Part shown: positions 1-64,000 of the stretch, piece after piece | Layout: the number at the start of each line of letters is the position of its first letter | Position numbering within the stretch: the first letter of the stretch is position 1 | NCBI GenBank assembly: GCA_963799775.1 | Contig: CAWCYD010000003.1 | Location: 768,001-832,000, forward strand | Origin: an uncultured archaeon | GTDB lineage: Archaea; Thermoproteota; Nitrososphaeria; Nitrososphaerales; Gagatemarchaeaceae | Direction of reading: 5' to 3' | Length of the DNA: 64,000 bases | The notes under the pieces: model-generated | The model's database searches: none | Seen by the model: only the letters and a program-made list of their open reading frames with translations | What the model was told of the DNA's origin: nothing | Position numbers and translations under genes: made by a program

Positions 1-64
1 GGATTTGAACCCAGGTCGCTACCTCGAGAGGGTAACATGCTTGACCGGACTACACTACCGGGGC
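1..64 (-). tRNA. tRNA-Glu(CUC), 3' end cut by the window edge
   Basis: Reverse complement GCCCCGG-TA-GTGTAGTCCGGTCAAGCAT-G-TTACC-CTCTCGA-GGTAG-CGAC-CTGGGTTCAAATCC; anticodon CTC. Confidence 0.93.
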
Positions 65-109
65 CCATGCAAGCGCCCCCATTGAAACCTGATTAAAAGC
101 TGGTTTATG

Positions 110-334
110 CTACTGGGTCTTGAGGACGGCCTTGGCCGCGAGCTTTACGTCCGAGGGCTTTACCGTCTTCCTCCCTGCGTGCTTCGCGAACTCCGTCGCC
201 TGCCGGGCGATCTGGAGGCCGACGTCTTCTAAGACCACCCGAAGTTCGATCGCGGCGTCGTCGCCGACGCGCTCGGCTCCGGCCTTCTTGATGAGCCGGT
301 ATACAGCTGCCAGACCGAACTCAGACTCGGACAT
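110..334 (-). CDS. Archaeal histone (HMf-like)
   Basis: 74 aa with [11 protein letters not shown]...[11 protein letters not shown] histone-fold motifs. Confidence 0.95.
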
Positions 335-495
335 GCTGACTATTTCGAGTGATGCGCGGTTAATTATTAAACGTTTGGGCTAAAATGTTTGCAACTTGGC
401 TCTGTTCGCACTCTGTCGCGGTCTTCTTGCTGATTCGAAGCGTGGCGGCAGCAGAACGCGACTTTGGAGCCTAATACCACGAAATCGACCTTACA

Positions 496-1285
496 ATGGA
501 TATATCAGGCCTATGCGCCGTCTTAGGATGGTCTTCCGTGCCTAGCCTTTGGGATGTCCACGTCCACCTGCCTGCGTACCCGGATTGGCAGCCCGTGGTA
601 AAGGACGCGTTGGAGAGGGATCTGGGGCTGGTCTCTGTCACCACGGCTCCGGACGAGTTCGCCTCCAGTCTGCTGATGCGGGAGTCCTACCCCTCCAACG
701 TGAGGGCCTTCGTGGGTGTTCACCCCTCCGAGGCGACCAAGACAAGCCCCGGCAGTCTGGAGTCCCTCGCGCGGTTTTGGGAGTCTGCCGACGGTGTTGG
801 AGAGGTGGGCTTGGACCCAAAGTACTCGGAGGTCTCGGAGCGGAGCACCCAGACGGTGCTCTTCCGCGCTCAGCTCGGGGTGGCGGCGAGGCTCGGCAAG
901 CCGCTCCAAGTGCACTCCAGGGGGGCGGAGGTCGAGTGCCTGGACGTCATCGGCGGCTACTCGCTCGGGCCGGTTCTGATGCACTGGTTCGAGAAGGAGG
1001 AGCTCCTCGACAGGCGTCCTCTCGCGGGAGGATACGTTCGTCTCGTTCGGTCCGGCCTTGCTCTACTCGAAGAAGCTGCGCAGGATGGCGGCCAGGTGCC
1101 GCACCGACGCGGTGCTTGTCGAGAGCGACGGCCCCGTCTCGTTCGGCGCCCTCGAAGGGGCGATGGGGCCCGGGATGATCCCAAGCGTGGCCCTCAAGCT
1201 GGCCGAACTATGGGGAGAAGGCTTCGAGGCGGCGGTCGAACAGCTCTCCCTCAACGCCAAGGCGTTCCTGGGGCAGCAAGGTTAA
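496..1285 (+). CDS. tatD: TatD family nuclease, frameshifted near 1040
   Basis: DVHVHL, GVHP, GEVGLD, VHSR, MHWF in ORF 496; LVESDGP continues in ORF 1058..1285; true start probably GTG 538. Confidence 0.85.
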
Positions 1286-1315
1286 TCTCCCCCCTCGCGA
1301 GGGCTGCCTCGTTAA

Positions 1316-1576
1316 ATGGACAGGGTTCGCAGGCTTTCTCAGGAGATTCTCCAAAAGTATCCAGGCATGTTCGGGAGTGACTACACCGCGAACAAGGCGC
1401 AGCTGGCGAAGATTGCCACCGTCCACTCGAAGATGATAAGGAACAAGCTCGTAGGCAAGATAACAAAGGCGATGATCAGAGCGAGCGCAGAGAGCGAGCA
1501 GAAAGCAGCGGCTGCAGCGGCAGAGGTCCCCGGGCAGGCTGCCGAGGCTACCGAGCCTGCCGTCGAAGCTGCCTAG
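1316..1576 (+). CDS. rps17e: 30S ribosomal protein S17e
   Basis: MDRVRRLS...KYP..F..DY..NK...SK.IRNKLVG.IT pattern. Confidence 0.92.
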   Translation: MDRVRRLSQEILQKYPGMFGSDYTANKAQLAKIATVHSKMIRNKLVGKITKAMIRASAESEQKAAAAAAEVPGQAAEATEPAVEAA

Positions 1577-1620
1577 TCCAGCCTCGGACAAGAAACGATA
1601 AAACGGCTCCCCCGTGGTTC

Positions 1621-1902
1621 GTGCCCTGGTCCATGATCCGCGTGACCTTCATGGGGCACATCAAGGCCAGCATGGGCCGCGAGTGTATGGACATCGACAA
1701 GGCAGGGATGAGCGTCGAGGAGCTCTTCAGGTTCTTGCGGACTGAGAACCCCGCCGTGCAAGAGCAAAGGCACGGCTTCACGGAATACAACACGTTGGTG
1801 GTCGTGAACGACCAAGAGGCGCTCGCTGCCGCGTCCCGCAGGGACCTCAGGCTGAACGATGGTGACTCCGTCTTGCTTGTCCCGTTCTCCCATGGAGGAT
1901 GA
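1621..1902 (+). CDS. MoaD/ThiS/SAMP ubiquitin-like sulfur carrier
   Basis: Beta-grasp pattern VVVND...L.DGD.V...P, C-terminal GG. Confidence 0.88.
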   Translation: MPWSMIRVTFMGHIKASMGRECMDIDKAGMSVEELFRFLRTENPAVQEQRHGFTEYNTLVVVNDQEALAAASRRDLRLNDGDSVLLVPFSHGG

Positions 1903-2368
1903 GCTCCTGCGAGCCGCGGTGGTGAGGCCCTCATGCTCGTGCTGGGAGGTCAAGCTCCCGCCCGACGAGATCGAGCCCCTTCTCTTGAGGCTCAGGAAGA
2001 GGTTCCCGGGGTCGCTGATCCAGGTATTCGCCCACCTTGGAGCGCCGAACGCGAAGGCGGTCGAGTTGATCGCAGCCCAGACGCTGGCAGCGGAGGGGGC
2101 GGGCTCGACCCTAGCGGAGAAGCCTGAGGTCGACCTGCTGCTCCGGATCGCCTCGACCCGTCAGATAGGCGAGGCCTTCAAGCGCGCGGGATACAAGGGC
2201 GAGGGGAAGAGGCTCTTCATGGTGGTCGCCTCTCACGGAGCGGCCTCGAGGAAGCTGGAAGCCGAGTTGGCAAGGGACAAGCACTACGCCAAGACACCAG
2301 AGAGGGGGCTGACGGCAGAGGATCTGGACTGGGTGGAGAGAGCGGCTCTCCTCGCGGCAAGGCTCTAG
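1892..2368 (+). CDS. cgi121: KEOPS complex subunit Cgi121
   Basis: LA.KPEVDLLLRIASTRQI.EA...G motif and C-terminal ERAALL. Confidence 0.82.
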   Translation: MEDELLRAAVVRPSCSCWEVKLPPDEIEPLLLRLRKRFPGSLIQVFAHLGAPNAKAVELIAAQTLAAEGAGSTLAEKPEVDLLLRIASTRQIGEAFKRAGYKGEGKRLFMVVASHGAASRKLEAELARDKHYAKTPERGLTAEDLDWVERAALLAARL

Positions 2369-2877
2369 GAAGAGCGTTTCAGCTTTGTTATGCTGAGGAT
2401 CTCGTCGGGCTTTACCACGGACATCGCGGTGTACTCCCCGAGCACCTCCACCTGGAGCACCTTGTCCGGCGTGCCCAGGTTGACCTTGCGGTCGACCACG
2501 CTCGCTATCGTGTCGATGAGCTCCTTCCTGGAGACGGGCGAGTCCCTCTCGGTGATGTCGATCCTGAACGACTCGCCATGAAGGATCTGAGGCGCGAGCT
2601 GGGTCGCGGCATCCTTGATCTGCTCGAGGTTGCTGTCCACCACGAGGTCCACCGGGATCATCCTCTGGATGAAGTGGACCCTGAAAGGCTCCGACCTGAC
2701 GTACTCCCGCATGAAGGCGATGAAGTCCCTGGAGTTCTCTATCTCTATCTCCAGGATCCCGTCGAACCCGGCCTTCTCGATGTGGAGCTTGCGATGGCCG
2801 CGCTGCAGGGCGATCTCCTTGAACTCGGCAGACGCCTTCGCCTCGCTCCCCTTTTGGGAAGTGAGAAGCAGATTCAC
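2365..2877 (-). CDS. Stand-alone THUMP-domain RNA-binding protein
   Basis: ESFRIDITERDS...LID.IA..VDRKVNL..PDKVLQVEV. Confidence 0.85.
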   Translation of the reverse strand: MNLLLTSQKGSEAKASAEFKEIALQRGHRKLHIEKAGFDGILEIEIENSRDFIAFMREYVRSEPFRVHFIQRMIPVDLVVDSNLEQIKDAATQLAPQILHGESFRIDITERDSPVSRKELIDTIASVVDRKVNLGTPDKVLQVEVLGEYTAMSVVKPDEILSITKLKRSS

Positions 2878-3513
2878 GCCCTCAACTCACCCTCCTGAAT
2901 CCTGACCGAACCCTCCCTTAAAACCTCGACAGTCCGCGAAGAGACGCGGACGACGGTCGACTCCTTCCCCGCGAGCCTCCCGCCGTCGATCACGAGCTGG
3001 ATCTTCCCATCCATCGCCTCGATCACCTCTCCCGCCGTCCTGCAAGAAGGCCTTCCTGAGAGGTTCGCGCTCGTCCCGGTTATCGCCCCGCCCACCTCGG
3101 CCGCGAGCGAAGTGCATACCTCGCTGTCCGGGACCCTGACGCCGAGAAGGCCGCTGCCCTGGTCCAAGAGGCTGGACGGCATCCTGTCAGCGGATTGCTT
3201 CCTCAGAGGGGCGACTATGGTGAGCGCGCCTGGCCAACTGGGCCTCCGCCAACCTCCTCGCTGTGGGATTCAGCTCTACGATTCTCGCTGCGACCCCGAT
3301 GTCAGAGCACAGGACGGGGACCGGCTTTGAGCTCCTGCTCTTGGCCTCGAAGAGCGCCTGCACCGCCTTGTCGCTCCACGGGTCGCACGCTAGGCCGTAG
3401 ACCGTGTCTGTGGGGACGGCGACTATGCCGCCCGACCTGATGACATTCGCTGCCTCGCCGATGGCTCTCGGCCCGGCACGCATGCAGCTCAACGTCATGG
3501 TTTCGCCGGGCAT
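2874..3513 (-). CDS. tsaC: L-threonylcarbamoyladenylate synthase (YrdC/TsaC, no SUA5 domain), frameshifted
   Basis: PTDTVYGLAC, K.R...KP in ORF 3187..3513; GVRVP, TSANLSG, STVV, LREG in ORF 2874..3182. Confidence 0.88.
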
Positions 3514-3613
3514 CAGGGTCAGCGTTTAAGGTGTTTGGCGGAAGCTTCCAGCATCAGGTCTGGTCGCGCCACAGGCAATCCTTAAATCCCCAACCAAAAC
3601 CGCCGTGCGCGAA

Positions 3614-3700
3614 ATGTCTTCTGAGGATGGGGAGCTAGAGGAGATGGACGACGACCTGGACGACAACGGATGGGAGTCCGAGTCGGAAGACGAGTCCTGA
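3614..3700 (+). CDS. 28-aa hyper-acidic microprotein (not in ORF track)
   Basis: ATG 3614 to TGA 3700 encodes MSSEDGELEEMDDDLDDNGWESESEDES; TATA-like CTTAAAT at about 3581. Confidence 0.55.
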   Translation: MSSEDGELEEMDDDLDDNGWESESEDES

Positions 3701-3772
3701 GCGAGAGACAGTCTCGGACGTCCGTGACTCGGATTTATACCCACAGGGAACGGGGCCCACGGGCGTAAGCGG

Positions 3773-4447
3773 ATGCGCCCCCGTACCTTCATAGTGAACT
3801 TCAAGAACTACCCAGAGATACTTGGCGAGGGAGCCGTCAGGCTCGCAAAGGCGGCGGCTGGCCTGAGCTGGGAACTGGGGATAGACGTCGTCGTCGCCCC
3901 TCCGACCCCGATGCTGCACACGGTCGCCTCCACGGTCAAGATCCCTGTCTTTGCGCAAAAGGCGGACTTGGGAGAGCAGGGGAAGAGCACGGGCGCGACC
4001 ATACCAGAGTCGATCAAGGCGGCGGGGTGCGCGGGGTCCCTCATCAACCACAGCGAGTCGCGGCTCGACCTCGCCGTCGTCTCGATGACCGTAGAGAGGA
4101 TGAAGTCTCTCGGAATGAAGAGCTGCGTGTGTGCCGAGACCGCGCAGGAGGCGGTGAAGATCTCCGCGCTCGACCCCGAGTTCCTCGCGATAGAGCCTCC
4201 TGAGCTCATAGGGACGGGAAGGGCGGTGTCGAAGGCGAGGCCGGAGCTGCTGACGGAGACCGCGGACGCGGTCAAGGGAGCGGGATACAAGGGGAGTCTC
4301 CTCTGCGGGGCGGGGATAGTCTCCGGCGATGACGTCTCGGCGGCGATGAGGCTCGGGACGGAGGGCATCCTCGTGGCAAGCAGCGTAGTAAAGGCCCAGG
4401 ACTGGGCGGCGAAGCTCAGGGAACTGGGGACGGCCATGCACGTCTAG
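3773..4447 (+). CDS. tpiA: Triosephosphate isomerase, archaeal type
   Basis: VNFKNY, NHSE, AIEPPELIGTG, GAGI motifs. Confidence 0.96.
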   Translation: MRPRTFIVNFKNYPEILGEGAVRLAKAAAGLSWELGIDVVVAPPTPMLHTVASTVKIPVFAQKADLGEQGKSTGATIPESIKAAGCAGSLINHSESRLDLAVVSMTVERMKSLGMKSCVCAETAQEAVKISALDPEFLAIEPPELIGTGRAVSKARPELLTETADAVKGAGYKGSLLCGAGIVSGDDVSAAMRLGTEGILVASSVVKAQDWAAKLRELGTAMHV

Positions 4448-4515
4448 TTGCGCACCAGGTCCGGAAACCTGTAAATACGCTCGGGCAATCGAGCGAATCG
4501 AAGGGATAGGGGAGC

Positions 4516-5820
4516 TTGGCACGAAGACCCGACGCTTTCGCGAACGCGCTCGAGCAGCTGAGAATCGCAGCAGAGTACCTCAGTCTGGACGACGGGATCC
4601 ATCGCTGGCTGAGCGAACCAAAGAAGGTGATCAGGGTGACGTTCCCGGTCAAGATGGACAACGGGAAGACGAAGGTGTTCAAGGGATACAGGGTCCAATA
4701 CAACGATGCGAGAGGCCCTTTCAAGGGCGGCATCAGGTACCACCCGCAGGTCTCCCTCAACGAGGTGAAGGCCCTGGCGGCGTGGATGACCTGGAAGTGC
4801 AGCATCGCCGACATCCCCTTCGGCGGCGCGAAGGGAGGGGTTGTGTGCGACCCGAAGAAGATGTCTCAGGGAGAGCTCGAGAGACTGACGCGAAGGTACA
4901 CATCCGCACTAGGGGACGCGATAGGCCCCGACGTCGACATCCCGGCGCCGGACGTTTACACGAACGCCCAGACCATGGCATGGATCCTCGACACCTACAG
5001 CCAGATGAAGGGGAGGATGGTGCCCGCCGTCGTGACAGGAAAACCTGTCTCCGTCGGGGGATCGCTGGGGCGAGACGCTGCGACGGGCAGAGGGGCGGCC
5101 ATATGCACCCGAGAGGCCGCGAGAGTGAAAAAGATGACCCTGAAGGGCGCATCGTTCGCCGTCCAGGGATACGGCAACGTCGGGTCGAACTACGCTGTGA
5201 TATTGGAAGAGATGGTCGGGGCCAAGATGGTCGCCGCGAGCGACTCGAAGGGAGGGATCTACAACAAAAAAGGGATGGACGCGAAGGCGGTCCTAGCCCA
5301 CAAGGAGAAGACGGGCAGCGTCGTGGGCTTCCCAGGGTCCACAGAAATCACGAACGAGGAGCTCCTGGAGACGGAGTGCGACGTCCTGTGCCCGGGGGCC
5401 TTTGAGAACGTCATCACAGAAGAGATTGCGAAGCGCGTTCGCGCCAGGATGGTAATCGAGGCCGCCAACGGGCCGACCACGCCCGAGGCAGACAAGGTAC
5501 TCGAGAAGAAGAAGGTCTTCCTCGTCCCAGACATCCTCGCCAACTCCGGAGGCGTGATGGTGAGCTACCTGGAGTGGGTCCAGGACCTTCAGAGGCTGAG
5601 GTGGACAGAGAAGGAGGTCAACGACATGCTCGAGAGCAAGATGACGGCGGCTTTCGCGCAGGTCCAAAAGGAGGCGACGTCTCGCGGCGTGTCGATGAGG
5701 ACAGGGGCGCTGGTCTTGGGCGTCGGCAGGGTCGCCGAAGCCGTCAAGACCCTGGGCATCTGGCCCTGCGGCCCTGGCCAGTCTCTTCAGAGACCGGAGA
5801 ACGAGTTCGCTATCTCGTAG
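4516..5820 (+). CDS. gdhA: Glutamate dehydrogenase
   Basis: RGPFKGGIRYHP, GGAKGG, PAPDV, QGYGNVG, PDILANSGGV; natural end probably GIWP near 5770 with read-through from a probable 1-nt error. Confidence 0.95.
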   Translation: MARRPDAFANALEQLRIAAEYLSLDDGIHRWLSEPKKVIRVTFPVKMDNGKTKVFKGYRVQYNDARGPFKGGIRYHPQVSLNEVKALAAWMTWKCSIADIPFGGAKGGVVCDPKKMSQGELERLTRRYTSALGDAIGPDVDIPAPDVYTNAQTMAWILDTYSQMKGRMVPAVVTGKPVSVGGSLGRDAATGRGAAICTREAARVKKMTLKGASFAVQGYGNVGSNYAVILEEMVGAKMVAASDSKGGIYNKKGMDAKAVLAHKEKTGSVVGFPGSTEITNEELLETECDVLCPGAFENVITEEIAKRVRARMVIEAANGPTTPEADKVLEKKKVFLVPDILANSGGVMVSYLEWVQDLQRLRWTEKEVNDMLESKMTAAFAQVQKEATSRGVSMRTGALVLGVGRVAEAVKTLGIWPCGPGQSLQRPENEFAIS

Positions 5821-6812
5821 AGGTCTTCGTCGACGAGCTTCTGCGCGAGGGCGCCACCGATCTTGACGGGGACGACCTTGTTCCCCCTGAGGGCGACCAT
5901 CATACCGAAGCTCCGCTGCTTGACCATGTCGGCTGCCGCCACCCCGAACCTCGTGGCGAGGGCCCTGTCATAGGCGCTGGGGGCACCACCACGGACGACG
6001 TGGCCCAGCACCACTTCGCGAGTCTCGAGGCCAGTCCTCTTCTCTATCTCCTGCGCGATGAGCTGCCCCACCCCACCCAGGATGGGGTTGCCGAAGGCGT
6101 CGAGCGCGCCACCCTTCGTCACCTTGGTCCCTTTCGCCTTCGCACCCTCTGCGACCACCACCAGTGAGAACCTGTGGCCCTTCTTCCAGCGGGCCGTGAG
6201 GGTCTTGCAGACCTTGGCGATGTCGAAAGGCTTCTCGGGGATGAGGACGACGTGCGCGCCTGAGGCGATGCCTGCGTAGGCCGCGACCCAACCCGCGTCC
6301 CTTCCCATCACCTCGACCACTATCACCCTCTCGTGGGACATCCCCGTGGTCTTTACGCGGTCGATGCACTCCATCGCGACGTTGACCGCGGAGTCAAACC
6401 CGAAGGTAAAGTCGGTGCTGGATAGGTCGTTGTCCATCGTCTTCGGTACGCCTACGACGTCGATCCCCATCTTCGAGAGCTTGTACGCGACGCCAAGGGT
6501 GTCGTTGCCGCCGATTGCGACGAGGCAGTCGAGCCCGAGCTTCTTGATGCTCTGGACGACCTTCTCCGGTCCGCCGTCGATCTTGAACGGGTTCGTCCTC
6601 GACGTGAGGATGAACGTCCCGCCCACCCCGACGAGCTCGTCCACCTTGTCATAGCTCAGCTTGATCGCGGTCGGGCCCTCTGTCAGACCCTTCCACCCGC
6701 GCTCGATGCCTACAACCTCGAAACCGTAGGACTCTGCGCGCGCCACCAATCCGCGGATGGTCGCGTTGAGGCCCGCACAGTCGCCGCCGCCTGTCAAGAC
6801 TCCGATCTTCAT
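5787..6812 (-). CDS. pfp: PfkA-family 6-phosphofructokinase, PPi-type signature
   Basis: TGGGD, IGGNDT, PKTMDND, EVMGR, LGHVVRGG. Confidence 0.9.
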   Translation of the reverse strand: MKIGVLTGGGDCAGLNATIRGLVARAESYGFEVVGIERGWKGLTEGPTAIKLSYDKVDELVGVGGTFILTSRTNPFKIDGGPEKVVQSIKKLGLDCLVAIGGNDTLGVAYKLSKMGIDVVGVPKTMDNDLSSTDFTFGFDSAVNVAMECIDRVKTTGMSHERVIVVEVMGRDAGWVAAYAGIASGAHVVLIPEKPFDIAKVCKTLTARWKKGHRFSLVVVAEGAKAKGTKVTKGGALDAFGNPILGGVGQLIAQEIEKRTGLETREVVLGHVVRGGAPSAYDRALATRFGVAAADMVKQRSFGMMVALRGNKVVPVKIGGALAQKLVDEDLYEIANSFSGL

Positions 6813-6897
6813 GATTTTTCTTGCCGCCCGGAAGAGAGTGGTGGCGATATAATCTTAACATCCTTCGTTTGATTTATATGGACGGTCTCGGCCGCCG

Positions 6898-7698
6898 GTG
6901 ACAACAATGCCAGAAAGAAGAGATCTGGGCGCGCCGTTCCTGAAGAACGGACGATGCCTCATACTTGCGTATGACCAAGGGCTGGAGCACGGGCCGTCCG
7001 AGGACTTCAACGACCGCAACGTCGACCCCGGCTTCATCGTGGACACCGCGAACAAGGGCGGTTACACAGGGCTGGCACTCCAAAAGGGGACGGCCGAGAA
7101 GTACTACGACGGCAAGACGCCGCTGATACTGAAGCTGAACGGGAAGAGCGCCCTCACAAAGGCAGAGCCACTCTCAAGGCAGCATTGCTCGGTAAAGTAC
7201 GCTGAGCAGCTGGGCGCAAAGGGAGTCGGCTACACGATCTTCCTAGGGAGCGGGCACGAGGCGGAGATGATCCGCGAATGGGGTCACATCCAAGAAGAGG
7301 CCCACGAGAGGGGGATGGGAGCGATCCTTTGGGTGTACCCTAGAGGGACAGGCGTCCCGGCGGACACGAACCCAGACATCGTCGCGTACGCGGCCCGCGC
7401 GGGCCTCGAGTTCGGCGCAGACATTGTCAAGATAAAATACAGCGGCGACGCGAAGTCGTTCGCCTGGGCGGTGAAGGCAGCGGGAAAGGCCAAGGTAGTC
7501 ATGTCAGGCGGGCCAAAGACGCCCACCGATGAGGCGTTCGTGTCACAGGTCAGAGGAGTGATGGAGGCGGGAGGCGCAGGGCTCGCCGTGGGGAGGAACG
7601 TCTGGCAGCACCAAGACCCCCTCAAGATGTCTGAGCAGCTACGCAAGGTCATATTCGAGACAAAGGCGGTCCCGACGCTGACATCGGTCTCTCGCTGA
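6898..7698 (+). CDS. fba: Class I (DhnA-type) fructose-bisphosphate aldolase
   Basis: AYDQGLEHGP, YPRG, GADIVKIKY, SGGPK, AVGRNVWQ. Confidence 0.93.
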   Translation: MTTMPERRDLGAPFLKNGRCLILAYDQGLEHGPSEDFNDRNVDPGFIVDTANKGGYTGLALQKGTAEKYYDGKTPLILKLNGKSALTKAEPLSRQHCSVKYAEQLGAKGVGYTIFLGSGHEAEMIREWGHIQEEAHERGMGAILWVYPRGTGVPADTNPDIVAYAARAGLEFGADIVKIKYSGDAKSFAWAVKAAGKAKVVMSGGPKTPTDEAFVSQVRGVMEAGGAGLAVGRNVWQHQDPLKMSEQLRKVIFETKAVPTLTSVSR

Positions 7699-7789
7699 GA
7701 GACCCCGAGCGGCGCTTGGGTCGGCAGGCCTGGACGAGGAACAAAGGGTTAAGTGTGATAGGCCCTCGAGTCGACCAAAAGTCACCCCC

Positions 7790-8158
7790 TTGAAGATATT
7801 CATCATAGACATCGACGGGACGATCTGCGAGCACATCCGGAACGAGGAGGGGATCGAGAAGATGAGGGTCGCAAAGGCCTACGCGGACGTCATCAAGGAG
7901 ATCAACAAGTGGTACGACGAGGGGAACTTCATCTGCTTCTTCACGGCGCGGACGACGGAGCACGAGCAGGTGACCAGGGATTGGCTAAAGGCGCACGGGG
8001 TGCTCTATCACCAGCTCATAATGAACAAGCCCCGGAAGCTGCCTCCCTACACCGAGTACCACTTCATCGACGACGCGCACGTCAAGGCGACCACCTTCAA
8101 GGGGAAGATCACCCCGTTCGTGAGGAAGAAGGTGGAGATAGAGGTCTTCGAGGAATAG
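7790..8158 (+). CDS. Small capless HAD-superfamily phosphatase
   Basis: DIDGTI, FTAR, KP, FIDD motifs. Confidence 0.8.
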   Translation: MKIFIIDIDGTICEHIRNEEGIEKMRVAKAYADVIKEINKWYDEGNFICFFTARTTEHEQVTRDWLKAHGVLYHQLIMNKPRKLPPYTEYHFIDDAHVKATTFKGKITPFVRKKVEIEVFEE

Positions 8159-8218
8159 GAAAGCTGCCCCTCGTCATCCGGAGAGCGTTTATTAGTCAAA
8201 TGGCGAAAGCCGCAAGGC

Positions 8219-8527
8219 GTGTCCCTCCCTAAGCTCCAGACAAGCCTCGAGAAGCTAGAAGCACAGCTCGCAGAGATACACGCAGAGATGAAGAAGATCG
8301 GCGAGCAGATCCGCGCCAACAGGGGAGAGGCCAACACGAAACACGAGTCCTCGGTTCAGGACCAGCAGGCCAAGCACACGGCGGTGAGGAGCGACCTCAG
8401 CTCGATGAGGACAGACCTGAACTCGATGAGGACCGACGTCTCCGTGAAGATGAACTCTCTCGAGAAGAGGTTGATGGGCTTGGAAGAGAACCTGAAGAGC
8501 CTCGAGAAGAGCCTCAGGGAAGCCTAG
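8219..8527 (+). CDS. Coiled-coil hypothetical protein
   Basis: Heptad pattern throughout; RSDLSSM-RTDLNSM-RTDVS internal repeat. Confidence 0.7.
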   Translation: MSLPKLQTSLEKLEAQLAEIHAEMKKIGEQIRANRGEANTKHESSVQDQQAKHTAVRSDLSSMRTDLNSMRTDVSVKMNSLEKRLMGLEENLKSLEKSLREA

Positions 8528-8564
8528 CGCCCGAGCCGTCCTCAGGGCGAAGGATTCGGTCTAG

Positions 8565-8831
8565 TCAGGTTCCGACGTAGGTCCATCGCGCCTCAACGGG
8601 TGTTAGGCACTCTACGGCGACGAAGCCGCATCCCAGGCAGATTGCCAGCACCTTGGGCACAAGAGAGAGGTTTTTCACGTAGTCCCAATCGAGTTCTCCG
8701 AGGTCGTCCGGGACTATCACCGGGGGGTTCTCCAGGAAATCGAGCCCGGTGCCGCAGTTCGGGCACCGCTTCCCGATGAGTGCGAGGGTCGAGCTAGGCT
8801 TGCTCCTCCCGACGGATTCCTCAGGGCCCAA
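8565..8831 (-). CDS. Small zinc-ribbon protein
   Basis: CPNCG ... CLGCG pair. Confidence 0.6.
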   Translation of the reverse strand: MGPEESVGRSKPSSTLALIGKRCPNCGTGLDFLENPPVIVPDDLGELDWDYVKNLSLVPKVLAICLGCGFVAVECLTPVEARWTYVGT

Positions 8832-8889
8832 TTCGCTTCGCGCGCCTGGAGGAAAAAATGTGCGATTGAGATAAAAGACTTGCGCAGGT

Positions 8890-9729
8890 CTACTTGCTGA
8901 GGAGTCTCCACGACATCACGATCCCCACCACCGAGAAGAAGAGCGCGAACCCGATGGCGACGGAGAAGTCGACCCATAGCGCGTACGATCCGGTCGCCCC
9001 TATCAGGAGCTGGCGTATCGCATCGATGCAGTAGCTTATGGGGTTGACCTTCACGACGTCCTGCAGCCAACCGGGCATGATCTTCACCGGGAAGAGGGCG
9101 TTGCTCGCGAAGAGCAGAGGGAGGTTGAGGAGGTTGATTATCGCCATCTGGGTCTGCCAGTTGCTAGACCTAAGCGAGAGCATCACGAAGAGGCCGGAGA
9201 GGCCCATGGCGACCATGAAGATGATGACGAAGGTGCCGGCGACCCCGAGGACGCTTAGGCTGCCGGTCGACATCCCGAGGGCGATGCCGATGAACAGCAC
9301 CACCACGGCTTGGATCAGCGACCTTCCGACGCTCTGGAGGATCTTGGCCATCACGATGGTCCCTCGGCTGACCGGGGTGCTCAGCGCCTTGTTCATGAAC
9401 CCGAACCTCCTGTCCCAGACGACGGACATGCCGCTGAAAGCCGAGTTGAAGACCACGATGAAGACCAGCATGCCGCAGACCAGGTACGAGAAGTAGCTCG
9501 TCGTGCCGAAGAAGCCCAGCATTATCGCGTTTGCGTTGACTCCGGGGGGAGCGCCCGCGGTGATGAAGGAGCTGAAGTTGAGGGCCTTGCCAAAGAGCCC
9601 CATCCAGATCACGGGCTGGATGAGGGAGATGAGCAGCTGGTAGGGGTTCGTGTACCACTTCCTCAGGTCCCGCTTTGTTAGGGCCCAGAGCCCGTGCGTC
9701 GGGCTCTTGTTGATCTTGGGGGTCGGCAT
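8890..9729 (-). CDS. ABC-2 exporter permease (DrrB-like)
   Basis: Six hydrophobic segments, DRRFGFM..LSTPVSR, NPISY; start taken at MPTPK. Confidence 0.88.
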   Translation of the reverse strand: MPTPKINKSPTHGLWALTKRDLRKWYTNPYQLLISLIQPVIWMGLFGKALNFSSFITAGAPPGVNANAIMLGFFGTTSYFSYLVCGMLVFIVVFNSAFSGMSVVWDRRFGFMNKALSTPVSRGTIVMAKILQSVGRSLIQAVVVLFIGIALGMSTGSLSVLGVAGTFVIIFMVAMGLSGLFVMLSLRSSNWQTQMAIINLLNLPLLFASNALFPVKIMPGWLQDVVKVNPISYCIDAIRQLLIGATGSYALWVDFSVAIGFALFFSVVGIVMSWRLLSK

Positions 9730-9843
9730 CACGGCCGTACCCTCGGTCCCCGCCGAAGAGGAGGGCCTTGCAGCTTCGAGTCCTGCGCCGTGGCCCCGCT
9801 GATCTCGGTCTTCTCGCGCTCTACCAAAGATCAATCTCCCCGA

Positions 9844-10877
9844 CTATGACCTCGCCGTGGACATCGTCCTTCTCTGGCTCATCATCGCCCACTTGTTGGT
9901 CTCCTCCTCCCTCAGGGTGCGCCCCGTCAGCTCTAGGTACGCCTCGTCGAGGGTCGGTCGCGTGAGCGAGATCTTGGAGACGTGCAACCCCTTGGCGCGG
10001 ATCATGTCTATTATCTGCGGGGAGGCCTCCTCTCCCGAATCCGCCTTTATGCGGTAGTCGCTGCCCGTCCGCGTGACCGCCTTTACGAGGTTGATCTTGG
10101 CGATGTCCGGGGAGAGGTCAGGCTCTGTCTCTTTGACCCCCACCACTATCACGTCCCCGCCCACGCTGGCCTTGAGCTCGTCGGGCGTGCCGATCTTGAC
10201 GATGTGACCGTGGTCGATGATTGCGATCCTGTCACAGAGGCCGTCGGCCTCCTCGAGGTAGTGGGTCGTGAGGAAAAGCGTCATGTTGTAGTCCTCCTTG
10301 AGCTTGCGGATGTATTTCCAGACGGCGGTCCGCGTCTGCACGTCGAGACCGAGCGTCGGTTCGTCGAGGAAGAGGAGCTTGGGGTAGTTGATCAGGCCGC
10401 AAGCGAGCTCCAGCCGCCTCCGCATTCCCCCCGAGAATGTGCTCACCTTTCGCTTAGCCGCGTCCTGCAGCTCGACGAGCTCGAGGAGCTCTGCCGCGTG
10501 GCGCTTCGAGTCGCTCCGAGGGATGCCGTAGAGGTCTCCGCAGAGCAGGATGTTCTCGTAGCCGGTCATGTCCTCGTCGGCGGTGTAGTCCTGAGGGACG
10601 ACCCCGACGCTCCTCCGCACGTCGTTGGGGTGTTTGTGGACGTCGAAGCCGCAGACCTCGGCCTTGCCTGAGGTGGGAGGCAGCAACGTCGTGAGCATGT
10701 TGATGGTGGTGCTCTTGCCCGCGCCGTTGGGCCCAGGAAGCCGAAGATCTCGCCCTGCCTGATCTCGAAGCTCACGTTGTCGACCGCCTTCTGCTGCCCG
10801 AAGCTCTTCGACAGGCCCTCCACTTTGACTATGACATCGCTCTCCTTGCCGCCCTGCCGGGCCCGTTCGGCCATCAA
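9844..10877 (-). CDS. ABC exporter ATPase (DrrA-like), frameshifted in Walker A
   Basis: FGFLGP/NGAGKST split between ORFs; FSGGMRRRL, LDEPT, TTHY. Confidence 0.88.
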
Positions 10878-11500
10878 GTCGGGCCTGACCTCCCCCGCGG
10901 ACTCTGCGCTGCCGGCTTTCCCTTGAGGCCTCGGAGCTGGGACTGAGTCCAGTCGAGCTGCCTCTCGAGGTTGATCGAATACTCCCTTAGCATGAAGTCC
11001 ATGTCGTTTCTGGATATCGCGCCCCTCCTGGCGTCGAACACCTCTTTCGTCATCTCGAACTGCTTCTTCGAGCCCTCAACGAACATGTTCCTGAACCCCG
11101 CAGGGTCGAGCATGTCGTAGAACAGCCTGCGCATCGCAATCCATCGCTGCGACGACGACGCGAACATGTCCTCTCTCTCCTTTATGAGTTCGGATCCTTT
11201 CGTAGTGATGCTGTACACCCTACGGTTCTCAGCCGCTCCCTTCGCCTCGGCCTGGATGTACCCGCTCGTCATGAGCTTCTTGAGGATCGGGTAGACGGAG
11301 CCAACGCCTGGGCGCCAGGCGCCTTCGGTCTTGCTGTCGATGTCCTGGAGTATCTCGTAACCGTGCTTCGGCTTCACAGAGATGCTGTGAAGTATGTAAT
11401 AGAGCAAAAGCCCCCGGGGAGCGCCTTTCAGCTGGGTGATGGAAGGCAGGTCGGCACGGGCTTGCCTCTTGCGCGGCTCGGGCATGTCTTCGGGGTCCAA
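10874..11500 (-). CDS. PadR family transcriptional regulator
   Basis: PKHGYEI...W.PG.GSVYP.L..L...GYI...RRVYSIT.KG. Confidence 0.9.
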   Translation of the reverse strand: MDPEDMPEPRKRQARADLPSITQLKGAPRGLLLYYILHSISVKPKHGYEILQDIDSKTEGAWRPGVGSVYPILKKLMTSGYIQAEAKGAAENRRVYSITTKGSELIKEREDMFASSSQRWIAMRRLFYDMLDPAGFRNMFVEGSKKQFEMTKEVFDARRGAISRNDMDFMLREYSINLERQLDWTQSQLRGLKGKPAAQSPRGRSGPT

Positions 11501-11586
11501 ACCGGGTTATTTACGTATATCTTATTTGATACACTGGCCGCTACACTGAAGGATACTGCCGGCGATGCGCGTGGATTGGCAGGAAG

Positions 11587-11719
11587 TGGCGGGCCCGGAG
11601 AGATTTGAACTCTCGATCTTCGGCTTCGGAGGCCGATGCCCTGATCCGTGCCAAGGGTGAGGTTCTCGGTGCCATGCTCATTTCCCCATCGCGGACGGCG
11701 GTGCCTAGGCTACGGGCCC
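11587..11719 (-). tRNA. tRNA-Arg(CCG) with 54 nt of extra sequence in the D-loop, encoded CCA
   Basis: GGGCCCG/CGGGCCC acceptor, TCGGC-CTCCGAA-GCCGA anticodon arm, GAGAG-TTCAAAT-CTCTC T arm; insertion about 11651-11704. Confidence 0.88.
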
Positions 11720-11777
11720 TAGTTCGCCGGGAAGAAGGATGATAGATAAGTCTGCGTGGAGACACAGGGAGGAGCGC

Positions 11778-13063
11778 TTGACAGATGTCAACCTCGTCAA
11801 TAACCTCTGGGTCCTGATATGCGGTCTCCTCGTATTCTCCATGACCGTTTCCGTAGGACTCCTAGAGATCGGCGAGCTGGGAGAAAAGTACTCGAAGAGC
11901 CTCCTCAAGACGCTTCTCATATCAGGGAGCGCGATATTCTTCATGGCCTTCGTGGGATTCAATACGGCGTTCGCGCCCACCGTTAGCGGAATCATCGGGA
12001 ACCCGCTGTACGACGGCGGCGTCTTCTTGGGGGGATTTTCTTCCACCACGACCGGCCTGCTCAGCGGCGTATGGTGGTCCATGGACACTGGTTACTTCTC
12101 GACTGGTCTGACAACCGGCACATACTTCATCTTCGAGACCCATTCGCAGCGGTAACCCTCGCGCTCGTCGGGGTCGTCGTCTTGAGGAAGATGAAACTCG
12201 AAGCCTTTCTCGCCTATTCCGTGGTCTACTTCATCGTGATCTGGAGCTTGCCGGCCGCGTGGATATGGAACCCCACCGGTTGGCTCTTCCTCTTGGGGGT
12301 CAGAGACTTCGCGGGAGGATTGGTCGTTCATGGCGCGGCCGCGGCCGCAGGGCTCGCCATAGTCCATCGCATCTGGAGGGAAGAGAAGAGCAAGGGACTC
12401 ACCGAGAGCGCCGTGGTCGAGACAAATGTGAATCCAGCTTGGTTGACCCTTGCGGTTCTTCTCCTGTGGATTGGGTGGTTCGGGTTCAACCCAGGGAGCG
12501 TCCTTGCATTCAATGCTTCAGCGATGACCGTAGTTCTGACGACTTTCTTGGCCGCCGCAGGCGCCTTCCTTTCAGTGATGTTCTTCCGATACATCACGAC
12601 GAAGAAGAACCCAGACCTGATCTACGCAGACAACGGGATATTGATGGGGCTCATTGTGATAACTCCGCTAGCCGGATTTGTGAGCCCGGCGAGCGCGGTC
12701 ATCCTCGGCATAGTCGCTGGGCCCCTGTTTCTGGCCGGGCAGAGATTGCTGTCCAGGTACAAATGGTTCTGCGATCCCGTTGGACTGTTTTCCGGACACA
12801 TGCTCGGCGGACTCTTCGGCCTGATGATGATAGGCATCTTCACGCAGAATGAATTCGCTGCCTCGTCGGGGAACGCCGCCTTGCCGAACGGGCTGCTCTT
12901 CGGAGGCGGCTTGGCGGCGCTTCATCAGCTGGGGCTCGAAGCCCTCGCTGCAGTTGTGGTCGTTGCAGCGGTCTTCGCAATGACCTACGTGACACTGGAG
13001 GTCATAGCTTGGGCAATGCACGGCATCACCACGGACTACAGAAAGGAAGGGCTGGCTCCCTGA
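11778..13063 (+). CDS. amt: Ammonium transporter, frameshifted near 12140
   Basis: DFAGGLVVH, WIGWFGFNPGS, D.VG.F.GH..GG; RBS GGAGG before TTG 11778. Confidence 0.9.
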
Positions 13064-13186
13064 CATTCCTGATCGTGGGCCAGATCGCTAGCCCGGTTCT
13101 CTCCGAGGAGCGCACCCCGAGCTGGCCGCTCGCAGCCCAATAGCACATGATAAATTCCCTCTTGCGAGAGGCACGACAAGAATCGA

Positions 13187-15106
13187 TTGAAGTTCCGGGA
13201 GTTCGAAGAGGAGGTCAGACAGGCCATCGCAAGCGCCGCCCAGGAAGGAGGGTATCATCTCGAGCACGTCGAGCTCCTCGTCCCACCGAACCCTGAGCTA
13301 GGCGACCTGTCGAGCCCGGTAGGACTGAGGCTGGCGAGGGTGACGAAGAAGCCGCCGGGAGAGATCGCGGAGAACCTGGCGTCGATCCTCAACCGTTCGG
13401 CTGGTGGCTGGCACCTCATCCGAGAGGTGGAGGCACATGGATCCGGCTACGTGAACTTCCGGCTCAACTGGGGGGCGTTCGCATACGAGACGCTACAGGC
13501 CGCGGTGACGGACGGCGGGCATCTTGAGGTGGACACGCCGTCAACGAAGAAGCGCATTGCAGTCGAGCACACTAACGTCAATCCAAACAAGGCTCTGCAC
13601 ATCGGACACGCGAGGAACTTGGTTCTGGGAGACTCGCTTGTCCGGACGCTGAAGAGGTTAGGTCACGACGTCCAGACCCTGAACTACATCGACGACTCGG
13701 GAGCACAGGTCGCTGACGTTATCGTTGGGCTGAGGTTCCTGGGCTTCTCCGACGAGGCGCCCGCCGGGATGAAGTTCGACGCGTACTGCGGTGACGTCAT
13801 CTACACCAAGGTGAACCAGATGTATGAGAAGGATCCCGCGCTGAAAGAGAAACAGCGCTTGGTGCTGAGGGAGATAGAGAAGGGGAGCGGAGAGATCAGC
13901 GAGTACGTCGATAGGATAGTCTCGAGGATACTTGCGGACCAGCTGAAGACTTGCTGGCGCCTGGGAGCTAGATACGACCTCCTGAACTGGGAGTCACACA
14001 TCCTCAGGACAGGGATGTGGAACGATGTCTTCGAAGAGATGAAGTCGAAGCACATCGCGGTCTTCGAGGAGGAAGGGGAGAACGCGGGCTGCTGGGTATT
14101 CAAGGACAAGGAGCTGGGCGAGGACAAGGTGCTCGTGCGGTCGGACGGGACGGTAGTCTACGTCGCGAAGGACATCCCATACGCGGCGTGGAAGCTGGGA
14201 TTGGTCCCTGACCGATTCACCTATTCCCCGTATGTCACGCAGCCGGACGGGCACCCGCTCTGGAGCACGTCGGCCGGCACCCCTAGCTCAGGCCCCGTCC
14301 AACATCCCAAGTTCGGGGACGCCGAGCTCGCCATCTCGGTCATCGACTCGAAGCAGAGCCGCCTCCAGAAGGTCGTGAGCAGGGCCATCGAGAGGCTCGA
14401 GGGCAAGAAGAACGTCAGGTACCTCCATCGCGCGTACGAGGTCGTGGCCCTCTCAAAGTCCTCGGCAGAGAGCCTGGGTCTGGCCACAGAGAAGGAGTTC
14501 GTACACATGCAAGGCAGGAAGGGGATATACATCAACGTGGACACGATCCTCGCGGCCCTCAAGGCCAAGTCTGGCGACGAGACCAGGAGGAGGAACCCTG
14601 ACAGGCCTCGAGAATGGGCGGAATCCGTCGCGGAGACTCTTGCGATAGCCGCCTTCCGGTTCGAGCTGGTCAAGCAGGATCCGGACAAGATGATAGCGTT
14701 CGACATGGAGTCCTCTCTACGGCTCGAAGGGGACACCGGCCCTTACCTGCTCTACAGCTACGCGCGCGCAAGCCGGATCTTGGCGAAGTCGGGCTCGAAG
14801 CAGATCACTCTGACGGAGCAAGCCGCCTCGGGCCTCAGCCAGCCGACTGAGGTGGCGCTGGTGAAGCTCCTCTCGACCTACGACAAAGCGCTGATCGAGG
14901 CAGAGAGATACCTCTCGCCGAAGGAGGTCGCGACGTATGCGCACGCCCTCGCGGCGACATTCAGCGAGTTCTACGAGGCCGTCCCCGTGAACAGCGAGCC
15001 TCAGGAGGCGCTCAAGCAGGCCAGGCTAGCGATGATACAAGCCTTCAGGGTGACGATGAAGGACGCCCTCTCCGTGATCGGTATCACCGCCCTGGAAGAG
15101 ATCTAG
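13187..15106 (+). CDS. argS: Arginine--tRNA ligase
   Basis: EHTNVNPNKALHIGHARN (HIGH), MQGRKG, GPYLLYSYARA. Confidence 0.95.
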   Translation: MKFREFEEEVRQAIASAAQEGGYHLEHVELLVPPNPELGDLSSPVGLRLARVTKKPPGEIAENLASILNRSAGGWHLIREVEAHGSGYVNFRLNWGAFAYETLQAAVTDGGHLEVDTPSTKKRIAVEHTNVNPNKALHIGHARNLVLGDSLVRTLKRLGHDVQTLNYIDDSGAQVADVIVGLRFLGFSDEAPAGMKFDAYCGDVIYTKVNQMYEKDPALKEKQRLVLREIEKGSGEISEYVDRIVSRILADQLKTCWRLGARYDLLNWESHILRTGMWNDVFEEMKSKHIAVFEEEGENAGCWVFKDKELGEDKVLVRSDGTVVYVAKDIPYAAWKLGLVPDRFTYSPYVTQPDGHPLWSTSAGTPSSGPVQHPKFGDAELAISVIDSKQSRLQKVVSRAIERLEGKKNVRYLHRAYEVVALSKSSAESLGLATEKEFVHMQGRKGIYINVDTILAALKAKSGDETRRRNPDRPREWAESVAETLAIAAFRFELVKQDPDKMIAFDMESSLRLEGDTGPYLLYSYARASRILAKSGSKQITLTEQAASGLSQPTEVALVKLLSTYDKALIEAERYLSPKEVATYAHALAATFSEFYEAVPVNSEPQEALKQARLAMIQAFRVTMKDALSVIGITALEEI

Positions 15107-15179
15107 GCGAAGAGCGAACGTCAGCCAAATGCCAAAATTTCCCGGATTGATTTCATAAACGAATCCTGGTGAACCCTCG

Positions 15180-15473
15180 GTGTGTATCCGCCGCAGTGGA
15201 CATTCTCGAACATCTCGCAAAGAGATAGACAGGTCGATCGAATCGGACGCGTCGGAAGTGAGCCTCTACCAGATCGTCGAGCAAAGGCTCGCCACCATCG
15301 TCGTTAGGGCCCCCGGCGAGGAGAAGGTGCCCACGGGAGTGGACCTCGCGCTGACGGAGAAGGACGACATACTGAGGACGCTGCACGGCTTCGTCCAAAA
15401 AGAGTACGATGAGATCAACGGAGAGCAGGAAATCGTCTCTTTCTTGAAGAGACTGGCCGCCTACGCCACGTGA
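15180..15473 (+). CDS. Hypothetical protein
   Basis: ORF with host-like codon use; start uncertain. Confidence 0.45.
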   Translation: MCIRRSGHSRTSRKEIDRSIESDASEVSLYQIVEQRLATIVVRAPGEEKVPTGVDLALTEKDDILRTLHGFVQKEYDEINGEQEIVSFLKRLAAYAT

Positions 15474-15576
15474 GAAGAAAAGCTACCAAGAAACAAGGTG
15501 GAAGTCTACCCCACGACGGAATCCATCAATTTCTCATGGTAAGCTAAAAAGGGGGTCGTCGATGAGCCTGACAAGA

Positions 15577-15672
15577 AGCCCGTTCGTCTAGTGGTCAAGG
15601 ATAGGGGCCTCTGGAAGCGCTCAACGCGTTTGGAGTTAGCCCTTGACCCAGGTTCGAATCCTGGACGGGCTA
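15577..15672 (+). tRNA. tRNA-Gln(CUG) with canonical 37/38 intron (15615-15637, 23 nt)
   Basis: AGCCCGT/ACGGGCT acceptor (A1-U72), anticodon CTG, BHB helix CTCT/GGAG with bulges GGA and TTA. Confidence 0.93.
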
Positions 15673-15825
15673 CCTCCTCAATTCTAGCTCTATTTGCCCA
15701 GAATAGCCTGATACTGGATGTATCGCCATAACGGGTCTTATATCATAGGTATTTGCCGCGTCTGGACGGGCAAGCTGGCTAGGCGGCCTGGTTGGGCCAT
15801 AAGATGTCGCAAGCCCTCGAGAGTC

Positions 15826-16575
15826 TCATTTCCACTTTGTGAGTATCTCTTCCCTCTTGAAGGTGGCTACGCTCAGAGAGAAGAGAAGCAGGTCGACCAC
15901 CAGGAAAATGCCGGACATGATGAGCAGATTGATCGTGGTCAATTGAATCACACCGATCTCGGTCATCACGTAGATGATGATGAAGGGGAAGAAGATCACC
16001 CCGGTGAACTGCTGTACGCTTCGAACGTCGTTGGCGCGTGCGGATAGGATGACAGTCAGCTCGATGGAGAGTATGCTCGCGAGCGGTGCGAGGACGAGAA
16101 GGCTCACTCCGATGCTCCAGTTTGGATAGAAGAGATACCCTAGCCCGGCGTGAGTGATCAGGTCTATCAGGACCATAAAGACTACCGAGCTAGCCCAGAT
16201 TGCGGCAATCGGTGGGACGAATGAAGCGATGATCTTTCCCAGCAGAATCTCACCATCTGTCATGGGCGTTGCAAGCAGAGGTTCGAGGCTCTTCTGGACC
16301 TTCTCGCCGACTATGCTGTACGAGGCGATTCCAGCTGGGAGACTCGCCGCTAGAATCACGTACCAGAAGGAAAACGCGTTCAGAAATGGAGCAACGGATG
16401 CGGATATGGTTCCTGTGCCAGCAACGCTTTCGATCGCAACAAGTACCGCGGGAAATCCCAAGGCAATACCGAATGGGGACACTATCGTGGCGTAGAGGAC
16501 CCCCTTCCTCCTCTTGAAGATCTCGAAGTCCTTTGATGCGACCGACCACGCGCTCTGCAAGTCCATTTCTATCAC
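15826..16575 (-). CDS. ABC-2 type permease
   Basis: SIVGEK..KSLEPLLATPMTD.EILLGK motif, multiple TM segments. Confidence 0.88.
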   Translation of the reverse strand: MIEMDLQSAWSVASKDFEIFKRRKGVLYATIVSPFGIALGFPAVLVAIESVAGTGTISASVAPFLNAFSFWYVILAASLPAGIASYSIVGEKVQKSLEPLLATPMTDGEILLGKIIASFVPPIAAIWASSVVFMVLIDLITHAGLGYLFYPNWSIGVSLLVLAPLASILSIELTVILSARANDVRSVQQFTGVIFFPFIIIYVMTEIGVIQLTTINLLIMSGIFLVVDLLLFSLSVATFKREEILTKWK

Positions 16576-17492
16576 TGGCTCCTGACCAGCTTCAGGTACA
16601 CATCCTCCAGAGTTGAGCTCGCCTCGGTAACGAACTGGATGCGACCCCCCGCAGCTCCGATTGCACTGATGATGTCAGGGTTCTCCTTCTCAGGATCACT
16701 CACTCCTATGATGAGCTTGTTGCCTTCGCCCGCCTCGACATTACCGGTTGCGACCTTCTTCGCTGCAGATATGATTGCGTTGTTGACGCTCTCGAGCTGG
16801 ACCACAATCTTCCTGCCGCTCGCCGACCGTTCGAGCTCGGCCGGGGTGCCCAGGGCCATCAGCTTGGTGTTCAGTATCGCGATCCTGTCGCAGATCCTTT
16901 GCGCCTCGTCGAGATTGTGCGTGTTGAGGAAGATGGTCTTCTTCTCTTTCTTCAGTTCCAGGATAAAGTCTCTCACAGTCTTCGACGCTTCCGGGTCGAG
17001 GTTGGCCGTCGGCTCGTCCATGAAGAGTATCTGCGGATCATGAATGAGAGCGCGCGCTATGGCAAGCTTCTGCTTCATTCCCTTGGAGAAGGTCCCTGCC
17101 AACAGATCCCTCTTGTCCCACAAACCAAGCAGCTTGAGGAAGTATTCTATCCTCTCTCTTCTCTTTGCTTCATCGACCTTGTAGTATCTGCCGTAGAAAT
17201 CCAGGTTCTTGTAGGCTGTGAGTTCCTCGTACAGACCAACGTTGTCTGGGACCAGTCCGATGATCCTCCTTATCTTTTGCTGGTCCGCGCTGTTTCCAAT
17301 GTCATAGTCGCCAATCCTGGCCGTGCCGCTCGTCTTCGATATCAGACATGCCAGCATCCGTATGGTGGTGGTCTTACCGGCACCGTTGGGACCGAGAAAG
17401 CCGAAGACTTCCCCCTCGTCGACGCGGAGGGTCAGGTCGTCGACCGCAACAAGGTCTCCGAACTTCTTCACGAGGTTCTCGGTCTCAATCAA
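16572..17492 (-). CDS. ABC transporter ATP-binding protein
   Basis: GPNGAGKTT, FSKGMKQKL, MDEPT, NTH. Confidence 0.92.
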   Translation of the reverse strand: MIETENLVKKFGDLVAVDDLTLRVDEGEVFGFLGPNGAGKTTTIRMLACLISKTSGTARIGDYDIGNSADQQKIRRIIGLVPDNVGLYEELTAYKNLDFYGRYYKVDEAKRRERIEYFLKLLGLWDKRDLLAGTFSKGMKQKLAIARALIHDPQILFMDEPTANLDPEASKTVRDFILELKKEKKTIFLNTHNLDEAQRICDRIAILNTKLMALGTPAELERSASGRKIVVQLESVNNAIISAAKKVATGNVEAGEGNKLIIGVSDPEKENPDIISAIGAAGGRIQFVTEASSTLEDVYLKLVRSQ

Positions 17493-17805
17493 CGACAGTT
17501 GGCCCTATTCGTTGGCAAGATGCGATATATACATGGGAGCGCCCGAGCCTCATGGCCTGACGATTCTTAAGATGGCAGGTTGGATTCGTACCTAATCGGG
17601 CGCGGACCCTTGACGTGCTATCATCAGCCTACCTACATTGTCCCCGCTCCGGGCAGGTTCGGGAATTGAAATGAAGTGACAACGGCGATTAGTAACCTTG
17701 TCAACAGACTGATCCCTTGGCGACAATGTCGCGAAAGCGTTGAAAAACAATGTGAGAGAGGACTCCTCCACTAAACAGATTAACGCTCGCTCTTACTGAC
17801 TGAAC

Positions 17806-17931
17806 ATGTTGTCCATGGAGCCCGATGCTGTTTGTTGCGTTCACGGAGTCTCTGTGGCTCAGTCTTGCGGGATTTGCGAGTTCATGGCCGGGCGCGACAG
17901 AGCTAAACCTACGACGACCGAAGCTGTCTAG
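17806..17931 (+). CDS. 41-aa putative Zn-binding microprotein (not in ORF track)
   Basis: MLSMEPDAVCCVHGVSVAQSCGICEFMAGRDRAKPTTTEAV; CxH-x7-CxxC. Confidence 0.45.
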   Translation: MLSMEPDAVCCVHGVSVAQSCGICEFMAGRDRAKPTTTEAV

Positions 17932-17964
17932 AGACCGGAAACAAAGATGTTCAGGCTGGTTATG

Positions 17965-18179
17965 GGCTCGGTCGTGTCCCCAGCTGGCCACAGGTATAGC
18001 GTAAACTTGGCCAAGCACGGGGGCCTTTGGAGCCCTTGACGTAGGTTCGAATCCTTGCCTGGAACCCGCCCGTCAGGCAGACTACCTTGCAGAACCCGCT
18101 CAAGGACGAAGACCTGGTGGCACCACAAGTATTGACCTGGGACAAATCGAACCAAGGGTCTCGAATCCTGGACGAGCTA
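17965..18179 (+). tRNA. Multiply interrupted tRNA-Gln(UUG)-like gene or pseudogene
   Basis: Intact core GGCCAAGCACG-GGGGC-CTTTGGA-GCCCT-TGAC-GTAGG-TTCGAAT-CCT at 18009-18055; acceptor halves GGCTCGG (17965) and CGAGCTA (18173) separated from it by insertions. Confidence 0.65.
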
Positions 18180-18237
18180 CTCATCTCATCGATTCGAGAG
18201 CGCTCAAGGCCTAGCGAAAGTCTGAGCGCGAACGCCC

Positions 18238-18399
18238 TTACAGTTTCTTCCTTACCTTTTGGGCCCCCTTCTTGACGTCTCTTCCTGCGGTCTTGACCGC
18301 ATTCTCGGCCTTCTTCCCCGCCTTCTTTACATCATGCCCCGCGGCGTCGAGGTCACGTTTTGCAGCTGATTTCATTCCCTTCCTTGTAACCATGCGCAT
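18238..18399 (-). CDS. 53-aa Lys/Ala-rich basic microprotein (not in ORF track)
   Basis: MRMVTRKGMKSAAKRDLDAAGHDVKKAGKKAENAVKTAGRDVKKGAQKVRKKL; TATA-like CTTAAA about 20-25 nt upstream. Confidence 0.65.
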   Translation of the reverse strand: MRMVTRKGMKSAAKRDLDAAGHDVKKAGKKAENAVKTAGRDVKKGAQKVRKKL

Positions 18400-18460
18400 G
18401 TTGAGCCATTTCCAGTTACTTTAAGGTTTGAAAGAGGTGGATTCTCTCGGCGTCCACTCA

Positions 18461-19565
18461 TTACTGAGCGACCGGAGTCTGGATCATCCTCTGGAGCGCC
18501 TCCGCGAAGATCGGCGCGACCGGGACGATGTGCTTCGTTATCGGGTCACTTGTTCTTCACGGTGTCTGTCGTGACTATCCTTGACACCCCTGCCCGGGTG
18601 AGCCTCTCGAGGGTGGACATCGGCACCTTCTCTCCGGGCGCCTTGCGTTTGTGGTTTATCGCGTGAGTGCAGGCCAGGGTGATGTCGGTCGCCCCTTTTG
18701 TGGCGAGCCAGCTGGAGACCTTCGCGATTGTCGTGCCAGTCCCCACCATATCATCGAAGAGAATGAGCTGCCTCCCGCTCAGGTCTGGGACGGTCCTCCC
18801 CGATGCGAGCGTGACGGAGACGTCGTCTTTCTTCCTCACCTTGTCGAAGAGGATGACCTCATCGTCGGTCGTCTTGAAGAAACGCTCGACCGGCTCCGCT
18901 ACGGGCCTGTGCCCCTTGTCAGGGATGACGACGATAGGGTGCTCGATGCCGAGCTTCTCCTTGGCGTAGGTGGCCAGCGCGTTCGTCGCGGTCAGGTTGT
19001 ACACCTGGAGCTCTGACCCGTCGATGGCTACGTTCCCAATCTGCGTAGCACCGAAGTCGACGCGGCCCACGCTCCTCCAAAAGTGGACGTCTATGGTGAA
19101 GATTCGGTCGACCTTCATCGCCTTTATCGCCCGAAGGATCGCGCGGATGCTCAGAGCCTCTCCTTGGTGGAAGACCTTGTCTTGGCGGGCGTGGACGAGG
19201 TATGGTATCACGAGGTCGATGTAGCGGACGTTCTGCTGACGGAGCGCGTCTATCGTCAGAAGCATCTCGATGAAGTGATGGTTCTCCATCGGGACCGTCG
19301 TCTGCACGTAGATCACGTGAGACCCGGTCAGCTCGAGCTTCACCTTGTCGAGGGGCAGCCTGACGTAGACCTCGCTGTCTGCGAAGTCCTCGGCGTAGAC
19401 GTCAAGAGCTTCGTGAAGGCCTAATGCCCTTGCTATCCCCCGCGCGATCAGTCTGGAGTTCCCGGCCTTCCCTCCGAAAACGACGGTCCGGTCTGCGCCT
19501 GAGACGGAGGGAGCGTGAGCGGCGGGCATTTCCTGGTCTCCTAGACGGCCGAAAGCCATCGGCAT
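18461..19565 (-). CDS. prs: Ribose-phosphate pyrophosphokinase family protein, divergent, C-terminal frameshift
   Basis: FADSEVYVR, PYL..ARQDK, TIDVH, PDKG, FDDMVGTGTTI, ACTH, TTDTV. Confidence 0.82.
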
Positions 19566-19646
19566 TTAATCCTTATAGATTCCAACTACGCCGAACGAGT
19601 TTGGGACGGGGAGCGGTTATATCAGCCGTCCCCGGGCGAAGGGCTC

Positions 19647-19871
19647 ATGGGATTGAAACTGGTGATTCAGGATGACACGGGCAAGCTCCTAGGGATGGTC
19701 GAGGCGACCTCGCGGGGCAAGGACAGGCCGTTCAGCTCTGGATCGGTCGGGTACTACGTGAACGGCAAGATCTCCGTCCCCTCGGTGGTGGACGGAGAGA
19801 GCAAGACCCATCAGATCAGTTGCAGCGTCGTCGAAGTAGGCACGAAGGGCAAGTTCCAGCCGTCGAAATAG
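19647..19871 (+). CDS. Small beta-rich protein of unknown function
   Basis: 74 aa with its own TATA (GTTATAT about 19616); FSSGSVGYYVNGK ... QISCSVVEVGTK. Confidence 0.7.
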   Translation: MGLKLVIQDDTGKLLGMVEATSRGKDRPFSSGSVGYYVNGKISVPSVVDGESKTHQISCSVVEVGTKGKFQPSK

Positions 19872-19889
19872 GCCCCACGACCTCTGGCC

Positions 19890-20758
19890 TCACTTGGCGT
19901 TCTTGTGGGAGATCCCGAGGGCCTCCCAATAGGCCCCGGGCGTCCCGATGTCTATCCAAGACTCGTCGACCCTGAGTTCCACACCCATCACCTTCTTCCC
20001 GAGCTTAAGCAGCCTCGCGATCCCGTCCGTGAGCTGAAGCTCCCCACCGACGCCGGGACCGGCCTCCTGGATCGCGTCAAAGATGCTGTGCCTGAAGAGG
20101 TAGACCGGGGTGACCGCCAGGTTCGACTTTGGGGACGCGGGCTTCTCCACTATCTCGTCGATCGCGACGACGCCTTTGGAGACCCTCCCTGTGGCGACGC
20201 CGTATTTCCTCGGGTCGACCACCCTCCTCAAGGCCAAGGCGCTCTCCGCCCCGTTCTCGAACGCCGAGAGGAGGCGCCTTAGGTGCCCGTAGTTGACAGC
20301 GTAGACGTATGCGTCTCCTGCGTGGACCAGAAAGGGTCCTCGCCCGCGAAGACCCTCGCTTGGAGGACCGCGTGCCCGAACCCCAGGGGGACAGGTTGGT
20401 TCACCCACATGATGCTCGCCTGGTCCACTCGCCTATAGAACCTCTCGAGGGCGGAGGCTATCGCGGATGACGAGGCGGGAGAGGCTTCTCGGGCCGTGAG
20501 CCTCCTGAGGTAGTCCTCGTCAGGCGTGAAGTGGTCCTCGATGGCCCGCTTTCCCCGTCCAACGACGAAGAGGAACTCCCTTATCCCAAAGTCGAAGAGC
20601 TGCTCGAAGACGAGCTGGACCAGGGGCTTGATGCAAAGCTCCCCTCCTTCGCTGGCGAAGATCGGCAGCATCTCCTTGGGCTGGACCTTGGTGGCGGTGA
20701 GTAGTCTAGTGCCTAGCCCCGCGACAGGGATGACAGCCTTGATGTCCTTGGCTTTCAT
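19890..20758 (-). CDS. UTP--glucose-1-phosphate uridylyltransferase-like NTP transferase, frameshifted
   Basis: VIPVAGLGTRL..ATK.QPKEMLP, Q..PLGFGHAV; YGV, VEKP, GELQLTD, WIDIG in second ORF. Confidence 0.87.
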
Positions 20759-21999
20759 CAGGAACTCGCTCGGCTCGTCTGAGCCTGTTCCATCGGCAAG
20801 AGTGCGAACCTCCTGGTGTCTCCATCGAGCTTCATGATCGAGGCCCGGGAGAGCGATCTCTCTGCGAGTGCGGGAAAGTCGTATCGGCGAGCCGCCTCTA
20901 GGACGACCTGCACGTCCATCCTCGTCCGGGGGTGCCTGCTCACTATCGAGCAGCAGTCCTTGTAGTCAGCGACGGAGTCCTCGTAGGTGCCCATCCTCTC
21001 AGCAAGTTCGACGATCTCGGACTTGTCGTACCCGAGGACCGGCCGGAGCGTCGGCATTGAGCAGCCTGCGTCGATGCACGCAAGGTTGTATAGCGTCTGC
21101 GACGCGACCTGACCCAGGTTGTCTCCGGTCGAGATGGCGAGAGCCGCCACCCTGCGAGCCACCCTCTCCGCGACGACCCTCATGAAGTGCCTGAAGACGA
21201 TGGGCTCGTAGTCCGAGCGGAGGTCCGCGGTCGCTACCTGATACTCCGTGAACGGGACGAGCACGAGAGGCGGTCCGCCGGGGGCGAACTTGGAGAGGGT
21301 CTCGATCAGGCGGGTCATCTTCGTCTCGAGGATCTGCTCAGGCGAAGGAGCGACGTAGAAGTGGAGGTACGTGAGGTCGCAACCGCGTTTCATCATGAGA
21401 TACGCGGCCACAGGAGAGTCGATCCCCCCCGAGAGGAGGTGGACAACCTTCCCCGTGGTCCCGACCGGCAGGCCTCCCGGACCTCTTTCCTTCGAGGTGC
21501 GCAGCAAGATTCTGTCGTCGAGGATGTCCACGGAGAGCGTGACGGCGGGCTTTGTGAGGTCGACCCGGAGCCCCGTCTTTGCAAGGTCGTCTCCCAGGGC
21601 CACGGCCATCTGCTGAGACGACATCTCGAAGCTCTTGTTGGCGCGCCTCGCCGTGACGCGGAATGTCGAGAATCCGGGCGAGTGCTTCAACCTGGACATC
21701 TCGCGGACGGCAAGGTCCCTGGCGGACGCGTAGTCGAGCGGGCTCTCTATCACCTTGGCGGACCACGCGACACCGAAGACCTCCTTGGTCGCTTCCAGTA
21801 CGGGTCGCCAGTCCGGCTCGGCGGACTCGCTGGAGACGATGAGCCGCTGGTCGAGAAGATCGATGGTGAAGCGCCCCAACGGCTCGAGCTTCAAAGCCAG
21901 GTTCCTCTCGAGACGCCTCTCGAAATAGGAGCGGTTGTTCCCTTTTATCCCGATCTCGGCGTAGTGGACGACGACGGAGATCCGAGACTGGTCGAGCAT
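20758..21999 (-). CDS. thiI: tRNA 4-thiouridine synthase ThiI
   Basis: EIGIKGNNR, THUMP region, GGLPVG, LSGGIDSPVA, GQVASQTL, DCC. Confidence 0.93.
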   Translation of the reverse strand: MLDQSRISVVVHYAEIGIKGNNRSYFERRLERNLALKLEPLGRFTIDLLDQRLIVSSESAEPDWRPVLEATKEVFGVAWSAKVIESPLDYASARDLAVREMSRLKHSPGFSTFRVTARRANKSFEMSSQQMAVALGDDLAKTGLRVDLTKPAVTLSVDILDDRILLRTSKERGPGGLPVGTTGKVVHLLSGGIDSPVAAYLMMKRGCDLTYLHFYVAPSPEQILETKMTRLIETLSKFAPGGPPLVLVPFTEYQVATADLRSDYEPIVFRHFMRVVAERVARRVAALAISTGDNLGQVASQTLYNLACIDAGCSMPTLRPVLGYDKSEIVELAERMGTYEDSVADYKDCCSIVSRHPRTRMDVQVVLEAARRYDFPALAERSLSRASIMKLDGDTRRFALLPMEQAQTSRASS

Positions 22000-22118
22000 C
22001 CCTAGCAGGTGCCCGCCTCGCGTCCGATATAAAGTCGGAGAGGCGGTCGAATGGACCGCAGACGTGAAAACGCAGGCGAAAACCCTTTTTCAAGTGCCTG
22101 GATAGGCGACTGCCGCTC

Positions 22119-24660
22119 ATGGTATCCAAGAGGGTGCCGTATCACATCCCCGGCTCTTCGAGGCATCCTCCCCCTGACAAGGAGTTCCATGCCGGACACA
22201 TCGGCATCCAGCTCAAGGTCGAACTTGAGAAGAAGCGGATAAGCGGAGCTTGCAGGACGAAGCTCACGCCGCTTCGAGAGGGGATCGGGACGATCCATCT
22301 GGACGCACGGGACATGCACATCCAGGGCGTGACCCTGGACGGCGTCAAGGCCCAGTTCGAGCACGACGGCAAGATCCTGGCCGTCTCCGTCCCTGGATCC
22401 CTCGCTCTCGCTAGCCACGAACTGAGGGTGGACTACTCGGCTGAGCCGAAGCAAGGCCTATACTTCGTCTCTCCCGACGACGAGTTCAGAGACAAGCCGA
22501 TCCAAGCCTGGACGCAAGGCGAACCCGAGTTCTCGAGGTACTGGTATCCTTGCCACGACCACCCCGACGACAAGTCGACGTCCGAGATGACGATCACGGT
22601 CCCCGACGGATTCATCGTCGTCTCCAACGGCAGGCTGGAATCGGAGAACAAGGAGGGCGGTTGGACCACATATCGCTGGAAGGAGGAGTGTCCCCCACTC
22701 CAACTACCTCAACTCGTTCGTCGTCGGCAAGTTCGGCGTGATCGAACAAGCGGCCGAGGGAGTCCCTCTGCAGTATTACTTCCCAGAGTCGAAGAGAGGA
22801 GACGCCCTGCGGCTCTTCGGGCAGACGCCCGAGATGCTCAAGGTCTTCGAGTCCCTCACGAGGACAAAGTACCCGTTCGAGAAGTACTCGCAGATTGCCG
22901 TGCACGACTTCCTGATAGGCGGCATGGAGAACGTCAGCGCCACCACGCTCACCGACACAAGGTTCCCCGACGCTAGGTCGGAGGAGGACTACTCCGGGAG
23001 GTACTCAAGGCCGGACAGGAATCACATCGAGCTCGTGGCGCACGAACTGGCCCACATGTGGTTCGGAGACCTGGTGACGGCGAAGCACTGGCCGCACCTC
23101 TGGCTCAACGAGGGCTTCGCGACGTACTTCCAGGCTCTCTACACGAGAGAGGAACTCGGCGAGGACGAGTTCCGGCACGACATGCTAGCAAAGGCGGAGA
23201 CCTACTTCGACGAGGACGAGAACATGTACAGGAGGGCCATCGTGGACGACGTCTACGTCTACTCGGACGACGTGTTCGACGCCTGTGCCTATGAGAAAGC
23301 CGCCTGGATGATACACCAGTTGCGATACATCATGGGAGACGAGGTCTTCTTCGACGCGACCAGCGAGTACCTCAGGCGCTTTTCACGGGCAAACGTTGAC
23401 ACCCACGACTACATGAGAGTCGTCGAGGAGAAGAGCGGCCTCTCGCTGGAGCTGTACTTCGAGCAAGCGTTCTACAGGGGCGGTCACCCGGAGTTCGAAG
23501 TGAGCTACTCTTGGGACGAGTCTAGCCACTCGGCAGAGGTCCATCGTGAAACAGACCCAGCAGGTCGACGATGTCACGCCGGTGTTCTCCCTGCCATGCG
23601 ACCTGACGTTCTACATCCCCGGAGCCGTAGGCGCGGTGAAGAACGGCGGGAGGCTCTTGAGACGGGTACGGCTCGACTCGCGTGAGCAGAGGTTCACGTT
23701 CGAGTTGCCCTCCAAGCCCACGATCGTCGAGTTCGACCCCGAGGAGAACCTTCTGAAGAAGGTGAAGTTCGAGAAGCCGGTCTCGATGCTTCTCAGCCAG
23801 CTCGAAGCGAGCGTCGACGCATCCAGCAGGAGAAGGGCGGCGGAGGCCCTGTCGGGCTTCCGCTCGTTCGATGTGGTCCAGGCCCTCGAGAGGGCCGCCA
23901 AGCTGGAGGAGCAGCACTTCTCTGTGCGCTCCGAGGGGGCCAAATCCCTCGGAAAGATCGGGAGCAGGGAGGCGCTCGAGGCGCTCTTGGGCCTGACTGC
24001 GGTGAGGAACAGGAGGGTCAGGAGGGCGGTGGTCGCTGCGTTGGGAGAGTTCAAGGGAGAAGAGCGGCTTGCGGGACCGCTGAAGGACGCCCTGAGGAAA
24101 GACGAGAGCCCATACGTCCAGTGCGAGGCGGCGGTCTCCTATGGGAAGGCAAAACTCAGGGACGCGTACGAGGTCATAACCTCCGCCGTAGGCTCGCCTT
24201 CTCCGGAGGAGGCGATAACAGAAGCCTGTTTGGAGGCGTTGGGATACGTGAGGGACCAGAGGACCAGGGGGTTCCTCAGGGGGTACCTGCCCTACGGCAA
24301 CCCGCTGAGGGCCAGGGTGGGCGCCTTGAAGGGGCTCTCGCGCCTCGGCTGGCTCGAGGAAGAAGAAGTGGCGACGCTCAAGGAGTTGCTCAAGCAAGAC
24401 AAGGAGTTCACGGTCCGGGCCGAGGTGCTCGAGATGGCTGCCGAGCTCCTGGACAGGCGGTTCCTCGAAGTCGTCAAGGAGGCGGCTGAGAGAGACATCG
24501 ACCCCAGGGCACGAAGGAGAGCGATGGAGGTCGCGCTCAGACTCGAGGACGCGAAAAGCGTGGAGGTCGCGCTGGCCCATGTCAGGGAGGAGCCATCGAG
24601 CGCGTGAGGGACGAGAACAGGGAGCTCAGGGAGAGGTTCTCAAGCAAGAACATGTCCTGA
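22119..24660 (+). CDS. M1 family aminopeptidase with C-terminal HEAT repeats, several frameshifts
   Basis: WTQGE, GGMEN, HELAH-x18-E (WLNEGFA), YEK across ORFs 22119, 22738 and 23546. Confidence 0.88.
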
Positions 24661-24675
24661 TCCGGAAGCCGCACC

Positions 24676-25359
24676 CTAGAGACTCGGGAGGAGCGTCTCC
24701 AGCTCGTGAAGCGAGCCAAGGACGAAGTCTGGCTGGAGCTTGCGGAGGGAACCGAGGTCGTGTTTCCCGGTCGCCACGGACGCTATCCGTATCCCCGCCG
24801 CCCTTGACGCCATGACGTCTGTCGGACTGTCGCCCACGTAGAGGACCTCCCTTCGGTCCAATCCGAGCCTCGCAATGGCCGTGGTGATGCCCTCAGGACG
24901 AGGCTTCATTACAGGGAGGTCGTCTCGCGTGAAGGAGGCCCCGAAATACTTCTTGAACCCGAGGTTCTCCATCGCGTACTTCGTCGCCGCCCTGCCGCTG
25001 TTCGTCAGTAGCGAGAGCGTCAGAGGCACCCCTCCTTCGCCGCTGAGCCTCGAAAGGATGGCCTCCGCCCCTGGGAGAAGCCTCGAGTGCCGTATCCACC
25101 CCACCTCCAGAGCGTCGAGCGCCTGGAAGGTGCGCGCCCTCACGCTGTCATAGCTCTGCTTCACCAGCCCTGCATCGATCTGCGACTTCGCCAGGTCGAG
25201 GATTTCTTGGACGTAGAGTCCCTTTGTGTTCGATTCGATGAGGTCCATCCTGAAGCCGCTTCTCTTGAGCTCGTTCGCTATCTCCCGACGGAAGACCGTC
25301 CCATCGACGTGGAGCGTGATGAGGGTCCCGTCGAGGTCGAAGATCAGTCCTTTGAGCAT
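24676..25359 (-). CDS. HAD family hydrolase (phosphoglycolate phosphatase-like)
   Basis: FDLDGTL, LTN, KPRP, VGDSPTD. Confidence 0.88.
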   Translation of the reverse strand: MLKGLIFDLDGTLITLHVDGTVFRREIANELKRSGFRMDLIESNTKGLYVQEILDLAKSQIDAGLVKQSYDSVRARTFQALDALEVGWIRHSRLLPGAEAILSRLSGEGGVPLTLSLLTNSGRAATKYAMENLGFKKYFGASFTRDDLPVMKPRPEGITTAIARLGLDRREVLYVGDSPTDVMASRAAGIRIASVATGKHDLGSLRKLQPDFVLGSLHELETLLPSL

Positions 25360-25404
25360 CTTTTGACGACCCGTGGACGCATGTATCTAGGTAAGCTTTT
25401 TTCG

Positions 25405-25536
25405 TCAGATCTTGCCCTTTGCGAAGAGTATCAGGATCGCCGCGCCCGCCAGGCCAAGAGCTATCGCGAGAATCACGATAGGCTGGGAGATGTCTGACTG
25501 CGACACCAACGGGGAGAGGTGCTGGAACGAGACCAT
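25405..25536 (-). CDS. 43-aa single-TM microprotein (not in ORF track)
   Basis: MVSFQHLSPLVSQSDISQPIVILAIALGLAGAAILILFAKGKI; TATA-like element about 25567. Confidence 0.55.
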   Translation of the reverse strand: MVSFQHLSPLVSQSDISQPIVILAIALGLAGAAILILFAKGKI

Positions 25537-25575
25537 GCGTCCTGACCGCTTGTTCCCATTGGGCCACTTAAATAT

Positions 25576-26919
25576 TTGCAAGGGCTTCCGAGGAACGTGG
25601 CGCGCGTCTCCATCCTAGGAGGCCTGGGTGAGATCGGGGGGAACAAGATACTGGTGGAGGACAAGGACGCCCGCATCATGCTCGACTTTGGGATGTCGAT
25701 ATCACAGAGGGCCAGGTTCTTCTCAGACCCTTACGTCTCGCCGAGGCGGGCCGAGAGCCTGCTCAGCCTCGGGATAATCCCGAAGGTAGAGGGCGTGTAC
25801 GCGTGGGAGGAAGGGGAGGAGAAGATCGACGCAGTCTTCCTGAGCCACGCCCACCTCGACCACTATGGCTACCTCTCGATGGTCAGAAAGGACGTCCCCG
25901 TGCTCTGCGGGGAGACTACTGAGAGGCTCATGTCCGCCATCACGGAGACGAGGCGCGCGTCGTTCGAGACAGACTACCGTGGCATCCAGTACAAGACCTT
26001 CAGGAGCGGCGCATCGGTGAAGGTCGGTAGCATCACGCTGCGACCCATCCATGTCGACCACAGCATACCAGGGGCGTACGGCGCGGTAGTCGAGACCTCG
26101 ACGGGGTCTTTGGTCTACACGGGCGACCTCAGGGCCCACGGCCGTGCTTCGCACTTGACCAAGGATTTCGCGCAGGCCGCAGCAGAGAGCGACGCGAACC
26201 TTCTGCTGACCGAGGCGACGAACATGGTGGGAGGCTCGGTCTCGACGGAGGAAGAGGTGGCGAGGAAGCTGGAGATGGTGATCCCTGAGGCCAAGGGGCT
26301 GGTGATGGCGAGCTTCTCGGGCATAGACACAGACAGGGTCACCTCCTTCCACAAGGCAGCGGTGGCCGCCGACCGGAAGCTGGCGATAACCGTCAAGCAG
26401 GCCTACCTGCTCTCGAAGCTAGAAGGGGTGAGCCTGAGCGAAGGGCTCCCGAAACTGAGCCAGGGAGGCGTCGTGATATTCAGGCGAAACAAGAAGAGAT
26501 ACGACAAGTGGGAGGAGGAGGTCTCGAAAAAGGCCGAGGTCATCGGCGCCGAGGATCTTACCAAGTCTCCGAAGACCTATGTGGTCGCCACCTCGCTCTC
26601 AGACATGGAGGGCATGGTCGGGATAAAGCCGAGCTCGGGGAGCGTCTACATCCTGTCCTCTTCAGAGCCGTACAACGAGGAGATGGAGCTCGACATGCAG
26701 AGGCTGATAGAGTGGCTCGACTTCTACGGGATGCCGCTCTATCACATACACGTCTCCGGGCACATAATGCCGCAGCAGCTTCGTAGCCTCGTCGGGAGCA
26801 TAGGAGCGAAGAGAGTGGCACCTATCCACACGGAGCATCCGGAGCTCTTCCTGAAGTTCGGCCTGGACGACAAGGGCGAAGGGGTGCTGCCCGTGAAGAA
26901 CCAGTGGTTGGAGATCTAG
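25576..26919 (+). CDS. RNase J-like MBL/beta-CASP hydrolase
   Basis: GGLGEIGGN, SHAHLDH, DHSIP, YTGD, HVSGH, PIHTE. Confidence 0.88.
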   Translation: MQGLPRNVARVSILGGLGEIGGNKILVEDKDARIMLDFGMSISQRARFFSDPYVSPRRAESLLSLGIIPKVEGVYAWEEGEEKIDAVFLSHAHLDHYGYLSMVRKDVPVLCGETTERLMSAITETRRASFETDYRGIQYKTFRSGASVKVGSITLRPIHVDHSIPGAYGAVVETSTGSLVYTGDLRAHGRASHLTKDFAQAAAESDANLLLTEATNMVGGSVSTEEEVARKLEMVIPEAKGLVMASFSGIDTDRVTSFHKAAVAADRKLAITVKQAYLLSKLEGVSLSEGLPKLSQGGVVIFRRNKKRYDKWEEEVSKKAEVIGAEDLTKSPKTYVVATSLSDMEGMVGIKPSSGSVYILSSSEPYNEEMELDMQRLIEWLDFYGMPLYHIHVSGHIMPQQLRSLVGSIGAKRVAPIHTEHPELFLKFGLDDKGEGVLPVKNQWLEI

Positions 26920-26967
26920 AGGGAAGACAGCAAGGTAGAAATAACGTAACCAGGAGTTCGCCCAGGG

Positions 26968-28442
26968 ATGGCGCGCGGCGGCGGACGGTCGTCCCTACCC
27001 CAGGAACAGAAGGGCCTGGCCGACTACTGCGTCCGAGAAGCGCTCAAGCTGGGAGCGCAATACGCGGAGGCGCGCATCCACGGCGGGACGGGCACCGGGT
27101 TCATGCTAAAGAACGGGGAGCCCCAGCCTTCGGTCATCGACGACAGTTTTGGCATCGCCACGAGGATCATAGTCGGCGGGGCGATGGGCTTCAGCGCGAC
27201 GAACCTTCTCTCTCGAGAGAAGGTGAGGGACATGACCGCCCGGAGCATCAAGATGGCGAAGGCGTCCTCGAGGCTCGTCAAGGAGCCCATCTCCATGGGG
27301 GAAGTCAACTCGGTCTCCAGGAAGGTGAGGGTATCCGAGAAAGAGCCGATAGAGGGGGCGGACCCCAACTGGCTCAAGTCCCTCCTCTTAGAGATTGACA
27401 AGAGGGTCGTGGGGACGCAGAGCGGGGGCGTGAAGGTCCCCGAACAGGATCATGGCCGCCGCAGCGGCGGTCGAGGAGAAGTACATCGTCACGAGCGACG
27501 GGGCGAAGGTCGAGAGCAGGGTCCACCAGGTTCAACTTCTTCGCCGTGCTCACCGCCTTGAAGGGGGGAGAGACGGCCCAGAGGGTGATCCAGCAGGGAG
27601 AGACTGGAGGTCTGGAGATAGTCAAGAGGATAAGGCTCCTCGAGCTCGTCGAGGCCGAGGCCGAGACCTTGGTCGAGGTCGTCGGGACCGCAGAGAAATC
27701 GCCGTCGGGGATAATGGACGTGGTCCTCTCCCCTGAGCTGTCCGGCATCGCGGCCCACGAGTCCGTCGGGCACCCGCAGGAGGCGGACAGGATCCTCGGC
27801 AGGGAAGGGGCGCAAGCAGGCGAGTCGTACCTGTCCAAAGATAGCCTGGGCACCAAGATCGGCAGCAAGGAGGCGAACGTGAGCGACGACCCGACCCTTC
27901 CGCACTCCAACGGCTACGTCCCCGTGGACGACGAGGGAGTCGTGTCCAGGAAGCGACGTCTGATAGTCGGTGGGAGGATAAACGAGTTCCTCCAGAACAG
28001 GGCCACCTCGTCCCTGCTCGGGGTAGAGGACAACGGCTCGTCCCGGTCGTCCGGGTTCGACAGGGAACCGATAATCAGGATGTCCAACACTTTCGTGGAG
28101 CCCGGAGACTACTCCACCACCGAGGAGCTGATCAGGGAGGTCAGCGACGGGATATACATCAAGTCGTTCACGGAGTGGAACATCGACGACAAGCGCCTCA
28201 ACCAGAGGTATACGGGCCTGGAGGCGTACCGCATCGAGCGAGGCGAGGCGACACACCTCATCAGGGCACCCGTCCTCGAGATAACGACGCCTGCCCTCTG
28301 GGGGAGCGTCAAAGGAAGGAGCAAGAGGCTCGAGTTCGAGGCAGCGTCCTGCGGCAAGGGAGACCCGATGCAGGGGATACCCGTCTGGACGGGTGGGCCG
28401 GACACCTTGCTGGCAAACGTGAGGATCATGGGTGGCGGGTGA
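26968..28442 (+). CDS. tldD: TldD metalloprotease, frameshifted
   Basis: HESVGHPQEAD, DDEG, RMSNT, CGKGDPMQ. Confidence 0.9.
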
Positions 28443-29818
28443 GCGGGTCGGCCAAGATGATGGGCGCGGACGAGTCGAACGAGTTCGCCCTGGCCGTCGC
28501 GAAGAAGCTGGGCGTGGACGAGGCCATCCTGATCACGTCGATCTCCGACGAGACGATGGCAAGGTTCGCGAACAGCTCCGTCACAGTCACGAAGAACGTG
28601 AGCGAGAGCGGACAGATGGTCTACCTCGCCAAAGGCGGGAGGAGGATAATCGGGAGCTCCTCCAACCCGGAGAAGGCGAGCCTCGAGAGGTTCATCGGTC
28701 TCCTCTACAAGAGCCTGCTGAGCCTTCCAAGAGACCCTGGCTACGTCGCATTGCCTGCGAAGGGACGGCCGTACAGGTCGGGCAACGGCTACGACAATAA
28801 GCTGGAGAACCCGGAGGGCCTGGTCCCTGGTTTCGTGGCGGATGCGATCCGCGCGGCGGAGTCCGCCGGGGCTGCGAGGAGCGCAGGAAGCCTGGAAGCA
28901 GGGGTGACCTCCCACCACATCGCTTCCTCGACAGGGACGGTCGGGAGCGACACGAGCTCCAAGATACTGCTCAACATAAGGGCGTTCACAGACAAAGAGG
29001 CGAGCGGCCACGGCCTCTCTTGCTCCGCCACGGTGAAGGGCTTCGACCCCAGGAAGGCGGGAGAAAAGGCGGGGTCCAACTCCAAGAGGATGAGGAACGC
29101 CAAGCAGCTCAGGGAGGAGGGCCAGACCTACAGCGTGCTCATGAGCCCTACCGTCGCAGCCAACCTCATCGGGCTCGTGGGAGAGTTCACGTCGGCGTTC
29201 TCTGTAGAGGCGGGGACGTCCTACCTCGTGGGAAAGCTCGGGAAGAAGGTCGCCTCGACGTCCCTCGGGTTGAAGGACGTCGCGAGAGGCGACGGTTGTC
29301 TCCAGGCGCGCACATTCGACGACGAGGGCCAGCCGACTCAGACGACGGCGCTCATCGAGGACGGCGTGCTCAGGAACTACCTGCACAACCTATCCACGGC
29401 GAAGAGGTTCAAGACGAAGACCACGGGAAACGCGGGGATAATAGACCCGGGACCCTGGAACCTCGAGGTCTCTGCCGGGGACTCGAGCTACGACGAGATG
29501 GTCAAGGAGATGGAGAGCGGCATAATCCTCACAAGCAACTGGTACACGCGGTTCAAGAACTATCGGACGGGCGAGTTCTCGACGGTGCCCCGGGACGGGA
29601 CGTACCTCGTCCAGGGGGGCGAGATAGCCGCGCCGATAAAGGGGATAAGGGTGAGCGACAGCCTGGAGAGGATGTTCTCCTCGATAAGGCTGCTCTCGAA
29701 GGGGAGGGAGTGGGTCCAGTGGTGGGAGGTGGATACCCCGACCCTCTGTCCTTGGGTGCTCGTGGACGGCGTGACCGTCACAAAGGCCTACGGCGGGGTC
29801 GCGGCTCCCGCCGGATAG
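28439..29818 (+). CDS. pmbA: PmbA/TldE partner subunit
   Basis: RFANS, FDDEG, TGNAG, WYTRF; no HExxxH. Confidence 0.88.
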   Translation: MSGSAKMMGADESNEFALAVAKKLGVDEAILITSISDETMARFANSSVTVTKNVSESGQMVYLAKGGRRIIGSSSNPEKASLERFIGLLYKSLLSLPRDPGYVALPAKGRPYRSGNGYDNKLENPEGLVPGFVADAIRAAESAGAARSAGSLEAGVTSHHIASSTGTVGSDTSSKILLNIRAFTDKEASGHGLSCSATVKGFDPRKAGEKAGSNSKRMRNAKQLREEGQTYSVLMSPTVAANLIGLVGEFTSAFSVEAGTSYLVGKLGKKVASTSLGLKDVARGDGCLQARTFDDEGQPTQTTALIEDGVLRNYLHNLSTAKRFKTKTTGNAGIIDPGPWNLEVSAGDSSYDEMVKEMESGIILTSNWYTRFKNYRTGEFSTVPRDGTYLVQGGEIAAPIKGIRVSDSLERMFSSIRLLSKGREWVQWWEVDTPTLCPWVLVDGVTVTKAYGGVAAPAG

Positions 29819-29841
29819 GGATCCCTTCCGGGGAAGCAGAG

Positions 29842-30390
29842 GTGCCCCTCTAGACGGCGACCAGGAGGAACCAGCTCAGAGGTCTCTGGCCCTCGATCGA
29901 ACGCGAGTTCGCAAGGCAGAGCTCGAGGCTGCTCGTCGTGAAGAGGATGCTCCAGTACGGGGTGAGGGTCACGAAAGAAGGGGGCTTGTACGTGGGAGGA
30001 ATGGAGGTGGACTACTCCGCGCTCGCGAGAGACGTCGGCACCGACAGGAGGGTGGTGAAACAGACGGCGATGAAGATAGCGGCCGACCCCTACCTCTACT
30101 CCATCTTCTCGGGCCTCGTCCCCATAGGGTCCAGCCTCCTGAAGGTCGTCTCGAGCATCGGCTACTCGGCCATCATCATAGAGGCCGACCCGAGGAAGGC
30201 CGGAGTGATCTCGAGCGTGACGGGTGTCCTGGCCAGGCACGGGATAGTTGTGAGGCAGGCGCTGGCAGACGACCCGGACATCGCCAGCGACGCGAACCTG
30301 ACGCTCATCGTCGAGGGCGCCGTAGGCGGGAGCGCGATAGCGGAGCTGGAGACTCTGGACATGGTCCGCGGGATAACGGTCAGGAAGTGA
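29842..30390 (+). CDS. Amino-acid metabolism regulator with ACT domain, N-terminus frameshifted
   Basis: LARDVGTDRRVV HTH-like part; PRKAGVIS...GIVVRQA..DDP ACT part. Confidence 0.75.
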
Positions 30391-30461
30391 GGGCGGCGAC
30401 GAGAGCCGAGGCTCCCGCAGAACCGTTTTTATCCCACGCGACGGCGGCTGCCTGAAACAGC

Positions 30462-30980
30462 TTGAGGTTTCTCGGCGTGGATTCTCCGGACATCGAGTAC
30501 GAGCAGGAGCCCTCCATCGAGAAAGGGAAGGACACCGGAAGGCCTTGGTTCAGGATCCTGGTGGTCGTCGTTCTCGCGGGCGTGATCATAGGATACGCGG
30601 TGTCGGCGAGCTACACGAAGTACCCGTACACCGTGAACGTGAGCGGGACCATAACGTCCCCAGACGGCTCGAGGGTGACGATCGTAGGGTTCGTAGAGTG
30701 CAACGGCTGGACATATCCGAACCAATGCCCGGACCCCGGACAGACGCCGGTGTACGGCTGCGAAGCACCTCCCCAGATGAACCTGACGCTGAACTGCAGC
30801 GACTACGTGTTCGACAACACGCCTGGTCACTACCACGTGTCGCTCAGGAACGGCGAGAACTACGCGATGTCGGCGTACCTGCAGTTCCCGAACACGACGT
30901 TCGACAAGGTCTGCGTCTTCACGGTCACTCTGACGCCAGACACGAGCTCGCGCAACGTGACTCAGAGCTTTACCTGCTAG
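30462..30980 (+). CDS. Membrane-anchored Cys-containing hypothetical protein
   Basis: One TM helix, then a beta-rich domain with 6 Cys and N-x-S/T sequons. Confidence 0.65.
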   Translation: MRFLGVDSPDIEYEQEPSIEKGKDTGRPWFRILVVVVLAGVIIGYAVSASYTKYPYTVNVSGTITSPDGSRVTIVGFVECNGWTYPNQCPDPGQTPVYGCEAPPQMNLTLNCSDYVFDNTPGHYHVSLRNGENYAMSAYLQFPNTTFDKVCVFTVTLTPDTSSRNVTQSFTC

Positions 30981-30990
30981 CGGACCTCTG

Positions 30991-31560
30991 CTACTTTTCC
31001 AGCATCCTGGAGAACGTCCAGGACGTGGTGTTCAATATCTCGCTCAGCCTCTCCTTCTCCCGGTAGTTCTCGATCACGAGGGCCGTTATCTTCCCGCCCT
31101 TCTCGGAGAGGCTGTAGCTCATCTCGTTACCCTTCGGCAGTCGGCCCTTCGCCACAGCTTCCTCGTCGTTGGACTTCATGCCGGCGAGGATCTTCCCCAG
31201 GAGGAACGACTTGAACGGCGGGGTGTCCGCCTTAAGGGTCACGTCGGGGACGGGCTCTATCTTCACTTTCTTGCTCGTCACTTGCGCGACAGCGATCGTG
31301 TCTCCGCCCCTGTCCCTCTTCAGCTGGCGGATCTCGGGGATGGCCTCCGGTTCCGCCTCCTCCGCCTCCCCGCGCGCGGAGCGCGGGCCGCTAGCAGCGA
31401 GCTCGGCGGCAGGCCTGAAGCTGGAGGCGCGGAGGACAGAATCGATCACCGCAAGGGCCTCCTTGAGCCTGTCCATCTCCTCTTGGAGCTCTGCTATCCT
31501 CGTCTCCATCCACAGCTTCAGCTCAGCGTTGCGCCTGAGCTGGTCGTCGCTGGCCGCCAT
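30991..31560 (-). CDS. Hypothetical protein with N-terminal coiled coil
   Basis: Start taken at MAASDD; typical codon use. Confidence 0.7.
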   Translation of the reverse strand: MAASDDQLRRNAELKLWMETRIAELQEEMDRLKEALAVIDSVLRASSFRPAAELAASGPRSARGEAEEAEPEAIPEIRQLKRDRGGDTIAVAQVTSKKVKIEPVPDVTLKADTPPFKSFLLGKILAGMKSNDEEAVAKGRLPKGNEMSYSLSEKGGKITALVIENYREKERLSEILNTTSWTFSRMLEK

Positions 31561-31690
31561 CGAACGCCGGCGAGATGGGCAGGGCTTAAAAGTTTGGGCC
31601 GATTTCCCCGCCTTTGAGAGCCGGGAGCCTTGAGCGGGCTTCTCCCCCACACATGCACGAACGCGGAAAAAATCGCCCTTTCGATGAATC

Positions 31691-32473
31691 TTGCTGGCTC
31701 AAGGCTTTAAGGCCACAACCTCGGGGCCTTCACCAAATCCATTGCAATCTAGGATCGGCACTCGACGGCTCGCCACTATCGCCGTCTTCGCCGCGATCTA
31801 CGCCATCCTGAGTCTCGTCCCGGTCTCAAGGCTCGTCGCAAATGTCAGCTTCCTGACCCTTGCCGAGGTGTTCAGCCCCCTCGCGGGGATGGCCCTCGGG
31901 CCTCTCGAGGGCGGCCTGGCGGTGTTCGTGGGCACGTTCGTCGGGATAGCGCTCGGTCACCCCGTCGGCTTTGATGGGTTGGATTTCATCCCCGGAGTGG
32001 TCGCCGCGGTCACGGGAGGGCTCGCCATGCAGGGCAAGGTGAAGGTCACGGCAGCCCTCTCGATCGTCCTATACGTCGTCTATATGGTCGACCCACTCTC
32101 GTCCCCCATAATCAACGTCGGAGGCGTCCCTGTCCCCTTCCTGTGGATGCACATGCTCTCCCTCGTCGTATTCGTCGGCGTAGCCTACCTCAGAAGGATG
32201 GGAGCGGGCTTCATCTCACTCGCGACGGGCCTTGCGTCCATCGTGTTCCTCTCGACGATGAACGCGCACGTCAGCGGGGCGATAATGTACGAGAACGTCC
32301 TTGTGAGGATCAATCACACGGTGGCTGCGAGCTCCATCCACGGGCTGTGGAACATAATCTTCTACGCCTATCCGCTTGAGAGGGTGCTCTTCACGGTCGT
32401 GGGCAGCATACTCGCAATAGGCTTCTTCAGGGCGATCCCGCCAGACAGGCTCCGCCAGATCCGACGGACCTAG
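31691..32473 (+). CDS. ECF transporter S-component-like membrane protein
   Basis: IAVFAAIYAILS ... PLAGMALGP..G motif, 6-7 TM segments. Confidence 0.7.
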   Translation: MLAQGFKATTSGPSPNPLQSRIGTRRLATIAVFAAIYAILSLVPVSRLVANVSFLTLAEVFSPLAGMALGPLEGGLAVFVGTFVGIALGHPVGFDGLDFIPGVVAAVTGGLAMQGKVKVTAALSIVLYVVYMVDPLSSPIINVGGVPVPFLWMHMLSLVVFVGVAYLRRMGAGFISLATGLASIVFLSTMNAHVSGAIMYENVLVRINHTVAASSIHGLWNIIFYAYPLERVLFTVVGSILAIGFFRAIPPDRLRQIRRT

Positions 32474-32481
32474 CAGGCTCG

Positions 32482-33501
32482 TCAGCGCAGGCTGCGCGCC
32501 ACGGCCTCTGCCATGGCCCTGGTACCCGACCTTCCACCCATGTCATATGTCACTTGCTTCCCGGCAGATACGACCCTCATCGTGGCGTCGAAGACCGCCT
32601 TGCCCGCGCTCTTCTCTCCGATGTACTCGAGCATCCAGGCGGCCGAGAGGATTGTCGCGGTAGGGTTGACCTTGTCCTTGCCCGCATACTTGGGCGTGCT
32701 CCCGTGAGCCGGCTCGAACATAGCGTAGTCGTCCCCGAAGTTCGCCGAGTAGATCATGCCTATGCTGCCGACGAGGCCTGATGCCTCCTCCGAGAGGATG
32801 TCCATGAACAGGTTCGTCCCCACTATGACGTTCCTGTCGAAGCGCTGCGGGTTCTTGACAAGCTGCTGCGAGAAGTTGTCAATCAAGATCTCCTCCAGCT
32901 CGACTCCTGGAAAGGCCTTGGAGTTCTGCCTCGCTGCGTCGAGGAAGATCCCGTCAGTTAGCTTGAGTATGTTCGCCTTTGAGATGACGATCACCTTCTT
33001 CCATCCACGCTTCTTGGCCTCCTCGAGGGCGAATCGGGTCACCTTCGAGGATTTGTCCTTCGTTATCAGGCGGATGGCGACTGCTGCGTCGTCGCTCAGC
33101 TTGTACTCGATCCCTGAATAGAGACCCTCGGTGCCTTCGCGGACCATCACAAAGTCCACTGCTCCTAAGGGCCCCACCTGGTTCGGGAAGGTCTTGATCG
33201 GCCTGACGTTGGAATAGAGGTTGAACCTCTGGCGAATGCTGACGGCGACGCTCCTGGGCGTCCCCGGTCCAGAGAGGGTGGTCGTGGGCCCCTTGAAGCA
33301 GCAATCCGCTTCCTCCAGGGTGCGCCATGTCTCTTCAGGAATCATGGTGGGGCCGCCGTGCTTCTCCCACCACTCCGCGCCTGCTTCGCACTTCACGAAC
33401 TCTGCCTTCGTGCCGCTGGCCCTCAAGACTAGGAGCATCGCGTCGACGAGCTCCGGCCCGGTCCCGTCCCCTTTGATCAGCGCGACTCTCTTGCTCTTCA
33501 A
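32482..33501 (-). CDS. Isocitrate/isopropylmalate dehydrogenase family
   Basis: GDGTGPE, KGPTTT, SIRQ...NVRP, REGTEGLY, KANIL, FEPAHGS. Confidence 0.92.
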   Translation of the reverse strand: MKSKRVALIKGDGTGPELVDAMLLVLRASGTKAEFVKCEAGAEWWEKHGGPTMIPEETWRTLEEADCCFKGPTTTLSGPGTPRSVAVSIRQRFNLYSNVRPIKTFPNQVGPLGAVDFVMVREGTEGLYSGIEYKLSDDAAVAIRLITKDKSSKVTRFALEEAKKRGWKKVIVISKANILKLTDGIFLDAARQNSKAFPGVELEEILIDNFSQQLVKNPQRFDRNVIVGTNLFMDILSEEASGLVGSIGMIYSANFGDDYAMFEPAHGSTPKYAGKDKVNPTATILSAAWMLEYIGEKSAGKAVFDATMRVVSAGKQVTYDMGGRSGTRAMAEAVARSLR

Positions 33502-33568
33502 TTCGACTGTCCTGCTCCGGCGAATGACGCCGCGACCAGAGCGGATTTAACGGTTGGCGGGTGCGCGG

Positions 33569-33898
33569 TCACTCCTCACCCTCTTCTTCCCACCAGTCCG
33601 GGACCACGATCTTGAACCCTGCTTGCTCCTGGTAGTCCTCCAGGAGCTCTTTCTCGATTCTAGAGACCCTAGACCCGGGAGGGCCGGACTTGGCCCACTC
33701 GAGCAGCTTCTCGACATTGGGCGACTCCCCCTGGAGGACCGCCTCTACCGTCCCGTCCTCTCTGTTTCTCGCCCACCCCTGGACGCCATGGCGGAGCGCG
33801 GCTTCCCTCATGGACGCTCTGTAGGAGACGCCCTGGACTAGCCCGAAGATCACGACCCGATAGGTGACGGGGCGCGAATCCCTAGGCGCCTCCGGCAA
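33569..33898 (-). CDS. acyP: Acylphosphatase
   Basis: G.VQGVSYR, GWARN.EDGTVE. Confidence 0.92.
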   Translation of the reverse strand: MPEAPRDSRPVTYRVVIFGLVQGVSYRASMREAALRHGVQGWARNREDGTVEAVLQGESPNVEKLLEWAKSGPPGSRVSRIEKELLEDYQEQAGFKIVVPDWWEEEGEE

Positions 33899-34517
33899 AA
33901 GAAGACTGGATTATCCCCACTATGCCTTCCCTGATGAAGGCGATGCCGATGGCGGCTATGAGGAGCCCGACTATCCTTGTGAAGACCTGGGTCCCGTTGG
34001 TGCCAAGGGCCTTCTGGACCCACGAGGCCCTCTCCAAGATGATGTAGGCGAGCAGGGAGTTCAGCAGGATGACGAGGAAGTCCTCTAGCAGGCCGTAAGG
34101 GGGGTTGGCGTAGATCATCACGGTCGAGATCGCACCAGGCCCCGCTAGGAGAGGCGTCGCTAGGGGAAAGGCCGCGATCTCGGTCGCCGCTATCGTCCGG
34201 GTCTGCGAGATCTTTCCCCTGAGGTTGTCCAGGGCGATGATGAAGAGGATTATCCCGCCTGCGATCTTAAAGTCGTTTATCGTTATCCCCAGCAACCGGA
34301 AGATAAGCTGCCCGACCGTCGCGAAGACCAGGAGGATCACGGTGGCGATGATCACCGAGTCCCTGACGATGGCGCCCCTATGCTCCTTGTAGTCCTGGGT
34401 GAGAGCCAAGAAGACGGGCACCGTGCCGATCACGTCGAAGACCGAGAAGAGCAAGATGAACGAGGCGACGAAGGAAGAGACGTCGAAGGCGATCAGGGAG
34501 CTGATGTCAAAGGCCAT
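33882..34517 (-). CDS. MarC family membrane protein
   Basis: FKIAGGIILF, PLATPLLAGPGAIS. Confidence 0.9.
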   Translation of the reverse strand: MAFDISSLIAFDVSSFVASFILLFSVFDVIGTVPVFLALTQDYKEHRGAIVRDSVIIATVILLVFATVGQLIFRLLGITINDFKIAGGIILFIIALDNLRGKISQTRTIAATEIAAFPLATPLLAGPGAISTVMIYANPPYGLLEDFLVILLNSLLAYIILERASWVQKALGTNGTQVFTRIVGLLIAAIGIAFIREGIVGIIQSSFAGGA

Positions 34518-34582
34518 CGGCGACGGCTCGGTGAGGTGTCTTCGCGTAGAAAAAGAGTTCCGGTGAGCTAGCCGCCATATCA

Positions 34583-34979
34583 TTGAAATACAAAGTCAGG
34601 TCGGGCCGGCACGTGGCTCGTCTTGAGAACTACATCGCGGGGCTTGTGTACGCCTCCGTTGTGCTCGGCGTGCTCTTCCTCTATGTCCTGTACGGGCCCA
34701 CCCGGCATCCCAAGCTTCCTTTTCCCCTCGATACTTGTGGGAGAGATCATCTGGATCGTCTGCGCCGTCGCCGTCTATCGCAAGCTGAGGTGGGCGCCAT
34801 ACATGGCCGTGGTCCTAGCTGTCATAACGCTGGGCGTATCGCTTCCCCAACCTACCCACTATAGCTTCGCGGTGACAGGCCAAATCGTTGCCTTTTTGAT
34901 CTTCACCGGTGGGGCAGTCCTCCAGTTCGCGCTGATAGCGGCAGTGGCGTTGTTCGTGTTCAGGACAAGAAGAGCCTAG
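34583..34979 (+). CDS. Small membrane protein, frameshifted
   Basis: Hydrophobic segments continue across ORFs 34583 and 34623. Confidence 0.55.
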
Positions 34980-35617
34980 GTCTTCTCCTCGAAGGCGGGC
35001 TCTTCGCCCTTGACGATGAAGACCACCGACTTGCCGATGTAGACCGCGTGGTCCGCGATCCTCTCGAGGTAGCGCAGGATGAGGGTCTGAGACAGGGCGC
35101 AACGGAGGTCTACCTTGCGCGACTTCATCAGCTTCGTGATGTAACCGCGATATGCGTCGTCGACGTTGTCGTCCATGCCCACTATCTTCATGGCGAGGTC
35201 GACGTCCTGTTTCGCGAAGGCCTCCACGCTCAACTTGATCATCTCCTTGGTCGTCTCGGCTGCGCTCTCTACAACCTCGTGCTCGCACTTTGTGAGGTCC
35301 CCGAATGTCTCCAGGACCTCCATGATGTCCTTGGCGTAGCGTCCGAACCTGTAAAACCCGTACGAGATCTCCATGCACGCCTTGATGTAGCGAAGGTCTG
35401 ATGCCACAGGCTGGAACCTGGCGATGAGCTCTATCGAGAGCTCGCTTACCTGGTCATCGAGATCCTTGAGCTTGTTCGACCACCTGCTTACGTCCTGGAG
35501 GTTCTTCCCGACGTGATACGCCTCGATTGCCGTAGCGACGGTCTGTTGGGAGAGCTCCCCCATCTGGAGCAGGAGGTTCCGGAGCCGGTCTATCCCAAGG
35601 TCCATGAGTCTGGCCAT
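34976..35617 (-). CDS. phoU: Phosphate uptake regulator PhoU
   Basis: IARFQPVASDLR, DDNVD, LERIADHA. Confidence 0.92.
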   Translation of the reverse strand: MARLMDLGIDRLRNLLLQMGELSQQTVATAIEAYHVGKNLQDVSRWSNKLKDLDDQVSELSIELIARFQPVASDLRYIKACMEISYGFYRFGRYAKDIMEVLETFGDLTKCEHEVVESAAETTKEMIKLSVEAFAKQDVDLAMKIVGMDDNVDDAYRGYITKLMKSRKVDLRCALSQTLILRYLERIADHAVYIGKSVVFIVKGEEPAFEEKT

Positions 35618-35624
35618 GCGACGA

Positions 35625-36473
35625 TCACCCGAATTTTCCCGTGATGTACCGCTCGGTCAGCTCTTTCTTCGGGTTCTCGAATAGTTGGGCGGTCTCCCCG
35701 AACTCGACTAGCTCCCCGAGGTAGAAGAAGGCCGTGTAGTCGGCCACTCGGGCCGCCTGCTGCATGTTGTGAGTGACGATGACTATCGTGTATTGCTTCT
35801 TGAGCTCGACCATGGCCTCTTCGATCTTCGCGGTCGCAGTCGGGTCGAGCGCCGAGGCTGGCTCGTCCATGAGGAGCACTTCAGGCTCTACGGCTATGGC
35901 CCTGGCGATGCAGAGCCTCTGTTGTTGTCCCCCCGAGAGGGCGGCTCCAGACTTGTGGAGCTCGTTCTTGACCTCCTCCCAGAGGAACGCCATCCTCAGG
36001 CTCTTCTCGACGACGCCGTCTAGGAGCTTCCTGTCCTTGACGCCTTTGAGCTTCAAACCCGCTGCGACGTTGTCGTAAACTGACATGGTGGGGAAGGGGT
36101 TCGGCTTTTGGAACACCATGCCTATCCTGCGCCTGACCACCACCGGGTCGACCTTTTGCGCGTAGATGTCCTCGCCGTCCAGAAAGACCTCTCCCTCGAC
36201 CTTTGCGGTGGGAGTGAGCTCATGGATCCTGTTGAGGCACCTGATGAAGGTGGTCTTTCCGCACCCTGACGGCCCCATTATGGCGGTGACGCACCTTTGG
36301 GGAAATTCGAGGTCGATCCCCTTGATGACCTCCGACTTTCCGAATCCCGCCTTCAGCCCCTTCGTCTTCATCTTCGAACCGAGGACGAGGGTGCTTGTCT
36401 CTGCTGACATGTTCAGCGCTCGGCTCGTCGCCTTACCCTCCCTCTCTTTCTGTGTTTCCATTGTCATCTCCAC
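35625..36473 (-). CDS. pstB: Phosphate ABC transporter ATPase
   Basis: [36 protein letters not shown]. Confidence 0.96.
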
Positions 36474-36480
36474 CTAGTTC

Positions 36481-37350
36481 TCAGCCCTGACGTTTGCAAA
36501 CTTCCGCCCGACGGTCAGCCTCACCATAAGGTTCAGGGCCAACATTATCAGGATCAAGACTAGCGCGGCCCCCCAAGCCTTGTCCTGCCAGTCTCGGAAC
36601 GGCGAGGTCACCGTACACGTAGATGAGCAGCGGCACGGCAGCCGTTGGCTGCATGAGGCCCTTTGCGAAGTATGAGTTTCCCAGCGCTGTGAGGAGCAAC
36701 GGCGCAGTCTCGCCTGCCGCCCTGGCGATGGCGAGGAGAATTCCTGTAAAAAGCCCGGCCTTGCCGGTCGTTATGACGATGCTCAGTATGGTCTTCCACC
36801 TCGATATCCCCAAGGCCATCGACGCCTCCCTGAGGCTCTTGGGCACGAGCTTGAGGGACTCTTCGGTCGTCCTCGCGACTATCGGGATCATGATGATGGC
36901 CAGCGCGATCCCGCCAGCGAGGCCCGAGAACGTGCCGGTCGCCAGGACTACGACGATGAAGACAAAGATCCCTATCACTATCGAGGGGAACTCTGCCAAC
37001 ACGTCGTTCATGAAGCTTGAAACGGTGGAGAGTCTGGACTCTGGCCATTCTGAGAAGAATATCCCGGCGCCGACGCCCACGGGGATCGCGATGAGGGTAC
37101 CGATGCCGACCATTACGAAAGTGCCGACGAGCGCATTGGCGATGCCGCCTCCAGGGATCCCCACCGGCGTCGGCAGGTTGGTGAAGAAGGCGAGGTTTAG
37201 CACGGGTGCCCCCCGGTAGACTACCTCTCCGAGGATGAAGAGGAGAGGCGCGATTGCAACACACACGGCGGTGTATATCAGGACCGTCACGATCTGGTTG
37301 GTCAGTCGTCTTCGTCGGTCCATTCCAGAGATCGCAAAGATTTCTGTCAA
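36481..37350 (-). CDS. pstA: Phosphate ABC permease, C-terminal frameshift
   Basis: PSIVIG, LREASMALG, ARAAGETAPL. Confidence 0.93.
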   Translation of the reverse strand: MTEIFAISGMDRRRRLTNQIVTVLIYTAVCVAIAPLLFILGEVVYRGAPVLNLAFFTNLPTPVGIPGGGIANALVGTFVMVGIGTLIAIPVGVGAGIFFSEWPESRLSTVSSFMNDVLAEFPSIVIGIFVFIVVVLATGTFSGLAGGIALAIIMIPIVARTTEESLKLVPKSLREASMALGISRWKTILSIVITTGKAGLFTGILLAIARAAGETAPLLLTALGNSYFAKGLMQPTAAVPLLIYVYGDLAVPRLAGQGLGGRASLDPDNVGPEPYGEADRRAEVCKRQG

Positions 37351-37363
37351 TCTAGTCGCGCTC

Positions 37364-38334
37364 CTATAGCCTGACCTTGGTCATCCGCGACATGCGCCAG
37401 AGGAGACTCCTCGCGAAGATGTTGATCGCGAGAGCGACGAAGAAGAGTATCAGGCCTAGCTCCACCAGCGCCGAGGTGCTCAGGGGGGACGAGCTCTCGG
37501 AGAATTGGTTCGCGATAGCGCTCGCGAGGGTGTACCCCGGAGAGAAGAGGGACGGGGAGATGTTCGTGGCGTTGCCGATCACCATTGTGACCGCCATGGT
37601 TTCGCCCACGGCCCTCCCCAGCCCCAGAATCGTGGCGCCGAACAGGCCGGACCGGGCGAACGGAAGGATCCCCTTGCTGATCACCTCCCAGTCGGTGCCC
37701 CCGATCGAGTACATGGCCTCGCGTTGGCTGTTCGGGACGGCATTCAAGACGTTCCTAGAGATTGCCGAGACCGTCGGAATTATCATGATGGCCAAGATCA
37801 CTCCCGCAGTAAGGAAATCCAGTCCGAACGGCGTCCCGTGGAAGATGGGGAGAAACCCAACGTACCTGTGCAGCGGCTTCTCGACGTAGGTCTTTATGAT
37901 CGGGCTCAGAAAGAACAAGCCCCACAGGCCGTATATCACGCTGGGGACGGCCGCGAGGAGCTCGACCGTGGTGCCGATAAGGTAAGATTCAGTACGGCGG
38001 CTCTTCAGCTTCTCCACCAAGAAGATGGCAACGGCGAAGCTTATCGGCAGGCCGAAGAGCAGGGCGAGCAGCGACGTCAGAACGGTCCCGTAGATGTAGG
38101 GCAGCGCCCCGTAGATGTTGTGCACGGGATCCCACACCCTTCCGGACAAGAAGCCGAGCCCGTATGCCTCAAGAGACACCTTGGATCCTACGAAGAGCTC
38201 GTAGGCAAGGGCGGCCAATAGCACTACAATGCCGATGGCGGCGGTCCCCACCAAAGCCTTCAGGGCCCCGTCCCCTCTCAGGGGGAAGCCGAGGCCTCCG
38301 CCGCCCTTGTTCAGGGCGATCCCCTCGTAATCAT
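37364..38334 (-). CDS. pstC: Phosphate ABC permease
   Basis: WDP...YGALP, LLAAVPSVIYGLWG, LGRAVGETMAV; start uncertain. Confidence 0.92.
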
Positions 38335-38356
38335 AAAACAGGACCCCGCCCTAGGG

Positions 38357-39691
38357 CTAAGGTCCTGTGTAAAGAGGTGTTCCGTTGAAGGTGATTGTCT
38401 TTATGGTGGCGTCGTCTATCGCGACAACGTTAGCTGGCATCGGCACGTATCCGAGCTGAGTGCCCGCATTTTGCGCGTTGTTCACGACCCAGTGCAAGAA
38501 GTTCACGAGAGCCACGCCCTGTGCCTGACTTGCCTGCGCCTGGTAGACGACGATGTATGTGAATGTGGTGACTGGATAGATAGTGGTGTCCTTGGTGTCG
38601 TTGTAGATGTTGTTGATGATTGAGACGCTGGTCCAAGCCGCGTTCCCTGCCGGCAAGCCTGTTGCGCCTGCGGTCACTGCCGAAGCGATGTTGGTGAGGT
38701 TGGCGAGGACATAGTTGCCCGCGGCGTTGGCCACAGAGCCGTACGAGATGAGGCCTGCATTGACGATCTCATACGAGATTTCTAGAGGCCCTATCGCGTA
38801 TGGGTTGTTCTCTATGCAGCCGGCGACGCCTTCGTTCTTTGCGCAGCCGATGCCTGTTGGCCAAGCGACCAAGCTCCCGGTTCCGGGCCCTGCCTTCCAC
38901 GCGGCGCTTGAGTCAGTGAGATAGTTCGTGAAGGCGAACATGGTCCCGCTGGAGTCGGACCTGTGGACCACGACTATCGCTTGTGCTGGGAGGGTTATGG
39001 TTGGGTTCAGTGCGACGAGGGACGGGTCGTTCCACATCGTCACCTTGCCAAGGAAGATATTTGCAAGGACCGCGCCTGTGAATTTGACGCCGTTGCCGAT
39101 CCCCGGTAGGTTGTATGCTGGGACTACCGCGCTAGCCGACTCGGGAATCACTACGACTCCCGCGGGGAAAGCGGCGATCTGTGCAGCCGACGGGGGCGCG
39201 TCTGACGCACCGAAGTCGACGGTCTTCTGCGTGAGGTCGGTTATCCCTGCGCCGCTGCCGACGCTCTGATAGTTGACCTGCACGTTACCGGTGTACTGCT
39301 GGTATGCGAACGTCCATGAGGACATGAGAGGGTATACAAGAGTCGATCCCGCGCCGTTAAGAGACGCGGCGGCTCCTGTTGTCGTTGACGCTGTCGCAGT
39401 GGTCGTGGAGGTCGCAGTTGTGGTCGAGGTCGCAGTGGTCGTTGAAGTTGCTGTCGTAGTTTGGGTTGATGTGGCAGTCGAAGTTGCTGTCGTTGTTGCA
39501 GTTGTAGTTGCGGTTGAAGTCGCTGTGGTGGTTGATAAGTTTGTTTGAGTCGCAGTAACCGTCGAGGTCGCGGTAGTAGTTTTTTGGCTGCCAGAGGCGG
39601 CTAAGTATGCCCCTGCGCCCACTACTATTATTGCTACTATCGCAATCGCGCCGATTGCTGCTGTGCTAATTCCTGTTCTTACGAATTTCAT
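38357..39691 (-). CDS. pstS: Phosphate-binding protein with N-terminal anchor and Thr-rich stalk
   Basis: GAGST, SVGSGAG, DFGASD, HRSDSSGT; start taken at MKFVRTG. Confidence 0.93.
   Translation of the reverse strand: MKFVRTGISTAAIGAIAIVAIIVVGAGAYLAASGSQKTTTATSTVTATQTNLSTTTATSTATTTATTTATSTATSTQTTTATSTTTATSTTTATSTTTATASTTTGAAASLNGAGSTLVYPLMSSWTFAYQQYTGNVQVNYQSVGSGAGITDLTQKTVDFGASDAPPSAAQIAAFPAGVVVIPESASAVVPAYNLPGIGNGVKFTGAVLANIFLGKVTMWNDPSLVALNPTITLPAQAIVVVHRSDSSGTMFAFTNYLTDSSAAWKAGPGTGSLVAWPTGIGCAKNEGVAGCIENNPYAIGPLEISYEIVNAGLISYGSVANAAGNYVLANLTNIASAVTAGATGLPAGNAAWTSVSIINNIYNDTKDTTIYPVTTFTYIVVYQAQASQAQGVALVNFLHWVVNNAQNAGTQLGYVPMPANVVAIDDATIKTITFNGTPLYTGP
39375..39582 (-). repeat. Thr/Ser/Ala low-complexity coding repeat (TTTATS units) in pstS
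   Basis: About 18-nt degenerate units such as GAGGTCGCAGTGGTC on the plus strand. Confidence 0.8.
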
Positions 39692-39997
39692 CTTCAAAAA
39701 GTGACCATGCCGCACCCGATATATGGCGTGCCGAATTATTCTATTGCTCAATATAGTGTCGAAGAACCTCTATGGGCGCTCTATATTTCATAGTGAAAGT
39801 AGGGGCGAATCGGACTCTTTTCCCCATAGACCGGCTCGAAGAAACCCAAAGTGAGCATTTGGGCTTGGCTTTTGGAGGATTCCTAGTGTAGATGCCTACG
39901 GTCCTGACACGCGGCGAACGCAAGAAATGGTAAGAGCGGCAATTTTTCCTTTATTTGCCGGAAGATATATAGAGCCACAATACGTGCCTTTGACGGA

Positions 39998-41022
39998 ATG
40001 GAAATCAGGAAGATACAGATCACAGGGGGAAACAGCTACGTTGTATCTCTGCCAAAGTCCTGGGTCAAAGATGCGGGGCTCAAGGCGAAAGACGCCGTGT
40101 TGGTGATGCCTCAGGCGGACATGTCTCTCTTGGTCATCCCAAAGAACGACCTCAGGAAGGAGACGAAGAGTGAGGTCCAGGTCGAGCTCCAGGAGAACTC
40201 CGACAGGGACATCGCCCTCAGATGACCTTCATCTCGTATTACCTCGCGGGCTACGACGTGATCAGGATGCGCATCAGCGGTTCGAGCTCGGGCCTGAGGT
40301 CTCACCTCAAGGAGGCGATAAGGAGGAAGCTGATCGGGATTGAGATAGTTGAGGAGACGTCGAACGGCATAACGACGCAGTGCCTCTCGGGTTACTCTGA
40401 CCTCCCTCTGAAGAAGGCCATCGAGAGGATGGCGATAATCGCGTCGGGGATGGTCCAGGACGCGACGATGTCGCTCCAGAGCGGCGACCTGGGGTTGGCT
40501 GAGGAGGTGAGCCAGCGCGACGACGAGGTCGACAGGTTCTACCATTTCATCGTGAGGCAGCTGAACATGGCTGTCCGGAATCGGGCGATAATCGAGGAGG
40601 TGGGCCTTCTTGCGGCGCGCGACTGCCTCGGCTACAGGCTGGCTGTGAAGAGCATCGAGAGGGTGGCTGACCACGCGGCCGGGATCGCCAGGCTCGTCCC
40701 CAGCCTGAGGACCAAGGCCCTCGGCAAGATAGCCAAGGAGGTCACGAAGATGAGCGAGCTCTCCCAGAAGGCTCGAAGTCAAGCTGTGGGCGCTCTGGTA
40801 GACTTGGACACGAAGAAGGCCAATGAAGCGATCAACCTTACGAAGAGGGTGATCGAGATGGACGAGAAGATGACAGGGGAGCTGCTCAGGCCCGGGATGG
40901 AGGCCACGACCGTAGGATGGTTCCGGCTCGTGCTCGAGAGTGTGAGACGGGTCGCAGAGTATGGCTCCGACATCGCGGAGATCGCGGTGGACCTGACCGC
41001 CAAAGAGCCGAACAACCTCTGA
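39998..41022 (+). CDS. AbrB-PhoU phosphate regulator, frameshifted near 40220
   Basis: RKIQITGGNSYVVSLPKSW AbrB domain; RDDEVDR and ERVADHA PhoU domains; divergent from pstS. Confidence 0.88.
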
Positions 41023-41032
41023 GCTGAGAAGC

Positions 41033-41823
41033 TCAGAAGACGGAATTGATCAGGCCGCCGTCAACAGTGAACATCCCTCCGTTGATGTAGGCGGCCCTCT
41101 CGCTAGCTAGGAAAGCCGCGAGCGAGCCCACCTCCTCGGGCTCGCCATATCGGCCGACCGGGATGCTCTTGGCCATCTCCTTGAAAGCCTCCTGGACGGT
41201 CGTCCCTGCCTTCGATGCCTTCTCCTCGGCCAGCCTTGACGACCGGTCTGTCCGGATGTAGCCCTGGATTATGCCGTTCGAGGTGACCCCGTAGGGGCCA
41301 AGCTCCCCGGCAAGCGACTTTGAAAGCCCCGCCACCGCCAATCTGACGGTGTTTGAGAGCACGAGGTTCGCGACAGGCTGCTTCAACGTCAACGACGTGA
41401 TGTAGATGAGCCTGCCCCACTTCCTCTCCTTCATCTTCGGCACGACGGCTTGGGTGAGCGTCACCGCGCTCAGGAGGAGGAGCCTCGTCGCTTCTTCCCA
41501 GTCCGCGTAGGAGAGGTCGGCGAACGTGCCAGCCTTTGGCGGCCCTGTGTTGTAGACCAGGACGTCGACGGGACCGAGCCTCTTGGAGACGGAATCGACG
41601 AGGACCTCCAGGTCCTTCCTTGAGGTCATGTCGGCGGTGATCGCGATGACCCCGCCCCCGTCTCTTCCGCGATCTTGTCCTTCGCGACCTGCAGGTTGGA
41701 ATCGTTCCTGGAGGAGATGGCCACCTTCATCCCTTCGCGGGCCAGGACACGCGCCGTCCCGAGCCCGATGCCCTTGCTCGCCGCCGTGACGAGGGCGACC
41801 TTGCCCTTTAGTCCTAGTTCCAC
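41033..41823 (-). CDS. SDR family oxidoreductase, frameshifted
   Basis: TAASKGIG, NTGPP, LSNTVR, GRYGEPEE, VDGG. Confidence 0.88.
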
Positions 41824-41867
41824 GGCCCGGGCTTTCTCGCTTTCTCAGATATATCTGCTGGGCGGCC

Positions 41868-42971
41868 CTAGTCCTCGCGCCACTTGAAGAACCGGACCGC
41901 CAGCCCGAAGGTGACGATGGAGATGGCGATCAGAACTACGATGTCGGTGAGGGCGGACGTGTAGTTGCCATAGAGCATCACGCTGTTGAGGCCGTCGATG
42001 ACGTAGAAGAGGGGGAGCACGTGGGCGATGGCCTGGAGCGTCGGCGACATCGTCGAGACAGGGAAGAACGTCCCCGAGAGGAACATCATGGGGAAGGTCA
42101 CGAGGTTGCCGACCACGGCCGCGGACTCGACGCTCTTGGAGACGGTCCCAACGAGCATCCCTAGCGAGACGAAGAGGAACGGCCCGAGGAGGAGGAATGG
42201 GACTATCCCGATGGTGTATGTGATGTGGGCCCCGAAGAGGAGGGTTCCCGCCGTCGTCATGAGGAAGAATGAGACGAAGGTGAGGAGTATGTACCAGAGT
42301 ATCTTGGATACGAGCCACTCGGTCTTGGTCAAGGGGGTGAGCGAGAGCTGCTTGAAGATCTTGTCGCGCTTGTATTGCGAGCTGATGTTCACGAGCGCGA
42401 ACATCGGGCTCGTGAGGACGGAGAAGCCGATGAGACCGGGGACGAGGTAGTCTATGTAATGGAAGGTCTTCGAGGCTATCGTCTGCTGCTGGGTGCTCAC
42501 GATCGCTGTCGCGTTGGCTGCCTGAAGGTTGAACGCGGTCACGACGGCGTTCGTCACTCCTTCCACGATCCCGCTCGTGCTCGACGTGGGATTGCCGTAG
42601 ACTGTCACGCTGACGGGCGTCTTCGAGGCCAGGTCTGCCTGGAAGCCCGACGGGATCACGATGCCGTCGGTCTCCGAGTGCGACGTGAGATATTGGGTGA
42701 AGTTGACGCCCGCGGGAGCCGTTGTTATCTTCATCGTGTTGGTGCTGTTCAGGGCGTAGATGAAACCCTCGCTGGCAGCCGATCCGTTGTCGTTGTTTTG
42801 GATCGTCACGGGAACGGTCGTCGAGCCGGTGTTGGAGAAGATGGCGCCGAAGAGGAGTATGAGTATTATCGGGAAGATGAGGGAGAAGAACAGCCCGACC
42901 CTGCTCCTGATGTATCCGCGGGCGAAGACCTGAAGGTCCGCCCTCATCCTCTTCGGACTGAACCTGGGCAC
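41868..42971 (-). CDS. ABC-2 permease with extracellular domain
   Basis: DYLVPG, FPMMFLSGTFFP. Confidence 0.88.
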   Translation of the reverse strand: MPRFSPKRMRADLQVFARGYIRSRVGLFFSLIFPIILILLFGAIFSNTGSTTVPVTIQNNDNGSAASEGFIYALNSTNTMKITTAPAGVNFTQYLTSHSETDGIVIPSGFQADLASKTPVSVTVYGNPTSSTSGIVEGVTNAVVTAFNLQAANATAIVSTQQQTIASKTFHYIDYLVPGLIGFSVLTSPMFALVNISSQYKRDKIFKQLSLTPLTKTEWLVSKILWYILLTFVSFFLMTTAGTLLFGAHITYTIGIVPFLLLGPFLFVSLGMLVGTVSKSVESAAVVGNLVTFPMMFLSGTFFPVSTMSPTLQAIAHVLPLFYVIDGLNSVMLYGNYTSALTDIVVLIAISIVTFGLAVRFFKWRED

Positions 42972-42975
42972 GGGC

Positions 42976-43776
42976 CTACCATCGCCTCTTGGGTTTAATC
43001 TCGGATGCGACGGTCTCGATGGAGACGCTTCCGGCCTCCTCTCCCACCAGCTTGACGAAGACGTCCTCTAGGCTCTCTCCGGGTTTGCCGGACCCGTGCT
43101 GCTGGATTATCTCTGGTGGGGTACCGGACGCGATGACCTTGCCATGGTTCATTATCGCTACCGCGTCGGCCAGCTCCTCCGCCTCGTCGAGGTAGTGGGT
43201 AGTGAGAAGCACGCTCCTGTCCTCGCTCTGCAGGTTCCTTATGACCTCCCACACCGCCCTCCTGGCTTGCGGGTCGAGGCCTGTAGTCGGCTCGTCAAGG
43301 AAGACCAATTGAGGGTCGTTCACGAGGGCAAGAGCGAGCCCCACCTTCTGCTTCTGTCCACCTGAAAGTCTTGAAAAGTAGACGTTGGCGGAGTCTTCCA
43401 GAATGACCTTCTTCAGGATCGCGTCCGCATCCGCCTTTACGCCGAAGAGCGCTGCGTAGTAGTTAATCGCCTCCTTCGGGGTGGCGTAGTCCACGAACTT
43501 GAAGCCCTGGGGGATCACGCCGATCTTCTTGTGGAGCTCGTAGCCTTGCTTCCAGGGGTCCATCCCGAGCACCTTCACCTCGCCCGAGTCCTGTTCCCTG
43601 AGGCCCTCCAGGATCTCTATCGTGGTCGTCTTTCCTGCGCCGTTTGGCCCCAGCAAGGAGAACACCTGGCCGTCCTTCACGGTGAACGAGATCCCGTCGA
43701 CCGCCTGAAGCTGGCCGTATGCCTTCTTCAGGGACGAGACCTCTATCGTGTTCACTGTGCGTCTACTCGCGGCCAC
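42976..43776 (-). CDS. ABC transporter ATP-binding protein
   Basis: GPNGAGKTT, LSGGQKQ, LDEPT, TTHY. Confidence 0.92.
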   Translation of the reverse strand: MAASRRTVNTIEVSSLKKAYGQLQAVDGISFTVKDGQVFSLLGPNGAGKTTTIEILEGLREQDSGEVKVLGMDPWKQGYELHKKIGVIPQGFKFVDYATPKEAINYYAALFGVKADADAILKKVILEDSANVYFSRLSGGQKQKVGLALALVNDPQLVFLDEPTTGLDPQARRAVWEVIRNLQSEDRSVLLTTHYLDEAEELADAVAIMNHGKVIASGTPPEIIQQHGSGKPGESLEDVFVKLVGEEAGSVSIETVASEIKPKRRW

Positions 43777-43848
43777 CTTCGTTTGGCTCTTTAATCTATT
43801 GTCCGAGGCAAGTCTTATAGAGAGCGCGCTGGCAGAATTCGCACGCCT

Positions 43849-44224
43849 GTTGTCACGATCAGCACTACTGGCGTACGATGACGCGTGCGGGCCATGCTCA
43901 AGCTTCCAGAAGGCGGTCGAGTTCCTCGATCGGAGGCACTCGTTGTCCTTCGCCTCCCTGCGGGAGGCCGACTCGAAGGGAGCGCTCTCCAGCGTGAGGC
44001 CCGTGGCCCGCTACCGCTCGTTTCATCTCGTCGTCCCGGGCAGCGGGGTCTTCAGCGGCTCTGAAGCGATCCTCCCCCTGGCGGCGATGCTCCTCCCGGG
44101 AACTGGGAGGCTCTGCAAGCTCTTGGACCGCGTCCCTGGCGTGCGCGGAACGATCTCGTTCGGATACTCGGCCCTCTCGAGGATGCACGACGTCGGGGCG
44201 TGCGCCAGCGGAGGACGGAGATGA
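43849..44224 (+). CDS. DCC1-like (DUF393) thiol-disulfide oxidoreductase
   Basis: YDDACGPC motif; start uncertain. Confidence 0.72.
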
Positions 44225-45228
44225 CGACCAAGCGCAAGACTGACGGCGCGAAGGTGGTCGCCAGTCAGCCGAGCAAAGCGCTCGGGTGGCTCTTGGAGGA
44301 GGACGAGCCTTCGATCAGGTATCTCGCCCTGACCCAGGTCCTGGGAAGAGCCGACGGCGACCCCGAGGTCAAGGCCGCCAAGAGGACGATCGCGAAGCAG
44401 GGGTGGGCGGCGCAGATCATGGCGAAGCAGAAGCCGGGCGGCTGGTGGGTGCACCAGGAGAACCTCTATCGCCCAAAGTATCTCTCGACCAACTGGATGC
44501 TCCTTATCCTCTCGGACCTGGGCATGACGAAGGAGTGCCCGAGGATACGCAGGGCAGCGGAGCTCTGGAGGGACCGGTTCTCAAAGGCCGACGGCGGGTT
44601 CGGTTCGGACGGCTCCAACAGGAGCCACCTGTGCATCGCAGGGAACACCGCCAGGGCGCTCATCAAGTTCGGATACTCGGACGATCCGAAGGTCAAGAGC
44701 GGGCTGGACTGGCTCGTGAGGAACCAGGCGGAGAACGGCGGATGGTCGTGCTTTGGGTCGGGAGGGAACCTCGACTCGTGGGAGGGCATGAGCGCGTTCG
44801 CGGCGCTCCCGATGGAGAAGTGGAACAAGAGCATCAAGAGGTCCGTCGAGAAGGGGGCGGAGTTCTACCTCCGCAAGACTCTAGACCAGCAGGGCGGACG
44901 CTACGAGCCGTGGTACAGGTTCCATTACCCGGTGCACTACTACTACGACCTCCTCGTGGGACTGGATTTCATGACGGCTCTTGGCTACGTAGATGACACG
45001 CGGCTCGACAAAGCCATCGCCCTTCTCAGGGAGAAGAGAGGCGAGGATGGGAGGTGGAACCTCGATGCTGTCCATCCCGACGTGGAAGGCGGGATGGCCG
45101 ATTGGTACTCGAAGCACGCGAACCAGGCGCCCACTCCTTTCGCGCTCGAGAAGCCGGGGCGTCCTAGCAAGATGATAACCCTGAGGGCGATGGTCGTCTT
45201 GAAGAGGATGGGCGAGGCGCCCAGCTAG
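44221..45228 (+). CDS. Prenyltransferase/squalene-cyclase-like alpha-alpha barrel protein
   Basis: QW-like repeats (Q..NGGWSC, DGGF, DGRW), WLLE..EPSIRY, FHYP..Y.YD. Confidence 0.75.
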   Translation: MTTKRKTDGAKVVASQPSKALGWLLEEDEPSIRYLALTQVLGRADGDPEVKAAKRTIAKQGWAAQIMAKQKPGGWWVHQENLYRPKYLSTNWMLLILSDLGMTKECPRIRRAAELWRDRFSKADGGFGSDGSNRSHLCIAGNTARALIKFGYSDDPKVKSGLDWLVRNQAENGGWSCFGSGGNLDSWEGMSAFAALPMEKWNKSIKRSVEKGAEFYLRKTLDQQGGRYEPWYRFHYPVHYYYDLLVGLDFMTALGYVDDTRLDKAIALLREKRGEDGRWNLDAVHPDVEGGMADWYSKHANQAPTPFALEKPGRPSKMITLRAMVVLKRMGEAPS

Positions 45229-45629
45229 TCGCTCGCCAGGAGGCGCGCCACTTTGGCTTGTATCTCGTCCCTGATCGCCCTGACCTGATCGACTGACTTT
45301 CCCTTCGGGTCGTCGATGTGCCAGTCGACCAGCTTCTTCTGCATCTTGGCCAGCATGGGCCTCGGGCAGACGCCTTCGACGGAGCAACCCATCGTGACCA
45401 CGACGCTCGCCTTGTCTATCATTCCGGTCGTGAGCATCTTGGGCTTGTTCTTGGAGAGGTCGATCCCTATCTCCTTCATGGCATCTACCACCACAGCGTT
45501 GACCTTGGGAGAAGGGACCGTCCCGGCGCTGGACGCGTCGCCTCCCAACGCCCTCGCGAAGGCCTCCGCCATCTGGCTGCGGCCCGCGTTCTCGACGCAA
45601 ACGAACAGCGGCGAACTTCTCTTGGTCAA
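45225..45629 (-). CDS. arsC: Arsenate reductase, LMW-PTP/thioredoxin type
   Basis: FVCVENAGRSQMAEA, TMGC...CP, W..DDP. Confidence 0.9.
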   Translation of the reverse strand: MTKRSSPLFVCVENAGRSQMAEAFARALGGDASSAGTVPSPKVNAVVVDAMKEIGIDLSKNKPKMLTTGMIDKASVVVTMGCSVEGVCPRPMLAKMQKKLVDWHIDDPKGKSVDQVRAIRDEIQAKVARLLASD

Positions 45630-46353
45630 GGCACCCTCCTCAGGAACCTGAAGGTGAGGCCGGCCACCATCGCGCCCAGAAGCGGCCCTACGATGTAGAC
45701 CATCAGGTTCGCGTAGTAGCCCGAGAATAGCGAAGGCCCCAGGCTCCTGGCCGGGTTGAACGATGCGCCGGTCACACGGACCTATGAGCATGATCAGGAC
45801 GAAGAGCGTCGAACCGACGAGCGCCGCCTGCGCGACCGGCCGCTCCAAATGTGCCGAGGCTGTGAGGGCGGCGCACGCCAAGAGGAAATGTCCCTACCAT
45901 CTCGATGGCCACACCTGCGACCGGGCTGACCCCGGGTGCCAGACGCGTCGAACCGAGGAAGCTGGAGGCTGCCACGGTCCCGAGCGCCGTCTTGAGGACC
46001 AGGCCCGCTGCTAGGCCTCCGACAAGCTGGAAGACAAGGTAAGGGGCGACGAGCTCCTTCTTGGCCGACCCAGAGAAGCTGCTCGCGATCGTGATGGCGG
46101 GGTTGATGTGCGCGCCGGAAGACCGGCCAAAGGCCAGGATCATCGCCGCGACGGTGAGACCGAACACGGCCGAGACGAAGACAAGGCCGAGAATGGCCGG
46201 GAGGGACAAGAGAGAGGCGATGATGACAGAGGCGCACCCTACGAAGACGAGGGTGAACGTCCCTACCATCTCGGAGAGGAGCTCCTTCCGACGCCCGACC
46301 GAGGTGAGCGTCGAGAGACCCAGGGCCCTCGTCAAAATCATTGTGCGCGTCAT
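45626..46353 (-). CDS. MIP/aquaporin channel, frameshifted
   Basis: SGAHINPAIT; second FNPARSLGP in a shifted frame. Confidence 0.85.
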
Positions 46354-46417
46354 AGGAGCTTCGTTACGCAAGAGCAACAACTCATCGGCCAGATCTTCTG
46401 GATTCGAGTAGGCGAGA

Positions 46418-46657
46418 TTACTGACTGCATTCTCCCTTGTACTTGCCGTCTGTCTTGACGACGAGGCCGTGGATGACCAGCCTCCGGACCACCCTCGAGA
46501 CGATCTCCTGGTGAAGGTTGGTCGCATCGCGGACCTGCCCGAAGGTGACGGGTGTCGTCGAGTTGCATATCACGCGGCACACTTGCGATTCTCTCTCGGT
46601 GAGCTCGACGCAGTCCGACTCTACGGTGCATGCTTCTCCGCAACACGCTAGCTCCAA
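46418..46657 (-). CDS. Cys-rich winged-helix regulator
   Basis: LTERE..V, F..VR..TNLHQEIVSRVVRRL...GLV; 7 Cys including an N-terminal CC. Confidence 0.7.
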   Translation of the reverse strand: MELACCGEACTVESDCVELTERESQVCRVICNSTTPVTFGQVRDATNLHQEIVSRVVRRLVIHGLVVKTDGKYKGECSQ

Positions 46658-46721
46658 AGCGGTCGAAACAGGGCGCTGAGGCCTATTTATTGACTCACCA
46701 GGTTAGCCAATGAAGCAAAAT

Positions 46722-46759
46722 TGGCGGGCCCGGAGAGATTTGAACTCTCGATCTCCAGC
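46722..46759 (-). pseudogene. Orphan tRNA-Arg 3' half (positions 39-76, with CCA)
   Basis: GCTGG-AGATC-GAGAG-TTCAAAT-CTCTC-CGGGCCC-GCCA; no adjacent 5' half. Confidence 0.85.
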
Positions 46760-46784
46760 ACGTCCTCGCGTTCGGCCACACTTG

Positions 46785-47429
46785 CTAGAGCAACTCTGCT
46801 AGCTGCACGAGCTTTCTACGTTTCTCGGGATGATTGAAGCCGATTCTTCGAGCGTATAAGCCAAGATTTCTTCTGTTGAATATGTCAAGCTCGTAAGCTT
46901 GCGACCAGTTTCTTCTGGTTGGTTTTTCACGAGAGTAGATTGCGCTTCGAATTCCGAAGGAGTCCCAAAGAAGCGTCGCTACGCTCTTCAGGCCAAGCTG
47001 GTTAGTCGATTTTGCCCGAACCTTGCATTTCGATATGATCGGCGAGAGATATACGTCACCATCCCCATCGAAAAATGATCGAAGCCACCTCGCCGCTGTC
47101 AGAATATTGAGCGAGGCGAAAGGAACGACCCAATTGCGTCGACCGAATGGCCCATATCGCATGATGTCAATTGCCATTGCTTTCCCATAGGCCCTAATCA
47201 CTCCTTCGGTTGGCCTATCGCGAGCTATGACGCCATATTCGAGTCGGACATGATCAGCGAACAACTTGCGAATAGATGCGTTTGGCTCCGCAAGTTGGAG
47301 AAGATAGGTCCATTTGGGATTTCGCTTTCGGTATCGGCTGCAGCACACAGTTCCATCAGCGCATAGCATTCCGTGCAAGGACGCTCTTCTCGGTGTGAGA
47401 AGTGGAAGAAAATCTGCTCGGCTGTGCAC
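46785..47429 (-). CDS. Free-standing two-motif LAGLIDADG homing endonuclease
   Basis: SLHGMLCADGTV and WLRSFFDGDGDV helices, C-terminal IGF...EK..KL; no intein splicing motifs; AT-richer than host genes. Confidence 0.88.
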   Translation of the reverse strand: MHSRADFLPLLTPRRASLHGMLCADGTVCCSRYRKRNPKWTYLLQLAEPNASIRKLFADHVRLEYGVIARDRPTEGVIRAYGKAMAIDIMRYGPFGRRNWVVPFASLNILTAARWLRSFFDGDGDVYLSPIISKCKVRAKSTNQLGLKSVATLLWDSFGIRSAIYSREKPTRRNWSQAYELDIFNRRNLGLYARRIGFNHPEKRRKLVQLAELL

Positions 47430-47490
47430 AATAATCTATCGCTGCCGAGTATTTCACGGCCACCGTCAAGTTTCAACACTCACCGGCTAC

Positions 47491-47496
47491 AAAAAA
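47491..47496 (-). terminator. Oligo-T terminator after tRNA-Arg(GCG)
   Basis: TTTTTT two bases after the discriminator. Confidence 0.6.
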
Positions 47497-47497
47497 G

Positions 47498-47592
47498 CGG
47501 GCCCGGCCGGATTTGAACCGGCGACCCCCAGCTTCGCAGGCTGACACACCCAGCATGGTTTGATGCCCTGATCCGTACTAGGCTACGGGCCC
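47498..47592 (-). tRNA. tRNA-Arg(GCG) with non-canonical 29/30 intron (47542-47560, 19 nt)
   Basis: Complete cloverleaf; BHB GG-GCAT-CA^A-ACC...GGT-GTGT-CA^G-CC. Confidence 0.93.
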
Positions 47593-47614
47593 CAAGCCCT
47601 GTCGAGATATGACA

Positions 47615-49265
47615 CTAGTTATGTTTTCCAGATGCCGAAGTCGCTTCTTGTAGCCTGTTGGCGACATTGGCGATCCCCGCATCCAAGACATAGGGACCTA
47701 GCCTCGGACCCTTCTGCGCGCCGAGCAAGATGCCGTATACCGCGGGGAAGAACTCGCCAGCCTGGAGGCCGCTAGCCCTCATCGCGCCGAAAGCCGCGGT
47801 CTGCACGTCGTCGGCAGTGTGCACCTTGGCGAGGGCTGCCGCGAACTCTTCTATCGACTTTCTTTGCTTCTCGGATAGCTCTGGGAGCTCCTGTTCCTGA
47901 AGAAGCGATGCCGCTCCCTCCCTCTTGGCCCATGCAGCTGCCCACCCCATCCTCTTGACGAGGTCAGGGCCCGGGGCTTCCTTGATCATCCCATAGTTTG
48001 TCAGTCGCTTGGAGACGTACTCGACGAGCGAGCCTTCCGGCGCGGTCGAGGCCAGCTGCGCGAGGAGCCTGTAGGGAACGTGGATGCCCGGCTTGGCGGG
48101 GACCTTGAGGAGATTGGTGTATTCGTAGAGCCCCCGGAGCCGCGCGTCCTTCAATGCATTGGGGTCCTCTTCTTGGAGAAGTAGTAGTCCTCGAGCTCGT
48201 CGAACTCGTCCATGTAGACGGGGACGTCGTCCACCGAGATGCTCCTCGCCCCGACGATGCGCTTGAACATGAGGAGCCTGACGCTCTCTGGAGACGCGTA
48301 CGTGAGCCAGTCGTGGATCGTGATGACGTTCCCGACCGACTTGCTCACCTTCCTGCCACTCTTGTCCTGGAACATCTCGTACCTTGCGTGATAGGGGGGC
48401 GGATGTCCGAGGATGTTCTCGCTTATCCAGTCGTTTATCTTGACTGACTCTGCGATGTCCTTGCCGTAGGCCTCGAATCGGATGTCCAGCGCGCCCCACC
48501 TCGCCGCGAACTCGCTCTTCCATATCAGCTTCCCCTCTCCCTCCGTCACCTTCCTGTCGCCCTCGTGCCCGCAGCCCGCTATCACCTTCTCACCAAGCTC
48601 GGCGCTCGCGCACTTGTAGTGGACCGTCTGCGCGACCGGGTCATACGAGGAGACCACGGTCGTGTACAGCCTGCCGCAGTTCTGGCATATCGGGGTGTAA
48701 GGCAGGACCGTGAGGTACTTCTCCTGCCCCGTCAGCTCCTTGATCATCTTCCCCACGAGCTGGGCGTTGTCGAGTATCTTCGTGATCTGAGGGTTGAGGA
48801 GCCCGCTCTTGTAGACCTCCGCCCCGCTCTTGAAAGTGTAAGGTATGCCCAGGTCGTCCAGCGCGGCCCTTAGGAGCCCCCCCGTGTGGGCGCCGAAGGA
48901 CTTGTGGCAGCCGAACGGGTCGGGGATGCGCGTGACTGGGTGTGCGATGTAGTCCTTGAGCCATTCAGGGAATCCGGCCGGGACTTCCTCAGGCCGTCGA
49001 GGTCGTCGGAGTAGGCGATCAGCTCCGACCTGTAGCCTTGGGTCTCGAGCGCGAGCTTGATGCCGTAGCTCCTTATCGCGTCGCCGACGCTCCCGATGTG
49101 CGGTATCCCGGAGGCGCCGAGGCCGCTCTCGACGCGTAGGAGCGAAGTGTCCCTGCCAAGGGCCTTCTCGCGCTCCAGGAGCTCGCTTGCTACCCTGTCG
49201 AGCCACGTGCCCCGTCCGATGACCTTGGTCTCCTGCGACGACACTGGACGGACCAGACGCTCCAC
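47615..49265 (-). CDS. lysS: Class I lysine--tRNA ligase, two frameshifts
   Basis: GASGIPHIG, IPDPFGCH, CQNC, EAYGKD, KVSKSVGN, GPRLG. Confidence 0.92.
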
Positions 49266-49290
49266 CGATTAAAAAGATGGCTGCGGTCTC

Positions 49291-51486
49291 TTATCGGTAG
49301 TAGGGGACCGCTACCTTCTCCATCGGCTTGCTCTCGCGCGAGGAGCGCACCTTCTTGACGGCGTCCTTGAAGTGGTCGAAGGTCACAACCGCCTCTTCGA
49401 GGTGCTTCTTGGCGTCGTCAGGCCTTGGATATTTGGCCACGTACTCTTGGAGCACCATCGAGACGGCCGTGTTGACAAGGGCCGCGACGTCGGCGCCGCT
49501 GAAGCCTTCGGTCATGTCGACCAGGGGCTTTAGGTCCTTCCTGACGGCATCTGTGATCTGCTTGCCCTCCATGTTTATCTTGAGTATCTGCTCTCTCGAT
49601 TCCTTGTCGGGCATCGGTATCGGGATCACCTTGTCGAACCTGCCTGGCCTCACGAGCGCGGGGTCCACCATGTCTATCCTGTTCGTCGCGGCGAGGACCA
49701 CGACGCCGTTCAGCTGCTGGATCCCGTCGAGCTCGGTGAGCAGCTGACTCACCACCCTCTCGGTGACCATGCTGTCCCCTCCCATCCCTCGCGTCGGCGC
49801 CAGGGCGTCGATCTCGTCGAAGAATATGATGCAAGGTGCGGCCTGACGTGCCCTGCGGAAGACCTCCCTCACTCCGCGCTCCGACTCTCCGACCCACTTG
49901 CTGAGCAGCTCTGGGCCCCTGACGCTGATGAAGTTGGCCTCGCTCTCGGTCGCTACTGCCTTTGCGAGCATCGTCTTGCCGGTGCCCGACGAGCCATAGA
50001 GGAGGATGCCCTTCGGCATGTTGTAGCCTATCGCCGCGTAGAGGTCTGCGAACTTTAGCGGCCATTCCACGGCCTCTTGCAGCTCCCTCTTGACGCCGTC
50101 CAAGCCTCCCAGGTCGGCCCACTTTACGTCGGGCGTCTCCAGGTAGACCTCGCGCATCGCGGAGGGCATCACGTCCTTGAGGGCGCCTTCGAAGTCCGCC
50201 ATCGTGACGATGAGCTTGTCGAGTATCTCCGGGCTCAGCCTCTCCTCCTCCAGCTTGAGCTCGGGCAGCATCCTGCGCAGCGTCTTCATCGCAGCCTCTT
50301 TGCAGAGGTACTCCGCGTCGGCACCGACGAACCCGTGGGTCACTGCGGCGAGCTTCTCGAGGTCGACGTCAGGCGTGAGCGGCATGTGCCTTGTGTGGAT
50401 CTGGAGGATCTCGTATCGTCCCTTCTTGTCTGGGACCTTGATCTCGATCTCGCGGTCGAATCGTCCGGGTCTCCTTAGCGCCGGGTCGATAGCGTTGGGT
50501 CTGTTCGTCGCGGCGATGACGATGACCTTGCCCCTGGCTTCCAGGCCGTCCATCAGGGACAGCAACTGGCTTACCACTCTGCGCTCGACCTCGCCCGTCA
50601 CCTCCTCCCTCTTCGGGGCGATGGAGTCGATCTCGTCGATGAATATGATGGTCGGGGCCTTCTCCTTGGCTTCCTTGAATATCTCCCTCAGCCGGGCCTC
50701 TGACTCTCCGTAGAACTTGCTCATGATCTCCGGGCCTGAGATGGGGATGAAGTGCGCGTTGCTCTCCGTCGCGACCGCCTTTGCTAGCAGCGTCTTGCCA
50801 GTCCCTGGAGGCCCGTACAGGAGCACTCCCTTTGGAGCCTCCACACCGAGCTTCTCGAAGATCTCGGGGTGGCGCAGAGGGAGCTCTATCATCTCCCGGA
50901 CCTTTTGGATCTCGTCCTTGAGGCCGCCGATGTCCTCGTAGGTGACCTGCGGGACGCCGCGGAGCGCCTCGCCCTTTTCAGAGATGACGAAGACGGTCCT
51001 CTGGGTGATGAGGGCTGCCTCCGCCACCGGGCTCACGGCCATGACCTGGAAGGTCAGCCTCCCTCCAAAGTAAGGAATCATCACGTTGTCGCCCTTGGTG
51101 ACAGGGACGCTCTCCAGTGTGTCTGCGAGGTATCTCTCGTCGATCGGCGGGACCGCCTCCAGGGGAGCGACCACAACCTTCTCCGCTGGCGGTGCCTTGA
51201 CCTTGCGGACTATCACCATGTCTCCGATGGCGACGCCGGCGTTGTTTCGGATGAGCCCGTCAATCCTTACGATGCCCCTCCCTTCGTCTGACGGATAGAG
51301 CGGGAGGCATTTCGCGACCGTGCGCCTCTTGCCCTTTATCTCGATGACGTCGCCCGTCGAGGCATCCAGAGCGTCCATCGCGTCGTAGTCGATCCTTGCG
51401 ACTCCTCGACCTACGTCTCTGGTGTACGCCTCCAACACCTTCAGTTGGACTTGCTGCTGACTCATGCCTCGATCACGTTCGGACAA
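49291..51486 (-). CDS. cdc48: Cdc48/VCP AAA+ ATPase
   Basis: N-domain plus two AAA modules (GPPGTGKT; GSSGTGKT), C-terminal YYR. Confidence 0.96.
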
Positions 51487-51613
51487 CGCTATTGCCTCTG
51501 TATCCCTTATTAGCCTTGTGCCTAAGTTTTAAGGCATTAGCGAATCTTAGTTCTGTCGGTTCGTTCGGTCGCTCCGCGGCTCCTGCGGCATAGAGCTTAT
51601 CTCTTCTTGGGAA

Positions 51614-52522
51614 GTGGTCTCGAACACTTTGGACGAGGACGTTCTCATCATGGTCACGAACGACGACGGCGTGACCAGCCCCGGTATCATCGCCCTCGCC
51701 GACGCGGTCTCGGCCCTCGGCAGCGTCATGATCATAGCGCCCGACGGCGAGAAGAGCGCAGCCGGTATGAGCCTAACCTTTCACAGGCCTCTGCGCATCA
51801 CGAAGGTGCACGTGGGGAGGAGGGTCTGCTACGCGATCTCGGGAAGCCCGGCCGATTCGACCATGATAGGGATACACAACCTCCTTCCGAGGAGGCCAGA
51901 CGCCGTAGTCTCCGGGATCAACAAGGGGGAGAACCTCACCATCCAGGACATCTTCGCCTCGGGGACCGTGGCGGCGGCGCTCTCGGCGGCGCTGCTCGGG
52001 ATACCAGCCATCGCCTTCTCACTCGAGATCCCTGCTGGGAGGAACGTCATACATGGCAGGAATTAACCGGGGTTCGCCATCCCCGCGCGGATCGCCGCGG
52101 AGATGACCAGGGAGGTCTTGGAGCACGGGATGCCCAGAGGGGCGGAAATGCTGAACGTGAACTTCCCGTGGAAGACGAGCTGGGACACGAGGATCAAGAT
52201 CACGTCGCTCGAGGGGAGGAAGTGGAGGGACTCCGTCCTTGAGAGGGATGACCCGCGGGGCAGGCCCTACTACTGGCTCTGGGGCTCGAGGATGCCCCAC
52301 TTCAAGAAGAACTCCGACGCTTACGCGATCCACAAGGAAGGGGTGATCTCCGTCTCACCGCTCAACCTGGATTTCACAGCAAAGTCGACTCCGGAGATAA
52401 GGAAGTTCGAGACGAGGGTGACTTCGAGGCTGAAGGAGATGGCCGAGACCGTCGATAGCAGGCATAAAGGTTCTACTGCATCGAACGTCCGGCGTGATGC
52501 AGTTTCGAGGCATCGACTCTGA
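51614..52522 (+). CDS. surE: 5'/3'-nucleotidase SurE, frameshifted, 3' end abuts IS
   Basis: VTNDDG, SGINKGEN, SGTV, LNVNFP, DPRGRPYYW, SVSPL. Confidence 0.9.
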
Positions 52523-52620
52523 GGATTAGCGGCTCTCCTACGTATTCCGCTGTCCCCTTCATTGCTTCTCTTGCCTCGCCTTCTTTCTGTTGCGAACTGT
52601 CGAACCTCAACCGCCCTCTT
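52469..52620 (-). ncRNA. Putative omegaRNA scaffold overlapping the tnpB 3' end
   Basis: Nucleotide blocks identical to element 2; terminal hairpin ACTGCATC/GATGCAGT; 5' limit approximate. Confidence 0.65.
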
Positions 52621-53711
52621 CTGGAGATGTTGAGAACAGCGACTGTATCCCGTTCCCACCATCTTCTGCATGTCGGGCACCACAACTGGCGATAGTGCTC
52701 AAGATCGTCTCGGACGGCCTCTTGGAGTCTCTCCCCGCATCGAGGACAATCCATTGTAGTGCGCCTCGTTTCTCTCTTTGATAGCGTGACTACGGGAACC
52801 TCTTCCCATGCTGCCTTGTACTCTACTTGCCTCTTCACTTCGCGGAAGGGCCATGAATTCATTCTTGCTCTGAACTTCTTTCCTTGGCCGTTTCCTTTAC
52901 GATAGAGGCTGCGAATGCCACTGATTTCTTCGAAGACTATGGCTTCGTGGTTTGCCTTGGCATCGACTACGATCTCCTTCGTGACTGCATGAATGATTTG
53001 CCTTATTCTCTGAGTCTGTCTCTTGCCATATTTTGATGCAATTTGTCGTCGAATTCTCGAGTCATTCCGCTTAAATGATGCCACGATATTTCGGGTCGTC
53101 TCGGCGATCTCAACAGCTCTTGTGACGTCGAAGTAGGTTACCTTCTTACTATTTCCAGCAGTAACGTTGCGAACATTTCTGTCAATTCCCACGAAATCAG
53201 TGATGCCTGAATTTGTCTTGACCTCTTTCGAGTAGGAGATAGAAACAGACGTTAGCGTCAACGTGAAGGATCTAATCTTCACGGTTGGGTCTGATAATAT
53301 GATGTTCTGAGTATGGGGGCTCAGAGGAATATACTCAGAACGCCCTGCCGCCAGCGGAACTCTGAGCTTGCCGTCCTGAATCTTCAAGCTGTAACACGAG
53401 ATGATGAATGGCTTTGATACGTAAGGAATCTTGGTTCGCATTCCTCTCTTGATCGATTTTCGTCGAGCCGAGAGTATTCCTGAGGCTTTTGTTATCGCAG
53501 TCAGCCGATACTGCGAATAGAACATATACCTACTCAGACGAGGGTAGCAAAGGAACGACAGCCTCTTCCTGGAAGCCGCTAGACCACTCTCGGTCTCGAA
53601 CTTCAGTGCTTCCCGGATGCACTCGTTAACCATTCGGCGAAAGTCCTCGAGAAGAGCGAGCATACTCGAGGTCGGGACGTAGTTTTGCTTGACTGCCTTG
53701 AAGGCTCGCAC
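52473..53711 (-). CDS. tnpB: TnpB RNA-guided endonuclease
   Basis: RuvC GIDRN / VFEEI / RDTVA, zinc finger CPRC..CPTC. Confidence 0.92.
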   Translation of the reverse strand: MRAFKAVKQNYVPTSSMLALLEDFRRMVNECIREALKFETESGLAASRKRLSFLCYPRLSRYMFYSQYRLTAITKASGILSARRKSIKRGMRTKIPYVSKPFIISCYSLKIQDGKLRVPLAAGRSEYIPLSPHTQNIILSDPTVKIRSFTLTLTSVSISYSKEVKTNSGITDFVGIDRNVRNVTAGNSKKVTYFDVTRAVEIAETTRNIVASFKRNDSRIRRQIASKYGKRQTQRIRQIIHAVTKEIVVDAKANHEAIVFEEISGIRSLYRKGNGQGKKFRARMNSWPFREVKRQVEYKAAWEEVPVVTLSKRETRRTTMDCPRCGERLQEAVRDDLEHYRQLWCPTCRRWWERDTVAVLNISRRGRLRFDSSQQKEGEAREAMKGTAEYVGEPLILRVDASKLHHAGRSMQ

Positions 53712-53816
53712 ATCATCACAGATGGTGCCACTATTTCAGCGCCCATGAGCCGAAGCAGGGACAGACCAGAAGCATAAATAGTAATCCAGCACACGCGAAC
53801 TCGTAGACGCTTCCCA

Positions 53817-54404
53817 ATGAAGAAATCGGAAGGCGTTGTCGGAAGAGGAGACGCCGGCGCCAATCAGAAAGAACCAGCACCTTCACCTGTCGCCGAGTCG
53901 TTCGGGACAGGCTTGCCCATGGGTTCGCTCAATGGGATAGTCGTGGTGCCGCTTTCCAAGGCGGTCAGGTTGTTGCTGCCTCCTCTGTTCGTCTCCTCCC
54001 TCCCAAGGAAGGCGATAGGGTTCTCGTTTCCCAGAGGGGCGGAGGGGAAGCTCCTCGGTAGCGCGCTCCTTGCTGGGACCATCGCGCTCTCCTATCTGAT
54101 GGACAAGGCGTTTGGGATCTTCGCGGGTGTCGGCATCGTCTGGCTCATGGGAGTGACCTCCCTTGTGATCCTATACAACTCGAGCGGACAAGGCGTCGCG
54201 TTCGTGAAGCAGATGTGCTCGACCTGCAGGCTCCGCCCGATAATAGAGGAGCACGAGATGATGCACCTCAACGGCGAGCCTTCGGAGGAGGCCGTGTGGA
54301 GGGAGGCCAGGAAGAAGTACTCCTACGACAGCCTGGGGCTTGGGACTGACCCCAAGATACACACCTTCTGTCCGATCGCTAAAAGGTTGAAAGAGACCCC
54401 ATAG
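53817..54404 (+). CDS. Hypothetical membrane protein with CxxC
   Basis: Two TM segments followed by CSTC ... FCP. Confidence 0.65.
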   Translation: MKKSEGVVGRGDAGANQKEPAPSPVAESFGTGLPMGSLNGIVVVPLSKAVRLLLPPLFVSSLPRKAIGFSFPRGAEGKLLGSALLAGTIALSYLMDKAFGIFAGVGIVWLMGVTSLVILYNSSGQGVAFVKQMCSTCRLRPIIEEHEMMHLNGEPSEEAVWREARKKYSYDSLGLGTDPKIHTFCPIAKRLKETP

Positions 54405-54425
54405 CGCGAAGGGCGACTCTCGGCA

Positions 54426-56249
54426 ATGGTTCACAGGGTAGCTGGGCTAGACGACAATCTTTGTCACTCCGACAAGTGCGGCCTAGAGTGCATCAAGAAC
54501 TGCCCGGTGAACATCAACGGGGACGAGTGCATCATCCTCGGGGAGGAGAAGCTCGCGGTCATCTCCGAACAGCTCTGCATCGGGTGCGGCATCTGCGTCA
54601 AGGTCTGTCCTTTCGACGCGATCACTATACTCAACCTGAGCGAGGAGCTCCAGGAGGAGAAGATCCACCAGTACGGCATCAACACTTTCAGGCTCTATCG
54701 CCTCCCCACCCCCCGAAGGGGGCAGGTCGTCGGGCTCGTCGGGAGGAACGGGACAGGCAAGTCCACGGCCCTCCAGATCCTCTCTGGGCAGCTGGTCCCC
54801 AATCTCGGTGACTACGAGCACCCCGCGAGCTGTGGCCTGCTGCTAAAGTATCTGAGCGGGAAGGAGCTCAAGGAGCACTTCGAGAAGGTCGCGAGAGGAG
54901 AGGTCAAGATCTCCCTCAAGCCACAGGCCGTCTACAAGCTGCCTGAGGTCTGGAAGAAGGACGTCTCCTCGTTGCTCACGAAGATGGACGAGACGGGTGA
55001 CAAGGAGAGAGTCGTAGAGGCGCTCGGCCTCCACGAAGCCCTGGAGAAGAACGTCGGAGAATTGAGCGGAGGCGAGCTCCAGAGGGTCGCGATAGCGGTA
55101 GCGGCCTTGAAGGACGCGGACATGTATCTCTTCGACGAGCCCTCTTCCTTCAACGACGTATACCAGAGGCTCGCGGTCTCGAAGCTCATCCGCTCGATCG
55201 CCGAGAGGAACAAGTACGTGGTCCTCGTCGAGCACGACATCACCTTCCTTGACTACGCAAGCGACTACGTCCAGATACTCCACGGGGAACCCGGCGTCTA
55301 CGGGATCGTCTCCTCGCTCTACCCTTCGAGAAGCGGCATCAACGCGCTCCTGGAGGGGTTCCTGCCCAACGAGAACACCAGGTTCAGGGACAAGAGCGTA
55401 ACCTTCGATGTCACCACGAGCGTCGAGGCCCAGCAGTCGGAGGAGGTTGTCGCCAGATATGGCGAGCTGAGAAAGTCGTTCCCGGGGTTCGAACTGGACG
55501 TCAAGGCGGGAGAGATGACGGCCGGGACCATCTTCGGCGTGATAGGCGCGAACGCGCTCGGCAAGACGACCTTCCTGAAGGTGCTCGCGGGGGAGGAGAA
55601 GCCCGACTCTGGCGGGGTGAGCCTGGGCGTGAGGATCGCCTTGAAGCCGCAGTATCTCAAGGCCGACTACCCGGGGACCGTCCAGGAGTTCATCAACGAG
55701 AAGGTGGGGAAAGGTTTCGACGACACCAACCTCCAGACATACCTCGCCGGGCCCTTGAGGATAGAGAAGCTCTTCGCCCGGGAGGTCTCCGACCTCAGCG
55801 GCGGTGAGCTGCAGAAGCTAGCGATAATCTCGACCTTCGCCGCCGAGGCAGACATGTACGCGCTGGACGAGCCGTCGGCCTTCGTGGACGTGGAGGACAG
55901 GTTCGTGATAGCCAAGGCGATGGGGAGGCTGGTGAAGGCGAGGGGAAAGACCGCCGTGATCATCGACCACGACATCCAGCTCCTGGACCTGATCTCGGAC
56001 AGGATGATCGTCTTCACCGGCGACCCAGGCAGGAAGGGCTCGGCGACGTCGCCGCTGGGCAAGGAGGAGGGGATGAACACGTTCCTCAGCGAGATCGGTC
56101 TCACCTACCGCCGCGACATCAAGAGCCGCAGGCCCAGGGTGAACAAGCCCGACAGCAAGAGGGACAGAGAGCAGAAGGAGACGGGCCAATACTACTACGC
56201 CGCGAGGCAGGGGCAGCCCGAGGGGGAGGAAGAGGAGGCGGAGGCTTGA
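54426..56249 (+). CDS. rli: Ribosome recycling ATPase ABCE1/Rli
   Basis: N-terminal 2x[4Fe-4S] (CIGCGICVKVCPF), two ABC domains, RPRVNKPDS..D..QK. Confidence 0.96.
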   Translation: MVHRVAGLDDNLCHSDKCGLECIKNCPVNINGDECIILGEEKLAVISEQLCIGCGICVKVCPFDAITILNLSEELQEEKIHQYGINTFRLYRLPTPRRGQVVGLVGRNGTGKSTALQILSGQLVPNLGDYEHPASCGLLLKYLSGKELKEHFEKVARGEVKISLKPQAVYKLPEVWKKDVSSLLTKMDETGDKERVVEALGLHEALEKNVGELSGGELQRVAIAVAALKDADMYLFDEPSSFNDVYQRLAVSKLIRSIAERNKYVVLVEHDITFLDYASDYVQILHGEPGVYGIVSSLYPSRSGINALLEGFLPNENTRFRDKSVTFDVTTSVEAQQSEEVVARYGELRKSFPGFELDVKAGEMTAGTIFGVIGANALGKTTFLKVLAGEEKPDSGGVSLGVRIALKPQYLKADYPGTVQEFINEKVGKGFDDTNLQTYLAGPLRIEKLFAREVSDLSGGELQKLAIISTFAAEADMYALDEPSAFVDVEDRFVIAKAMGRLVKARGKTAVIIDHDIQLLDLISDRMIVFTGDPGRKGSATSPLGKEEGMNTFLSEIGLTYRRDIKSRRPRVNKPDSKRDREQKETGQYYYAARQGQPEGEEEEAEA

Positions 56250-57052
56250 GGATGAAGCTCTCGAGACAAGACGAGCTCCCAGCCTCCATCGAGAGCGGGA
56301 TAGACGTGATCGGCGACATCGCGATCGTCAAGCTCCGGCCGGAGTCCAACGCTACGGACGCGGAGATATCTGCGGCCATCCTCAAGGAGATGAAGCACGT
56401 GAAGTGCGTCTACGGACAGGAGGGCGGCATCGAGGGGGACTTCCGCCTCAGGAAGCTCCGCCACCTCGGAGGGGAGAAGCGGACCACGACGCTGCACAAG
56501 GAGAACGGGATAAGGCTCCGACTCGACGTCGAGACTTGCTACTTCTCGCCTCGGCTGTCGACGGAGAGGCTCCGCATTGCGCAGAGCGTTACCAATGGCG
56601 AGAGAGTGCTCAACATGTTCGCCGGCGTAGGGCCGTACTCCGTGCTGATAGCAAAGAAGACCAGGGTCTGGAGCTGCGAGCTGAACTCGGCAGCTTTCCG
56701 TTACCACGTCGAGAACAACAGGCTGAACAAGGTGGAGGAACGGGTCACCATGATCGAGGGCGACGCGATGTCGCTCCCTCAGACGCTGGAAGGGGGATCT
56801 CCCTTCGACAGGATCCTGATGCCCCATCCCTCCCAGTCGAACCTCTTCCTTCCCGCTGCCCTCTCACTTGTTGCGCCGGGCGGGGTGATACACTACTACA
56901 GGCACATGACGGGAGAAGACGTGCCTGAGGCGGAGAAGAACCTCAGGGCGGAGATAGAGACCACGGCCCCGGAGGCGTCGGTCAGGTCGATGAGGAAGGT
57001 CCGTCTGATCGGGCCGCGCTACGTCGAGCTCGTCGCTGAGCTAACGGTCTAG
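56246..57052 (+). CDS. Trm5/Taw2 (Met-10+) family tRNA methyltransferase
   Basis: DVIGDIA, HKENG, YFSPRL..ER, MFAGVGP, FDRILMP. Confidence 0.88.
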   Translation: MRMKLSRQDELPASIESGIDVIGDIAIVKLRPESNATDAEISAAILKEMKHVKCVYGQEGGIEGDFRLRKLRHLGGEKRTTTLHKENGIRLRLDVETCYFSPRLSTERLRIAQSVTNGERVLNMFAGVGPYSVLIAKKTRVWSCELNSAAFRYHVENNRLNKVEERVTMIEGDAMSLPQTLEGGSPFDRILMPHPSQSNLFLPAALSLVAPGGVIHYYRHMTGEDVPEAEKNLRAEIETTAPEASVRSMRKVRLIGPRYVELVAELTV

Positions 57053-58685
57053 AAAGCTAGCTGCTGGCTGTATCTGTAGAGGTGGACTATCACCGAGAAG
57101 GTGATGAAGATCACACCGAGCTCGAAGAGCGCTATCGCGTTGAACCCGTCTGCGACGGCCTGCACTGCGAAGAGGTTCATTATCACCTGGACGGCTATCA
57201 GGAGGAAGATTATCCCCACGAGCCACTCCCTTGAGAGGAACGACAGGTTGCTTGGCTGGAGCGCCCTCCTCACCCTCTCCTTCGCGTTCATGAAGTTGAT
57301 CACGGAGTAAGTCAGGGCGAAGCAGGTCACGGCGAGGATCAGCATCGAGCCGAAGTAGACGGTCGGGTTCACATACAGCCTCTGAAGCGTGCTCAGCGAA
57401 GTGTTGGGGTTGACGTACGCCCCCCAGCTCGTGGTCACGATGGACCTCGCCGATGCTCGTGATGCCGAGCGCGGCGAAGAACGGCCGCTCCTTCCAGCTC
57501 AACTTCTTCGAAGTGTCGACGAAAGGCACGACGGCGAACATCAGTAGCCATAACACCGGGACCAGTCCCGCCATCGTGAACTTGTCAAGTTCGGTCCGCA
57601 GCAGGGCGTAGAGGCTGGTCAGGTACCACTCTGGGATCGTCAACTGGCCGTTTGCCGGGCTATAGGCGGTCCCAAGCTGGACCGGGAACAGTGCCGCGAT
57701 TATGAAGATCCCGCCCATCACTGAGGCGACGATGGGGAGGTCGAAGACAAGGTAGCGCGGGAAGTGGAAGAAGGTGAGCAGTATCATCACCATCGGAAGT
57801 ATGAAGACGTGGGCCGCGAAGAGTCGGAGGATGAAGTCGTTGAAGCCGGCGCCGAAGGTGGCGAGGCGTATCATCGAGCCTGTTACAGGGCCTATAGACG
57901 GAGATGAGTTGGCGAGCGACGCGCCTATCTCGATCGCGAGTCCCGCCCTCTGGTTGAAGATGATGTCGTAGCCGGTGAAGGCCTCGAGGACCGTGATGAG
58001 CCCGAAGAGGACGCCTGTGACCCAGATCACCTCGTTCCTGATCTTGAACCTGCCGCTGAAGTACTGGTAGTAGAGGTGGAGCGCTGCGAGCAGCACCATC
58101 GCGTTGGATGCGGTGTAGTGTATGTCTCTGATGAACCAACCGAACGGCACGTTGTTGGTGATGTTAGAGACGCTCGTGAAGGCGCAGGAGAAGATGCCGC
58201 AACCCGGCAGGGTCGGCTCGTAGTAGATCATTAGGAGGCCGCCCGTGATGCCGAGGAGCAGGAAGACCATGCCGGTCAACACTCCCAGGAAGCCCAGAGG
58301 GCTGACGAACTTCTTGGGGAAGGTGAATTTCAGGCCCAAGAAGACCGTCCTCTCGAAACGGTCGACTATGTAGTTCCAGAGCTTCTCTATCATGTTGGGG
58401 GGCGGCGGAGGGGGCTTCGGCGCGGCAGAGGGAGCCATCGGGGGGCGCGGAGCGGCCATGGGCGGCATCGGTGCCGCGCCCGCAGGCCTGGGGGGCGTGG
58501 GTGCCATCGGGACTCCTGGCCGTGGTGCAGGAGGAAGCGTGCTCGTCGTGCCCGGGGGAATAGGCGGAGGCGGTGCCGCGGGAGGTGCGGTCGCCTGAGA
58601 TCCAGCGGCGGGCACCGAGCCAGGACGAGGAGGGGCCGGGATGGACCTTCTTCTTCTCGTCGGGCTTGCTATCGTCGGATGACAA
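57049..58685 (-). CDS. petB: Cytochrome b of a bc-type complex, long Pro-rich N-terminus, frameshifted
   Basis: Heme ligands RDIH...LH and AAH...FH, PEWY motif, extra C-terminal TM segments in ORF 57049..57438. Confidence 0.9.
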
Positions 58686-58704
58686 TCTCGAAACTCACCT
58701 TCTC

Positions 58705-59511
58705 CTACTTTGGGTCGTACCCGCCTGTGAACGCGCCGCTCCCCAGGTTCCGGCCGTAGCCGACCACGCCGTTGTGGTCGACGTCCCAGAGCGGGGGCAC
58801 CACTTGCAGGTTGCCCGCCGAGTCCGTCGCGAGGGTGAGCAGTGGGATCGCGTTCGTCGGAGGGGGCTGCTGCGCTGCAGGCCCGATGAGCGCCTTCCCG
58901 ACAGGCTCGTTCCCGGCCCCGTTCTGGCCGAGCCCCACAGAATAACCGCTGCCGTGACAAGGACACTCGTACAGCTCGTGCGTGGGTTGGCCTGCCGTGT
59001 AGCCGTTCTCGCCAGAGTCAGTGGACTGGGTAGCGTTGTAGTTGGGACTGCACCAGAGGTGGACGCAGACCTTGCTGAATGCGACGAAGGCGCTTGCGTT
59101 GGTCTGGTCCCCTCCCAGCTCCTTCGGGAGCCTGATGAGCGCGAACTTTACGAAGGTGTTCGGGTTCTGACCGTCGGTGTTTGGGTCGCCCGAGGAAGGA
59201 TACGTCATCGTCCATGTGCTGTTTGGTGGGAAGAGCGCGACGTTGTTGACGTTGACCGTCTTCCCTGCCGCGTTGCCGTTCGACGAGTTGTTGTCTAGGA
59301 CTATCGTCTCGCTCTTGGTCGCCGTGGTGCTGCCGCTCGAGGACGCGGAGAGGAAGGTGCCGAACGGGACCCAAGGGGCGAGCGCTAACAGGCCGCCGAT
59401 GACCGCGAATAGCGTCAGGAACCTTCGCCTTGACTTTGCGGGCGGAGCCGCTGGGCGAGGGGGCGCCGGCGGCGCGGGAGGCGCAGAGCTGTTCGTGAGT
59501 TTCTCGGACAT
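58705..59511 (-). CDS. petC: Rieske Fe-S protein with Tat signal
   Basis: SRRRFL, CVHLWC, CPCHGS. Confidence 0.93.
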   Translation of the reverse strand: MSEKLTNSSAPPAPPAPPRPAAPPAKSRRRFLTLFAVIGGLLALAPWVPFGTFLSASSSGSTTATKSETIVLDNNSSNGNAAGKTVNVNNVALFPPNSTWTMTYPSSGDPNTDGQNPNTFVKFALIRLPKELGGDQTNASAFVAFSKVCVHLWCSPNYNATQSTDSGENGYTAGQPTHELYECPCHGSGYSVGLGQNGAGNEPVGKALIGPAAQQPPPTNAIPLLTLATDSAGNLQVVPPLWDVDHNGVVGYGRNLGSGAFTGGYDPK

Positions 59512-59907
59512 CTCTAGTTCTCCATTTCCGCGCAAAGCGCTAGCGGCGTCTGCCGGCCAGCCGCTGTGCACTCCTCACAGACAGCAACTCTATGCGTCGT
59601 CTGCAATATGGCTGCCGAGTTCAACCACACCTTTACGCCGTTTTTAAGCTTACATCTGTCGACGGCGCGATAACTGAATCTTCAGTTCGTGACTCGCGCG
59701 TGGGCGCCTAGATACGTTCTCCCACGTCCTAAAGGGAAACGCGCTTTGGGGGCCATCCGATTCTGTCGTAGATGCGAGAAGAAGACCAACCATGAGAAAC
59801 TGAAGAAGACTGCATATCAGGGTGGAAGTTGACTCATCCCAAACGCCGACGAGGAGTTAACGGAACAAATCTTATTACCCCTAAATTCGCGACTAGCGCC
59901 ACACGTA

Positions 59908-60783
59908 ATGAGCCAGCCGAAGGGTTCTATCGGCGTAGCAGTCGCAGTCGCCGTGTTGATTGTCATCGCCGTCACCTCTCTTGGATACTATCAGTTCGTC
60001 TACTGCAGCCCTTCGACCTGCAGCACCAGCACCACGAGCACGACGGTTGCGACTTGTGCGCCACCTGCGTGCATCACCATCCAGATGCTCACCGGGGCAG
60101 CGTCCCTCACCACGACCGCGTTTGCGCCTGACTCTGCAAAGTTGGTGATCGGGGTCAACAACACGTTCCAGGTATACAACAACGACTCCCAGTCGGGCGG
60201 AGTCTCTCACACGTTGACGGCCGACGACTGCAAGACTACCACGACTGCCTGCACCTTCGACACCGGGATCATGGCATATGGCGCGTATTCGAAGATATTC
60301 ACGATAACGACGCCCGGCACGTATGCATACTACTGCCAGATCCATCCGACGACGATGGTCGGGACGATAACGGTGGTCGCAGGGAACAACGGCAGGACCG
60401 TCCCTCCGCCCAACCCCTCGACCACGACCGCGAGCGCCTCTACCAGCACCTCAAGCGGCGCGCCGAGCAGCAGCGCCGCGACGCAGGGCGTATCGGTCTC
60501 CATCCCGAGCGGGTCTGGGCTACCGGCGGGGGCCCCAGGATACGCCCCGGACAAGATCACGGTCGTGCTTGGTGTCAACAGCACCGTCACTTGGACCAAC
60601 AACGACTCTGTTCCGCACACCGTGACCTCCCTCAACATGACGGGCGGTTCGCCTGTCTTCGACTCTGGGCCAATGAGCGCGGGAGCCACATTCACCTTCA
60701 ACTTCTCGCAGCCCGGGACTTATCTGTACAAGTGCAACTTCCACGCCTGGATGACAGGGACAGTGGTCGTCAAGTCCGCCTGA
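59908..60783 (+). CDS. Membrane-anchored double cupredoxin (plastocyanin-like)
   Basis: Two type-1 Cu sites: H...CQIHPTTM and H...CNFHAWM. Confidence 0.9.
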   Translation: MSQPKGSIGVAVAVAVLIVIAVTSLGYYQFVYCSPSTCSTSTTSTTVATCAPPACITIQMLTGAASLTTTAFAPDSAKLVIGVNNTFQVYNNDSQSGGVSHTLTADDCKTTTTACTFDTGIMAYGAYSKIFTITTPGTYAYYCQIHPTTMVGTITVVAGNNGRTVPPPNPSTTTASASTSTSSGAPSSSAATQGVSVSIPSGSGLPAGAPGYAPDKITVVLGVNSTVTWTNNDSVPHTVTSLNMTGGSPVFDSGPMSAGATFTFNFSQPGTYLYKCNFHAWMTGTVVVKSA

Positions 60784-61339
60784 GGGCCGCGGCCCTGGCT
60801 AGAAGAGCAGCGACCCTGACGGGCTCCGGAACCCCTCCCTGCAAAGTGAATGCGTCAAGGACGGCCTTCGACTCCTCCTCAGTGATGCCCGCGTTCCGGA
60901 CGTAGACGATGTGGCCCGTGTTCAGCGTGACGCGCGTGCGCCCGCCGAGCCTCTGGTATCTCTCGATGCGCGACTCTGGGTCCTTGAAGTGCCGCCGTAT
61001 GGCCTGCTCGATCCCGGAGGATTCCTTGTACGTGAGGCAGACGACCGGGATGTGGGACCGCTCCGCGATCTCGTCGACGTCGACGACGTTGTATCGGCTG
61101 ATTATGCACCCGGAGAGGATGATCAGGTTGATGTCGGCGCGGCGGAGCCGCCGATACATGCGAAGCAGGGAGCTCGTCGCGTCCTCTCCTCCGACCGTCG
61201 CAGACCCGAGGACAAAGCCGTCGATGACGAGGTCGCCCCTCATCACGACCCCCGCGAGCGACGACTTCGCGGCGGAGGGACGGAAGCTCTCAGCAACCCC
61301 GAGCGCCCTGATACCCTTCTTCGCGAGATGGAGCCGCAA
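60770..61339 (-). CDS. DUF99 family (endonuclease V-like) protein
   Basis: ALGVAESF, G.DAT, YNVVD, PEPVRVA. Confidence 0.82.
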   Translation of the reverse strand: MRLHLAKKGIRALGVAESFRPSAAKSSLAGVVMRGDLVIDGFVLGSATVGGEDATSSLLRMYRRLRRADINLIILSGCIISRYNVVDVDEIAERSHIPVVCLTYKESSGIEQAIRRHFKDPESRIERYQRLGGRTRVTLNTGHIVYVRNAGITEEESKAVLDAFTLQGGVPEPVRVAALLARAAALRRT

Positions 61340-61490
61340 CCTTGGTCTCTGTCCTCAGCGGATGGCTCGGTCGACGGTGCTTGAGCGAGGCTCAGTCAAA
61401 TGCCTTCTCTTCACAAAGTTGTCGTAACTCTGATACATCATTGCCTCGGCCCTTCGAGCGTCCCTCCGGTTATAAGGACGCGCGTGGCGA

Positions 61491-61997
61491 TCAGATGAAG
61501 AGCAGCCCTTCGTCGAAACGCGTGACGTTTGCCAGGAAGTCCTTGAGCACGAAGAGCGGCACGACGGGGACCCCAGCGACAACGCGCACGCCGTTGTCCA
61601 CCATGGTGAGGAGCATCGGTAGGAGGGCCTTGTCCGTGGCGTCGAGCCTCAGCTTGTACTGCCTGGTCCTCTCGGCCTGGGCGAGCGCGAGCTTCTCCAG
61701 CGTCGCGTAGCCCACGCCCCTCCTCCAGTGCTTGCAGTCCACCGACAGCCCCATCGTCTGCGACTCGGCCAGGAGGTCCAGTTGCCTGCGCGGCTTGCGG
61801 AGGAAGACGTTCCTCCTCACAGAGTAGCCGGCGGCGCTAATCGCTTCTGCGCAAAAGTCCTCGAACTCCGACCACGTGAGGCCTCTCGAGACCACCTCGG
61901 CGTCGCGCCCTGCCCTGATCTCCTGCAGCGCGGCCAGGACAGCGCCCGGGCCTCTCGACCTCGGCTCGTGGGAGCTTGAGAATGCCTCAGGCCTCAA
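61491..61997 (-). CDS. PD-(D/E)xK restriction-endonuclease-like (Mrr/NERD) protein
   Basis: WSEFE...GY.V, QLDLLA, VDCKHW; probably truncated at the N-terminus. Confidence 0.75.
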   Translation of the reverse strand: MRPEAFSSSHEPRSRGPGAVLAALQEIRAGRDAEVVSRGLTWSEFEDFCAEAISAAGYSVRRNVFLRKPRRQLDLLAESQTMGLSVDCKHWRRGVGYATLEKLALAQAERTRQYKLRLDATDKALLPMLLTMVDNGVRVVAGVPVVPLFVLKDFLANVTRFDEGLLFI

Positions 61998-62035
61998 TGC
62001 AAGTCTCCGGGCTGTACCGCGATTTTAACCCTAGC

Positions 62036-62211
62036 GGTTCTGTTAGGTTCTCTGGACAAGCATTTCCGCAAATCCATTCGTACCTAACTTCGAGGCATCG
62101 ACTCTGAGGATTACCGGCTCTTCTTGTTGAGAGCTCCATTCTTTCAGCGGGTTCCCCTTCACCGCTTCAACTGCCTCGCCTTGCGAACGGTCGAACCTCA
62201 ACCGCCCCCTA
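62036..62211 (-). ncRNA. Putative omegaRNA scaffold overlapping the tnpB 3' end
   Basis: Blocks shared with element 1; terminal hairpin GTTAGGT/ACCTAAC; 5' limit approximate. Confidence 0.65.
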
Positions 62212-63350
62212 CGTGAGATGTTCATGACAGCAACCACATCCCTGTCTGTCCATCTCTCGCACTTTTGACACCATAGCTGCCTGTAGTGTTCCTCATCTTC
62301 TCTAGATGCCACTTGGAGTCTCTCCCCGCATCGTGGACAATCCATAGTCGTACCTCGCGTCTCACTCTTGGTAAGAGTGATCACTGGCACCTTACCATCC
62401 TCCCATGCAGCCTTGTATTCGACCTGCCTCTTCAACTCGCCCCATGGAGCAGAGTTCATCCTGCCTCTGTACTCCCGTCCCTGCCCATTCCCCTTGCGAT
62501 AGAGGTTCCTGATGTCTTTGATGTCCTCGAAGACGATCGCCTGACGGTTCTCACTGGCCCTGGAGACGATGTCCTTTGAGACGCGATGCAGAATTTGGTT
62601 CACCCTTTCCTTACGCCTTTTACCATACTTCTCGAAGATCTTCTTTCTGATTCTCACGTCATTCCTCTTGAAGGAGCCGACGATGCTCCTCGTGTTATGC
62701 GCTATCTCGACTGCCTTTGAGATGTCATAGTGGATGACCCGCTCTTCATCTCCGACTGTGATGTTTCTCAGGTTTCTGTCGACCCCGACGAACCCATTGA
62801 CTTCAATTTCATGCCCTTGCTTGTCAGTCTGCTTCGCCACGCACAGTGACAAAGAATCGCCTGTCAATGTGAAGGAGCGGACGGTCACCCGCGGCTTTTG
62901 CGATAATGCCTCGAGCGTGTGCGCGTTGAGAGATATCTTCTCGAATTGGCGTTCGCCGACTGGTATGAGCAGGAAGCCATCTGTCATCTTGAACCCGTAG
63001 CACGAGACGAGGACGGGTCTTGAGACGTACGGATCCTTTGTTCGAAACCCTCTCCTCATCGATTTCCGTCTGGCTGCTAGTATGCCAGCTGCCTTGGATA
63101 TCGCGCAAAGGGTGATTCCGGAGTACCCACCATGGCGGGCCCTGAGCTCTTTGTAGGCAAGAAGCGAGAGCTTCTTCATCGAGGGAGTCCTACCTTCATT
63201 GTTCTGCCGCTCGAATTCTAGTCCGATTCGGATGCAGTCGTTGGTCATCTGGCGGAAGTTCTCCATCAGAGATAGGAGGTTGGGGTTCGGCTCTACGGCT
63301 AACCTTTGCCTGATTGATTTCCTTACGACGGACCTGCGACAACGCGCCAA
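62043..63350 (-). CDS. tnpB: TnpB RNA-guided endonuclease
   Basis: RuvC GVDRN / VFEDI / RDVVA, zinc finger CPRC..CQKC. Confidence 0.92.
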   Translation of the reverse strand: MARCRRSVVRKSIRQRLAVEPNPNLLSLMENFRQMTNDCIRIGLEFERQNNEGRTPSMKKLSLLAYKELRARHGGYSGITLCAISKAAGILAARRKSMRRGFRTKDPYVSRPVLVSCYGFKMTDGFLLIPVGERQFEKISLNAHTLEALSQKPRVTVRSFTLTGDSLSLCVAKQTDKQGHEIEVNGFVGVDRNLRNITVGDEERVIHYDISKAVEIAHNTRSIVGSFKRNDVRIRKKIFEKYGKRRKERVNQILHRVSKDIVSRASENRQAIVFEDIKDIRNLYRKGNGQGREYRGRMNSAPWGELKRQVEYKAAWEDGKVPVITLTKSETRGTTMDCPRCGERLQVASREDEEHYRQLWCQKCERWTDRDVVAVMNISRRGRLRFDRSQGEAVEAVKGNPLKEWSSQQEEPVILRVDASKLGTNGFAEMLVQRT

Positions 63351-63458
63351 TAATTTGGCTGACTACTTAACCGCCCATACACTTGTTCCAGGTCCATAGA
63401 ACTTGACGGAACTTTCCAAAGGCAATCCATATACGCCCGAGGGAGGATTTCAGCCCCC

Positions 63459-63641
63459 ATGCGGCACTCCGTCCGCGTGCTCCTGGTGGGAGTCGCCCTC
63501 CTGCTCGGGGCCCTGGCGAGCGACCTCATAGGCTCAAACCTCCAGATCCTCGGGGTGCTCGTGATCTCGTTCGCGCTCGCTGTCGCGGGCGCCATTGTCG
63601 CCATGAGGGGCATGCTGGAGTTCTTCGGCGACGTATTCTAG
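63459..63641 (+). CDS. Small two-TM membrane protein
   Basis: 60 aa, two hydrophobic helices. Confidence 0.65.
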   Translation: MRHSVRVLLVGVALLLGALASDLIGSNLQILGVLVISFALAVAGAIVAMRGMLEFFGDVF

Positions 63642-64000
63642 TAGAGCCAGCACGCGGTCCAATGCCCAGGCTCGATCTCCTTGAGCTGGGGCTCGTTCGT
63701 CTTGCACGTCTCCATGACGAACGGGCACCTCGGATGGAACTTGCAGCCGGACGGGTGCTCTGTCGAGAGGGCGAGATCGCCCTTGACGTTTATCTTCCTG
63801 GAGACGTCCTTGAGGCTCGGGTCGATCGTCGGAGAGGCCTGGAGGAGCGCCTGCGTGTAAGGGTGCAACGGCCTGTCGATCACCCTGGCCGCGGGGCCGA
63901 TCTCCGCAATCTTGCCCAGGTACATGACGGCGATGCGGTTCGCCGCTACCCTCGCGACCGCCATCTCGTGGGTGATGAAGAGGAACGCGGTCCCTCTCTC
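63638..64000 (-). CDS. Oligopeptide/dipeptide ABC ATPase, C-terminal part
   Basis: FITHE, VMYLGKI.E, HPYT.AL, GCKFHPRCP ... C ... ACW. Confidence 0.9.
   Translation of the reverse strand, partial: ERGTAFLFITHEMAVARVAANRIAVMYLGKIAEIGPAARVIDRPLHPYTQALLQASPTIDPSLKDVSRKINVKGDLALSTEHPSGCKFHPRCPFVMETCKTNEPQLKEIEPGHWTACWLY

What the first reader, a model, noticed from the sequence alone, without database searches (positions are those of the whole stretch)
17965..18179. tRNA-Gln(UUG) in four pieces that reassemble into a full cloverleaf
Seen: joining 17965-17977, 18003-18055, 18084-18086 and 18173-18179 gives GGCTCGG TC GTGT AAACTTGGCCAA GCAC G GGGGC CTTTGGA GCCCT TGAC GTAGG TTCGAAT CCTAC CCGAGCT A, with all four stems paired. 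The one mismatch of the distal att-like repeat is the base that pairs with T4 of this tRNA. These junctions do not form canonical BHBs. Two other BHB-like motifs do exist (GGCC/GGCC near 21/22; TTCG/CGAA at 59/60), but splicing them alone does not give a clean tRNA. The 5' insertion can also pair with the 3' one (TGTCCC/GGGACA; GCCAC/GTGGC). Inference: either a tRNA with several nested introns at rare positions or a decaying relic. UUG is needed to read CAA codons, so if this is the only copy it must be processed.
Basis: partly seen in the sequence, partly recalled or inferred. Interest (0 to 1): 0.75.

Follow-up and report, generated by a model that had tools for sequence, protein, structure and literature searches.

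The report
Broken tRNA-Gln copy among att-site debris
A glutamine-tRNA look-alike that can be pieced together on paper is most likely a dead gene fragment lying among leftovers of old DNA insertions, while the working copy of that tRNA sits elsewhere in the genome.

Summary
The four pieces are at the stated coordinates, and when joined all 21 stem pairs form. The "multi-intron tRNA" reading is not supported.

[quoted passage not shown] The same test recovers real canonical and non-canonical introns in this genome.
- **The 3-nt "exon" carries no information.** Sixteen triplets in the 117-nt gap would fit. ARAGORN accepts the product without it.
- **The last piece belongs to something else.** It lies in a 44-58-nt repeat block (18137-18180) that ends in the tRNA-Gln 3' end. 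The block recurs downstream of tRNA-Gln genes in this genome and its genus, at sites with no tRNA body.
- **An intact tRNA-Gln(UUG) exists.** It lies at contig C3:216150-216243 and has one 17-nt intron with a BHB.

Best reading: a decayed tRNA-Gln(UUG)-type pseudogene inside an array of att-type remnants downstream of tRNA-Gln(CUG). This is an ordinary finding of low interest.

The parts
15577..15674 (+). Resident tRNA-Gln(CUG) with a canonical 23-nt intron. It heads the array, and ArgRS lies upstream.
   Evidence: ARAGORN. Rfam 48.2 bits. BHB with H 4/4 and h 7. The ArgRS-tRNA-Gln(CUG) order is kept in relatives.
15826..17492 (-). ABC-2 permease and ABC ATPase operon, lying between the tRNA gene and the first att-type remnant.
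   Evidence: Pfam. A paralogue 71-76% identical lies at C2:202.9-204.7 kb among att copies. In G017 the homologue lies beyond a type-1 block.
17574..17622 (+). Type-2 att-type remnant. It ends in a decayed tRNA-Gln 3' end: CCTTGACGTGCTA where relatives have CCTGGACGGGCTA.
   Evidence: 84-87% identical to L093 7684-7733, L093 5835-5873 and L094 4189-4226.
17965..17977 (+). 5' piece of pseudo-tRNA X: acceptor 5' strand, positions 8-9 and D-stem 5' strand.
   Evidence: 10 of 13 identical to tRNA-Gln 5' ends of relatives. It starts with G1, whereas 30 of 30 relatives' Gln genes start with A1.
17978..18002 (+). 25-nt insertion in the D arm of X. It has no BHB.
   Evidence: H at most 2 of 4 at all three equivalent junctions in both layouts. 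Short-read contigs of related strains lie across it: two without gaps, the third with gaps only upstream at 17945 and 17961.
18003..18055 (+). Core of X: D loop, anticodon arm (UUG), variable region, T-stem 5' strand, T loop, then CCT.
   Evidence: 89% identical to the Gln(UUG) genes of G024 and G008. Rfam tRNA gives 27.3 bits over 17990-18063.
18056..18160 (+). 105-nt filler between two copies of the 9-nt direct repeat TCGAATCCT (18047-18055 and 18161-18169).
   Evidence: No BHB at any of the 10 equivalent junctions of the 114-nt insertion. The fold shows a long helix with 1-nt bulges only.
18137..18180 (+). Type-1 att-type block: GGGACAAATCGAAC, 10 nt, then GAATCCTGGACGAGCTA.
   Evidence: 84% over 58 nt to C2:207468-207521 and 83% to C2:198375-198421. 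Copies lie in G017 (L092 12021-12063, L094 3430-3472) and G020 (L093 4895-4935, 8511-8553).

Best explanation
The locus is debris, not a working gene. Downstream of the resident tRNA-Gln(CUG) gene (15577-15674) lies an array of att-type remnants. These are short blocks that end in a copy of the tRNA-Gln 3' end, as left by repeated site-specific insertion of genomic islands into tRNA-Gln genes.

The order in the window is:
1. tRNA-Gln(CUG)
2. ABC operon
3. type-2 remnant (17574-17622)
4. a 0.5-kb segment holding pseudo-tRNA X
5. type-1 block (18137-18180)

X is a tRNA-Gln(UUG)-type sequence (5' piece 17965-77, core 18003-55). It carries a 25-nt insertion in its D arm. Its T arm is cut after CCT, and the nearest fitting 3' end is the tRNA-like end of the type-1 block 114 nt downstream.

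Shown:
- the homologies
- the repeats
- the lack of splice motifs
- the intact Gln(UUG) elsewhere

Inferred:
- X is not transcribed or spliced.
- The blocks are recombination scars.
- X was either a target gene hit by an insertion that later shrank to 105 nt, or tRNA-like DNA carried by an island.

CAA codons are read by the tRNA-Gln(UUG) at C3:216150-216243.
For: None is found for the simpler 114-nt insertion either.
 - Control 1: 5 of 10 ARAGORN intron calls gave H 4/4 with h of 5 or more at shift 0, and the genuine Gln(UUG) intron gave H 4/4, h 1, h' 2.
 - Control 2: a BHB-then-ARAGORN pipeline rebuilt 4 of 6 non-canonical loci (Gln UUG, Asp GUC with two strong BHBs, Glu UUC, Lys CUU).
 - For X, about 2.04 million combinations of up to three BHB-supported introns gave no product with a canonical tRNA-Gln acceptor and T stem. 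This rests on inspecting output that was cut.
 - No BHB-supported junction within 400 nt completes the T stem.
2. **An intact Gln(UUG) exists** at C3:216150-216243. It has a full cloverleaf after removal of a 17-nt intron at 10/11. The same intron position is seen in G012 and G017. An 8/8 A+T box lies upstream.
3. **Piece 4 lies in a block repeated at sites with no tRNA body.** C2 has 4 core copies, and copies lie downstream of tRNA-Gln(CUG) and tRNA-Gln(UUG) in G017 and G020. In G017 the type-1 block closes a 10.6-kb segment between tRNA-Gln(CUG) and the ABC homologue. The window's sequence just 3' of the tRNA (15675-15716) matches G017 DNA beyond that block.
4. **X is atypical for tRNA-Gln.** It has G1 where 30 of 30 relatives have A1, a 12-nt D loop that ARAGORN rejects, and no clear TATA-like box (6/8 A+T, against 7 or more in 16 of 24 real tRNAs; weak).
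5. **Related strains break the proposed stems.** In soil-metagenome contigs of related strains (about 90% identity), T17975C occurs in 3 of 3 contigs and would break D-stem pair 11-24. C17967G occurs in 1 of 3 and would break pair 3-70 if the partner is unchanged.
6. **No orthologous locus** was found in 40 relatives' genomes. One weak G019 match proved to be chance.
7. **Three different completions of the core exist:** Paper cloverleaves are therefore cheap here.
Against: - The 5' piece and the att-block 3' end pair at 6 of 7 positions, including T4-A69. Both bases differ from every other Gln gene or att copy seen. My rough chance estimate is 2-3%, made post hoc, and T4-G69 would pair anyway.
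- The anticodon loop and T loop of X are intact.
- This genome really does carry D-loop and T-loop introns in working tRNAs, for example Asp GUC, so the positions as such are not odd.
- The stretch 17719-18017 is kept at about 90% in related soil strains. That shows persistence, though not function.
- No integrase was found next to any block examined, so 'att site' rests on repeat anatomy alone.
- My BHB test is strict (3-nt bulges, 4-bp helix), so unusual relaxed motifs would be missed.
- The assembly shows two split genes nearby, so indel errors in parts of the locus not covered by other contigs cannot be excluded.
Confidence: 0.8

Rival explanations
1. X is a living tRNA-Gln(UUG) gene with two or three introns (D arm 13/14, T arm, and possibly a 3-nt micro-exon). 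They are removed by the (alpha-beta)2 splicing endonuclease through relaxed or sequentially formed motifs.
For: All 21 stem pairs form in the four-piece product, and 19 of 21 form without the micro-exon. ARAGORN calls both as tRNA-Gln(ttg) once the D loop is 11 nt or shorter. There is a T4-A69 match. This genome has bona fide multi-intron tRNAs with D- and T-loop introns. Up to three introns per gene and nested introns are known in Crenarchaeota and Thaumarchaeota (PMC8450103 and PMC4090602, passages read).
Against: There is no BHB or half-motif at any junction in any order. The micro-exon is uninformative. Piece 4 belongs to a repeat block that exists without tRNA bodies. An intact Gln(UUG) exists elsewhere. 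X has G1 rather than A1 and a 12-nt D loop. Substitutions in related strains break the proposed pairs. No orthologue was found in 40 genomes.
Confidence: 0.05
2. X is a contiguous tRNA-like element (17990-18063) or island-borne tRNA mimic that still has a role. It could be a recombination target or arm for island integrases, or a tRNA-like RNA, rather than a decoding tRNA.
For: Infernal aligns 17990-18063 end to end to the tRNA model with 6 of 7 acceptor pairs, at 27.3 bits. X sits between two att-type remnants. X is closer to Gln(UUG) genes of other species (89%) than to the resident copy (78%), which suggests foreign origin. About 90% conservation of 17719-18017 is seen in related strains.
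Against: The score is below Rfam's cut-off. The T stem has only 3 pairs and the D stem has a mismatch. ARAGORN finds nothing. No integrase lies nearby. No second copy of X was found in this genome or in the 40 relatives searched.
Confidence: 0.07
3. Assembly artefact. The locus is a chimera or carries indel errors that hide an ordinary intron-containing tRNA.
For: Two nearby genes are each split into two overlapping ORFs: the ammonium transporter at 11739/12071 and the nucleotidyl transferase at 19890/20279. Genome completeness is 81.67% despite only 3 contigs. Both facts fit indel errors.
Against: Independent short contigs from two soil metagenomes lie on 17857-18017. Two have no gaps, and the third has gaps only upstream at 17945 and 17961. 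Other tRNA genes and their BHBs in the same assembly are clean. An error would have to affect three junctions at once.
Confidence: 0.03

Closest known systems
Multi-intron and non-canonical-intron tRNA genes of Thermoproteales and Thaumarchaeota (Sugahara et al. 2007/2008 as cited in PMC4090602; tRNAscan-SE 2.0, PMC8450103; passages read)
   Same: A tRNA body is interrupted in the D arm and T arm. The organism is a Nitrososphaerota archaeon whose real tRNAs carry such introns.
   Different: Those introns carry BHB, hBH or HBh' motifs at each junction. None is found here. No micro-exon of 3 nt is part of that description in the passages I read.
att sites and arrays of integrated elements at archaeal tRNA genes (Krupovic et al. 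2019, PMC6563490, passages read; She et al. 2002/2004 as cited there)
   Same: Direct repeats equal to the 3' part of a tRNA gene, and reuse of the same tRNA target giving arrays. Thaumarchaeal att sites are short (median 17 bp, as short as 8 bp). Here the repeats are 20-nt and 9-nt, with several blocks in one orientation.
   Different: No integrase or other mobile-element hallmark gene was found in the segments examined. The array also contains a near-complete tRNA-like body, not only 3' fragments.
tRNA pseudogenes (low-scoring, truncated or non-cloverleaf tRNA-like loci, as described for tRNAscan-SE in PMC8450103)
   Same: Clear descent from a tRNA, a sub-threshold covariance-model score (27.3 against 29 bits), a broken T stem in the contiguous reading, and a functional copy elsewhere.
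   Different: The anticodon and T loops are still perfect, and a fitting 3' end lies 114 nt away.

Membership tests
BHB-spliced multi-intron archaeal tRNA gene | Exons reassemble into a standard cloverleaf | tested here: met
   21 of 21 stem pairs in the four-piece product, and 19 of 21 without the micro-exon. The 12-nt D loop makes ARAGORN reject the exact product.
BHB-spliced multi-intron archaeal tRNA gene | BHB (or hBH/HBh') motif at every exon-intron junction, directly or after removal of another intron | tested here: not met
   H at most 2 of 4 at all junctions, shifts and orders. The 114-nt alternative has H 4/4 at only one shift, with no flanking helix. The MFE fold shows 1-nt bulges only. 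Controls pass.
BHB-spliced multi-intron archaeal tRNA gene | Mature product keeps the isoacceptor's conserved features | tested here: not met
   X has G1 where 30 of 30 Gln genes of relatives have A1-U72. Its D loop is 12 nt, against 9-11 nt in the six relatives' genes. The role of A1-U72 in Gln identity is recalled, not tested.
BHB-spliced multi-intron archaeal tRNA gene | Orthologous split gene in relatives, with covariation | tested here: not met
   Not found in 40 relatives' genomes. The G019 hit is chance. Changes at 17975 and 17967 in related strains break pairs. Two metagenome scans found 0 hits.
BHB-spliced multi-intron archaeal tRNA gene | Spliced RNA product | not testable with these tools
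   No RNA run listed.
att-type scar of an element integrated into a tRNA gene | Direct repeat identical to the 3' part of the target tRNA gene, in the same orientation | tested here: met
   18161-18180 matches 15654-15673 at 19 of 20 positions. The type-2 remnant at 17574-17622 ends in a decayed copy.
att-type scar of an element integrated into a tRNA gene | The repeat bounds a segment that is absent at the same site in a relative | tested here: inconclusive
   In G017 a 10.6-kb segment lies between tRNA-Gln(CUG) and a type-1 block, where the window goes straight on to the ABC operon. For the window's own segments no closely related empty site is available.
att-type scar of an element integrated into a tRNA gene | Integrase or other mobile-element genes inside the segment | tested here: not met
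   The five PF00589 hits in the genome all lie elsewhere. Pfam and PHROGs find none in L011 and L092. L093 ORFs were listed but not scanned.
tRNA pseudogene | tRNA descent, a disrupted cloverleaf in the genomic sequence, and a functional isoacceptor elsewhere | tested here: met
   89% identity to Gln(UUG) genes. 27.3 bits, below the 29-bit cut-off. The contiguous reading has acceptor 4/7 and T 3/5 pairs. An intact copy lies at C3:216150-216243.

The most novel reading that the evidence does not exclude
X is a living tRNA-Gln(UUG) whose D-arm and T-arm insertions are removed without any recognisable BHB, possibly with a 3-nt micro-exon. The 3' exon would be a recombination scar shared with genomic islands, so that island integration created a split but still functional tRNA gene.
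Probability: 0.04. Interest if true: 0.8.

Novelty: new member of a known kind. Interest (0 to 1): 0.15.

Why it matters
As it stands, it matters little. It is one more tRNA-derived relic at an integration hot spot. It does show how easily a cloverleaf can be assembled on paper where several tRNA-like fragments lie together.

It is useful as an annotation warning. In this soil Nitrososphaerota lineage both tRNA-Gln genes are followed by arrays of tRNA-like repeat blocks, and many real tRNAs escape standard finders because of non-canonical introns. Missing isoacceptors should therefore be sought with BHB-aware tools before exotic processing is invoked.

If X were shown to be processed after all, it would be a splice substrate outside the BHB rule. 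That would be of real interest.

Tried and rejected
- **ABC operon as island cargo: rejected.** I first read 15675-18160 as one integrated element with the ABC operon as cargo. In G017 the ABC homologue lies beyond the type-1 block, and the window's post-tRNA sequence matches G017 DNA beyond that block. An older nested island remains possible.
- **Decayed contiguous 3' end: downgraded.** I considered CCTTGCCTGGAAC (18053-65) to be X's decayed original 3' end. Only 5 of the 10 letters after CCT match, and the pairs are poor (acceptor 4/7, T 3/5).
- **Second 5' piece: not pursued.** AGCCCGATGCTGT at 17819-31 matches the genuine gene's 5' end at 11 of 13 positions. Other short tRNA-like bits lie in 17581-17893. 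These are near noise: shuffles give 1.6 such segments per region.
- **Permissive BHB scans: uninformative alone.** They give many chance hits (21 strict hits in 65,182 tests; long lists), so only the specific junctions count. One strict hBHBh' (17968|18021) would delete the D arm, and its outer helix is four G-U pairs. I take it as chance.
- **ORF 17701-18018 (-): not a gene.** The 105-aa ORF has no Pfam family. Its only match outside G000 in 41 genomes was one weak hit.
- **Codon periodicity: dropped.** A hint of third-position periodicity appears in the differences of related strains (18 of 34 at one phase). That frame has four stops.
- **G019 match: chance.** The 56-nt match at 75% has no tRNA core or synteny beside it.
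- **No RNA holder listed.** The two DNA runs held only 6% of the words. Laid, they cover 17719-18059 in short pieces and nothing from 18097 to 18260.
- **Pattern scans found nothing:** Metagenome contigs 0 hits twice and viral contigs 0 hits.
- **Downstream synteny could not be compared.** Relatives are too distant; ArgRS identity is at most 76%.
- **Not used:** protein-structure, complex and atlas tools, which were not relevant.
- **Paper supplements** were not consulted. Table S2 of PMC6563490 may list tRNA-Gln targets.

Full report
**What is there.**
The window is G000:C3:768001-832000, from a 2.47-Mb, 59% G+C, three-contig archaeal genome. Named relatives found with its ArgRS are uncultured Nitrososphaerota from soils and peat, near 'Ca. 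Gagatemarchaeum' (record titles).

Standard finders see nothing at the locus:
- ARAGORN finds 2 tRNAs in the window, neither of them here.
- Rfam at gathering threshold finds 3 tRNAs, none here.
- At a lax threshold Rfam's tRNA model matches 17990-18063 at 27.3 bits, under the 29-bit cut-off.

Joined in a script, the four pieces give 21 of 21 stem pairs.

**Which pieces are real.**
- **Core (18003-18055).** It is 89% identical to intron-free tRNA-Gln(UUG) genes of G024 and G008. It is only 78% identical to the resident Gln(UUG) gene.
- **5' piece.** It matches tRNA-Gln 5' ends at 10 of 13 positions.
- **3-nt piece.** It carries no information. Any [AG][CT][CT] would do, and there are 16 in the 117-nt gap, including ACC 7 times. 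ARAGORN accepts the product equally with the micro-exon or with the att block's own GGA. In both cases it does so only if the D loop is shortened to 11 nt or fewer.
- **Last piece.** It lies within 18161-18180, a 19/20 copy of the 3' end of tRNA-Gln(CUG) at 15654-15673. More widely, it lies within a block, 18137-18194, that is 84% identical over 58 nt to C2:207468-207521.

**The repeat blocks.**
Two block families end in the tRNA-Gln 3' end.
- **Type 1** reads GGGACAAATCGAAC, 10 nt, then GAATCCTGGACGGGCTA. It occurs in the window (18137-18180), twice on C2, twice in G017 and twice in G020.
- **Type 2** reads GGATTCG.ACCTAATCGGGCGCGG..CCCTGGACGGGCTA. It occurs in decayed form at window 17574-17622, and in G020 and G017.

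On C2, four exact-core copies lie in one orientation between 198 and 210 kb with no tRNA body upstream. A fifth partial match lies near 195.4 kb.

In G017, tRNA-Gln(CUG) is followed by a 10.6-kb segment encoding TetR, SDR, a P-type ATPase, PIN, HxlR and an esterase fragment. The segment is closed by a type-1 block, and a homologue of the window's ABC permease comes next. The window's sequence just after its tRNA (15675-15716) matches G017 DNA beyond that block.

G017's tRNA-Gln(UUG) has introns at 10/11 and 37/38. It is likewise followed by a partial 3' duplicate and by blocks of both types.

This is the anatomy of repeated site-specific insertion at tRNA-Gln genes, as described for thaumarchaeal integrated elements: 39 of 68 defined elements sit in tRNA genes, att sites are short, and arrays form by reuse of a site (PMC6563490, passages read).

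No integrase was found in the segments I scanned, and the five PF00589 hits of the genome lie elsewhere. 'att-type' is therefore an inference from repeats.

**Splicing test.**
I coded the BHB as a 4-bp helix flanked by two 3-nt bulges, each cut after its second base, in both possible layouts.

Controls:
- Five of ten ARAGORN intron calls gave H 4/4 with an outer helix of 5-7 bp at shift 0.
- Trp gave H 3/4.
- Four others (Cys, Pro UGG, Ser CGA, Met) did not fit. ARAGORN's intron placement there is probably wrong.
- The non-canonical intron of the genuine Gln(UUG) gave H 4/4, h 1, h' 2.
- A pipeline that removes BHB-supported introns and then runs ARAGORN rebuilt 4 of 6 non-canonical loci: Gln UUG; Asp GUC with two introns of h 4/h' 2 and h 5/h' 4; Glu UUC; and Lys CUU. 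Arg was ambiguous, and Asn was not recovered with its anticodon.

Results for X:
- Every junction of the three proposed introns has H at most 2 of 4, at all equivalent shifts and with the other introns present or removed.
- The simpler 114-nt insertion between the two TCGAATCCT copies has H 4/4 at one shift only. That is the palindrome TCGA, and it has no flanking helix.
- The local fold is a long helix between the two T-arm-like copies with 1-nt bulges.
- About 2.04 million combinations of up to three BHB-supported introns gave only ARAGORN calls with makeshift D arms and 3' ends. None that I saw had a tRNA-Gln-like acceptor and a full T stem, but the output was cut.
- No BHB-supported junction within 400 nt completes the T stem.

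**The working gene.**
C3:216150-216243 is a tRNA-Gln(UUG) with A1-U72 and all stems paired. It has one 17-nt intron at 10/11 with a relaxed BHB and a strong A+T box upstream. G012 and G017 have the same intron position.

X differs from every Gln gene seen:
- It has G1, where 30 of 30 have A1.
- It has a 12-nt D loop.
- It has a GTAGG T-stem strand.
- Its upstream A+T box is weak. This is weak evidence, because 8 of 24 real tRNAs are no better.

**Relatives.**
None of the 40 other genomes searched has the 5' piece and insertion next to a Gln core. The one 75% match, in G019, has no tRNA beside it.

Short contigs from two soil metagenomes, about 88-95% identical, cover 17719-18017. T17975C occurs in all three contigs that cover that position, and C17967G in one. 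Both would break proposed pairs (11-24 and 3-70). Two of the three contigs have no gaps, and the third has gaps only upstream at 17945 and 17961. This argues against indel error in that part.

**What stays unexplained.**
- T4 (17968) and A69 (18175) both depart from all other copies, and they pair.
- X is nearer to foreign Gln(UUG) genes than to the resident one.
- Infernal's contiguous alignment of 17990-18063 has 6 of 7 acceptor pairs.

The history could be either of two things. X may have been a target tRNA gene hit in its T loop by a type-1 island that later shrank to 105 nt. Or X may be tRNA-like DNA carried by an island. I cannot decide between them.

**Verdict.**
X is a relic within an att-type array (confidence 0.8). 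A living multi-intron tRNA has a probability of about 0.05. Multi-intron tRNAs and nested introns are already known in Thaumarchaeota (PMC8450103 and PMC4090602, passages read). Even the optimistic reading would be new only because of its lack of BHB motifs.

Noticed in passing
whole genome G000; e.g. C2:194083-194285 (-), C3:120579-120801 (+), C3:1121809-1122036 (-); window 11598-11653 (-): Many tRNA genes carry non-canonical or multiple introns. ARAGORN finds 18 tRNAs without introns and 32 with introns allowed, and Rfam finds 27 over its cut-off. tRNA-Asp(GUC) has a D-loop and a T-loop intron, both with strong BHBs. tRNA-Glu(UUC) and tRNA-Lys(CUU) have two D-arm introns each. tRNA-Arg in the window has a long D-loop intron. 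A full BHB-aware tRNA census of this lineage was not done.
   Followed up: partly
G000 C2:195400-210060 (-); L011: Four exact and one partial copy of the tRNA-Gln(CUG) 3'-end core lie in one orientation with no tRNA body upstream. They are interleaved with SDR, TetR, ADH, MarR, HTH_10 and a paralogue of the window's ABC operon. In tblastn that paralogue's permease matches in two pieces that meet at L011 9315/9318.
   Followed up: partly
window 11739-13063 (+) and 19890-20758 (-): The ammonium transporter is split into two overlapping ORFs (Pfam profile 1-90 and 94-376). A nucleotidyl transferase is split likewise (profile 1-72 and 103-238). These are either real frameshifts or indel errors of the assembly. 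Genome completeness is 81.67% with only three contigs.
   Followed up: partly
window 15577-15674 compared with L007, L012, L013 and others: The resident tRNA-Gln(CUG) has a canonical 23-nt intron, as does G020's (L093). The same gene downstream of ArgRS is intron-free in the 24 named relatives in which the scan found it, out of 30 loci scanned. This indicates recent intron gain or loss within the genus.
   Followed up: no
G000 C3:120689-121776 and C3:9052-10626: Two of the five tyrosine-recombinase (PF00589) hits lie within about 1 kb of tRNA genes: tRNA-Glu(UUC) at 120.7 kb and a weak tRNA hit at 10.5 kb. These are candidate intact integrated elements.
   Followed up: no
window 17968|18021: A formally strict hBHBh' (H 4 bp, h 4 G-U pairs, h' identical to the D stem) would excise 52 nt including X's D arm. 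It is probably chance.
   Followed up: no

Follow-up and report, generated by a model that had tools for sequence, protein, structure and literature searches.

A free-standing LAGLIDADG endonuclease gene between two tRNA-Arg(GCG) 3' parts on an archaeal chromosome: a probable homing cassette

Anatomy of the tRNA-Arg(GCG) locus and its endonuclease

The window (the whole stretch of DNA analysed, 64,000 nucleotides) belongs to a genome named here G000; other G and L labels denote genomes and fetched loci of its relatives. On the minus strand it contains, in this order, a tRNA-Arg(GCG) gene, a T6 run, a LAGLIDADG open reading frame (ORF), a spacer and a second tRNA 3' piece (Table 1). Reading of the sequence, the Rfam and Pfam matches and the ORF itself placed all these elements where the original prediction had located them. 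Neighbouring genes encode lysyl-tRNA synthetase (LysRS), a MarR/TrmB-like protein, a MIP channel and an LMW phosphatase. Apparent frameshifts (assembly indel errors) are present in the adjacent genes and, therefore, homopolymer lengths such as that of the T6 run may be inexact. Scanned with Rfam at gathering thresholds, the window gave three tRNA matches only, and no group I ribozyme core was detected around the ORF.

Table 1. Features of the locus and of the paralogous tRNA used as comparator (window coordinates)
Feature	Position	Strand	Basis or remark
Proximal, functional tRNA-Arg(GCG)	47592-47498	minus	Rfam tRNA match, 48.2 bits
Proximal tRNA, exon 1	47592-47561	minus	sequence read
Proximal tRNA, 19-nt intron at 29/30	47560-47542	minus	site set by relatives G017, L059 and L062
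Proximal tRNA, exon 2	47541-47498	minus	sequence read
T6 run after the tRNA (discriminator G, C, T6)	47496-47491	minus	sequence
GAAATAC box, A/T-rich, candidate TATA	47449..47455	minus	~20-26 nt upstream of GTG
Free-standing double-motif LAGLIDADG endonuclease ORF, 214 aa, GTG start	47429-46785	minus	Pfam LAGLIDADG_3
Spacer, 25 nt, stop codon to distal piece	46784-46760	minus	sequence
Distal tRNA-Arg(GCG) 3' piece, 38 nt, positions 39-76 + CCA	46759-46722	minus	sequence
Paralogue tRNA-Arg(CCG), ~55-nt D-loop intron	11587..11719	minus	comparator, outside the cassette

The proximal tRNA had been described as complete, and its intron had been overlooked. The site of this intron is ambiguous in G000 alone (26/27 or 29/30) and was decided in favour of 29/30 by the relatives. 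The tRNA has the T stem GCCGG/CCGGC and the variable loop GGGTC, and CCA is not encoded. It was also found by ARAGORN, with a misread anticodon; the anticodon loop reads CTGCGAA and, therefore, the anticodon is GCG. A pattern scan, blind to genes with a 37/38 intron, identified it as the sole tRNA-like GCG anticodon arm in the genome. The possibility that the 19-nt intron is a relic of a 3' half starting with GCTGG was rejected, since the introns of the relatives vary with compensatory changes in an ACC...GGT hairpin.

Oligo-T runs terminate archaeal transcription, and the T6 run is likely the transcription stop of the tRNA. A similar trailer, CTTTTTC, is present in the endonuclease-free allele of G005. 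Between the T6 run and the GTG start codon there are 61 nt, which include the GAAATAC box. This box lines up by eye with ATAAATAC and CATATAC boxes located at an equal distance in L055, L057, L058 and L064, and might be the TATA box of a leaderless endonuclease mRNA.

As predicted, the proximal and distal 3' parts both start with GCTGG and end with CGGGCCCG, the two GCTGG starts being 773 nt apart, and their T stems differ (GCCGG/CCGGC in the proximal part and GAGAG/CTCTC in the distal one). The distal piece reads GCTGG AGATC GAGAG TTCAAAT CTCTC CGGGCCCG CCA and lacks a 5' partner of its own. Its identity with tRNA-Arg(CCG), also noticed earlier, extends from position 44 to the CCA (33 nt). 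A 23-nt stretch of this piece was found in exactly two copies in the window, at 46722 and 11587, with 0 expected from 100 shuffles. The 5' part and positions 44-76 plus CCA are common to tRNA-Arg(CCG) and native-type tRNA-Arg(GCG).

The protein encoded by the ORF matched Pfam LAGLIDADG_3 with an E-value of 4.7e-11 and contains two LAGLIDADG motifs, LHGMLCADG and FFDGDGDV. The D121-G-D-G-D125 stretch (DGDGD) was invariant in 19 of 19 aligned relatives, and the Asp of the first motif was kept in each aligned member covering that region. In the AlphaFold2 model (pLDDT 88.1, pTM 0.87), two repeated units of one helix plus four strands form the pseudo-dimeric alpha-beta-beta-alpha-beta-beta-alpha fold. 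Foldseek matches of the model included PI-PfuI, the TliVMA intein endonuclease, I-DmoI and I-Tsp061I (E 1e-8 to 4e-7), with a probability of 1.00 for I-DmoI, PI-PfuI and I-Tsp061I and a target-normalised TM score of up to 0.72 (I-DmoI). WhiA, a non-catalytic DNA-binding protein with the LAGLIDADG fold, was also in the list. The sequence profile search of solved structures yielded chance-level matches only, with no similar solved chain. Judging by its motifs and modelled fold, the enzyme would be of the monomeric two-motif LAGLIDADG type and looks active. The ORF is under purifying selection, with dN/dS values of 0.10-0.17 in five clearly unsaturated endonuclease-gene pairs; synonymous sites were saturated in 22 of 28 pairs.

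Recurrence of the arrangement in relatives and in a second tRNA family

The original prediction had proposed to search for triplets formed by a tRNA, a LAGLIDADG gene and a tRNA 3' half. Such triplets recur: in 8 of 8 distinct close-homologue loci (G000, G021, L055 (=L056), L057 (=L060), L058, L059, L062 and L064 (=L061/L063)), a tRNA-Arg(GCG), the endonuclease gene and a 5'-truncated second 3' piece are located on one strand, with the ~0.65-kb endonuclease ORF as the sole ORF between the two tRNA parts. Identity among the close homologues in these loci is 36-68% where computed, and the count leaves out the closest homologues, P0002-P0006 (65-77% identity), and about 47 cluster representatives with E up to 1e-10.

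The start of the distal piece varies from locus to locus. It lies at ~27-30 in L057 and L064, ~30 in L062, 31 in G021 and 39 in G000; shorter pieces start at ~48 in L058 and within the T loop in L059, and that of L055 is only 11 nt long. These pieces match functional alleles closely. The G000 piece is identical (38/38) to the functional tRNA of the close relative L055, that of L061 matches the G006 allele at 69/71 positions, including the variable-region intron of G006, and those of L062 and G021 match L059 (32/32) and G017 (43/46), respectively. The pieces of L058 (29/29) and L059 (17/17) match functional alleles of other genomes. As most pairs of endonuclease genes are saturated at synonymous sites, distal pieces left as neutral relics by a single old insertion would be expected to have decayed.

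Locus L062 starts with an orphan 5' piece of the native tRNA, which covers positions 1-27 and has the acceptor GGGCCCG. After 46 nt there follow a complete tRNA-Arg(GCG), whose acceptor stem is different (GGGGCTG/CAGCCCC), the endonuclease gene and a decayed native 3' piece. Native fragments flank a foreign complete tRNA in this locus and, therefore, an insertion event is required. Degenerate copies of the endonuclease gene were also observed: in L058 GDG is changed to GHG and a stretch is scrambled, and in L064 the frame closes after 59 residues.

Of the 23 genomes of the genus, G000 being one of them, only two contain a close homologue, as do only two of the 401 genomes of the order. The tRNA-Arg(GCG) locus was identified in 11 of the 23 genus genomes, the other 12 being outside the 30 fetched loci or unrecognisable. 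The patchy spread, the degenerate copies and the varied junctions may be taken as indirect signs of mobility, in which the stages of a life cycle would be visible. In public sequencing data, the runs containing the stretch gave sparse, short contigs and included no RNA run, and no endonuclease-free allele with identical flanks was found for the same species. A DNA run containing 0.19 of the sampled words provided four exact 151-nt pieces, two of them in the ORF, and no locus-spanning contig. In one relative's contig from a public sequencing run, the tRNA end runs into a spacer like that of L058.

The arrangement is not confined to tRNA-Arg(GCG). In G018, G227 and G196, from three genera, a distantly related LAGLIDADG gene lies inverted, with a complete, initiator-like tRNA with a CAT anticodon on one side and a distal 3' piece on the other, as seen in 3 of 3 loci examined (28% identity for the one gene with a figure). 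The two T-arm introns found in the endonuclease-free alleles of G011, G017 and G006 are also present in the distal piece of G018, and its proximal T stem differs from the distal/native type. In L068 (G280), the CAT-tRNA and the endonuclease gene are located on one strand and no distal piece was seen. Among 13 fetched loci of distant relatives (22-38% identity) from named genomes, ARAGORN detected a tRNA in two (L042 and L048), and the Rfam search of five of these 13 loci detected tRNAs in L042 only. Hence, most of these loci show no tRNA link. No tRNA was found in L065 (27% identity).

Native and imported tRNA parts, the proposed homing and its alternatives

One important question is which of the two 3' parts is native. 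The original prediction considered the distal part native and the proximal part imported. In the LysRS core, G000 is 86.5-89.5% identical to L055, L064 and G016, and 82% identical to G013. The GAGAG/CTCTC T stem of the G000 distal piece is used by L055, L057/L064 and G016, and also by G018 (whose LysRS core is outside the comparison), whereas the proximal exons of G000 are identical to those of G013. The closest relatives use the distal type and more distant ones the proximal type, and the best reading of this comparison, which rests on relatives of other species and not of the same species, is that the proximal tRNA of G000, with its 29/30 intron and GCCGG/CCGGC stem, would be of the imported type and the GAGAG/CTCTC piece a native remnant. 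The genome contains no second copy of the proximal T-arm-plus-acceptor string and, therefore, no internal donor. Two of the proposed markers did not hold. Encoded CCA does not denote a native part, as it is present in five of the eight proximal tRNAs. The T arm of endonuclease-free alleles, expected to be GAGAG/CTCTC, fails to discriminate because it is polymorphic among the nine alleles (two GAGAG/CTCTC, five GCCGG/CCGGC and two GAGGG/CCCTC). In addition, related endonucleases (L055, L057 and L058) are accompanied by proximal tRNAs of different types and, consequently, no single stable sequence corresponds to the cassette's own half.

A co-conversion tract in LysRS was also considered. Identity between G000 and L055 falls from 89% in the core to 63% in the last 186 residues, beside the cassette. 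This candidate was rejected, since comparable drops were found between L055 and L064 (86% to 70%) and between L055 and G016 (88% to 69%); the drop is a general property of the C-terminal domain and provides no evidence of co-conversion.

We consider, with a probability of about 0.68, that the region is a free-standing LAGLIDADG homing cassette, which would provide a replacement tRNA part and displace the native one. The cassette would reside in the tRNA-Arg(GCG) gene adjoining that of lysyl-tRNA synthetase, with neither intron nor intein. The enzyme would cut endonuclease-free tRNA-Arg(GCG) genes in the 5' strand of the anticodon stem, at about positions 27-31, as the junctions suggest, which is more specific than the region near the anticodon originally proposed. 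Repair from the cassette-bearing copy, with the conserved tRNA 5' part as left homology, would then copy in a cleavage-resistant tRNA part together with the endonuclease gene, and the right end would rejoin at some point within the resected 3' part of the recipient. The expected outcome is a working hybrid tRNA, an endonuclease gene transcribed from a promoter of its own and, downstream, the native 3' piece truncated at its 5' end; such cassettes may be mobile at present. Of the intron-free homing originally proposed, the comparative side is strongly supported by the triplets in 8/8 loci, the native fragments of L062 and the second tRNA family, and the cleavage is a prediction made from sequence.

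The alternative that survives best, although it is unlikely, is that of an old, immobile resident. A LAGLIDADG-fold protein would have been captured before the genus diversified, kept for a host function (e.g. DNA or RNA binding at this site, as in the case of WhiA or organellar maturases) and lost in most lineages, and the distal piece would have been kept or refreshed through gene conversion from paralogous Arg tRNAs. Endonuclease divergence is roughly as large as that of LysRS (47% between G000 and G021, compared to ~47% for the LysRS C-terminal domain), and long vertical residence plus many losses could account for much of the patchiness. The dN/dS values and the presence of WhiA among the structural matches also agree with residence, and tRNA-Arg(CCG) of the same genome, identical to the distal piece over 33 nt, is an available conversion donor. 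Loci L057 and L061 have one common junction, yet their distal pieces are intact and identical outside the variable region despite a dS of 0.38, which is equally compatible with a recent origin and with the distal piece being under selection or subject to conversion. However, the Asp residues of the catalytic motifs are conserved in all aligned members, and a needed host function is at odds with the degenerate or truncated copies of L058 and L064 and with the absence of the gene from 21 of the 23 genus genomes (G000 included in the 23). Moreover, neither the endonuclease of G000 (56% identity to L055 and 49% to L057, compared to 68% between L055 and L057) nor its proximal tRNA follows the LysRS relatives, and the foreign tRNA lying between native fragments in L062 demands an insertion.

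It is highly improbable that the distal piece is a real exon, joined via a relaxed bulge-helix-bulge or by trans-splicing to give a second tRNA-Arg(GCG) isodecoder. In the giant-intron version of this explanation, the splicing endonuclease would act on a long precursor and take out both the proximal 3' part and the ORF. The distal starts at ~27-30 in L057 and L064 do have the context xUA|GCCUG, which the short 29/30 introns show at their 3' splice site, and distal pieces are preserved better than expected of neutral DNA. Nevertheless, when the 5' region was cofolded with the distal one, no cloverleaf with a canonical bulge-helix-bulge formed in four of four loci, relaxed motifs being conceivable. 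This agrees with the earlier failure to fit such a motif around the ORF. By inspection, CGCG of the spacer could pair with UGCG of the anticodon loop, but this leaves 6-7 nt, and not 3, before position 39. The GCCAG strand of the G021 distal piece is unpairable with the sole 5' strand, TCAGC; the anticodon arm is missing from the distal pieces of G000, L058, L059 and L055; and the distal T stem of L063/L064 has a G53:C61 mismatch. The trans-spliced half left as an alternative in the original prediction is also disfavoured, as a 15-nt motif from the tRNA 5' end occurs twice in the genome (2.47-Mb assembly), both times in complete genes. The 12-mers complementary to part of the spacer (46760-46784), which would be expected in the trailer of a split 5' half, had a single match elsewhere, and its context was unrelated. 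With an assembly completeness of 81.67%, the absence of a split 5' half is not proven.

The least probable explanation is an eroded integrated element, in which a tyrosine recombinase acted at the tRNA 3' end, this end was duplicated as att sites and all but the endonuclease was deleted: six ~15-nt tRNA 3'-end repeats form an att-like array at C3:1227-1233 kb, downstream of the tRNA at 1239.7 kb, and element-end sequence follows tRNA-Arg(GCG) in G016 and G018, but the nearest of the five PF00589 (Phage_integrase) matches in the genome is >320 kb from the locus, in line with the lack of an integrase noted originally, the eight loci contain nothing but the endonuclease ORF between the tRNA parts, and the copies are inexact (T stem and variable loop differ), with a duplication reaching up to position ~27 as opposed to the 15-22-nt att cores found elsewhere in the genome. 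A putative endonuclease-loss scar in G016, G018 and G022 (CTGCGAA...GGGCCCGC, a remnant ~25 nt after the tRNA that resembles the footprint of a deleted cassette) was rejected, since CCAACTTTTCACGCTC... is also present in G000 at C3:1229287, inside the six-repeat array, and corresponds to the end of an integrative element.

Relation to known systems and to tRNA introns

Archaeal homing endonucleases are known from rRNA introns and inteins, and fungal mitochondria and phages have free-standing homing endonucleases that reconstruct the gene they target. The best structural matches of the G000 enzyme, I-DmoI and I-Tsp061I (intron-encoded) and PI-PfuI (intein), are all monomeric two-motif proteins of ~180-220 residues. 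Their genes are embedded in rRNA introns, which are spliced from the RNA, or in inteins, which are excised from the protein, whereas the ORF described here has neither intron nor intein around it.

The mORF gene hybrids of fungal mitochondria, as described in PMC3630166 for atp6 of Allomyces macrogynus and atp6, atp9, cox2 and nad3 of Glomus, consist of a host gene whose 3' part is foreign and divergent, followed by a LAGLIDADG or GIY-YIG ORF and then by the displaced native 3' part. According to the same source, the native part is closer to endonuclease-free relatives than the inserted part, and the Allomyces endonuclease is cited as biochemically shown to drive mobility (PMC3630166). The order of the parts is the same in the 8/8 Arg(GCG) loci and, inverted, in the 3/3 CAT-tRNA loci, and here too the displaced part matches relatives and the inserted part is foreign. 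In contrast to the mitochondrial protein genes that host mORFs, the host here is an archaeal chromosomal tRNA gene and, therefore, its 'recoding' relies on compensated stem changes plus introns, where a protein gene would use synonymous codons. Other differences are the lack of an in-frame fusion of the ORF, the variety of 5' ends among the distal pieces and the import of a whole tRNA in L062.

Phage T4 SegB is described as a free-standing endonuclease located among tRNA genes, which cuts the tRNA region of a relative that lacks it and is co-inherited with its flanks (PMC2330249). This 'intronless homing' resembles the present case in the position of a free-standing endonuclease gene beside a tRNA gene, but SegB is a GIY-YIG enzyme and its host is a phage. 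We know of no partial tRNA duplication or replacement half described for SegB. In synthetic 'cleave-and-rescue' gene drives, a nuclease directed against an essential gene is combined with a linked, cleavage-resistant rescue copy. The cassette would follow the same logic as a natural element, with its rescue copy at the target locus itself and with predicted cleavage and resistance.

The earlier statement that no such description was known for archaeal tRNAs agrees with our literature search, which reached few subscription journals and found no paper on a LAGLIDADG gene with a duplicated archaeal tRNA part. The loci would thus extend the strategy of fungal mitochondria and phages to tRNA genes of archaeal chromosomes, belonging to two tRNA families at least, with a rescue copy 'recoded' by compensated stems and introns. 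The enzymes would be new meganucleases specific to tRNA genes. For annotation, it should be considered that archaeal tRNA 3' fragments and allele swaps can be driven by endonucleases and not by integrases.

Tentatively, and with considerable doubt, these cassettes might be regarded as natural 'cleave-and-rescue' drives on essential archaeal tRNA genes that help to shape the diversity of archaeal tRNA introns. On this reading, non-canonical introns would split the recognition site of the enzyme and still be spliced from the RNA, conferring immunity at the DNA level, and the four intron positions found in one orthologous tRNA gene within one genus would reflect an arms race; some tRNA introns may derive from collapsed cassettes. 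If the enzyme cuts where the junctions suggest, the locus would provide an experimental handle on why archaeal tRNA introns occupy so many unusual positions and on whether they protect against mobile DNA. The short 29/30 intron, located at the putative cut site (~27-31), is present in five of the eight cassette-borne tRNAs and in four of the nine endonuclease-free alleles, and four further endonuclease-free alleles have a nearby intron at 37/38. The sole endonuclease-free allele type with no intron in that interval is the G006 type, which is the allele type displaced in L061 and L064 (69/71).

Anatomy of the tRNA-Arg(GCG) locus

Reading of the minus strand in the source genome (G000) bore out the order noted in the original prediction, namely a complete tRNA-Arg(GCG) (proximal), a LAGLIDADG ORF and a second tRNA 3' piece (distal), and added to it a 19-nt intron in the proximal tRNA. 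The anticodon loop of this tRNA is CTGCGAA (anticodon GCG, Arg). The gene is not colinear, with the 19-nt insert following the D stem; its placement is ambiguous from G000 alone because of a repeated TCA, and was fixed at position 29/30, within the 5' strand of the anticodon stem, by the differing flanks in the relative G017 and the fetched loci L059 and L062. The proximal 3' part reads GCTGG GGGTC GCCGG TTCAAAT CCGGC CGGGCCCG, then CTTTTTT, and the distal piece GCTGG AGATC GAGAG TTCAAAT CTCTC CGGGCCCG CCA. The window contains two exact copies of a 23-nt stretch of the distal piece (chance expectation, none), the second being in tRNA-Arg(CCG), which has 33 nt in common with the distal piece, from position 44 through CCA.

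Features of the locus and other genes read in the window
Feature	Position	Strand	Basis
tRNA-Arg(GCG), proximal	47592-47498	minus	Rfam tRNA, 48.2 bits
T6 run, 61 nt from ORF	47496-47491	minus	sequence
LAGLIDADG ORF, GTG start, 214 aa	47429-46785	minus	ORF reading
Spacer, 25 nt	between ORF and distal piece	minus	sequence
Distal tRNA 3' piece, 38 nt, CCA-ended	46759-46722	minus	sequence
Class I lysyl-tRNA synthetase (LysRS) gene	47618-49244	minus	
MIP channel gene	45626-46527		
tRNA-Arg(CCG), ~55-nt D-loop intron	11719-11587		
tRNA, canonical-position intron, loop CTCTGGA, read as Gln CTG	15577-15674	plus	side observation
tRNA, intron-less, cut off at window edge	1-64	minus	side observation

Three of the four window tRNAs have introns, at three different positions. 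The D-loop intron of tRNA-Arg(CCG) (window 11660-11705) resembles that of the tRNA-Arg(GCG) of locus L055 (L055:~2180-2240), which suggests that Arg isoacceptors share introns or undergo gene conversion with one another. The LysRS gene can be read only by switching among three frames (breaks near 48984 and 48160-48175) and the MIP channel gene is seemingly split between frames; the G000 assembly (3 contigs, 81.67% completeness) has apparent indel errors, and these breaks are probably assembly indels rather than pseudogenes.

Several other explanations for the arrangement were discarded. An integrase element, an eroded form of which the original prediction had listed as an alternative, was rejected, since no PF00589 match lies within 320 kb, the genes around the locus are ordinary and true att arrays of G000 look different. 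One such att-like array (G000 C3:1227123-1239798, outside the window) consists of six exact copies of a ~15-nt tRNA 3'-end repeat of the CTGCCGGGCCCGCCA type, distributed across ~6 kb on the downstream side of a tRNA at 1239.7 kb, and resembles a tandem series of integrated elements with their att repeats; a comparable element end is also present at G000 C3:46990. A split tRNA had been raised as well, but the 15-nt tRNA 5'-end motif occurs in the G000 assembly only within two complete genes. In agreement with the first reading, no canonical bulge-helix-bulge enclosing the ORF was found, either by inspection or in four of four cofolds. A group I intron was dismissed, since Rfam at gathering thresholds gave tRNA matches only.

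Recurrence of the triplet and properties of its endonuclease

In another genome of the genus (G021), a 47%-identical endonuclease gene directly follows a tRNA-Arg(GCG) that has no intron and a GAGGG/CCCTC T stem, and the distal piece spans the anticodon loop to CCA, with GCCAG ATGCC GCCGG...CCGGC. A metagenome scan gave 11 loci, 10 of them with close relatives, which correspond to six distinct loci. The order of the parts was the same at every metagenome locus with enough flank, and in eight of eight when G000 and G021 are included. Of the 23 genus genomes, G000 among them, two have a close homologue; among the 401 genomes sampled from the order, the number is likewise two. The distal piece starts at about tRNA position 27-30 in L057 and L064, about 30 in L062, 31 in G021, 39 in G000, about 48 in L058 and within the T loop in L059, and just 11 nt of it are left in L055. 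The bodies of these pieces are near-perfect copies of functional alleles in other genomes: G000 matches L055 at 38/38 positions, L061 matches G006 at 69/71 (the variable-region intron of G006 included), L062 matches L059 at 32/32 and G021 matches G017 at 43/46. The most telling locus is L062, where 46 nt separate a native 5' fragment (positions 1-27) from a complete tRNA-Arg(GCG) whose acceptor stem differs from that of the fragment; the endonuclease gene and a decayed native 3' fragment come next. At this locus a resident gene received an insertion of a whole foreign tRNA together with the endonuclease.

The 214-aa protein of G000 matches Pfam LAGLIDADG_3 (E 4.7e-11) and contains two motifs, LHGMLCADG and FFDGDGDV; DGDGD is invariant in an alignment of 19 relatives, and the Asp of the first motif is kept wherever the region is covered. 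A confident AlphaFold2 model obtained from this alignment (pLDDT 88.1, pTM 0.87) was matched by Foldseek to the archaeal intein endonucleases TliVMA and PI-PfuI and the archaeal intron enzymes I-DmoI and I-Tsp061I (E about 1e-8 to 4e-7) and, lower in the list, to WhiA; a sequence-profile search of the PDB gave no match. The family is small, with 23 proteins in a 90%-identity clustered collection and, among 1.84 billion cluster representatives, 6 matches at E up to 1e-30 and 47 at E up to 1e-10. Where measurable, the ORF is under purifying selection (dN/dS 0.10-0.17 in five pairs). Two copies are decaying: in L058 the GDG Asp is replaced by His and a stretch is scrambled, and in L064 the frame closes after 59 residues and the distal T stem has a G53:C61 mismatch. 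Selection on the ORF, decaying copies and the sparse distribution are taken together as pointing to a selfish element.

Synonymous sites are saturated in 22 of 28 endonuclease pairs. Given this saturation between most lineages, one old insertion followed by neutral drift cannot account for every intact distal piece; the pieces must be young, refreshed or constrained. The endonucleases have diverged roughly as far as their hosts, so long residence at the locus, with losses, is a possibility. The varied junctions and intact bodies would fit best with repeated events that rejoined the resected 3' end of the recipient.

Probable native and imported parts, and a possible mechanism

The tRNA-Arg(GCG) locus was resolvable in 11 of the 23 genus genomes. 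The order LysRS gene, then tRNA is conserved, with LysRS located upstream by tblastn in 10 of these 11 loci (the exception is G006). The nine endonuclease-free alleles are highly diverse, with a 29/30 intron in G013, G005, G017 and G012 (the last also with a variable-region intron), a 37/38 intron in G009, G016, G018 and G007, and only a variable-region intron in G006. The original prediction held that a GCCGG/CCGGC T stem in empty alleles would speak against it; five of the nine carry this stem and four do not (two GAGAG/CTCTC, two GAGGG/CCCTC), so that the T arm of empty alleles cannot decide the question.

Other evidence agrees with the prediction of a native distal piece, left as a remnant, and a proximal part that came with the endonuclease gene. 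The LysRS core of G000 is 86.5-89.5% identical to those of L055, L064 and G016 and 82% to that of G013. The working tRNA has the GAGAG/CTCTC stem in L055, L057/L064 and G016 (also in G018, the LysRS comparison having covered L055, L064, G016 and G013); for tRNA-Arg(GCG), G000 has this stem in the distal piece only. In its exons the working tRNA of G000 does not differ from that of G013, and 16 of the 19 intron positions are the same in both. The T-arm-plus-acceptor string of this G000 tRNA has no second copy in the genome, indicating that it was not copied from a paralogue. The endonuclease of G000 is 56% identical to that of L055 and 49% to that of L057 (68% between these two), distances larger than the near-equal LysRS distances predict. 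The encoded CCA, which had been taken as a sign of the native half, is not informative, as five of eight proximal tRNAs also encode it.

Two leads were withdrawn. A conserved CCAACTTTTCACGCTC... sequence and a second GGGCCCGC remnant lie downstream of tRNA-Arg(GCG) in G016, G018 and G022 (L019, L038 and L024), and were considered the scar of a deleted cassette; the CCAACTTTTCACGCTC... sequence matches the element end in the G000 att array, which indicates that integrase-type elements also use this locus in relatives. A candidate co-conversion tract in LysRS next to the cassette was likewise abandoned.

We propose that the endonuclease would cut endonuclease-free alleles near positions 27-31, where the native fragments of L062 end and begin and the longest distal pieces start. 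Repair would then use a donor as template for both the endonuclease gene and the resistant tRNA part. The proximal copy might be protected from cutting by an intron that splits the site or by compensated rewriting of the stem: among the eight cassette tRNAs, five have the 29/30 intron and two the 37/38 intron, and that of G021 has the stem TCAGC/GCTGG versus the native GCCAG strand. The tRNA transcript probably ends at the T run and the endonuclease gene may be transcribed from a separate promoter, as a conserved A/T-rich box precedes its start by about 20-26 nt. On a further, less likely reading, the cassette would be connected with how non-canonical archaeal tRNA introns arise or are maintained.

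Among known systems, the fungal mitochondrial mORF gene hybrid comes closest; it comprises an inserted C-terminal part, an endonuclease ORF and the native C-terminal part downstream (PMC3630166). T4 SegB is a free-standing endonuclease whose target is a tRNA gene region (PMC2330249). A literature search of incomplete coverage yielded nothing equivalent for archaeal tRNA genes.

Other tRNA-linked endonucleases

A profile search detected distant LAGLIDADG genes (28% identity in the single case with a value) in three genera, represented by G018, G227 and G196. At all three loci (L070, G018 C3:388220-391561; L069, G227 C131; L071, G196 C33) the gene, an open frame of 222-230 aa, is inverted between a complete, intron-containing CAT-anticodon tRNA and a distal 3' piece, whose T stem is unlike that of the working copy and which carries a T-loop (59/60) intron. 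We take this tRNA to be initiator-like from its A1:U72 pair and GGG/CCC anticodon stem. The distal piece of G018 has a GGTGG/CCACC T stem and both T-arm introns, features it shares with the G011, G017 and G006 alleles that lack the endonuclease; in the G018 working copy the T stem is GAAGG/CCTTC and there is no T-arm intron. This second family indicates that the strategy is not a one-off.

In an AT-rich genome of another family of the order (G280, locus L068, C89:1-2404), a CAT-anticodon tRNA is followed after 26 nt by a same-strand LAGLIDADG ORF (E 5e-20 to the profile), and no distal tRNA piece was seen on inspection of this locus. About 15 kb before the window (L101, G000 C3:750649-753804), a tRNA (L101:1155-1250, plus strand) is followed by a convergent, apparently frameshifted LAGLIDADG gene (203-aa and 64-aa ORFs), beyond which a tRNA trailer stretch of ~18 nt is repeated with 83% identity; this may be a third tRNA-linked endonuclease in G000. 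On a Methanosarcinales MAG contig (L042:2501-3191), a LAGLIDADG ORF of 27% identity overlaps, at its 3' end, the 5' end of a tRNA with an intron; tRNA-Glu lies 765 nt upstream, and the arrangement is unlike the triplet. The G000 genome is rich in homing endonucleases, with 19 LAGLIDADG_3 domain matches genome-wide, most of them inside long open frames (480-1477 aa) that are likely inteins.
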